This document shows, piece by piece, positions 1 through 64,000 of a DNA stretch of 64,000 nucleotides. Position 1 is the stretch's first letter; every line of letters starts with the position of its first letter. The notes under the pieces were generated by a model. That model was not told the DNA's origin. It was given only the letters and a program-made list of their open reading frames with translations, and did no database searches. The DNA is taken from the NCBI RefSeq assembly GCF_016432865.1, contig NC_067402.1, positions 102,982,001 through 103,046,000 of the forward strand, read 5' to 3'. The position numbers and the translations under genes were made by a program. Origin of the DNA: Antechinus flavipes (Eukaryota).

Positions 1-499
1 TAACCCCAGTTTATGCTTTTCTCCCTTCTTACTCCCTTACCCCCCTTCCCAGTATTAAGCTTGTGAGCACTACTTGCTTCTCACAGCCCTCCCTTTTTTA
101 GTATCCCTCCCTCCCCCTTAGAGTTACCCCCCCCAATTTACCCCTTTCCCTCCCAGATACCGTATTCCCTTCCACTTAGCTTATTCCTTCCCTTTTCACT
201 TTTCCCTTCTCACTTTTCAGTGAGGTGGGAGAAGTTTCACCATAGATTGAATATGTCTAAAATTCTTCTCTTAATGCCAATTCTGAAGGCAGTAAAATAC
301 TCACTATATTCATCCCTCTCCATTCTTTCTCTCAGATATACTAGGTTTTCTTTGCCTCTTCATGAAATGTAGTACCCCCACTTTCCCTTTTTTCTGGTAC
401 AATGTCCTTTCCACATCTAGTTTCTAGAACAAGGTATACATGTATTCTTTATACATCTTTATAGCCGGAATACAGTTCCCAAGATTAATCTTTACCTTT

Positions 500-1420
500 T
501 TAGATTTCTCTTGAGTTCTGTGCTTGTAGATCAAATTTTTTGTTAAGTTCTGGCTTTTTCATCAGAAATAGATGGAATTCGCTTACTTCGTTGAATGTCC
601 ATCTTCTTCCCTGGAAAAAGATGCTCATTCTCGCTGGGTAAGTTATTTTTGGTTGCATACCAAGTTCCTTAGCCTTTTGGAATATCATATTCCAGGCCCT
701 TCGATCCTTTAATGTGGATGCTGCCAGATCCTGGGTGATCCTTATTGTGGCTCCTTGATACTTGAATTGGGTTTTTCTAGCCGCTTGCAGTATTTTTTCC
801 TTCGCCTGAGGGTTCTGGCATTTGGCCACTATATTCCTTGGTGTTTTGATTTTAGGATCCCTTTCAGTAGGGGATCGATGAATTCTTTCAATGTCTATTT
901 TACCCTCTGTTTCTATGACTTCTGGGCAGTTCTCTTTGATAATTTCCTGGAAAATAGTGTCCAGGCTCTTTTTTTCATCATACTTTTCTGGAAGTCCGAT
1001 GATTCTCAGGTTGTCTCTCCTGGATCTGTTTTCCAGGTCTGTTGTCTTCCCCAGAAGGTATTTCACATTCTTTTCCATTGTTTGATTTTTTTGGATTTGC
1101 TTGACTGATTCTTCTTGTCTCCTTGAGTCATTCAATTCCAATTGTTCGACCCTGATTTTCAGTGAGGTATTTTCTTCACTCACTTTTTTAAGATCTTTTT
1201 CTAATTGTCCAATTGAGTTCTTTTGTTCTGTGGAATTTTTTTCCATTTCGCCAATTTTGTTTTCCAGTTCACCAATCCTATTTTTCAAGGATTTGGTTTC
1301 TTTATCCACTCTCTCTTTAACTGACTTCTCCAGGCTCTTTTGCCAAGCCTCCCTCTCCTTTTCCCATTTTTCTTCTAGCTCCCTTGTGAGAGCCTTTTTA
1401 ATTTCCTCCATGAGATTCAT
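500..1420 (-). CDS. LINE-1 ORF1p (coiled-coil, RRM, CTD), 306 aa from an internal ATG; the native start at 1559 is out of frame
   Basis: Motifs DLENRSRRDNLRIIGLPE, IERIHRSP, PRNIVAK, KEKILQAARK, IRITQDL, RRAW and YPARMS are hallmarks of L1 ORF1p. The frame stays open upstream to about 1530, then meets TAA. ATG AGC AAG AAG CTG at 1559 is 139 nt upstream of 1420, i.e. shifted by one frame. Confidence 0.92.
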   Translation of the reverse strand: MNLMEEIKKALTRELEEKWEKEREAWQKSLEKSVKERVDKETKSLKNRIGELENKIGEMEKNSTEQKNSIGQLEKDLKKVSEENTSLKIRVEQLELNDSRRQEESVKQIQKNQTMEKNVKYLLGKTTDLENRSRRDNLRIIGLPEKYDEKKSLDTIFQEIIKENCPEVIETEGKIDIERIHRSPTERDPKIKTPRNIVAKCQNPQAKEKILQAARKTQFKYQGATIRITQDLAASTLKDRRAWNMIFQKAKELGMQPKITYPARMSIFFQGRRWTFNEVSEFHLFLMKKPELNKKFDLQAQNSREI

Positions 1421-1559
1421 CTGTGCTGAGGAACATATGATCTCCTCCTTTGGGGATTCACCTGGGGACTGCCTGTTTTTAGTCTCCTCAGGATTTAGAG
1501 TCTGCTCTCTATCTGTATAGAAGCTGTAGGGTTAAATTCTTTTTCAGCTTCTTGCTCAT

Positions 1560-2152
1560 TCTGTCTAATAATCAAAGACAAACTATCAAAGAAACAGAAG
1601 AAAAAAACCCTTGAATGGAGGCTGCTTTCTTTGGGGGAGGGGGAGGGTATTCGTGAGGCACGGGTCCTACTGTGCTATGGCGCCTGCGCACTGAGATCCG
1701 AGCGCTCTGAGATCCGAGCGGGCTGAGACACTGTGGGGGGAGGGGTGGCCAGGACCCGAGAGACTCCAGCTGTTTGGGGCTGTATTCTTCACCCCCGGTG
1801 TTTTTAGCTTCTCTGCTGCCGGAGCAAAGTATCTAATCCTGTAGCAAAGCTCTCCCCGCAGAGACGGCTGCGATCACGCCCCACCCCCTCTCCGCTCTAC
1901 CCGGTTCTGAGCTGCTATCTGTGCTCTCGCTGCAGCTGCTGCCCGCAGACTGCTTCTGATTTAAGTACCGTCCCCGCCCTCGCGCAAAAACAGACCTTTC
2001 TTGACGAGTCTCAAGGATGGTTTCTCTTGGTAAGTAAATGTATGTTTTTTTTTCAGTCGAGCATTAATTCAGAGGCATGAAATGAAATGGATAGTGAGAG
2101 AAAAACACGGAGGTTACACAGGAGTGTATTTCCTCTCCGCCATCTTGGCCCC
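1560..2152 (-). promoter_or_regulatory. L1 5'UTR internal Pol II promoter with a YY1-type motif
   Basis: CpG-rich. CAAGATGGCGG (minus) at about 2137-2147 lies right at the element 5' end. Short tandem CTGAGATCCGAGCG units at about 1691-1725. Confidence 0.8.
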
Positions 2153-2679
2153 AGTCTCGTATTTGAATCTTTAAAATTTAGTATGGCCCTTGGCACATAG
2201 TGTTTAATAAAGCATTTTTCATTGATTTCATTTATTCATTCAACAGAATATAAAATTCTGAATTTATGGGTACAAAAACAGTCAGTTGTACATGTACATA
2301 ATAGGAGAAACTAAACAATTTTTATGAAAAAACTCTGGAATTTAGTTTCATAACTTGAACCAGTGGCATGATATAGTTGCTTAGAGAGGCTAAAGTCGTA
2401 TTATGTCTTTTGATGCTTCAGTGGATTCATTATCTCATCACTATGGGTATTTCTAGTTTGTCAGTGTTTCTCTGAAACCCGAACCCCCAGATGTATGTGA
2501 TTCAGATGTTGTCAATGATGGAATAATTATTTCCCACGGCCTAGACACCATGCTCCTACTAATGTAGCCCCAAGATGCTGTGCTTGGACGGATTTCCACT
2601 GGATGAGATACCAGACTAGCTAAGCTTCTCATCCAATGTGATTTCTGTCTGTTTTTCTATAACTCCTCCACGGGGAATC

Positions 2680-2880
2680 TAGGCAGCTAGATGGTACAAA
2701 GGTGAGAACGCTGGCTCTGGATCAGAAAGAACTGAGGTCAGATCTGGCCTCAGTTATTTCCTACCTATAATGCCCCCTAGCAAGTTACAAAACCAGTTTG
2801 CCTCCATTTCCCCCTCTGTAAAATGGGGATAATAATAGCACCGACCTCTTAAAATTGTTGTGAATATCCAATAATTATGA
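2680..2880 (+). mobile_element. CORE-SINE (MIR/MAR-like), degraded
   Basis: tRNA-like head (ggcagctagatggtac) and core ctgtaaaatggggataataatagcac. Confidence 0.7.
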
Positions 2881-2944
2881 TAAGAAGAATAATTATAAAG
2901 TGATTAGCTCAGAAGAAATGTGAGATGAGCATAGTTACAGAATC

Positions 2945-3101
2945 TACCCCAAATGTTCATAGGGAGTATTTGGGTCTGACCTGTGGCAAAGCATCCCAAG
3001 CTCGTATTGGTCTGATTGGCCACACACAGAAGGACATATTAACTGGATTCTAACATAGTGAAGTCATTTTGTCTTTTTTTGAGAACAATGGACAACAACC
3101 A
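2945..3101 (+). mobile_element. RTE-derived 3' tail fragment
   Basis: Ends ...gtcttttttgagaacaatggacaacaacca, resembling the RTE/MAR 3' terminus. Confidence 0.5.
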
Positions 3102-3189
3102 CAGTACAGCCTGACACATAGTAAGCACTACCTAAAGATTAGCAATTTGTTGATATTGTTATTATTATTACTATTAGTCAACTCACTGG

Positions 3190-4125
3190 AGTTCTCAGCC
3201 TAAGACCCGTGACTTTTTTTTTTTTAATACATCTGTTGATAACTTTGTTTCAATATGATTGGAATCCTTTGTAGTCCTGTATATTTTATTTTATGCATTT
3301 AAAAACATGATTCTGATGACAGGAAAAGATAATGATAAATGTTAGAGGGAGATGGGAAAATTGGGACACTGATGTATTGTTGGTGGAGTTGTAAAATGAT
3401 CCAATCATTCTGGAGAACAATTTGAAGCTATGCCAGAAGGGGTATAAACCCTCAAAAGGGGTAAAAAAAAACACCATAACTTTTGATCCATTAGTCTCAT
3501 TACTGGGTCTGTATCTCAAAGAGACCATAAAAGAGGGAAAGGAACCCACATGGGCAAAAATGTTTGTAGCAGCTCTTTTTGTAGAGGCAAGAAACTGGAA
3601 ACTGAGTGGGTGCCCATCAATTGGAGAATGGCTGAATAAGGTAAGGTACATGAAGGTAATGGAATATTATTACTATTCTATAAAAATGATGAACAAGCTG
3701 ATTTTAGAAAGGCCTGGAAAGATTTATACGGACTGATGCTGAGTGAAACAAGCAGAACCAGGAATATATTGGACACAGTAACAGCAAGATGTGTGATGAT
3801 CAACTCTGAAAGACTTGGTTCTTCTCAGTGATCCAAAGCAATTCCAATAGACTTTGCACAGAAAATCCATCTGCATCCAGAAAAAGAACTATGGAGACTG
3901 AATATAAATCAACACATACTATGTTCACTTCTTTTTTCTGTTTTTTTTTTTAATCTCTCCCATAGTTTTTCCCTTTTGCTCTGTTTTTCACTTCCAACAT
4001 GATTCATAAAGCAATGTGCATTAAAATAAATAAATAAATTAAAAAAAACATGATTCTGAGAAGCAATCCACAGGTTTCACCAGATGGCCAAAAGGGTCCA
4101 TAACACATAAAAATGTTAAGAGCCT
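3190..4125 (+). mobile_element. hAT MITE (Charlie4z-like), split by an L1 insertion
   Basis: ...tttatgcatttaaaaacatgattctga[L1]gaag...caccagatggccaaaagggtccataacac...gttaagag. The same MITE occurs uninterrupted at 6410-6604 and 48770-48976. Confidence 0.7.
3317..4043 (+). mobile_element. 5'-truncated L1 (ORF2 C-terminus, 3'UTR, A-tail) with a 16-bp TSD
   Basis: ORF2 C-terminal text (TITFDPLVSLLGLYLKE...MFVAALFVEARNWK). TSD AAAAACATGATTCTGA at 3301-3316 and 4044-4059. Confidence 0.93.
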
Positions 4126-4789
4126 GTTTTAATTTTTAACAAAAGCTAGTATAATTCTTGGTATGAACCTTCCATTTTGCTACGTGGCCTACCTTTTTTT
4201 CCAGTCTCCCATTAGAGTGAGCCTTTTGAGACCAAGGAGCTACCTTTTACTTTTTTGTTATCTCCATCACTTAGCACAGTGCTGGACAACCAGTGAGCAC
4301 TTAGAAGTCACTTAATAATTGCTAGCTGACTGATGCTTTTTTTTAGTTATACATGACCCCAATGATACCTCTTATTCTTTTCTCACCTGCCCATCATGGT
4401 TAGCATTAAGCTGCATCCAATTTACACTTACCACGAATCTTTCTTCTGCCGATTGGATTTCCTGCCATTATTAGTTCTTTGGAGGCAGTGGTATCCCATG
4501 CTTTGCTGCCATATAGCACCCCCAGAATATTGATATTTAAAATATAGCCTTTTGCAGCAGGGGATGGATTGGAATAATTGAAAATATGGAGGAATTTTGT
4601 ATTTTCTAACTTGCTACTCTCTGTTCCAAATCCAGCTTATTATTATTATAATAATATAATAATTATCATTATTTAGGGTGCCTATTCAAGATGCATATAT
4701 TTTCCATAAATGTAAGGACTACTACTACCCAATGGACTGCCCACCCAAGTGTATCTTGGACTACATTAGTAGAATTGTGGTGTCTAGAT

Positions 4790-5030
4790 TGTGGGAAATC
4801 AGACAACATGTGAATCACATTCATCTGGGGGTTCCATTTTCAGAGGTACACTGACAAACTAGAAAAAATGCCGAGGAGGGTAACTAGAACTCTGAAAGGT
4901 CTTGAAACTTTTTCACTCAGAGAACTGGAAATGGGATTTTTTAGGGGGGGGGAGTAGAAGCAGGGGTGATATCATAGTGGTCTTCCAATATTTGATGGGC
5001 TGTCATATAGAAGAGGAAATCCACTTAAAC
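4790..5030 (+). mobile_element. CR1/L3 LINE fragment (ancient)
   Basis: ctgacaaactaga...ggagggtaactaga...gaaaggtcttgaaac and gtcttccaatatttgatgggctgtcatatagaagagg resemble the L3 3' region. Confidence 0.65.
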
Positions 5031-5167
5031 TCATATTTCAGACTTCTGAGGGATCTCAGAGCACATCTATCTCACTCATAAATCCTCTCAACAGCTTGTA
5101 AAGCTGTAGGATCAAATGGAGGAAATTACTAGGCAGTGAATTTTGGTTTAGCCTAAAGAGAACAAGA

Positions 5168-5368
5168 GTTAGGCAGCAATGTGGCCCAGAGGATAGAGCT
5201 GACTTCAAATGCAGACTCAGACATTTGTGACTTTAATCCTCTGTCTGCCTCAGTTTCTTCAACTGTAAACTGGGAATAATAATCACACCTATTTTCTAGA
5301 GTCATAGTGAGAATCAAGAGACATAATTTTTATTAAGTGTTCCAATGCCTGGAACAATAAATGCTAGC

Positions 5369-5400
<32 letters not shown>

Positions 5401-5680
5401 CTATCATTATTATTATTACTGTTTGTAGAAATGGGAATCCTTCTGTCCTTCCAGATTTTTAGAGAGTCCACACGGCAGAATGGAGTTCAAATCCTGCCTC
5501 TGACATATACTAGCTCTACAAACAAGACTTACCCCGCCGGAGCTTTAGTTTGCTCATCTGTAAAATGGGGATAATAATTCCTGCCTTTCCCTCCCACGGA
5601 GTGGTTGTTGTGAAGCTCCAGTGAGATAATGTATGTAAAGCTCTTTGTAAACCTCCAAGCTCTCTATAAATGCCAGTGGT
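5168..5680 (+). mobile_element. Two CORE-SINE (MIR/MAR-like) copies separated by a (TAA)n tract
   Basis: SINE cores at about 5168-5370 and 5480-5680; (TAA)n at about 5371-5400. Confidence 0.7.
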
Positions 5681-6409
5681 TATTCTCCGTTGCAGAAGGG
5701 ATTTTTGTGTTCAGTGAAAAGCTCCTTCCAGCTCTAATAGCCTGTGATTCGATGATTCTTCCGGATGGGAAGAAAATATTGCAGCCGCATTATGCAAAGT
5801 CAATGTCACTACACCCCACGCAGACTTAATGTCACTGTGCACAGAGAAAATGTCAACATGTACAGGAAGGGGACAATCAACCTAATTTACTCGACTTACA
5901 ACCCCCTAGTATTTCCTGGCTCTGTCTTTCCTATGTGTTTCTCCCTGATAATTCAGCCTGCAAGTCTGAGCACAGGTCATTCACTATCCTTAGGGAAACA
6001 GTAAACAAAGATAAGAGCTTCAGGCCCTGGAATTTATTTTTTATCCACTCAGCCTAAAAGCAACTGCATGTTAAATTTAGAAAGCTTGATTCCAGACCCA
6101 TCCCCCCATCCCTCCCCTTTCCTGCCTCCTCTTAATTCTCCACATCCCCAGCGCGGTCTCTGCTGACCCATGCAACATGAAATATCATGTTGATCCAAGT
6201 ATAGGCCACCCTCAAATTTAGGTGACTCTGCTAAAAGAGCTTATTTTAGGAGAAAAAAATATTCACGGGGGCATCGATGATGGAAAATAACACCAGTTAT
6301 AAGTCATACTCAGATTTTACACAAGGCAGAAGTAAAAACCAGCTTATATTGGGGCCCATCCAGTGTTTTGAAAACCAGGGTGTTACTTAAAAACATTTCA
6401 ATATCAACA

Positions 6410-6604
6410 GTTCTTAATCTGGAATCTATGAATTTGTATTTTTAATATGTTGATAACTACATTTCAATATAATTAGATTACTTTGTAGTTCTGTATATTT
6501 TGTTATGCATTTAAAAACATGATTCTGAGAAGGGGTTAAAATAAAAAGGGCTTTTATTGGAGTGCCAAAGGGTTAGGTGACACAATCAATTCTCTGAACC
6601 CCTG
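6410..6604 (+). mobile_element. hAT MITE (Charlie4z-like)
   Basis: ttcttaatctg...tgcatttaaaaacatgattctgagaagggg...gaacccctg; homologous to the 3190-4125 copy. Confidence 0.7.
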
Positions 6605-7666
6605 CTCTATTTGCTCATTAGCAGGTATTATCTAACGAGTTGGGAGGACCAATTGAGGGCCATTTCCTCCACTATCCATTCCCCTGTTTCTTTTAGGAGC
6701 AATCTTATTTTTCACCTGTTTATTCCCATTTAACTTTCACTGAAATGCCCTCCCGAAGTCTCATTATGGCACAGAGGTGATGGAGCTTGTGGAGAATGGG
6801 GAGAGAGAGCGACTTTCAGTCTCTCATCTGAAGATCAATCTGAGCGCAGAGATGCTTGGCAACTTATCACGTATGGACATATTGTTGGCAGGCCGTTTCT
6901 TGGATTCGACTGTGAGCTTCTGAAGGTCAGAGATTGCTTTTACCTTTCTTTGTATCCTCAACACTCAGGAAATGCTTCCTCAATGCTTGCCGACTCCATT
7001 TTTTGTTGACTGGACCAGAGCATTGGTCACAAGATGGTCTAGCTCCTTGACCATGGTAATTTTCGAGGACTGGCTCCCAAAGCTTGGAGGGGTTTCAATA
7101 TGTGTGGGTAAAAGGAGCACCCACAGGGATGAAATCCCATATCTTTTGAAGTATTAAAGTGTTTACCCAAATATATACTCAGGATAATTTGTTCTGTGCT
7201 TTTCACTCACACATCTGTTGGGTGGGACACCAATAAGAAAAACATACTCCAAATTTAGCTGGGCAATTTCCAATTTATTTTAAAAAGCACGCCTCACAGT
7301 TTGTGAGTCTCTAATTGAATAGCTCTTTCCTATGTAGGTCAGATCCCATTGGAACCGGCTCCAAGAGCCTGGACAAATCCTCTCATTGCGCCGGCCTCTG
7401 GTCTAGTGAAACTGATTCGAAATAAGTTTGGCCAGAATCTCTTGATTAGAGAGAGATCTCACTGTGACGGAGCTTGTGCTAAGTGGGATTCATCCAATAT
7501 CGCCTCAGACACCCCTTGAAGTGCTCACCAGCCTCAGTTCATTTAAATAGATTAAGAATCATAGAAGGTTTGAAATGGAAGAGACCTCCAAGGATCACCT
7601 AGCCCAATGCTCTCTTATGGATGGGGGTCGGAGGTGCAGAGAGAAAAAGAAACTTTTCCAAAGGAA

Positions 7667-7999
7667 NNNNNNNNNNNNNNNNNNNNNNNNNNNNNNNNNN
7701 NNNNNNNNNNNNNNNNNNNNNNNNNNNNNNNNNNNNNNNNNNNNNNNNNNNNNNNNNNNNNNNNNNNNNNNNNNNNNNNNNNNNNNNNNNNNNNNNNNNN
7801 NNNNACTATGGACGGGGAGAGAGACTGACAGANNNNNNNNNNNNNNNNNNNNNNNNNNNNNNNNNNNNNNNNNNNNNNNNNNNNNNNNNNNNNNNNNNNN
7901 NNNNNNNNNNNNNNNNNNNNNNNNNNNNNNNNNNNNNNNNNNNNNNNNNNNNNNNNNNNNNNNNNNNNNNNNNNNNNNNNNNNNNNNNNNNNNNNNNNN
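7667..7999. other. Assembly gaps (N 7667-7804 and 7833-7999) around a 28-bp island; further gaps at 8958-9159, 22049-22192 and 27206-27360
   Basis: N runs in the sequence; several abut GA-rich simple repeats. Confidence 0.99.
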
Positions 8000-8759
8000 A
8001 CCTCCCAGCCTGGTGTTTCTAGAACTACTCTGTTCCTTTTTTTATTAGGGGTGATCTGAGGGATGGTTTGGAGAAAGCTGCAGTTCTATCACCTGAAGAC
8101 AACCTGATGGTCTTCTGTTCCCTAGGATGGGGTGGGTCCCAAGAAGTCGGAGCTAAGAGACATAAAAATAGAAAGTGCCCCCAGCCTCACCCTGGCTCTG
8201 GCACTGTATTTAAGCATTCCATGGAACAATGCAGTAGGTAATTTTAACAAGCTTAGGGAAAAAGGAGAGTGACCAGATGCTCTCAGTTGGCGTGTGGGGA
8301 GGGGATGGGGGAAGAGAGGGAAAAAATATCTGTTAACCTTTTTTTTTTTTTTTTTAAATCAAATTACTAAGGCAAACTAGGACATTAAGTCAGGGACATT
8401 CTACCCAAATAATATTTGGTTCTTGAGTTGCCCGGTTGGCGTATCTAGAAAGATCAAATGACTCATGAGTCTTTCATTTAAAGACTTGTAAATGGCACTT
8501 TCATTTAAAGACTGAGGACAGGGGTTTAAGAGGCAGAAGGAAATAGAGAGCAGCTGGGAAGGGGCGAAACATTTATCTTGGCCTGCAGTCCTGTGGTTGG
8601 GGCTGGAAGGGAGGGGGGTGTCTAACTCATCACAAATCCTGAGCCTGAGCACACAGCAGAGATAGAGGGTAGAAAGGGGGCTGGGGCTGGCGCTCTCTTC
8701 TCTACTTACTCTAGTCCTTCTCTGTTCTTTCTCTGTGATCCTGTCGGTTCTCATAGGCA

Positions 8760-9180
8760 CAGCAGAAGGAAGGGAGGAAAGAAGGAAAAGAAAAAAGAGA
8801 AAGAGACAGAAAAGAGAAAGAAACAGAGAAGGGGGAAAGAAGGGGGGAGAGAGAAAGAGAGAGTGAGGAATGGAAAGAGGAAGGAAGAAAGGAAGGAGGA
8901 AAAGAAAGGAAGGAAGAAAAAGGAGGGAAAAGGAAGAAAGGAAAGAAGGCAAGAAGGNNNNNNNNNNNNNNNNNNNNNNNNNNNNNNNNNNNNNNNNNNN
9001 NNNNNNNNNNNNNNNNNNNNNNNNNNNNNNNNNNNNNNNNNNNNNNNNNNNNNNNNNNNNNNNNNNNNNNNNNNNNNNNNNNNNNNNNNNNNNNNNNNNN
9101 NNNNNNNNNNNNNNNNNNNNNNNNNNNNNNNNNNNNNNNNNNNNNNNNNNNNNNNNNNNGGGTGGAAAGGTGGGAGGGTG
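8760..9180 (+). repeat. GA-rich polypurine low-complexity tract, partly gapped
   Basis: Near-pure A/G sequence on both sides of the 8958-9159 gap. Confidence 0.95.
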
Positions 9181-9253
9181 GAACGGAGGAAAAAATATTT
9201 ATTAAATGCTTTATATGTGTCAGGTATTGTGCTAATCACAGGTAATTGTGCTA

Positions 9254-9256
<3 letters not shown>

Positions 9257-9303
<47 letters not shown>
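9257..9303 (+). repeat. (AC)n microsatellite
   Basis: Perfect dinucleotide run. Confidence 0.98.
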
Positions 9304-9306
<3 letters not shown>

Positions 9307-22429: not shown

Positions 22430-23015
22430 TCAATGCACGGGGTACTCTGGGACTTGTAGTTGGGAAAGCGTGTCACACGAGGGGCTGTAAATCTCTGCCC
22501 CGGGAGCCACAGATCCTGCGCTTACTCCCACAGTAAGGAGCTTCCCCGGCGAACAGGAGCAGCCAGTCCCCGCTCCGGGGGCGCGCGCTCCTCGCGGGCT
22601 CCAGGTGCACAGCTCCCAGCCGGGGGCTGCAGGACCCCCATAAATAATGGCGGCCCTACCTTGTGATTACCGTGGGCTTTGCCTCCCGCCACGCCGAGCC
22701 CCCCCAAGGCTGACCTCTGCCCCTGCCTTCTGAAGTCCCCCCGGTTCGGCCCTGCCGGGCATTCCAGAAGCACTTGTTGAATGAATAAGAAGATGGAATC
22801 CTCATTGAAATGCATCCTCGAAGCCTTCCATTCAAGGCCGCTGGGCGCCGGGCTCTTTTTGTCCTCCAAAAACGCATTGGAGAGTGTGACTCCCGCCTCG
22901 CCCCCGCCCCCGAACATGTTCCCCAAAGACCCCTAAACAAGAAAACTCCGCCGGCTCCGAGACGGGGCTTTTTTTTTTTTTTTTTAAGGGATGGGGGTTA
23001 TTACGTTGGTCGCAG
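22430..23015. promoter_or_regulatory. CpG island (candidate promoter or enhancer)
   Basis: High GC with many retained CpGs in an otherwise CpG-depleted window. GC box CCCCGCCCCC near 22902-22911. No repeat homology recognised. Confidence 0.7.
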
Positions 23016-23469
23016 CTGGGGGTTGGAATGGGTAGTAACGCTTTACTGGAGTGGGAAGAGAAAAACAAGTAAAGGGGAGGGGTGTGTGTGGGTGTGTGTG
23101 TTTCTATTAATCATGAAGGAATTTAGCACCCTGGAGCTAAGAGATAAAGGGAGAAGAAAATTGTTTTTGAGGGCCTGAATTGTGACTTTGTGACAGTCCT
23201 GGGCCTCCATTTTTCATCTGTAAAATGGGTATAACCAACTGTACCTCCCAGGGATGTTGGGAAGAAGATGCTCTATAAACTTAAAACACAATAAATGTGT
23301 ACCATGGATGAAAGAAAAGGCATTCGACATTTGTAAAAATATACAGAGGAAAACTGAAAGAAGTTTAGCAGGAGATACAAATGCATGAGCTGGTTTTGTT
23401 CCCATCCTGAGGCATTCAATATATGTTTTAAAATTCTGTATAACAGAAATTCATAAATATTAATCAATC

Positions 23470-23960
23470 TCTACACATGTATATATATACACACATATAA
23501 AACATATATGTTATACATGTAGGTATACATCAATAACATGCATATCATACATATATACATAATACAGGTTAGCTGTATACACACATATAACATATATATG
23601 GATATACACATATAAATATATAATATATTCCTCTTTTTTCTTCTTTATATATAACATATATTACATATTCCTCTTTTGTCCTTTATATATATAAAATATA
23701 TATTTCATATGTCAATATTTCATATATTTCTTTCATTTTTATATATAACATAATAAATATCACATGTCCCTTTTTAGTTCTTTGTGTATTGAAATGTTCA
23801 TGTTAAGTTTATTTTCTGTATGTTATAATATATCATATATAGAGTATGATCTCTTTTTATTCTTTATATGTAATATGAGATATGTATCTCTTTTAAAATA
23901 TATAATATGATATGCCTTATATAGAGAGCATCTATTCCCTTTTTGTTCCTTATATATCAA
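23470..23960. repeat. TA-rich degenerate low-complexity region
   Basis: tatata/catata runs and recurring atattcctctttt units. Confidence 0.85.
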
Positions 23961-24029
23961 AATGTTCATGTTTGTTGATTAAATTCATAATAAAAAATAT
24001 AAATTTTTTAACAAGAAAAAGAAAAAAGG

Positions 24030-24760
24030 GAGGAGGAATGAGATCATTGGTAACCTTGGAGAGAGCTGTTTTAATTGAGTTTATGGATAGACTTTGGATC
24101 ACAAGGACTTGAGAAGGAAATGCAGAAGTGGGACATTGGAATTAATAAGTATAGATGATATTTTCTCTTCTAAGGAAGAGAACTATAAAATCATAATCAG
24201 AGAGTAAATAGGATCACATTAAGATTTTTTGGTGGATGGAGGAGGACTAGAAGTGTTTCTCCTGTTTTTCTTTAAAAGCTGGGCTGTGAGTCAGTGGATA
24301 AGAGGCTGAAAAAAGGGAGAATCAACGTGCTAAGCCCTCAGAGGAGCTGGGAGAAGATGGAATCCAGGGCCCAAGTAGAAGAACTGACATTGACAAAGGG
24401 GAGATATACCTTATTTTCTGAGATGAGTGCAAAGAAACAGAGAATGGAATTTAGATGGTGGAATTAGTGAAGGGAGGGAGCTTGGAACATCACAACTTTA
24501 ATCTTCTCAAATGAATCATGAGGTGAAACCTTCTACTGAGAGGGAGTGAGGAGGAATAGCATAAGGAGAATGAGCAAAAAAGAGAAGGCTTGTAACAGAC
24601 TGTGGAGAGCATCATTTAGACAAGTGTAAAATGACTGGCATTTCTCAGGAAAGGTTCATTTGAGGTTGGGTAACACAGATTTGTAGTGAAACCTTTGGTG
24701 GTCTGGTGGTTTTTCAGCAGTATCCTAGAGCACTCCAGAACAAGGCAGAAGGTCAGAGTA
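24030..24760 (-). mobile_element. L2 LINE fragment, degraded
   Basis: gagatcattggtaaccttggagagagctgtttt... is typical antisense L2 text; it recurs at about 58500-58560. Confidence 0.65.
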
Positions 24761-25404
24761 ATCTGGGACATACATTCATATATTCAGGATAAGGGACATT
24801 CAGATAGTTGATTTTTTTGGTTGCCTTGACTAAACTACATTTTTCTACTTTTTTTCCAGGAATGGCTGGCCAGGTAGGGGTTTGGTTCTATATGATTGTA
24901 AGGTTCTTTGTCTCTGTCTCTACCTTTTAGACTTTTCTGGGGGTTTCTTTTAATTTCTTCTGGGGGGGGGTGCTTTCAGGCCCTCTTCACTACTAATGCT
25001 TTCCCTTGAGATTCCAGCCTCTCCCTCACCCTGATCTCCTCCCTATATAGCTTACATGTACCTAGTTGTCTTCCTCATTAGAATGTAAGCTCCTGGAAAT
25101 CAGGAACTGCTTTTTATCTATTTCTGTATCCCCACTACATATCACAATATGTACCACAATAGATGGTACATAGTAAGCACTCAATAAATGTTTTGATCAA
25201 ACAAAATTTAGAAAAAATTCTATAAAAACCTCTTTTAAAAGTTCATGAGTAATAGATGGATAGCCTGAGGGATACAATATTCCTGAGATATTAAAAAAAA
25301 CCCGAGTTAGGCTCCTCTGTTGAGAATATATACAAAGAATGTTTTTGTGTGAGAACATCTGTAGTTAGGGATCTGGTTGGGGCAGGAGGTGGGGAGATGT
25401 GATC

Positions 25405-25570
25405 ATGACATACTTTTGAATTTAATCTGTATTATTGACATTTTTTCATCACTTTTTAACCAACAAGGCAATAAATCAAGCCCTGATTTGTAGTATTTCC
25501 TGATTTCAGAGGGATAGATCTTCCCACTGAAAGAGTTGTAGAACTGGCTTCCTCCAGCATAACCCTGCCG
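25405..25570 (+). mobile_element. hAT-type MITE fragment
   Basis: catcactttt...aataaatcaagccctgatttgtag..tttcctgatttc...cactgaaa...ccagcataaccctg matches the copy at 33560-33830. Confidence 0.6.
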
Positions 25571-27899
25571 GTAGGGGTTTGCTATCTGATTCTTTGGAGG
25601 GAGTGCCCACAGGGACAAAATCACAGATCTGTGAAAATATCCAAATATCAAAGCTGACCTGGGGAAAAAGTAAAACCCCAGTGGACACACAAAAAAGGCT
25701 GACATGGTAAAAATAGCAAGCTGGAGAGGTAGATGTGATCAGAGAATGAACGTAGGGAAACACATATTTGTCAAATCAGATAATGGTGCTCAAATGTTGA
25801 GATACTTGGGGAAATGACCAGTCCTTGGTCTGGAGAGGGAATGGTGGAGTGGAGAGAGTATTGGACTTGGAATTACAATTGCATTTCTGCCATTTAATAT
25901 CTGTGAAAGATTGGAAAAGTCAAGTCATTTCTCTGGCCCTCCATTTTGTTGTCTTTAAATGAGAGTTGGATGAAGTGGAGAGGGGACCCTTCCAGCTCCG
26001 CAATTCCATAAATTCCCAGACTGCTATAGACCAGAAATTCTCCCCTGGAGGTAAGAAGGCTTCTCTGGAAATGAAGTGGAATTACCTCCCCAGAGTTGGC
26101 CAACCACATCCTTATGAAGGCAGAATTCAAAATTTCCAGAAGCTTAGACCATGGATGCTTCCTTTCCCCCCAGGGGAAAAAGTGAAAAGTTCAGGCTTTC
26201 TCACAGTTTTCATGGGAAAATGCCTGATTTTCCTTTTGAGAGACCCACCCTGAGGCGACATTATAATTTAAAATTTACTTTATACATTCATACATCCTTA
26301 TTTCCTGTTTCTTTTCTCTCTCCCTCTCTCTGTATCTCTGTTTCTGCCAGTCTTTCTCTCCCTCTCCTTCTCTCTTTCCCCCTTCTTCTTTTCCTTTCCC
26401 TCTCCCTCCCTCCTCAACAAGTCATATTTGCTTGCTGTTAAAGCCAGGCTTTAGACTTCCATATTTTCACTTTCAGAGAAATTTTATAGTTTTTTTTTTT
26501 TTTTTTATGTTACATTTTCTGATCTGTTTGTCTCTTGTTCTGTGGAGCCAGATGTACCTTTTCTTGGGTTTGGTCCTTGTGCCCTGATTGATATTGTCTG
26601 ATATCTGGTCACTGTGACATTGTTTGGAGAAAGAAGAAAGAAGATTTACCCTGGCATAAAGTGACATAGTTGTCATTGACTGCCATTAGCAAAAAACTGC
26701 CTTACACTGGATTAAAGGGGTTCCTTACAAACTTTAAATAAATGGTGAATTTGAGGGAAAGTTGAAAAAATAAAGACTTTTAAAATACCAAAGCATGTTA
26801 ACTAACTACATAACCTTGTAGTTTAATATGATAATAAGCAGCTGTATTATATTATGCAAATATATGTTAAGTTATTCACAACCTCTCATAATATTCCAAT
26901 AAAAATTCTAGATATGACATTTAGAAAAAATGACATCTTCTGATAATTGTTTTGCTTCATATTTCAGTAGCTACGATTGCCTTTTATCTGTATCTTCTTT
27001 CACCTGTCCTCTCTGCTTTCTTTCTGCCTTTGAAGAATATGTGAATATCTTCTTTGCCAAATCTAATATTGAATCTTTTCTCTTAGTTTTATTCCTCTCC
27101 ACCTTCTTTGGGAAACTGTACCATCAATCCTCTTCTTTCTTTCACATAGTCAACTCTTCTTTCAATATCTCCGGTACTTAACACAGTGCCTAGTACATAG
27201 TAGATNNNNNNNNNNNNNNNNNNNNNNNNNNNNNNNNNNNNNNNNNNNNNNNNNNNNNNNNNNNNNNNNNNNNNNNNNNNNNNNNNNNNNNNNNNNNNNN
27301 NNNNNNNNNNNNNNNNNNNNNNNNNNNNNNNNNNNNNNNNNNNNNNNNNNNNNNNNNNNNACAAATGTGCTCATATCTCCCTTATCCTAAAGTATATCAT
27401 TTCTCCCCCCGGCTATATCTGGAGGAGATATATAGTCTATTTCCTCACTATTTACTGGTATGACTTACATCTGCCCTTTATTGAGTCTGCTAACCCAGTC
27501 CCCTTCCATTTCCTATCTCTCTGACTGTGTACTCCTTGGGTGTGTCTCCCGGGCTTCCACTTGCCCCCTCTCTCTGCTCTGTCCTTTAGAGATCTTGTCT
27601 GCTGATACGCCTTTTCATCTCTTACCTCCATGGAGATAACTCCCAAATCCCATCCTCATCTCTGACTGGCCCAGGTGCAGCTTTCTGGACCAGACCGGAT
27701 TTCTGGCCCTGACGTTCACTGGGAGAGGGACCAGAGGTAACTTCTCTGAATCTAAGTTCCTTTATCTATAAAATGGGAACAATGGACCCAGAGTACCTAT
27801 TTCACAGAGATGTTTTAAGAAAGGTACTTTGAAAACCCTAAAGCTCTCTATGAAGAGTTGTCATCTCTCTGAAATTTCTTTTTAATCTCTCTTATCCTT

Positions 27900-28450
27900 T
27901 CTGTTCCTACTGCTAGTAACCTAGTTTTATTCTCATTTCTTTTCATTGGGATGTAACACTTCAGCTTCTTCATGTCCCTAGACTCATCTCCTCCATCTTC
28001 TAATCTTACCAGATGAATCATTAACACTTATGGCTAGTCATGCTATCTTACTCAAAAACCTTCAATGGCTCCCCATTACCTGTTAAATAAAGTCCAAATT
28101 CCTTATCCCAGCAAGTCCTCTACAATTTAGCTTCAGTCCACCTCTCCTACTTTTTCATGTATAATATTCCCTCTTATTTACCCTATGGTCCAGTCAGGTC
28201 AGATTACTGTCATTTCCCACACATGTTCCATGCTTTCTTGTATTCCTTCCTTTGCCCAGGTCTTTTCCTGCCCTGAGATGCTCCCTCCATTCCTGTCTCT
28301 TCCATCTTATTTTGAAAATTCCACTCCTCCTTCAACACTCACTTTTCCATTAAGTTTTCATTTATCAGTTGCTCTCTCATTTATCCCCAGAGGTAGATGA
28401 TCTTTTTCTCTTTCAGACTCTCACAAGAGTTTGTGCACTTATCATGCTCA
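27900..28450 (+). mobile_element. L2 LINE 3' region
   Basis: ctcaaaaaccttcaatggctccccattacc...aaagtccaaattcctt and tttgcccaggtcttttcctgccctgagatgctcc. Confidence 0.65.
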
Positions 28451-29934
28451 ATTAGGATAACTGGTATATCTGAGCAGGACTACATTTCCCAGAACGCTTG
28501 GGCCCAGACCATGTTTATTTATTAGAGTTGCTTCTGGAATTTCATTGCCAATAAAGTCATGTACTGAAAGCATTGGGGTTTAGGATAAAACATTCCCAGA
28601 AGTTTGGTAGTGAGATGGTACCGTGTTTAGCCTAAAGTAGTCAGGAAGACTTGAATTAAAATCCTGCCTCAAATACTTAGTGACTATATGACATAGGGAA
28701 AGCCACTTAGTATCTTTCAGTCTTAGTTTCCTCATCTGTGAAATGGGGATAATAATATCTCTATCTCAGGGTTATTGTGAGGATAAAATGAAATAATATT
28801 TATAAAGTGCTTCATAAAACCTTAATGTGCTTTATAAAGGCTTGCTCTAAGATGATGTTTTAATGATTTCTGCCAAGGTCATTGACCATATGGCAATATC
28901 TAGAGGGCATCAGAGAATACAGATGTTCAGAAACTCAGAATCTGGAAGTATTCCTGGGGCCCCAAGAAGCAAGAAAAGAAGATATTAACCTTCACAAAAC
29001 TTGGGGGACCAGCTGTCTCTCTAAATGTAGATGTAGGTACTATGTGACTGAAGTCATCCAGCTCTCATTTGAGCTTGAAAACAATTTTACATTTACTTTT
29101 TCAATGTGAAATAATGAGTGTGAAAAGACTTGTTTCCCATGTTAATCCAAGAGAAAGGGCCAAGACGATTCATTTAGGAATGTGTGTTTTATTGTCCAGT
29201 TGCTTTGCGATGCACTTCAGTCTTGATGACACATTTTACCTTTTTTTAATGCTTTTTTTTTTTTTTTTTTTTTTGGTCTGGGCTTGTCAGTATGGTGAAC
29301 AACTTAGTACCTAGACATCAATTGACCTTCAAATTCCTGTCTGTGGGGGAAGGAGGAATATGGCAAATAAATCACCTGAGATAAATTACCAGCAAAAGTC
29401 CCCACAGCCTGAGCTAAAGTCCATGGTATTTCCAGGTAATATTTTATCATATCTATTTCATATCATCTCTCCTACTAGACTGTAGACTCCTTGAGGGCAG
29501 AGATCATGTATTATATTTCTTTATGGCTCTCTCAGAGTGCTCAATAAATAATGGTGAATGAATAAATGGTCTTTGCAACAAATTATTTACTTAGCTGAAG
29601 TCTTTTATAAAAGATTGACTGACTTTCTTATGGTCTAACACAGTGAATTAATTAAATTTCATTGTGCTGTCTTTCCCATGAACCACGGTTCCATTGAAAT
29701 AAAAGTAGGGGATGTCAATCCATTTCAGCTGAAGGTTAGCAATACTTTAATGACATCACAGATTTATAGAAGGTTTGCAAAGTTCTTTTCTCACAACAAT
29801 CCTGTGAGTTATGTAGAGAGAGGATTTTTATTCCCATTTTACAGATAGGGAAAACGAGCCTCCATTTTAACATGGGTTAGATATCAAAGTCAGGCCTGAA
29901 AGTCAGATGGATTCTGAGATTATTTTCTTGCCTC

Positions 29935-30170
29935 CATGCAACTAGGTGGTGCAATGGAAGGTGAAAGAATCCCGAAGTTGGAAAAATTCATCTCCATGAG
30001 TTCGAACCTGATCTCAGACACCTAACCAGCTGTAACCCTGGGCAAGGAGTTTAACCCTACCTGCCTCAGTTCCTCATCTGTAAAAGGAGCTGGAGAAGTC
30101 CCTGACTCAGTCACTCCCGAATCCTTGCCAAGAAAACCCCAAAAGGGATCAGGACGAGTGGGACAATAAC
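29935..30170 (+). mobile_element. MAR1-like marsupial SINE (CORE with RTE-like tail)
   Basis: Head gcaactaggtggtgcaatgga, core cctcagttcctcatctgtaaa, tail ttgccaagaaaaccccaaa. Confidence 0.75.
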
Positions 30171-31484
30171 AGGCCGTGTTTTCTAGAATGATGATTTCTA
30201 AAATTACTTTATTGTATTCAGGGCCTGATAATTCAACTGAAAAAGCTAGAAGGCAAACACTGTGATTTTTTTCGAGCAGGTTTCTGAGTACGGGGAGGGG
30301 TGGGATTTATTTGTTTGACATCTGGGGGCGAGTGCCCAAGGGTCTGCCGTCAGCGGGGGAGGGTCTGTGTAACGTGCACACCTTTGGCCTGAGGAGGGAG
30401 CCAAAGGGTTTCTGGCCTGTGGCTGTCTGGCCAGTGCAATCCTCTGAACATTTATTAGGAGAAATCATCAAGTTTTGGAAAAAAAAAAATCATGTCATCA
30501 TGGAGTTTTCAGTATGCTAAGAAGCTAAGACAAAAGCCGATGGCTGATAAGTAGGAGCTGTATTCTAGTCCCAGATTTGCTCTCTGTTACTAGTGTGACT
30601 TCCCAGCAGGTGACTTAACCCTCAGTGCCTCAGTTTCCTCATTTGTCAATTGGGAATTGGACTCAAAGTCTATAACTAGTCTCTTTAAGCTCTAATCCCA
30701 AGATTTTAAAATTACATTCTAAAGGGAAAGAGAAGGTGGGCACTGTGCTTTATCAATATTATTAGCATTTTATCAATATGATCTCATTTGATCCTCACAA
30801 CAATCCGGTGAGGCAAGTGCTGTTATTATTTCTATTTTTACAGCAGTCAGCGATTAAGTGACTTTCCCCATGGTCACACAGCCAGTAAGTGTCTAAGGAC
30901 ATATTTGAACCTGGTCTTTTTGACTTCAGGATCAATGCTCTATTCCCTCTGCCAATTACTTAGCTACTTCTATGGCTAAAGAGGACGTGTCTGTGTCTGT
31001 GTGTATGTATTTGTGAGTTGGGAGAGAGGGAAAGGAAAAAAGAGAGGGAGAAGAGAAGAGGGAGAAAGGAAGAAGAGGAGTGACAGAGAGAGACGAGAGA
31101 AGATGAGAGAAAAGGAGAGAGAGAAGAATAAAGCAGAATACTTGGCCTGGGAACTATTCCCTTAAGTAATTTTTCTCAATGAAGAAATCTACTTTGTTCT
31201 GGTCAGTTGTCCCAGAACACAATATTATCAGCTTTTTCAGCTGTCTTAAAATTTTTAGATATTTAAAATTTCTTTTCTCTTTAAGTATCCTTCCTCCTCT
31301 TAGTCAGAGGTTTTATTTTTATTTTACTATTTTGTCATTTTATTTTTTTACATTTTATCTTTTTCTATTTATTCATTTTATTGAAGTATCGATTGACAAA
31401 ATTATCTTATTATTTTCACCATCTACTTCCTTCATATTTCTTCTCAGTCTTATCTCGATATTTCATACTGGCATGGAGATGACT

Positions 31485-31775
31485 TTCCATTTAAAAAACA
31501 TAGCTTTTTATTTCAAAATATATGCAAATACAGTTTTTATCATTCACCCTTTCAAAACCTTGTGTTCCAAATTTTTTCTCTCCCTTCCTCCCACCCCCTC
31601 TCGTAGATAGCAAGTAATCCAATATATGTTCAACATGTGCAGTTCTCTATACATATACATATACATACATACATACATATAGTACTTCTATACATATTTC
31701 CACAATTATCATGCTGCACAGGAAAAATCAGATCAAAAAGGGAAAAAATGAGAAAGAAGACAACAGAAAAGGTGA
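31485..31775 (-). mobile_element. L1 3'UTR fragment, antisense
   Basis: Reverse complement of the 3'UTR text at 32690-32890. Similar pieces at about 44350-44530 and 60710-60860. Confidence 0.85.
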
Positions 31776-32410
31776 TCCACACTCAGTCCTCACAGTCCTC
31801 GGCCCTCCATTTTTGAAGGCTGTGCCAGTTAGAAGAATGCAAGACTTTGAGCACAGGCCTGGTAACAGACTTGCATTAGAAGCTTCAGTTTTGCTAAATG
31901 GACTCATCATCATAACTTTGGTCACTAGGCAATTTAATGAAAACCATTTGTCTCACAGAATCCTAGAATTAAAGCTGCAGGGCATCTCAGAGGCCCTTGG
32001 ATTCAACCCTCTCAAAAAGCTTAGAGAGATTTAATGATTTAGATAAGTGTAAGTATCAAAGGTGGGATTTGAATCCATGTCCTTTGACTTCAAATGCAGT
32101 CTTTTCCTTTTGCCTCTGGGGTTAGACCTTACTGCTGTTCCTTTGGTGACATCCATAGTATGGATAGAGTAGTTTATTTTGATTATTGAAGCATATACTT
32201 GCTTTACAACTATTATTGGGAGTTATGCTAATAAATATATGTGGGGATATATATAAAACTAAAGAGATGTATACAAATGAAATTAGTTTCTCTGAGTCCT
32301 CTGTTTTTATTTTATATATATATATAAGTAGTCTGGGGTAGTGGCTAAAAAGCTAGTTTTCCAATCAGAAAGATTCAGGCTCCAAGATTTCCTCTGATAT
32401 TGGCTGCTGG

Positions 32411-32904
32411 GATGATTTCAGAAAGGTCTGGAGAGATTTACATGAGCTGCTGCTGAGTGAAGGGAGTAGAACCTGGAGATCATTGTACACAGAAACTAGA
32501 TTATACGATGATCAATTCTGACAGACGTGGCTCTTTCCAACAAAAAAGTGATTCAGGCCAGTCCCAGTGGTCTTGTGATAAAGAGAGCCATTTGAATCCA
32601 GAGGGAGGTCTGGGAAGGCTGAGTGTGGACCACAACAGCATTTCCACCTTTTTAGTGTTGTTTGCTTGCATTTTGTTTTCTTTTTTTCCTTTTTGATCTG
32701 ATTTTTCTTGCACAACATGATAATTGTGGAAATATGTAGAGAAGAATTGCACATGTTTAACCTACATTGGATTACTTACTGTCTGGGGAGGGGATGGGGG
32801 AAAGGGAGGAAAAAAATTTGGAACACAAGGTTTTGCAAGGGTGAACGTTGAAAATTATCATGTATATGTTTTGAAAATAAAAAAAAGCTTTAATTAAAAA
32901 AAAA
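32411..32904 (+). mobile_element. 5'-truncated L1 3' end with a 15-bp TSD
   Basis: TSD GATATTGGCTGCTGG at 32396-32410 and 32905-32919; A-rich tail. Confidence 0.93.
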
Positions 32905-33257
32905 GATATTGGCTGCTGGATAGTGTCACCATTATACCCTGTCACCATTGCTGATCTGCATCAGTAGGAGATATTTTCTCATCAGGAAGTTCCTTAGAGA
33001 GCCCTAGAAGGCATTTCCTCACCAAGATTTCACTAGAAGTCAGAGGTAGGGAACCCCTGGTCATCTCTTCTCCCATCAATTGTTATTATTTTAATTAAAG
33101 ATTAGAAGATATCAATATTAAGGGGCATCCTGGTGGATAGTTTATTCTCTAAAGGATTGTTAACTAAAAACTGATTTTCTATTCTACTGGGATCCTTTAG
33201 CATCCACAAATAGCTCTCCTGCTCTAGTCCAAAATAATTCCTTTGGCCTAATTAAAG

Positions 33258-33530
33258 GGATAGCTAGGTAGTGACACAGGGCACAGAATGCTAGCCCTGG
33301 AGTCTGGAAGGCTCATCTTCCCGAGTTCAAATCTAGCCTCAGACACTTATCAGCTGTATGACCTTGTGCAAGTCACTTAACCCTATTTGCCTTGGTTTCC
33401 TCATCTGAAAATTATCAGGAGAAGGAAATGGCCACCCATTCTAATATCTTTTTCAAGAAAACCCCAAATGAGATCACAAAGAGTCAGACATCTCTGTAGA
33501 GTTCAACACAACTGAAAAAATAACTAAACA
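33258..33530 (+). mobile_element. MAR1-like SINE
   Basis: gatagctaggtagtg...gagttcaaatctagcctcagacactt...ggagaaggaaatggcc...aagaaaaccccaaat. Confidence 0.8.
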
Positions 33531-33559
33531 AACAGCCTCTTTCCTAGCCCAATACCAAA

Positions 33560-33830
33560 ATCATTATTTCTGGTAACCTAGGAGAATTATAGCGAGGGGA
33601 ATATTGAAAAATGTTTAACAACCTATCATCTGAAAAATATACAAGACAACTTTAAAGTTTATTATGCATTGCTAATATTTTCTCCATCACTTTCTTAAAT
33701 CTTAGATAATGAAATAATAAATTAATTACTGATTTGTAGCCTTTTCTGATTTCCAAGGTGTAGCTACTCACTCTGAAAATTTAATAATCATCTAAGAGCC
33801 CACTGGATCTTGCTTCAGCATACCTCTGGT
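33560..33830 (+). mobile_element. hAT-type MITE
   Basis: aaatgtttaacaacc...ttttctccatcactttcttaa...ctgatttgtagcc...ctgaaaatttaa...cagcatacctctg. Confidence 0.6.
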
Positions 33831-34150
33831 TATAGGTTAAAATCTGCCCTCCTTTCCTCAAAGTTAGCTATGAGGTCAGGACCAAAGATAACTCAGGAGA
33901 GCTATTCAGTATGTCATTATATCTACGACCATTAGTATTTATTAAATACCTGATACAAACCAGGTATGTATTGTGTATTTGGGATATGAATGAAAACAAA
34001 AACCCCACAGTCTGTTTTCAAGGAATTCACAATTGAATAGAGGAGATAATACACAAACAACTATGTACATGTTAGTTACATAAAGCCCAGCTTCTTGAAC
34101 TATGATTCCCAACCCCACTGAATGTGGGGGTCAAGAAATTATGATTTGTT

Positions 34151-34931
34151 GGAATTATGTCCAAAAAATTATCAAATTGTGCATACCCTTTGATCCAGCA
34201 GTGTTTCTATTGGGCTTATATCCCAAAGAAATACTAAAGAAGGGAAAGGGACTTGTATGTGCCAAAATGTTTGTAGCAGCCCTGTTTGTAGTGGCTAGAA
34301 ACTGGAAAATGAATGGATGCCCATCAATTGGAGAATGGCTGGGGAAATTGTGGTATATGAATGTTATGGAATATTATTGTTCTGTAAGAAATGACCAGCA
34401 GGATGAATACAGAGAGGATTGGCGAGACTTATATGAACTGATGCTAAGTGAAATGAGCAGAACCAGGAGATCATTATACACTTCGACAACGATATTGTAT
34501 GAGGACATATTTTGATGGAAGTGGATTTCTTTGACAAAGAGACCTAATTGAGTTTCAATTGATAAATGACGGACAAAAGCAGCTACACCCAAAGAAAGAA
34601 CACTGGGAAACGAATGTGAACTATCTGCATTTTTGTTTTTCTTCCCGGGTTATTTATACCTTCTGAATCCAATTCTCCCTATGCAACAAGAGAACTGTTC
34701 CGTTCTGCAAACATATTGTATCTAGGATATACTGCAACATATCCAACATATAAAGGACAGCTTGCCATCTAGGGAAGGGGGTGGAGGGAGGGAGGGGAAA
34801 AAAAAAATTGGAACAGAGATTCTATTGTTTGAGTTTCTCTATTTGCAATGTGCATATTTTGTAATTTTTATTTTGTATTTTGCATATATATAAAATATGC
34901 ATATTTTGTAAAAAATAAAAATTAAAAAAAA
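34151..34931 (+). mobile_element. Young 5'-truncated L1 with an 18-bp TSD and a non-L1 3' tail, inserted into a hAT-like MITE (about 34085-35050)
   Basis: ORF2 C-terminus (KLCIPFDPAVFLLGLYPKE...), closely similar to the 18890-19841 copy. TSD AAGAAATTATGATTTGTT at 34133-34150 and 34932-34949. An uninterrupted relative of the host MITE lies at 46141-46325. Confidence 0.94.
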
Positions 34932-35379
34932 AAGAAATTATGATTTGTTATCAGTAAATGTTTGATTTGTGGACCTATTTTAATTGCCTATGTAGCCAGG
35001 GTCATTCTTGGGTGAAAAGGGGTTGTGAGTGGAAAAAATTGACAAAGTTTAAGAAGCCCTAATATACAGAATAAATTGTAGATAATTTCCAAGGGAAGGC
35101 ATTAAAGTTAAGGAAGACAGTGAAAGGCTTCTTGCAGAAGGTAGGACATTAGCTGAGACAAGAAGGAAGAAAGGAGTGAGAAGTAAAGAGGGAGAGAGTT
35201 CCAGTAACAGGATATTTTTAATCTGAAAGGTAAAATCCATGTTCTTTAACCTCTATAACTAGATAACATTAATGAAGCCACAGAATCATCCTAAATATTG
35301 AATTTTGAACTTCAGAAAGTTGTAGGTGGGAAGTCATACTCAGGAATTCCCTCCCTCCCTGCCCAATCACTTTATAGAT

Positions 35380-38295
35380 TTACTGTAAAAAATAACTAGA
35401 TAGGTATCCAGGTCAATGAGCAAAAAGATGGAGAATTAGACATTTCCCCTGATATTCATGATGTTTCAAACTTCTCCAAAACATAAATTATGAGACAAGT
35501 AGCTGCATCCATGGTCTAGGACACCCAGAATCCAAAATAAGGTACTCTCCCCCCCAGTGACCTATAGGAACTGATGCTTATTGAATCCGAGCTCACTCAG
35601 CACTTTTTTCCCATCTTCCATGCTACTGGAAGGGCAAAGCAAAGGGCATGATGCTGTGCTGGGAGATCCTGCCTCCAGTCTGCGCAGTTTTGTTCCAGCT
35701 TTGAGAGACTCTCAGGGGCAAAAACCTTGTGGGGGCTGCAACTTGGAAGCACCTTTGTTGCAAAACTGCTGGTGTTAGAATGGAAGAACAGAGGGAGTAT
35801 GACGGGTCACCAGAACGAGACACCGAGCATGTGGGGAGCTGTGTAGAATTCCTCCGAGCCTGAGGGAAAGAGCTGGGGTCAGTTCTGATCATCCAAAAGT
35901 CAGTCGGGGCAGAGACCCAGGCTGCTGAACCATGAATTGCCCGGTGTGGGAGGAGGCTGAGACACTTTGAAATTCAGGCCCCATGGGAACCATCATCAGA
36001 AGAGATGGTGTCAGGAAGTGAGGGATAAGAAAAATAAAGGGAGAAAAAGACAGAAAAATATCAAAGATTTCAGGGAGAAGAAAACTCAAAGACCTCGAAA
36101 ATAAACAGATAAATCAGCAGGAAAACAGTAACAATAGAATGAAATATGGCCTCCAGATCCAGTAAATGCATTCAGACATATATGAATAAATGCTGCAAAA
36201 AAAGGAAAATGATCTAGCACTTGATGAGATATAGGACTCTGTGGAATTTGAGGAGAATATGGAAACACAACACAGTATTCCTGAGTGTTTTAAAAGAGAA
36301 ATGAAAATTTGGAGCATAGAATTTTTGTCCTGCACAGGTAATAATAATAATTAATAATAATAATAAACAGAATAGAAAAATTTGAATAGGCCGAACTTTA
36401 ATCTCACCAGAGAAACAAAAGAAATAACAATAGTTTGGGAATGTAATTACACAGAAGTGAAGGATAACCTAGAAAAAGAGAATCAAGAAAATGTACATTT
36501 ATAAAGAAATCTCTTACTGGTCTCTCTATTGTCACATCTTTTGCAGTTCTTTTGTTTGGAGTGTTTGAGAGGCAAATAATCTCTTCAATTCTGATTTTCT
36601 TTTTTAAAACATTTCAAATTCTATGTATTGGTATAGTACAACATTATTCCTCACATGGGCAGTTGAGTAGTATAATGGATAGGGCACTAGACCTGGAGTC
36701 GGAAGGATATGAGTTCAAATGTGCTCTCAAATCCTTACTAGCTGAATGGCAAGTCACTTAGTTACTCCTGTTGATCTCAGTTTTCTCATCTGAAAAACGC
36801 ATTGGAGAAGGAAATGGCAAACTACTGCAGTATCTCAAATCAGGTCACCAAAAGTCAGATATGTCTGAAATGACTGAACACCCACTAGAAAAAGCAGGGA
36901 ATGGAATAATGTGTTCTGAAGAGGAAGGGAGTTCAGGAAGCAGCCTAGAGTGACTTACTTACAAATCTGAACTTAAGGATGTAAGGAAAAAGATGAATGT
37001 TCAATAATTTTATAAAGGTATTTGAAACATTTTAGAAAGAAAACTAGAATTGAAGAGATTATTGCCTCTCAAACACTCTAAACAATAGGATGCCAAAAGG
37101 AGTGAATAAATGCAACAAAGACAATAACAGCAGCAGAGAGACAACAGAGAGCAGAGACTTCTTTCTAAATGTATACAAGGAGATAGGGGTGAAGTCAGAA
37201 ATTTGATAGAGGGAACAATGGTGAGGTTGACAAGGGGATTATGGATAGAACCTGGCAATACTGCCTCAGGGCAGCAGGGGTGAGGGGAAGAGAAGCAGTG
37301 GGAATAGGGCCACTTGAAAAATATATTAAAGTAAAATAACTGAAGGAACAAAATGTTGTGTTTACAGCAGAAGAGGGAACTTGAAACTGAAAAGCTTCTG
37401 CACAGACATTATTGCATCTAGGCTAAGAAGGTAATGGTTGAATGGAAAAAATAAATCTTTGTATCAAATTTCCTTGACAAAGGTTTGGTACCCAAGACAT
37501 ATATGCAATTATTTGAAAGTATTACATACATTCATATATACATATATATGCATATATATGTAACTAATAGCCATTCCTAATACATCAAGGGTCAAAGGAT
37601 ATGAACTAAGAATTCTCAAAAGGATTGTATTTAGAGCAACATGAAATAAATATTCCAAATCATTAAATCAAAACAACCCTGAGATTTTACCTTACATCCT
37701 GTAAATTGGTAAAAATGACCACAAAATGACAATGGTCAATGTTGGAGAGATTATGAAAAGATAGGCACATCAATGAATTATTGGAAGAACTATCAAGAGG
37801 TACAACCAATTTGGAAAACACTTTGACATTATGCAAATAAAGTAAATAAAATATCTATTTCCTTTGAACCTGAATCTAACCGCTTTGCCATTACTGAGCT
37901 TTACACCCCAAGGAAGTCATTGAGAAGAAAAAAGTCTCCATATACTCTAAAATATTTATAGCAGCACATTTTATGATACTTAATACTGGAAACAAAGTTG
38001 ATGCCCATCTTTTGCGGAATGGCTAATCTAATTATGGTACTTAAATATAATTAAATCTTACTGTGTTGTAAAAAATGATGTGTGGGATGAATAAAGTAAG
38101 GACAGATCTAGATGAACTGATACAAAGTGAAGTAAGCAGAATCAAGAAAACCATATACACAATAACCACAACAAGGTTAATGGAAAGATCTTCCCCAAAT
38201 CTGGGTAAATGTAAGAAATGGGACTTGAATGAAAAGATATGAAAACCTTCCCCTTTGTGGAAATGGAAGGTTCACAGGTATTACACACTGCACAT
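35380..38295 (+). mobile_element. Old L1-related element (possible 5'UTR/ORF1-like segment, spacer, ORF2 C-terminus and 3'UTR), possibly HAL1-like, with a SINE inserted at about 36640-36890
   Basis: 37420-38200 reads as degraded L1 ORF2 3' end (atcaaaacaaccctgagattttaccttacatc, ctggaaacaaagttgatgccca). The upstream part is a GC-richer then A-rich sense-strand segment; its assignment is tentative. Confidence 0.5.
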
Positions 38296-38299
38296 GTTT

Positions 38300-40620
38300 A
38301 ACAGGTTAAACACAATTCTTTAGACATTGTCTGACCAGAGTACAGAGCAACTATCACCTCCTTTTCTCTGGAATTCATGCCTCCTTTATTGTAGTTCAAA
38401 ATCACATTAGCTTTTTGGGCTGCCACATCACACATCTGACTCATGCTGCCTCTACAGCCCACTAAAAACCAGAGATCTTTTTCAGACAAACTGCTCTCTG
38501 ATCCTTCCTTTCTCATTCTATTCCTAAGAATTTGAATTTTTGAAATGAGTGTAAGACTTTACATTTATATCTGGTGAATTTTATCTCATGGATTCATCCA
38601 ATGCTTTAGTCTGAGTCAAATACACAGTCTGGGGACTGCATGTGGACAATACTGCATTTAGGAAATATTTAATAAAATAAATAAGAATGCAAGATAGAAA
38701 ATGTTAAGATGTAGTTTTCTAAGTCAATATATGTTCCATTTTCATTCTTAGGTCCTGATTCTATTTGAGTTTTGACATCACTGATGGCCTATTAAAACCT
38801 TTTTAGAAACTGATTCTAATAACAGCCAACATCATATGGCACAGTAAATTAGACAAAGTTTATAAAGTATTTTGCTTATGACACCTGCATTAGGAAGGCA
38901 GTACATTTTCATTGATCAGAAAATAGCGAGTTGGAGAGGTTAGAAAAATTACCCAATGTTATATAATGAGTAAATGGAGGAACTAGATCTTTATGTTGGG
39001 TACCCATTTTCAAGTGTGTTCTTTCCCCTAACTCCACAGTCATCTGATCCTCCCCTCCCATCAAAGCAGAGATTTCTCTTGATTATTCCTAACATTCTTC
39101 CCAACTCCCTTTTTTCATTTTGGAAGTTAAGGGACAGTTTATAAAATGATAGATCTCAGCGTTGGAGCCACAGAGACTATCCAGGTCAACAAGCATACTG
39201 GGCTACCTTTGTCTTGTCACAGGACTCTGATGACCGGAGGAGAGAGCAAGACTGCAGAAAAAGCATTTGATAAAATCCAAATCCATTCCTAATAAAAACA
39301 CTTGAGAGTATAGGAATAAATGGACTTTTCCTTAAAATAGCCAGAAGCACATATTTAAAACCATCAGTAAGCATCATATGCAATGGGGAAAAACTGGAAC
39401 CTTTCCCAGTAAGATCTGGAGTGAAGCAAGGTTGCCAATTATCACCATTATTATTCAATATTTTATTAGAAACAGACACAGTTCTTCCTCACTCAAATTC
39501 AATTCCCGTTCAAGTCAAGACATCATGCTCATGATGTCATTGGTCCTCTTGGAGAACCTTCTCTATAATACTTAGAATTTGCTGGAAGACTTTAAATAGA
39601 GGAAATTCTTTACTCCCAGTACAACCCATTCTACAACTCTTAATGTTAAGAAGTTTTTTTCTCACAGTGAACCAAGAATCTGACTGCAATTTTCACTTGA
39701 CTTTGGTATTGTTCTCTGGGGTCAAGAAGAACAAAATTACTCCTTCTACCATATGGCAATTGACAGGTCTCCTTCCCTTCTTCCCTTGTGTCTTTTTTAT
39801 TTTTTCTTCCAGTCTAAACATCTGTGGTTTCCTAAATTGATGCTCACATGGTATAGTTTCATTGCCCAGCTCCAATTTGTCCATTATCTTCCTGAAATAA
39901 GATGCCCAGAAATGAACACCAAATTCTAGATGAGCAGAGTAAAGTGCAGCACTTTCTGTGTAGTCTTTCATTTTAAAATTATATTAGATATTTTTATTTC
40001 TGTATCTTAGCATTTACTAATTTTGGACTTATAGTTTACTTTGTTTAGTGATGTCTTAGAAGATGATTTTTTGGCAACCTAAATCAAGGTCTTTATGTTT
40101 ATCTCTTAAATTTCACTTTATTAGATTTGGTCCATCATTTTAGCCTGTCAAGATTGTTTGGGATTCCAACTCTGTTGTTCCATGTGTTAGCAAATCCTTC
40201 TGGTTTTATGTCATTTGCACCTTTGAGGAGAATACTGTCTATGACTTTGTCCAGGTCATAGATGAACATGTTAAATTAACCTTGAGCCAATTATAAATCT
40301 TTGGGGGGCACTTCACCATTTGCAAGTTAACTTCCCTTTGGGTGTAGTCATTCAATCTTTTCCAAATTAACCTAATTGCATTAACATCTAGTCCATATGT
40401 CTAGCTGGTCCACATGGATAGTTTGAGAAAATTTCTCACAAATTTTGTTGAAATCCAGGTAAATTATGTCTTCCAAATTTTAATGATCTACCAATTGAGA
40501 GATCCTTCCAACAAAAATGAAATTAAATCAGTAGGGCATGTCCAGTTCCTACCAAAGCCATACTAGCATACTGCTACTTCCCTTTCTAAATGTTTGCCAG
40601 CCATCTTTTAAAATGGTCTA
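38300..40620 (-). mobile_element. CR1/L3 fragments, antisense, interrupted by younger repeats
   Basis: atcacattagctttttgggctgccacatcacac, tccaatttgtccattatcttcctgaaataagatgcccagaaatgaacaccaaattctag and gaaatccaggtaaattatgtc. Confidence 0.65.
39253..39472 (+). mobile_element. Internal L1 ORF2 reverse-transcriptase fragment embedded in an RTE-tail remnant (about 39165-39557)
   Basis: Translates, with one frameshift, as AEKAFDKIQ/..FLIKTLESIGINGLFLKI...NGEKLEPFPVRSGVKQGCQLSPLLFNILLE. No poly(A) and no TSD seen. Confidence 0.88.
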
Positions 40621-42145
40621 GAATAAGGACTCCTTTGGCAGTTTGCTGATGCCCACTGAATCCTCAGAATAATGTTTGCAAACAATTGAAAGAAATGATA
40701 AATTTCAGTTAGAAGTCATTGAAAATAAAGAGGTATTTTTTTTACATCTAAATTTTCCCTATCTAAATCCACAGACTTTCTGAATTCTATCCATGGTTAA
40801 GAACTGCGGTCTAGAATTTTGCCAGACTAAATTGACCAGGGTAAGGATCATTCTCAATCAGGCCTTTATAGGAGCTATGTTTCTTTAGGGTTTTCCCACT
40901 TTGCAAATTACAGAGCTCCAAATCTTTTTCAACAATCGAGGCCTGACTAGAATTCTAAAATCCTTAAAGAAAAGGAAATCTGTTATACTCTATGACTCTG
41001 AGCTCCCGCTACCCGCGGGGAAATTACCTGCCTGCTGGGATCCAGCAGAAGAATAACTCTTCAGCTCTTTAGCCTTATCTCCCTACATTTAAATAGGAGG
41101 CTATCATGGCCATACCTGATGATGGCCACCTGACCAACTTCTAGGTAGTACCCTTAATTCCAGTTGTCAGCCAACTGCATTTACATCAACTCAGTTTCCT
41201 GTCTAGGCTGTCTTTCTGGTTATTTCTACACTGTCTCCTTTTTTGAAAAACCCAAAGTTTTGAAAAATCCCAAACAACAAGTAACACTCACCACCAGCCC
41301 TGGCCCTGATGATGATTCACCTTTTTAGGTTGATTCTCCCATGATTCTCCTCCTCCATCACAGACCACACACCTGGCTGACTCGCCTTCCTTAGGGCTGT
41401 ACCAAGAAGCCGTACATTTCCCCTAGGACAAGGAATTGGACTACTAACTGACATGTTAGTCCAGATAAGTTAAACTGGCTCATCCATTAATAACTTAGTA
41501 ATTGTAATCATGTAACCTCAAGTCTTCCAAAGGTCCATGGATCCATTTTCTTTGATCCTGTGAGTGTTTTCAGAAACATTTCCCAGTGATGAAAATATCT
41601 CGGGCTAGAATTCTGCAAGACGGGAAGCAGATGCTGAGATCCTGACCTTCTCACCTTCCTCTCAGGCTCTAACATCAATTTGCTTACAAGAAACCTGGCT
41701 TTTGGAAAATGAATTACCATTCAAGTACCCCCTCTGAGATATAAAATTCCATGATCGTAGGGAAGTCATTTAACTCATGAGTGCCCTAGGAAACCTTAAG
41801 ACTCTAAAGTACATAATAGTCAATCCACCTGCATTAGTAAGAGTTTTCTATATTACTGATTCTACTTTTTTCACTATCTTTATTCATGTAGTGTAATGGG
41901 CTGAGGCTTGAGTTGATGCACTGAGGTCCCAAGCACATGAGGCTAAATAGTAATTGGACCATACTCTATTAATAGATAAGCTTGGAGAGAGAATGGCCCC
42001 CACCCACTCTTTGTGCAAGTCCTGATGTGTTGTATAGGAAATGACGATTTTGGTGGGTGGAGGCAGGGGAGTGGAGAAGGAAGGGGAGGAGAGACTTTTG
42101 GGACGGCCATTGCCACAGTTGCCGACACAGTTGCCTCCATGGTTG

Positions 42146-42320
42146 CTGCCTCCACCCACCAAAATCGTCATTTCCTATACAACACATCAGGACTTGCACA
42201 AAGAGTGGGTGGGGGCCATTCTCTCTCCAAGCTTATCTATTAATAGAGTATGGTCCAATTACTATTTAGCCTCATGTGCTTGGGACCTCAGTGCATCAAC
42301 TCAAGCCTCAGCCCATTACA
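42146..42320 (-). mobile_element. Internal LTR U3 copy B (175 bp)
   Basis: Exact reverse complement of 41892-42066. PPT immediately upstream on the minus strand (from 42321). Confidence 0.92.
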
Positions 42321-42848
42321 TCTCCCGCTTTCTTTTGTTTTAGAACACAGGTGATCATGCCATCCCTGACTCCTCAGGGAGGTCAGAGCCCCCAAGGGGA
42401 GGTGATCACACCCTCCCTGATTTCTCAGGAAAGGAGGTGAAAGCACCGAAAAGGAAGTGATCACGACCCCCCTGACTTCTCAGGAAGGGAGGTGAAAGCA
42501 CTAAAAAGGAGATAATCACGCCCTCCCTGACATCTCAGGAAGGGAGATGAAAAGCACCAAAGGGAAGTGGGGGTTGCTAGCAGGTTTCTGGGCTCAAGGG
42601 TCTTATTATGCACAAACCCATCAGCATGGGAACACATAGCACATAGCAACAACGCAGAGACTATTAGTGATGACTCTCCCCACAGTCAGTGCAGGCTTGA
42701 TGTGTTATAACAAACATGAATTATGCACCCAAGTAACGGTATAACAAACAATATAAATCAACAGTATGATGTAAAAGATTGCCAGAAGTCCTAGAAGGAG
42801 AGTATGTAAACAGCAGTCACACATACACCTCTTCAGCAGCCAAGAGAT
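42321..42848 (-). mobile_element. ERV 3' internal (pre-LTR) segment ending in a PPT
   Basis: On the minus strand it runs into ...CTAAAACAAAAGAAAGCGGGAGA|TGTAATGGG. No ORF recognised. Confidence 0.75.
42351..42567. repeat. 51-55-bp tandem repeat (4 units) in the ERV internal segment
   Basis: Units start at 42351, 42402, 42457 and 42512 (gtgatcac..cc.ccctgacttctcagga..ggaggtgaaagcac..aaaagga). Confidence 0.9.
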
Positions 42849-43044
42849 TCCCCTTCCTTCTCCACTCCCCTGCCTCCACCCACCAAAATCGTCATTTCCT
42901 ATACAACACATCAGGACTTGCACAAAGAGTGGGTGGGGGCCATTCTCTCTCCAAGCTTATCTATTAATAGAGTATGGTCCAATTACTATTTAGCCTCATG
43001 TGCTTGGGACCTCAGTGCATCAACTCAAGCCTCAGCCCATTACA
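42849..43044 (-). mobile_element. Internal LTR U3 copy C (196 bp)
   Basis: Reverse complement of 41892-42087. The PPT and 82 bp of internal sequence are repeated at 43045-43126 (= 42321-42402, one mismatch). Confidence 0.92.
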
Positions 43045-43126
43045 TCTCCCGCTTTCTTTTGTTTTAGAACACAGGTGATCATGCCATCCCTGACTCCTCA
43101 GGGAGGTCAGAGCCTCCAAGGGGAGG

Positions 43127-43201
43127 AGATGGCTCAGTGGATAGAGCACTAGCCTTGAAGTCAAGAGGACCTGAGTTCAAATCCAGCCTCAGACACTTAA
43201 C
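43127..43201 (+). mobile_element. WSINE1/MAR-like SINE 5' fragment captured inside the ERV composite
   Basis: atggctcagtggatagagcactagccttgaagtcaagaggacctgagttcaaatccagcctcagacacttaac. No tail and no TSD of its own. Confidence 0.85.
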
Positions 43202-43459
43202 AAACAGAAAAAGTGACCTGAGCCAACCGTGGCAATGGCAATCCCAAAAGTCTCTCCTCCCCTTCCTTCTCCACTCCCCTGCCTCCACCCACCAAAATCG
43301 TCATTTCCTATACAACACATCAGGACTTGCACAAAGAGTGGGTGGGGGCCATTCTCTCTCCAAGCTTATCTATTAATAGAGTATGGTCCAATTACTATTT
43401 AGCCTCATGTGCTTGGGACCTCAGTGCATCAACTCAAGCCTCAGCCCATTACAATGTAG

Positions 43460-43780
43460 ATTTCTCATGTGTTTCTGAATTTCTCATATTTATCATTTCT
43501 TCCTGCACAATACTATTTCTATTCAAACTCCACAAGTTGTTCAGACATTCTGTAATCAATGAGTACCATTTTGTTTCTAGTATTTTGCTACCACACACAC
43601 ATAAATGCTACTCTGAATATTTTGGTACACACAAAACCTTTCTTTCTGTCTTTGGCTGTTGGGGGACATATGTGCCCAGTAATCTCAGAATCAAAGGGTT
43701 TGAAAAATATAGCGACTCCTCTTACATACTTATTGAGGTTCTATCTTACAATTACTTTTGAGAAGGAAAGTTACCAAAAG
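43460..43780 (-). mobile_element. Old antisense L1 3' fragment (target of the ERV composite)
   Basis: ccacaagttgttcagacattc...ttctagtattttgctaccac...gaatattttggtacac resembles antisense ORF2 end. Confidence 0.6.
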
Positions 43781-44948
43781 TATGGAAAAATTAATGAATA
43801 AGACTTTAATTTTGAACCAGAAACTCCCCTTGTCAGACAAGCAACTGTTCTGAAAATTGTACTCTGCAAGAGTTCCCCAGAGTTATGAAAAATTGAGTGA
43901 CTTGTCTAAAGTCCTAGGACTTAACCCAACTAGTATTTTGAAGGATTTGAAGATAAACTGATGTACCTACACTACACTTGGGTGATATAGGGGATAAAAT
44001 ACTGGGCCTAGAGACAGGAAGATCTGAATTCAGATATGTGTGTGGCCTTGGACAACTTAATAACTTAATAAAATTCTTCAGTTTCCTCAACTGTAAAATG
44101 GTAATAATAATAGAATGTACTTCAAACATGCAGCAAAATTCTTTTTCCTTGATTCTACCCTTCCCTGTTCTACCTTAGAGAAGGCTACCATTAGACTTCT
44201 TATATTTTCAAAAAGGATATACTTGGTCTGTATGTACAGCAATCTTATGAACATTTTATACAGATAAAAAAGTGATTGTTATTGTGAAGATCAAATGCTT
44301 AGCATGGTGCTTAAAATGTAGTAAGTGCTATATAAATACTAACCATTAATATTATTGCTTTTTAATATTTATTTTTTATATAATAGTGTTTTATTTTTCA
44401 AAATATGTACAGATAGTTTTCAACATTCACCCTTGCAAAACCTTGTGTTAAAAATTTTTTTCCCTCCCTTCCTTTTTCCTTCCACCCTCCTCTAGATAGC
44501 AAGTAATCTAATATAGGTTAAACATGTGCATATAAATATTATTGTTATTGTTATTATTACACCATGGCTATCATACACTGTCCCCTCCAAAAGAGAGGGC
44601 CCACATAAATGCCTGCTTTCTTATCGGTATAAAATGTTCATAAAAATGCTGTCCACACAGACCAAGTATATCCTTTTTGAAAATATAAGAAGTCTAATGG
44701 TAGCCATCTCTAGGGTGGGGCAGGAGAGGGTAGAAATAAAGGGAAAAGAAATTTACATGATAATTTTGCTATATATTTGAAAAGAATTGTGCTTTGTAGA
44801 TTTGCAATTTTATGTATGATCATCTTTTTATTGTACTGTTATGGGAATGCTCATTTTATTCTATAAATATGTATTAATGTAAAAAAGAGGAAAAGAAAGG
44901 TAAATTTTCTTCCCTCTTTTTACATATCTCCCCCTCCTCCCCAACATT

Positions 44949-45200
44949 GGGTCTTGTGAAGACTAAAAATGTAGCAGCCACTCACAGACCTTATCCCACT
45001 ACTGATCATCCTGGGAGCTTAACCTGTTCTGTTTCCAGCCCAGCCCAGCCTGATGGCCCCCATGTTCAAAGGCTCACCATACTGGGGCTAGGCCGTGTAG
45101 ACAACCACTTGGCTTTAGCCCTACTGCAGCTCAAAACTCCTAAGGTCAAGCAACCTGCCAGGTAGAGATTACAGACACGAACCACTCTGCCCCACCCAGC
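44949..45200 (-). pseudogene. 7SL (SRP) RNA retropseudogene
   Basis: Matches antisense 7SL: atcccactactgatca..gggag..t.acctg.tc.gtttcc, tcaccata, actcct..g.tcaagc, gattacag.cacg..ccac. Diverged, with CpG decay. Confidence 0.85.
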
Positions 45201-46140
45201 AATAGGTGAATTTTTATAAACAATTTTTTACAGCCAACCATATCTCTATAATTATACAATTATCTGGAAGATACAGAGAAGACAGGCTCCTGCTGCTATT
45301 TGTTTGCAAAAAAATACATTTGACCCAATAGAGCAAAGTGTAACTTCATAAACTTTATCCATGATCAAACCTTTAACCAACAAAGAACCCTGCTCTACTT
45401 TATCAAGATCATATAAATTACCTTGATAAATAGAACCACAGGAAGAACTTTGGTCAATGACCTCTCTGATGATCACTATGGAGGAAGGATTAAGAGATGG
45501 GGATATGTTTGCCAAGGGTGTTTGTTGCCTTCAGGGAGGATGCAGGTATGTCCAAGTCTGAGCTGAGATCCCTTTCACCTACACAAGCTCAGGATTTTAA
45601 ACCTTTTATAATCCAGCTGCAAAAATCAGAGCAGGCAGTAAGTTTGATGACAGAACCAGTTCTATTTACAAATAGTGTGAAACAGGATCATGTCCTAGTC
45701 TTTTTTTGTTTAAATTTATGTTTAAATGTCTTGGTATAATAATAATAATAATAGTAATAGCTAAAACTTTTATAGCATTTATTATGTGCCAGTCATTGTG
45801 CTAAGACTTTACAAATATTATCTCATTTGATCCTCACAACAATCCTGGAAGGTGAGTGCGATTATTATCCCTATTTTACAACTGAGGAAACTGAGGCAAA
45901 CAGAAGTTGAATGACTTACCCAGGCTCACACATTAGTAAATATCTAAGTCTGGATTTGAACTTGTCTTCCTGACTTCACTTTATCCACTGTACTTGGTAT
46001 TAGTAATTAGTATAATTACTAAAATTAGATAGATGTCTGCTATCTTTAGCAAATAGGAATATGAGTACTTTTCTTGAAGCAAACAGTTTTTGTTTTGTTT
46101 TATTTTAATTTAGAAAGGAGGCATCCAAGTATAGAGTAAA

Positions 46141-46325
46141 ACCCATCTTCTTAAACTGTGGGTCTCAGCCCCATATGGGGGTCTTTTAACTGAATGTGAG
46201 GGGCCACAAAACTATGATTTGTTATCATTAAATATATAATTTGTCTACTTATTTTATATATTTATATACCCAGGGTCACAGAAAAATTTCTTGGGTAAAA
46301 AGTGGAAAAAGTTTAACAAGTCCTA
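46141..46325 (+). mobile_element. hAT-like MITE
   Basis: cttcttaaactgtgggtc...ccccatatgggg...ctatgatttgttatca...agtggaaaaagtttaa; homologous to the host of the 34 kb L1. Confidence 0.65.
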
Positions 46326-47189
46326 GTGTAAAGAATCTGGGACTAGAAATCAAGAGATTTTGGCTTCAAATTCTTGCACTACGGTTTTTCTTCAAATTCT
46401 AGCTAAAATTCTACCCTTTTTACATAAAGTCTTATGTGGTTGTCCAGGATCATACAGTAATTAATGACCAATAGTGGATTTGAACTCAGGTTCTCCTGAC
46501 TCCTGGATCAGTGCTATCCACTGAACGCCCTAGCTGTCCCAATTTCTCTTAATGCTAGTGCCATCCTTTTTTATTTCCTTTTTATTCTGTGTCTAACTTT
46601 TTTATACATGGTTGCCCCCCACCCCCTACCTCTAGCCCCTTGGGGACTGGTAAGCTCCTGGAGGCCAGAAATTGTCTCTTGCCTCCGTGTTAGTCCAGTC
46701 CTCCTGATCTCTATCTGGCCGCTGGACCCAGACGGCTCCGGAGGAGGAGAGTGCCACTGGTGACTTTGCACAGTCCTCCCTCACTGAAATCTAACTCACT
46801 TCCACCTTGTTGTTTGTCCTCTTCCAGAAGGAAGGGCAAACAACAGCCCAGTAGGCACTTAATAAATATTTACTGAAAGGATTTGACTAGATAATAGCAT
46901 TTAGAGTTGCTTTTGCATGATCTCTATCAAAGTTCTCTTTCACCTCTATTCAACCATGGAATTAGGAAGTGACTCATAAATCTGCTGAATTTCTTGGCTC
47001 TTTCCACTAAATCTTTAAACTGGTAACACCTGCAGCTGCCAAAGTCTGACCAGTTCACTGCTTTGGTCAAGCAACTTGGTCAAAGCACTAGCTCCCTTTG
47101 CCTCTGGGATCAAAGTCTGGTATTTAAAACCTTTTCCAAACTGACCTTGTTTGGAAAAGTTAAAATTGTTAAAATAAATAAATCAAATA

Positions 47190-47370
47190 AAAATAATTAA
47201 ATCAAATATATTATATAATTATATATTATATAATATATATTATATGTTATATAGGTAATATACATAACATATAGTATGTTATATATAAAAATATAATACA
47301 TATAATATATAGTGTTATATTACATTTATTATACATAATATATTCATTAAATATATATTAATAATTAAAA
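47190..47370. repeat. AT-rich (TA/TTA) low-complexity tract; poly-T at 47820-47856
   Basis: Direct reading. Confidence 0.9.
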
Positions 47371-47817
47371 CAAAAATAAAACAAAAGTTTTTTAAAAGTT
47401 AAAACCTGGCCAAATCCAAGCCTCTCTAGGCTTCTTATTCATTATTCTCCTTCACATACACCCAGATTTTCTTAACCTTTTTTGTGGCACAGGAAGAGAA
47501 GAGAACAAGCATTTAAAAAACACCGTGCTATGTAGTTTTCAAATATTGTCACATTTAAGATATTTCAATTTGATCCTCACAATAACCCTATGAGCTAGGT
47601 TTTAGTATGATCCTCATTTTACAGATGAGGAAACAGAAGCAAACATGTTATTGCCCAGGACAACACAGCAAGTAAGTATTTGAGACCATTTTTAAACTCA
47701 GGTCTTCCTGACTCCAGACCCACTCAAGGTACTTTATCACCTGGCTGCCATGGATCCCTTTTCAGAAATAATTGAAGGAAATGCCGAATTTCAGTTACAG
47801 TTAAGTGAAAATAAAGA

Positions 47818-47858
<41 letters not shown>

Positions 47859-48769
47859 CCCTATGCAAGTTCCCTGAAATCTATCCATGGACCATTTTGG
47901 AGAGCTTCATCTCCATAGTTCACACGAACTGATCTTGCAGTTCCTCAAACATGACTTTTCTTCTTCCTTTGCTGAGCCTTTTTGCAGATCAGTCCAGCCA
48001 CCTGATGAACTCCATTTTGAAATATCTCCTTTGGCCCAAGTCCCCTGGGCTTTTGGCAAGTGCTTCTTACCTTTCACTAGCTACTTTATCAAAGTGTTCA
48101 TGAGTTTTCATGCTAGAAAGGGGTGAGTGATGTGGGGCAGCTCTTGGGAAGGACATAGCAATAACCCCCAACATCTTCAGACCTTGTGAGTGATAGAATT
48201 ATAAAGTGGGGACCAAGCTTTACTGCACCCCCTTTTTCATGAATTCACTAAAAGCAGAGAATCTTAGAGTATTCCAACTAGTAAATTTCCCAAGGAACCT
48301 ACAGCTCTTGTGAAAAGCTGGTTTCTTTCTGTAATATCTATTCATTTCTTTATATCTTCTCATCAAGCTGAAACGATTTCAATTTTTTCATTGCTGTTAT
48401 AAAATTTAAAGCTATAGACAAATGCAAGAGAAAAAAGCCCCCAGTGGTTGAAAAGTACAAATTTTAATAATTGATGAAGAAAAGCATTCCAATATAACAT
48501 GTTATTTGATATATGGTACTTCCTAATTTTCAGTATTAGGAACAAGTCAAAGAACAGTGATGATTTGCATAGAAAACTCCTTATTTTAAATAAATTGCAA
48601 TGAGGTTTTTTTCCTTTCCCCTTTTAAATTAAATTTTTGCTAAGTTTTCTAGGTATGTGATTTAGACCTGGAAACAGCTTTATATATATACACATATGTA
48701 CATATGTGCATATACACATATATATGTGTGTATAAAATCTAATCCAATAGTCTTTATTGGGAGTTCAGA

Positions 48770-48976
48770 ATCCCTTAATGGGTACATGATAAATTTCAGA
48801 GGATCTGTGAATTTACAAAGGAAGAATTTCAACTTTATTTTCACTAACTTTTGGTTTTCTTTGTAATCCTAGGTATTTCATTTCATGCATTGCAAAACAT
48901 AATTCTGAGAAGCAGAATTTAGACTTCACCAGATTGTCAAAGGGGTCCAAGACATACAAAAAGTTCAGAACTCCTG
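48770..48976 (+). mobile_element. hAT MITE (Charlie4z-like)
   Basis: ctttgtaatcctaggtatttcatttcatgcatt..aaaacataattctgagaag...cttcaccagattgtcaaaggggtcca...gaactcctg. Confidence 0.7.
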
Positions 48977-51900
48977 ATATTTTAATACATACCTAGCATT
49001 TTACAGATAAGAAAACTGAGGGTTGGTCAGATGAAATGATTTTTTCTGAGTTCACAAAAGTAATAATTAGAAAAATCAGGATATTAACCCTGATTAATAT
49101 CAGAAAGATATTCTTTCTACTAGTCGTTTTTTGTAATGTTAATTTTCTTGCTTTTTATGACTTTTAAAATTGCCTAACTACTTTTTGGAAATGGGCAGGG
49201 ATTTAAATCATTTTTCCCATCTGTGATATGAAAAGGGTTGAACTTAATAGTGTCTAAGGTTCCTTTCAACGCTGATATTATCCAACTATGGAATCATAAA
49301 TAAATGAAGTGATTTATTAAAATATTTTGGATATGAAATAGCACAGAGAGCATCTGGGTGGATTTCCATTTTTTTTTAAGTGTCCGGTTCAGAACTGGAA
49401 GAAAGTGGATTTTTTTCCCCCTAATGTTTCTAATAAGGTTTCTTTTTCCTGGTGTGTTTGTTTTATGGTTTCTACAGATCTGTCCCTAGCCTTGGTCCCA
49501 GCAGGAGAGCGAGTGGAGTTTAATTACATTCCACCTATAGGGAACATCCTAGGAATTAAGCTTTGAAAAACAACGTGTGCAGTTTTTTAAAAATCCAATT
49601 AAGCAAGTGAAAATCAGGCATTGCTTTTTCTGTCCTAGAGACATCATCTAAATATTTAAATTTGAAAGAAAGACATTTAAACGCTTAGATTTGATAAACT
49701 CTCCTTCCTGAAATTCATAAGGGAAAACCCAAGCCATCTTTCCAAACTGGACAAAGGGAGACATTTTTATATATGTTACACATAGCCGAATTCTGTGATG
49801 TAATGCCTGTCCATAGGCCAGGGGAGAGAGAGAGAGAAAGAGAGATTTACCTTCAAGACAATACCAGAAGTAGGAATTCTGGCCCTATAAACAAAAATTT
49901 CAAAAAGGTCCCTATATCCCCCACCAATTTCCCTCCAACCAAACTTCTTTGATAATGGCATTCCTCATGCTTGCTTTATTTATCTACTTTGAGACAGAAG
50001 TATCAACACAGGTGTAGTCTATGGACTTGTTGATGGACCATCAGTAAATATTTGGAGGACTGACATACGGAAGGGGGATCAGACTACTTGGCTTTAGAAG
50101 AAAAAGATTAAATGGGAGACAGATTTTAGCTTACAAGAAAGTAAAAAAAAAAAAAAAAAAAAAACCTTTCTAATAATCAGATCTGTCCAACAATGGACAG
50201 GTTCTCTGTTCCCCCAGAAGTATTGAAGCAAAACCTAGATGGCTAATTATCAAGGATACCACAGAAGAGATTATTTACTACATTTGATAAAAGGTTGGAA
50301 AGTCCCTTTCACTCATAGGATTCTCTAAGTGAGTGACTAATTAGCTGTGTGACCTGAGGCAAATCATTTAATTTCTTTGGGTCTTAGTTCCTTCATCTAT
50401 AAAATGAGGGGATTGGGTTGGACTAAATGATCTTTAAAATCCATATCAACTCATACAATGCTTGAGTCTAAGATGGATGTTTATAGTTTAATTGGAAAGA
50501 ATGCCTTAATCCAAAGAAATGAAACCATCATGAAATATTTTAAGTGTCAACAAGGGGGTCATTAAAGAGCTCTAACTGGAGTTTGGTGGGGGTGATCAGA
50601 TTTAGGACCAAGATATTAGACTAGATGATCAAATGGATTTAGATTAATCTGATGCTAGGAGATATTTCAAGAAAAAGTAATTTTTTTCAGTATCACCCAT
50701 ATCATACTGCTTAGGTGACATCTACTTTACTCAAGTGTGAAACTGGTGACCCAAATTAAGGGTGTCAGACTTTCAGTGGCTCATTTGCAGTTTATAAAGG
50801 CTCTTGAATAGTCTATTTGCATAAAAAGAGTTAGGAAATTCTTTGCCAGATTCCATAGGTTTGCTCCTGGATAGGAATGGCCTGGATGGCTTTTCTCTGC
50901 CCATTCATTTATATGGACAAATGAGAGAAACTGAGAGTTTAAGAGTGGAAAACCAGCCATGGAAAGTCAATTAAAAAGAAAACCAATCATGGAGAAAAAA
51001 TTCAGCTCTTGTAGATCTTCTAAACTCTTGAAATATTTGTTTGTACCTCTTTGTAAAGTGCAGTTGTGATGGAGAAGGGGATTCCTTTCCCCTTCCCCCA
51101 TGTAGCAGCATGAAGACATCAGAAGCCCTTCAACACTGGAGATGTGAGCTGTCCCTTCACATAGTATTCCCATGATTTCTATTTTTGTTCACTATCTCTA
51201 TTGATAAATTTCTATTTGTGGGACACTATGTCCTACAAGGGGGAATGAGCTAAATCCTATCATTATGCTACCATAGTAAATGCCTTGATCCTAGGCTATT
51301 TATTTTCTCTGATTATTGAAAGGTAAACACATCAATGGGGACCTGTGAGCTAGAGTTTTGAGGGCACTTTGAATCAGGGGTTCCAGGACACCTGTGAATA
51401 CAGGTTGAGGGAGATAGCCCCAAAACATGCTACACTTTTGTTGATTCTTTTGTTCCTAATTCACATGTATTTGTTCCTTTGTTTCTACTGCAAACCATGG
51501 TGTCATATGTGTGTTTTAAAAAGCCTTTGATGTTCTCGAGGTCTTGAGGAGGGCAGTCCAGGGATTACATAAGCTGGTCATTGGGTTAAGCATAGAAATG
51601 CATGTCAGGTTCACAAACAGAAGAACATCCCATCTCACCTGTGGATTTAAGTTCCCAAAGTTTGTTTTTTTTTTTAATTTTCCCTTCTCCAGATAGATGT
51701 GAACCTCCTCTGTCAGCATATTTGCTTAGCAGAATATATTCCCTATAGATGCCCAGATTTTAAATGTAAAATACTTTGAGATGCCACATGAAAGGCATCA
51801 AATGCAGGCTGATTGGTGCGGGTCATTCTCTGGAGTGGGATTTCTTGGCATCTCACCTCTTGCTTTGCTCAAACACAGAGCTCTGGCCTGCAGGGACTCG

Positions 51901-52819
51901 GGAGGCTCTCCGAGTAAAAACAGAATCGGATTCAAAGCTCTCTCCCTGATTAAGCTAAACACCCCCAGAGTCAACATGTTCTCTCTGAGCCTTGCTGTGG
52001 GAATTGTTTATGCTGTAAAGCTTTCCATGGTGGTCCAGGGGGGTCCTGAGAGCCTGAGATGTGCATGGGGGCAGGGAGGAAATCCTCTCCTGATGGAGGA
52101 CCAGACCAGGGAGGAGAAGGGACAAGGGAAAGGCAAAGATGAGGAAAGGAAAATGGGCCCTGGTGAAGGAAATGAGAGGAAAAAGGGGAAAGGGAGAAAG
52201 GAAAAGAAAAGATGATGGACTAAGGGCGCAGGAAGTGGGAGGAGGAGAAGAAATAAGGAGATCTCTGTTCAGGCTCCCAGATGGTGATAATTCTGAGGCT
52301 GCTGGGTCTGAGGAGAGGGACCAGGAATCAGGAACAATGTGGAGTCAGAGAGCATCCGGGATAGGACGAGTCTCTGGAAGAGGGTTGGAGAGAAAGGGAG
52401 ATCATGGAACTACCCATCCTGAATATATATCAACCTCAAGTTCATTTTCCTGCTCATTTTCCCTTGATACTCTGGGAAGTTTTAGATCAGTGACAATTGA
52501 GTGACCAAATATCCCCTCATACTCAGTTTCCTCATTTGTAAAATGGGAACAACAATAATTGCAGTCTCTACCTTACAGGATTGTGAAGATCACAGACTAA
52601 AAAGTGCAAGGGAGCTTACAGGCCTTCTAGCCTAGAGCATTCATTGTACCAAGCAAGAAACTGAAATAAGAAAGGGTTTTATAAACCTTAAAGTCATAAC
52701 TATTGCTTTATTTATTACCCTATTAACTAATTATTAATTAGATCTGTGATGTAATTGATTTAGGGAAATCCTTTTGAGGAAACCATGCAATGCATCTTCC
52801 CCTCCCAGATTTATTGATT

Positions 52820-53148
52820 AATTTATTTAGATTTTTTTTTTTAATTAGATGAAAGAGGCCATTCTTTGTCCCAATTTCTACCTAGCGTTAATCATTAAAT
52901 GAGTGTGATCTCCAGCAAAATGAGACTTGTTAAGACCCTAGCTTAAAAAGGCCAAGGTCTCCCACTGCATTCAGGGCCATCTCCAGTCATCTTGATCCAT
53001 TTCTGGCTCCTGGACCCCAATGGCTCTGGAGGGGACAGTGAGGCAGGTGACCTTGCACAACCCTCCCTCCTTTAAATACAGCTCACTTGGGTATGGCATC
53101 CCCTCCTTGGTGTTGTGAGTCTTTTGGAGAAAGGAGGACAAACAACAA
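52820..53148 (+). mobile_element. RTE-derived 3' element
   Basis: aaaggccaaggtctcccactgcattcagggccatctccagtcatc...gtgaccttgcaca..cctccctc...ggagaaaggaggacaaacaacaac. A related piece lies at about 46690-46845. Confidence 0.75.
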
Positions 53149-53199
53149 CTCCTCTGCAATTGTATTCTTAATATCCAAGCAGAAACCATGTCACCAAAC

Positions 53200-53420
53200 C
53201 ATAGTGCACAGAGCACCTGGCTGCATCTTCCTGAATCAAATCCAAACTCAGACCCTTCCTAGCTGGGTGATTCTGGGAAAGTCCTGTTTGCCTCAGTTTC
53301 CTCATCTGTAAAATGAGCTGGAGAGGGAAATGTCAAACCACTCCAGTATGTCTGCCAAGAAAACCCCAAATGGAGTCATGAAAAGTCAGCCTGAGTGAAA
53401 AATGACTGAACAATAATCAC
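53200..53420 (+). mobile_element. MAR1-like SINE
   Basis: cctcagtttcctcatctgtaaaatgagctggaga.ggaaatg.caaaccactccagtat..ctgccaagaaaaccccaaatgg. Confidence 0.85.
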
Positions 53421-56400
53421 ACTAAACTGTACATAAGGATCCCTGAGGGCTGCTTATTGACTTAGAAAACCACAGAAAGAATATTATCCGTGCTCTGTTA
53501 CTTTTTTATTTATTTTGTTAAATATTTCCAAGTTACATTTTAATCTCATGTATTTAGGCCAGGTCCAGTGGTTTTTTGGTTTTTTTTTTAAACATTTCTG
53601 GCCCAGAATTGTTACAAGTTAAATGACTTAGAAAAGGTTACACGTGGGTGAGAGAGATCTCGAATCCAGATTTTCATGATTCAGAAGTCAATTCTCTGCC
53701 CACTATGCCTCTTCTATATAGCCTTCTAATCTTTTTCAGTAAAATATAGATAGAAACAATCTTGGGACAAATTCATATCCTGCTATTATGCATTTATAGC
53801 TAATGTTCTATGATTTGTTATTGTAGTTTAGTCATTTCACTCCATGACTCCACATCTGGCTACTGGACCCAGACAGCTCTGAAGAGGAAAAGGAGGCAGG
53901 AAAGTGTCAGAGATCAGATTTGAACTCAGGAGCTCCTTACAACTATGGGCTAGATAAAACAACTGCTTTTTCTAGTTGAATTAAAGTATTAGGCTATAAA
54001 CCCAATCTAACCAAACTAACAACATCTTTGGACTAATTCCAATAGGATGGAGGACATCAGAGGTAATGTGGTCTTCATTCTGTCCCTGTATTATTTGGAA
54101 CTCCACAGTGAACTTTGAAAACCTTTATATTCCAGATATTTGGAAATTCAATGTATTTGTTATAAAAACATCTACTGAAAATATTATTTTGAAGGTTCTT
54201 TTTTAATGAATCGTTGTCATGATTGGTTGATTATGGTCAATATTTTGGAATCTGATAATGATTTAGTGCCCATACAGTTTATTGGATGAGTTCTCCAGGG
54301 TGTTTTGAGGTCTGTGTGTGAATTTGGAATCTGATAGTTCATGAAAGTCAGTGAAATTCTGATGGATCATTCTGGCCACCATTATTTGGTGAGTACTAAT
54401 TTTTTTTACAACTCACAGTGATGTGTTACGTGGTTTCCCCTGACTCCAAGCACTAACTCTGGGCTCCTTCTGTAGTTTTTGGTGGCAAAGATCTGCTTCT
54501 GAATTGCCACCATCAAGCTCTCCTTTTCTACAAACCAATCTGCATGACTCAGCTGGAACCCATAAGGACAATTTCCAAGGCTGAAACTGTGATCCTTTGA
54601 TCTCTTTTGATCTTGACAACAGTCCCTGTGAGGTAGATGCTGAAGGTATTGTTATGTTCATTTTACAGATGAGAAAACTGAGAGTTGGAGGGGTTAAGTG
54701 GGTTGGCCATGGTCTCACAGGCACATTTGATTCTAGGTGTATCATTATAGGTCTACTTTCCTAGACTTCATCATCTCCAGAAATTTATCATTTTTTTCAA
54801 GAAAAAATCAACTGAAAAACAGATACCTCTTTGTACCTATGACCCCTGGGGCTCCTTTTTTATATTGTTCCAGCATTTCAGTCATGTCCAATTCTCAGTG
54901 ACTCCATTTTGGGGTTTTCTTGGCAAAGACCCTCAACTGATTTGCATTTTCTTCTCCAGTTCATTTTATAGATAATGAAACTGAGGCAAACTGAATTAAG
55001 TGACTTGCCCAGGGCCCGCCCTTCCTTTCATTGGAAAGGGGATGGACATTGGAGAGTTCCTCTCAGATTCTCCACTATTAAGAAGACAAGTCAGAGAACT
55101 GTCATAATTTCCCTTCTGGCTAATGACGCTCTAGAAACATTCTGAAAGATGAAATCAGCTTGGAAATTTATACTTCTCCAGGTCATTTTGCACCCCAGCT
55201 TTATGACTTCATCGTGGTTCTTTCCTTTCCCCTTGCTGAGTAATATCTTTCTCCCCCACTCTTTACAGATTCTTTTTATGTGATGTCTACCCTTATTAAA
55301 TTGTGAGTTCCTTGAGAATAGAGACAATCTTCAGTGCTTAGTATACAGGAGGGACTTAGTAAATGTTTACTGATTGACTTAGACTTTAGATCATCTGCTT
55401 CTCAAGTCAATGTTCTTTCCATCCTCATATATCTTTCACTATGATCAAATAATATAATATAATAATATAACATAATAATATAATATAATTAATATATCAA
55501 AACATTTTACAAATCTTAAATCTCTCTGAAAATATGAGCAATTATTAGCTATTATGGTCTAGGAACTTTTCTCAGGGTACTCAGAGAATTATTCTGGGGC
55601 TGATATATTCAGGAAGGCTAAGTAGCCCCTTCTTTGACATTTCTTTATTGACTTATTATTGGTGGATCTCGGATGGGTGTCACACTTGAAAGGCCTTTTG
55701 ATTCTACTCTTGGATTTGGGTCATTTCATAGACTCCTTTGGGAAGTAAGCTACTAAATAGGTATTTATCTACATGCCATTTGACTGACTATATCAGCCAT
55801 TATTATTTTTTGGCTAAGTGATGTCTGCTTATTAAAGAAAAGTATTTCTACAAGTTTTGATCAGGTTGTCATACACTCTAAGAGTCATCATTCTATAGCT
55901 GCCTTATATTAATGACGATGATGAGCAAATAGATGACAAAATGGAAAGGATGCTGAACTAAGAATCAGGAAAAATCATGCTGTCTCAACTTCTTATTAAT
56001 TATTCTATGTTGGACAAATTATATAACCTCTTTAGCCTCAATTGTGTTGGCTTTAAAATTGGGATAATACCACCTACTTTCAAAGGTTGCTATGAGGTAC
56101 AAAGGTGATGATATACATAAAGTGTTAAAGCACAATATAAAAGTCAGATATAAATAATACAAATAATAAAATGGAGGTTACAATACTTGCATTAGCCATC
56201 TTACGGGGTTGTTAACAAAGCATTTCATACTTTAAAGTTCTATATGAATGGGGAGTTGTTATAGAACTGAAGTCAGAAGGAAATTGAGAGATCACCTAAG
56301 CCAGCCCTAGAACATGAATCCTGTCCTTAATAATCCCAACCTGTAACTGGTCATCTACCATCCTCTTGAGCAGCTCCAGTGATGGGAACTCATCATCAGA

Positions 56401-57469
56401 AGCAGATTATTTTCCATGCAAAGGGAAAGATCTAGGCAGATCTAGGATATTTCTTGACTTTAGTGGCGGGCTCAGGGGAAGGAAATGGCTGTTTGGCTTT
56501 CCTTGGGGGAGCATGAGAGCCTGGGAGGACCAGGGACCCCAGCTCCTCATACTTAGTGGGAATTTGTGTTGGCCCAGGCTTTCCAGCAGAGACTTCAAGG
56601 TAAGGGTTGATGGATGTCCCCACTTAGCAGATAGCCTGAGCTTCTCGGTCCTGGTCCTGAGTGACTATGGTTTAGTACCAAAGATGGATGAACAAGATTA
56701 TGGCTTTGGTCACGTATCTCCACAAAGGGTAATGGTTTGTTATATCACCCTGAACCAGGCTAACTTATGAGGGATTCTGGACATTGCTGCTCCCTGTTTG
56801 CCCCAGCTTTCTCTAACAGGAGAGACAGTACAGATTACCCTTCATCACTGGTTATACAGCTAATGAGAAAAGTTCCCTTGGGAGTCATTCAATATTGATC
56901 ACAGTAGGCTGGCATTCCTCCCCTAGAGCAGAATGTAATGGAAAAACCAAAGGCCACATTCTAGATGGGGCATAGGTCAAAGGGGAGCCACATGGCTAAA
57001 GTATCTCTGTCAGGGGGTACACATGATACGCTCCCAGACCAAATCCTAACTTTATGAGAGGCTCTGGCAGCCCTGAAATAACGGCATCTGATATTTATAT
57101 GGTGCTTTGATGTGTAGAAAGCCTTTACATATTTTAAATGAGCATCACAAAAACACTGTGATATAGAAAGAACAGATTTTATTTCCATTTTATACACTGG
57201 GTTAACTATAAATAAGACTCAGGTTAAGTGAGTTGCTTATAATCATACAGCTAATAAGTATAAGCAAGATTAGATCACAGGTTTTCTTACAAGAATTCTA
57301 GTTACAAAGTCAACCTGTTTTCTATTTTTAGACATATTCTCTTAATTTCTTTGTCTTGTATGCTTCCAGGACAATCCTACAAATCTGGCAGAGGCTCGAG
57401 AAATACACTTGGCTGGTATACACAAACAATACAAAACACTCCCAACCAGTAAATGATTTGTCAAAATCT

Positions 57470-58620
57470 TCCCTTAACTGGTTCAATCAAGTATTTGTGA
57501 AGTGCACTTATAAAAGGCACAGACCTAGGTGCTGAGGACAAAAACACAAAAATGAAACCTTTTCTTCCCTCAAGTAACTTGAATTTCACGAGGGAACAAA
57601 TAAATATGCAAAATATAAAAATTAAAGTAATGGAGGAGTGGGGGTACCAGCAAGAGCTTCATGCAGAAGGTGGCAATTGAACAGAACTTTAAAACAAGAG
57701 AGTGATTAATTTTAAGAGAATTAGTTGAGGAGAGAGTGCATTTGAGGATGGGGGAGGTGATAATTAGTGCAAATGCACAGGGATAGGAAATGGAATAGAG
57801 GGTGGAAGGTTGTATGTGAAGACCATCAAGGTGGCTGGTTTGCTTAGACCAAAGAATATGTGAAGGGGAGTAATGTATAATAAGCCTAGAAGATGAGGTT
57901 GAAGTCAGGTTGTGAAGGACTTTAAATGCTAAATGGAGGAGTCTGTAGTTTATCCTAGAAGTAATAAAAGCCTACAAAGCAGCAGGATGACATGGGCAGA
58001 TATGTGCTTTAGGAATCTCACTTTGTGGTGTGTGGACTAAAAAGGGAAGAGACTCAAGCAGAAAAACCTATTAGGAGGTTAATGAAATAGTACAGGGGAG
58101 AGGTGATGGCTAACAGTTGTCTGAGTTTGATAGAAAAGGATGGATAGGAGAAATGCTGAGGAAGGGGATGGGAGAGGAAAGAAAGGGAGGAAAGGGAAGG
58201 AGAATGAAGGGGATGAGAGGGAGGGGAAAAGAAAGAAGAAAAGGAGGGAAGGAGGAGAAAGGAGTAAAGGGAAGGAAAAAGGAAGAAAGAAGAAGAGAAA
58301 AGAGGAAAGGAGAGGAAAGGGGAGGGGAGGTTAGGATTTAGATAGATGATAGTTCAGTAAAGATTGAGAAATAGGAAAACCAAGGTAGGGTAAAGTCCTC
58401 ATATCCCAGAGAAGAGAAAGTATGCAGGAGGAGAGAATGGTCATCCAGGTTAAATGGGGCAGAGAAGTCAAGGAGAATAAGAATTGAGAAAAAGCCACTG
58501 GAGTTGGCAATTATGAGATCATCTAGTAACTTTGATGAGAACAGTTTCAGTTGATTGATGAGGCTGGAAACTTATAGCAAGGGACTATGATATGGGTGAA
58601 AGGAGAGAGAGTGGACATAA
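57470..58620 (-). mobile_element. L2 LINE, antisense, interrupted by a GA-rich tract (about 58130-58330)
   Basis: ttcaatcaagtattt, ggttgtgaaggactttaaatgctaaatggaggag and gagaaaaagccactggagttggcaattatgagatc. Confidence 0.7.
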
Positions 58621-58769
58621 TAAGATTATATGGCTTTTTCTCCCTAGGAGTTGAGCTGTGAAAGGAAGAAGACTTTTAGGATGCTAGTTAAGGGGAAGAT
58701 AGGGTTAAATGAGAGATTTTTTTTTTTTTAAAGGGGAAGCAACAGAAAGAGTCAGGAGATAATGAAAGA

Positions 58770-59020
58770 TTGAAGATGTGTGTGTATGTATGTGAAGAGA
58801 CAGAGGAGGAGGAGGGAGGAGGGAGAAAAGAAAGGATGGGGAGGGAGGGAGAAAAAGGAGGAGGGAGGAAAAGAAAGGAAGAGGGAGGGAGGAGAAGCTG
58901 GTGGAAGAGGGAGAAGAAAGGGGAAGAGAAGGAGGGAAAGAAAGAGGGAAGGAAGGAGGGAGGAGAAAAAGGGGGAAGGAGGAAAAAAAGGGAAGGGGGA
59001 AGGGAGGGAAGCAAGCTCAA
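58770..59020 (+). repeat. GA-rich polypurine tract
   Basis: Near-pure A/G sequence. Confidence 0.95.
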
Positions 59021-60674
59021 TTGGCACTTGAATGGATTGTTTGCTAACAAGTTTTTCACGTGAATAATTGTTGCCAGCATTTTATATCACTTTAAAGTTT
59101 GCAAAGGGCTTTACATATATAATCTAATCTGATTCTCAAAACAGCCCTGGGAGGTAAGTGTTATTGTTATCCCCAGTTTATAGCTGGGGAAAGTGGGGGA
59201 TGAAGTAAGAGATTTTGGAGGACAATCCAGCCACAGAAGTCAGATATTTCCTCCCTTTGACACAGCATCATGGATTAAGAGGGGGAGGAATCCCAGAAGC
59301 CATCATAGACCAGCAGCACCATCATTTTATAGACAAAGGAACCTGGGGCTCAGAGATATTGTGACTACTGCGAGGTCATCACATCAGAGGCAGAATTTGA
59401 AACCAGGTCCCAAGTCTCCAGAGCAAGAACTGTTCCTGCTAGATTATATGACTTCCCATTGTGCTGTTGTGTCATATAATTATTCACAACTATAAAACTC
59501 AGAAAAAAAGCATGAAATCCTGTATGACTGGCAGACTGCCGAATGAATTTGCCTAAAGTCTGGGGGCTGGTTGTGTTAGGATTTGAACCCAGGCCTTTTG
59601 GTACCCAATTTGTCCCTCTTCTCACTATTCCCAAAGTCTCCTCTCTCTCAAGGGCCATTAACACCTAGGTTGCAGATATTGGGGGCTGGGGAGCCTCTTG
59701 GGCACCTCCATAAACCCAGTTCCAGTTTGGTGTGTGCTCCCAGGTGTTTATTCAGGCTTTGATTCCATGGTTGCCATGGAGAACAATGAGGGCAGCCACA
59801 GCATCAGCAGCAGGAGCAGCAGGAGCTCTCCAGCTGAAGGGGATGCAGGGAAGCAGGAAGGCGGGGCTCCCCTTGCACAGCTGAGATTTCCAATGCACAA
59901 GTATCCAGTGAATTCTGAACAGTGTAAATGAGGGTGCTCCTTGTCTGCTGGCTTGGAGCCCAGTTACCCCGGGAGCCCCAAAACCTCCATTCCTAGAGCT
60001 TTGTCCTGTGCTAGCCCCATTGGGCTTGATGGCCATCTTGGTCTTGCTTCCCCTTGCCCTCTTCCCACGGACTGCTCCCTAACTTCTCCCCTGGCCTTGG
60101 CTTTTCCTTCAGACCCTCCCATTGTCTCTTCTCTCACCCCTCAAACTTCAGTACCTTCAAAGCTTGTGTCAACAAGACCAGCCTGACTAAAACCTCCTCC
60201 CCCTCCTCTTGGTCAATGCCGTGGAACCCATGAAGCATATCAGCAGCTGGAATTTCACATGCACCGTGGGAACTGATTTGTCCATCCTTTCTTTTAGAGT
60301 CAGATGATGTTCACTTTATATAGACAGATGACATGACCTATTATCAGGAGGATCTGGACTGTGCATTATTTTGACAATAATGGGGATGTATTTATGTTAA
60401 GAAAACCATTTTCTTTAAGCTAGGGCATATATTTATGAGAGGGTTTGCTGGGGGGTGGGGGGATAAAAAAGCTGCCTAAGATTATGGAATAGACTCTGTG
60501 AGAAGCCCATTGGCCCACCCAGAAAAAAAATTTCTGCAACTTTGGTCCCCTTATAAGATGCTAAATCAACTGAGCTAAGCAGATCCAAATGTCCTTTAAT
60601 AGGAGGAGGAAATCTGGTCCAAACAAATTCTAATTATGTACTTACATTAGCTATAAGGCAATTGAGCAGGAACC

Positions 60675-60710
<36 letters not shown>

Positions 60711-61869
60711 GACATTTTTCTTTCTTTTCTTTTTTTATTAAAACTTTTTATTTTCAAAACATATGCATGGATAATTTTTCAACACTGATCCTTACAAAAA
60801 CTTGTGCTCTGAATTTCCCCCCATTCCCTCCCTTAGATGGTAAGTAATCCAATATATGAATAACTGACATTTTCAAAGTACTTTGTGGTTTACTAAAAAA
60901 AAATCTACTATAAATATTATTGCAGGTGATATGCTCAACAATTCTCTAATGTTGATAATATATTATCCTTACTTTACATGTAAGGAAACAGAAACTCAGA
61001 AAAAGGAAACATCTTACCCATAGTCACATAGCTAATAGAGAGGAGACTCAGCACTAGAATCCAAGCCTCATGACCACAAATCTGGTGTTCTTTCTACCAT
61101 GCCGTAGCAGCTGCCAAGAGTAGTTTTAAAAGTTTTTAAAATGTAGCTTTGCTCAAAATGCATACCTTGTGGTCAAATTATTCTAAAGGACAGACTGTGT
61201 ATCAGTCCAAATGAGTTTGTGATTAATTTACAACTAGGCTCTGTAGGGCAGATTTATAATAACAATTAAGCTGAAGGAAAATGGACCATAAATTTTGACT
61301 GGGCACATCGAGATCCAGTGAAAAGAAATGAGTAGAGTTTAGCAAGATCAAAAGTCAATAATTTCAGAATAAAGTAACAGAGCAATGAGGGAGGTCAGCT
61401 TATACGGATGGAAGGAGTTGGCATTTTTCTTCTTTTATCTCTAAAATCCAAATTTAGCTAACAGTCTGAAATGCCAACATTTCAAGGATCTTATGAATGA
61501 TGAAACACATTTTCCTATTTTATAACCAGAGTAGCAAAACTAGTTCCAATCCCTAATTATTTCTTTTAAGATGTTATTTGTTTCTCTCTCAAGTTGCTGT
61601 GTTTGCACATGCTTAGAGAAAATGCAGAAAAAAACTACCAGGAAGTTTGTTTTCTACATGGAGATTATAGTGCTAGTTCTGTGTCTTGGACATTTTAGAT
61701 TTGCAGTAAATATTTGCTAACTGAATGAATGAGTGAATGAATAAGCGAATGACTTGATTACAGTTGTTTTAAGTTAACTTTTGAGGGGAGAGGGAGGGAA
61801 AACCTCAATAGAATTTGAAAGCTGGATTCCTCAGTCTCCCTTATCCTGTACATTCATTCCAATCATAAA

Positions 61870-62700
61870 CCTGTAACTCTATAACACATCTAGCATACAT
61901 CCCCTTTTTTCCACTCAAGCTAGCTCACATCACCTCTCACCTGAATTTTTATAGGACTCCTTAAAAGCTTTTCCTGCTTCTAATCTCTTCCTTTTTTAAT
62001 TATGCCATACCAGTTGCCAAAATAATCTTCCTAGCACATAAATCAGATCACGTCATTCCTTTACTCAATAGTTTCCATGATTTCTTATTACCTTTAAAAT
62101 CAACTACAAACTTCTCTTCTTAAAGTCCTTCACAACCCAGCTCTAATTTAATTGAGCATCATTTTTCCTTATCCACTCTTCGGTTCAGTTAAACTGACTT
62201 TCTTGCTGTTTCTAACGTTCAATTTAGTTCAAAAAACATTTATTAGGTACTTAGTATGTGCCAGGTAAAAGAAAGATAGTTTCTACCTCTAGGAAGCTTA
62301 CAATCTAATGGGAGAAGATAATACCCAAAGCTGAGATTGGAGTGGGGAGGAGGAGGTAGGGTTGTGAGATATTCCATCCCCCAAATCTAAGACTTCAGAG
62401 GCAAAAAGCTGTCCCTGATGCCTGTTCTGACTTATGTATTCCCTCCTGGCTTCTATCTTCTAGAATCCTTGGTTTGCTTCAAAACTCAGTTGAACTGTCA
62501 TCTCCTCAATGAGCTTTCCCCCCTTATGATCCTCCAGATTCTAGTGCTTCCGCTGCCTCCAATCTCCCCTTTCACCTTGTATTTATTTTTATATAATTGC
62601 AAACATGCTGATAAGAATGTAAGCTCCTTGAGGGCAGGAATTTTGTCACCTGGCACAATGCTTTACACAGGGAGTAATTAATAAATGTGGGTTAATCCAC
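61870..62700 (+). mobile_element. L2 LINE 3' region with nested pieces
   Basis: gttgccaaaataatcttcctagcaca..aatcagatca.gtcattcctttactca and the 3' terminus gaatgtaagctccttgagggcagg...ataaatgt. Confidence 0.65.
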
Positions 62701-63099
62701 CAAAAAGAAAGAAATAGCACAAAGTAAAGTGTCCATTGATTCTGAGCTAAAATTTAAAGAAAGTAGATTAGGCACAGCCTCAAATGCTTATTTAGTTCAA
62801 TCAAAGAAATAGTGATTTAGTTCCTATCACATACAAGTCTCAGTGCCAGGAGCAAGATGCTTAGTAAGACAAAAAGAAATATTCCCTGCCTTCAAGGAGA
62901 TTAAAATCTATCAGGAGAGATATGAATGCATAAAAAGTAATTTCAAAAGGGAAGAAGGCAGTGACAAAAAGGCAAATCAGAAAAGTCCTGGTGTGTAAGA
63001 GGGTGATAGAAGCTGTGTTTGAGGGAAACTAGGGATTCTACCAGGTTAAAGTACATTAAAAAATATACCAATGACCAAGTGTGGGTAACAAAATAAACT

Positions 63100-64000
63100 T
63101 GCAGTTTAAACACAAGAATATAAACACAATCTCCTAGATGAATAAAACTTGGAGTGATGAGACTCATGGCTAGATTATGACACTTGGAAAGAAACTATTT
63201 TTTGGAAGAAATAGAGGAATAAACACTATTGTAAAGAAGATATCTCCTTTTATGGAAGCCCATGAACCTGACGGGGAATGCATTTGAGTGACAAAAAAAG
63301 AGAGAGAAATGGAAATATGAGATTTAATTGTTGTGGGAGCATACTATATACTACCTGGCTAGATTATCAATGATATGTTGATACCAATAACACAGTAACT
63401 TTCACAGTTGTAGATATGGAAGTGACAGAGACTTCAACTATATTAATATGGATGGGAAACAGAATTCTATGAAATTCATTAAAATAAATTCTTTATTTCC
63501 CTTGCCAACATTTTCATGCCTCATAGTAGAAGAAGGAACAGAAAGAAGCATTATTCTGAGGATTAATGCTGACCAATAAGAAAGAATTAGTTGGTGATAT
63601 AGAAGTGACAGGAATTTCAAGAAAAATAACTATTTTAAAGTTCATTGGAAAAAGGAAAAGGAATGTTCGATGTTAGATGTTGTTGTATAGTAGATGGTGA
63701 TTTTCAAATGTTAAGAAAAAAACTTATTAGATGATTAGAACTACAAATGGAAATAATGACTTCAAAGAGATTGATGGTGTTAAAGAAATAAGCAAATCAC
63801 AGAGAGGAAGGAAAGAAAGAGTCATGCAGGGAAATCAGTATGATGATACAGGTAGTAGCTCTCTGACCCATCCTTTAAAAAGGATATGAGGATTCTGATG
63901 GACTTGGCAATGAGATGAACCAAATCAGTTCTAATGGAGCAGTAATGAACTGAACCAGCTACACTAAGAAAAAGAATTATGACTATGAATCACATACATA
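63100..64000 (+). mobile_element. CR1/L3 LINE ORF2 endonuclease region, degraded; runs off the window
   Basis: attgttgtgggagcatactat, gagacttcaactat (GDFNY-like) and atgctgaccaataagaaagaattagttggtgatatagaagtgacagga (LTNKEELV-like). Confidence 0.7.

Follow-up and report, generated by a model that had tools for sequence, protein, structure and literature searches.

How can a retroviral insertion come to end in the U3 tip of its LTR on both sides, and what placed it in the genome? The question is raised by a unit of 1,562 bp (41892-43453) in the window analysed here, a stretch of 64,000 nucleotides of Antechinus flavipes contig NC_067402.1 (positions 102,982,001 to 103,046,000, forward strand). 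A preliminary description of the locus had proposed a fold-back retroviral insertion with inverted arms and a mosaic interior. Our analysis suggests that the unit is, with reasonable probability, an aberrant cDNA of an active endogenous retrovirus (ERV) that was inserted by integrase, a variant of the aberrant-cDNA insertions already known.

Structure of the unit and its target site

The unit starts with TGTAATGGG and ends with CCCATTACA, its first nine bases recurring inverted at the other end. Recomputation reproduced the architecture as first described: the outer arms (41892-42121 and 43224-43453) are 230 nt each and 99% complementary, they are identical over 212 bp since mismatches begin only at LTR position 213 (the first being 213, 214 and 226), and the hexamer ATGTAG stands on either side. 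The left LTR copy continues beyond its 230-nt arm to 42145 (254 nt). The inverted repeat does not extend into the flanks, and both termini correspond exactly to LTR position 1, with no polypurine tract (PPT) and no base lost or added, which leaves TG...CA at the exact att ends as in a retroviral integrase product. The proposed assignment of both arms to the U3 end holds as well, the internal copies of the LTR being preceded by a PPT and the terminal copies adjoining host DNA. Searching for TG...CA inverted repeats of at least 15 nt with a direct flank of 4-6 bp returned four matches in the window, namely the unit and three sub-matches within its arms. As far as the window can show, the feature is real. 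The coordinates of its parts are collected in Table 1.

An older inverted pair (44142-44272 and 44616-44746, 86% complementary) with a 20-nt outer pair lies 700 bp from the unit, at 44121-44781. It has no other copy in the window, encloses a repeat fragment with three other window copies, and could be an old inverted duplication or else a pair of LINE ends in opposed orientation.

Table 1. Components of the U3/U3 unit and its target-site duplication (TSD), in window coordinates.
Feature	Position	Strand	Remarks
Left TSD copy, ATGTAG	41886..41891	+	within old antisense L1 3' fragment
Left arm L, MEBrv3-type LTR positions 1-254, U3 att end	41892..42145	+	no preceding PPT; family by eye
Internal LTR copy I1, positions 1-175	42146..42320	-	perfect 175-bp inverted pair with L, 79-nt loop
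PPT before I1	42321..42336	-	position the same and sequence nearly the same in MEBrv3 record
Single contiguous 512-nt piece of MEBrv3 3' region	42337..42848	-	by-eye collinearity with record ~6278-6795
Internal LTR copy I2, positions 1-196	42849..43044	-	
Second PPT and final 82 nt of 3' region	43045..43126	-	duplicates 42321-42402, one substitution at 43115
tRNA-derived host SINE piece, antisense to viral strand	about 43120..43228	+	
Right arm R, LTR positions 1-230, U3 att end	43224..43453	-	no preceding PPT
Right TSD copy, ATGTAG	43454..43459	+	old L1 fragment resumes in register

The DNA on either side of the unit is part of a single old L1 3' fragment in antisense orientation. Each flank was aligned separately to all four window members of this L1 family (D8), in place of a noisy alignment with cheap gaps. 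In two of the four copies, the left and right ATGTAG fall on the identical six L1 bases (19387-19382 and 34434-34429; shuffle controls 0 and 0 of 200, and 3 and 0 of 200). The hexamer coordinates overlap with an offset of ~4 nt in the third copy, and the fourth is too diverged (9 and 20 of 200 shuffles). Because both hexamers hit the same bases of uninterrupted L1 copies, ATGTAG is a true TSD, as had been claimed. The flanks match directly at a length of 6 only, among lengths 3-11 tried, and a 6-mer match would arise by chance about once in 2,600 given the flank composition. With the paralogous L1 copies standing in for the empty allele, a single hexamer appears to have been duplicated and no flank lost. 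Elsewhere in the window, a 343-codon open frame (500-1531, minus strand) carries L1 ORF1 domains (PF02994, E 4e-12); it gave the only Pfam match among the 30 of 158 long ORFs scanned. The ORF scan, which spliced exons would escape, identified no host gene in the window.

Relationship to MEBrv3

By-eye comparison with one record suggests that the LTR, PPT and interior match marsupial endogenous betaretrovirus 3 (MEBrv3). MEBrv3 is described as an env-less, IAP-like betaretroviral element of dasyurid marsupials and averages 67.5% of the ERVs across five dasyurid genomes, being the dominant one (PMC11334065). Judged by eye, 54 of 60 bases match at the LTR start (41892-41951), 83 of the 91 bases before the 3' LTR match 42411->42321, and ~530 nt (record ~6278-6795) are collinear with 42848->42337. 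The match points to a dasyurid host. The betaretroviral character at which the preliminary description had hinted through the TSD length agrees with this match. So does the expectation that parent and unit share a TSD length, which is 6 bp in both (one case in the record, where the PBS directly follows the 5' LTR; PMC11334065); TSDs of the kangaroo element KERV-1 are reported as 5-6 nt (PMC5711953).

The unit resembles the record, by eye, in its collinear 3' region with 55-nt repeats, its PPT and its 6-bp TSD, and differs from it in lacking gag/pro/pol, leader, PBS, U5 and poly(A) signal and in having its terminal LTR parts inverted. It is thus derived from MEBrv3, by eye, without being an MEBrv3 provirus. 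Its LTR is a different variant from that of the record: it does not have a ~60-nt U3 duplication and diverges after position 212. The record LTR is 469 nt long, with AATAAA ~400 nt in (PMC11334065), while L, which has a TATA-like motif at LTR position 142, ends ~80 nt short of the position of that signal. The last bases of L match 9 of 11 nt of the record LTR at about the same distance (by eye). A U5 identity for the right end of the unit was rejected, the record's U5 end sharing only 5 nt with it by eye, and a DIRS or DNA-transposon identity was rejected on the PPT and LTR homology.

No piece of gag, pol, leader, U5 or PBS was found in the unit, and neither AATAAA nor a PBS-like motif after CA is present on either of its strands. 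None of the eight unit ORFs scanned (8/8) gave a Pfam match with E below 0.05. Homologues were found neither for a 74-aa interior ORF (0/27 candidates, longer proteins only) nor for a 101-aa ORF spanning the fold-back (0/7 candidates), and Rfam had no match within the window.

The 55-nt tandem repeat just upstream of the PPT (42349-42569, minus strand; ~3.5 copies), also present in the MEBrv3 record, folds well as RNA (z -3.6, 0/200 shuffles), a score that repeats can inflate. The env-less IAP and MusD elements carry RNA export elements, and by analogy of position the repeat is a candidate for such an element. The last bases of the gammaretroviral MEGrv 2 record in the supplement of PMC11334065 resemble the 55-nt repeat unit by eye.

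A mosaic interior

Read in viral sense, which is the minus strand of the window, the unit runs LTR 1-230, an antisense SINE piece of ~100 nt, 82 nt of 3' UTR and PPT, LTR 1-196, 528 nt of 3' UTR and PPT, LTR 1-175 and, inverted, LTR 254-1. The viral pieces derive without exception from LTR 1-254 and the final 528 nt of the internal region. Three LTR copies have one polarity, and both internal ones (42320->42146, 175 nt; 43044->42849, 196 nt) sit after the same purine tract. The 512-nt piece leads from within a degraded env remnant, via the 55-nt tandem repeat, to the PPT; that it might itself be a mosaic was considered and rejected, as it is one collinear piece.

The 5' end of the SINE overlaps the viral 3' region at their junction, with homeology of 10/11 nt. 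The SINE piece aligns to 11 window copies, at best with 65 of 82 aligned bases matching, and two of these 11 alignments start at 43120/43121, which we take to be the SINE's own start. The window holds no close donor, only two 16-mers being shared outside the unit.

The LTR segments present in four, three and two copies show no substitution in 795 copy-bases, which sets an upper bound of ~0.4% per site. Once the SINE overlap is set aside, the remaining mismatches between copies, all outside these segments, are one substitution (43115) and one dinucleotide change at LTR 213-214. The mismatches were also considered as proof of two RNA genomes, an argument that we rejected since 43127, and possibly position 226, lie in the SINE overlap. 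The low divergence suggests that the insertion event is young, unless gene conversion masks its age.

L differs from R at positions 213, 214 and 226 and carries LTR 231-254, absent from R; no 12-mer of 42100-42145 recurs elsewhere in the window. Within L, positions 213-254 contain a 10-nt internal repeat (0/2,000 shuffles), and R 222-230 fits L 246-254 as well as it fits L 222-230 (8/9 each). Two of the four LTR stops (175 and 196) fall within a run of 85-95% purine, which, speculatively, may stall reverse transcriptase. This run (LTR 161-200, 42052-42091) is G-rich, with a G4Hunter-like score of up to 1.84.

Origin of the two U3 ends

That integrase can pair two same ends is known from experiments in the test tube and with swapped att sites. 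Exact U3 tips combined with a real TSD of the family length are best read, as in the preliminary description, as a DNA with U3 at both ends that integrase inserted, and whichever route produced this DNA, integrase likely used two U3 ends. The enzyme joins the two processed 3' ends at positions separated by a few bases, a spacing that fixes the TSD (PMC5041404). Exact U3 tips on both sides and a TSD of family length thus suggest that PPT priming defined each of the two ends.

The same description had offered, as one route, a single plus strand that switched templates and then snapped back to copy its own 5' end. The terminal complementarity, perfect for 212 bp, speaks for such a strand, and because R 222-230 fits both sites in the internally repetitive segment of L, slippage could link the arms, which may share one LTR stop. 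Self snap-back is nevertheless insufficient and highly improbable. L 231-254 is missing from R and from the rest of the window, and the arms disagree at 213, 214 and 226, so that, slippage apart, one arm is not wholly a copy of the other as in a strict copy-back genome. Moreover, a staggered 6-bp duplication needs two 3'-OH ends and a panhandle gives only one (CA-3'-OH), so a second PPT-primed strand is needed anyway.

We consider it fairly probable that, during aberrant reverse transcription, two plus strands, each primed at the PPT, became linked in one cDNA with U3 at both ends, and that integrase then inserted this cDNA in the normal way. Within one particle, a PPT-primed plus strand would have copied LTR 1-230 and stalled before U5 and the PBS, which would make the normal second strand transfer impossible. 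Its 3' end would have jumped to a host SINE RNA and run off the 5' end of that RNA, re-entered the minus-strand DNA 82 nt upstream of the LTR and copied through the PPT to LTR 196, then re-entered again 528 nt upstream and copied to LTR 175. The growing strand would next have paired with another plus strand, also primed at the PPT and spanning LTR 1-254. Fill-in of both strands would have yielded a linear duplex ending in a U3 att site on either side, and integrase would have inserted this duplex concertedly, duplicating 6 bp. From the anatomy of the unit, its TSD and its family match we infer that reverse transcriptase made the jumps, in this order, that the SINE template was RNA and that integrase was the inserting enzyme. 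In favour of this course, every viral piece derives from the 3' end of the genome and spans the PPT in a single polarity. The SINE, antisense to the growing strand, stops near its own 5' end, as run-off would give, and the zero LTR divergence fits one recent event. In addition, multi-LTR elements with one TSD in plants have been attributed to template switching before integration (PMC1950507). Against it, junction homology is weak or unseen at three of the four junctions: none is visible between LTR 196 and the 3' region (as compared with a record ~90% identical) and perhaps 3 nt at the fold-back. The coincidence with the SINE 5' end is also confounded by a G run common to both sequences.

Similar mosaics are possible without reverse transcriptase, since host polymerases are described as extending viral DNA ends with several stretches of viral and host sequence, added in either orientation (PMC5041404). 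Two separate cDNAs could each have contributed a U3 end to the same intasome, with the inner ends sealed after concerted strand transfer by host end-joining or repair synthesis, which may have added templated pieces; this second route of the preliminary description we regard as unlikely. It has the same two PPT-defined ends and the same TSD outcome, accommodates the positions at which L differs from R together with the additional sequence of L, and draws on the described capacity of host repair for appending multiple segments (PMC5041404); the 10-nt repeat inside L 213-254 is of a kind that junction synthesis can yield. The end of L resembles the record LTR, however, and may simply be ordinary LTR; at 278 and 703 nt the pieces are long, and all of them cross the PPT in one polarity; and no SINE donor lies nearby, whereas in PMC5041404 the templates described are nearby DNA. 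From sequence alone, this repair and the reverse transcription that we favour are indistinguishable.

A 5-nt terminal inverted repeat common to U3 and U5 also counts against our preferred reading, as a later template switch could retain the TSD. A normal MEBrv3 provirus would then have come first and made the TSD, and a replication or repair switch through the 5-nt U5/U3 repeat would have replaced everything beyond LTR 254 with inverted pieces of a provirus 3' end and a SINE piece. At its U5 end the record reads TTACA, which is the first five bases of the unit's variant in reverse complement, so the TSD would survive; one provirus could supply all the viral pieces. The zero divergence does not discriminate between this and the other routes. 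We nonetheless judge such a history quite improbable, as the breakpoint must hit one 5-nt window at the LTR tip when 5-nt microhomologies abound everywhere, five switches are required, and the host flank is intact, with nothing lost or duplicated beyond 6 bp.

Finally, the structure might be an artefact, a gapped assembly having wrongly threaded a young, high-copy LTR family. Five runs of N, 138-202 nt long, interrupt the window (7667-7804, 7833-7999, 8958-9159, 22049-22192 and 27206-27360), several adjoining GA-rich sequence, which suggest a short-read scaffold. MEBrv3 is the dominant dasyurid ERV (PMC11334065), and the 703-nt stretch from the fold-back junction to the LTR 196 junction consists wholly of family sequence. 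An artefact is very unlikely all the same: the junction of the reverse U3 with unique flank has only 5 nt in common with a genuine U5 end, too short an overlap to mislead an assembler into joining the two; no repeat within the window exceeds 261 nt, and unique junction k-mers lie between the repeats; the closest N gap is more than 14 kb away; and the flanks rejoin in register. The copy number of the interior is more exposed to misassembly than the U3/U3 ends are.

Comparison with known aberrant insertions

Copy-back defective genomes of RNA viruses arise when an RNA polymerase copies its own product, and they keep replicating. Like the unit, they have complementary termini derived from one genome end; the unit differs in being DNA, in needing a second strand and in having no signals for re-copying.

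Insertions with three LTRs and one TSD (PMC1950507; bioRxiv 10.1101/452573) share with the unit several LTRs, internal segments and near-identical outer LTRs, and have been attributed to pre-integration events. As far as these sources describe them, their LTRs stand in a row around internal cores and are most often complete, whereas in the unit each of the four LTR copies is truncated at its 3' end, one of them is inverted, and U3 forms both termini. One-ended aberrant integrations of HIV and ASLV likewise extend viral ends with viral segments, in either orientation, and host segments, one end being inserted by host enzymes with large duplications or deletions (PMC5041404). In contrast, both host junctions of the unit are exact, as integrase leaves them, its flanks are in register and the mosaic is internal.

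Defective HTLV-1 proviruses without a 5' LTR have 6-bp repeats and form before integration (PMC6950816), while among HIV proviruses asymmetric LTRs were reported in 26 of 88 and inversions are rare (PMC9278108). Such proviruses resemble the unit in that integrase accepted an abnormal cDNA, or in the strand-transfer errors of reverse transcriptase, and differ from it in retaining the U5 end; none with two U3 ends is described in the parts of these reports consulted (PMC6950816; PMC9278108). The literature searched, mostly at the level of listings and with thin coverage of older subscription virology, yielded no natural insertion with U3 at both ends.

Fate and possible mobility

Without U5, PBS or poly(A) signal, the unit was probably dead on arrival. 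It most likely records a one-off copying accident and is probably a single insertion made by the MEBrv3 machinery, not a family; the 64-kb window contains no second copy of its architecture. Nor does it qualify as TRIM-like, as the PPT is present twice but PBS, U5 and poly(A) signal are absent. The preliminary description had also raised a non-autonomous, TIR-like family with retroviral att ends, here with 6-bp TSDs, an idea that finds no support in the window. In such a mobile class, RNA from the right-arm promoter would fold on the 175-bp hairpin and self-prime reverse transcription without tRNA or PBS, and MEBrv3 integrase would re-insert the product, a scheme to which we give very little credence.

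L and I1 (41892-42320) form a perfect 175-bp stem with a 79-nt loop, an unstable near-palindrome, and the U3 promoters face each other across the unit. Together, the hairpin and the facing promoters are a possible source of hairpin or antisense RNA. A milder idea than the mobile class, less improbable but still doubtful, is that independent U3/U3 by-products recur across MEBrv3 and IAP bursts, are missed by LTR finders and yield hairpin or antisense RNA against the active family.

Significance

If confirmed by reads, the unit would be a natural germ-line record of an intasome that accepted two U3 ends and still cut the normal 6-bp stagger. Being a single dead copy, it carries little evolutionary weight. 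It would preserve, in one short and nearly unmutated molecule, a failed plus-strand transfer and the capture of a host SINE. Such units would escape any LTR finder that relies on direct repeats, and a TIR finder might annotate them as DNA transposons. For the ERV family itself, facing U3 promoters and a 175-bp hairpin may offer a route by which an active element seeds double-stranded or antisense RNA against itself.
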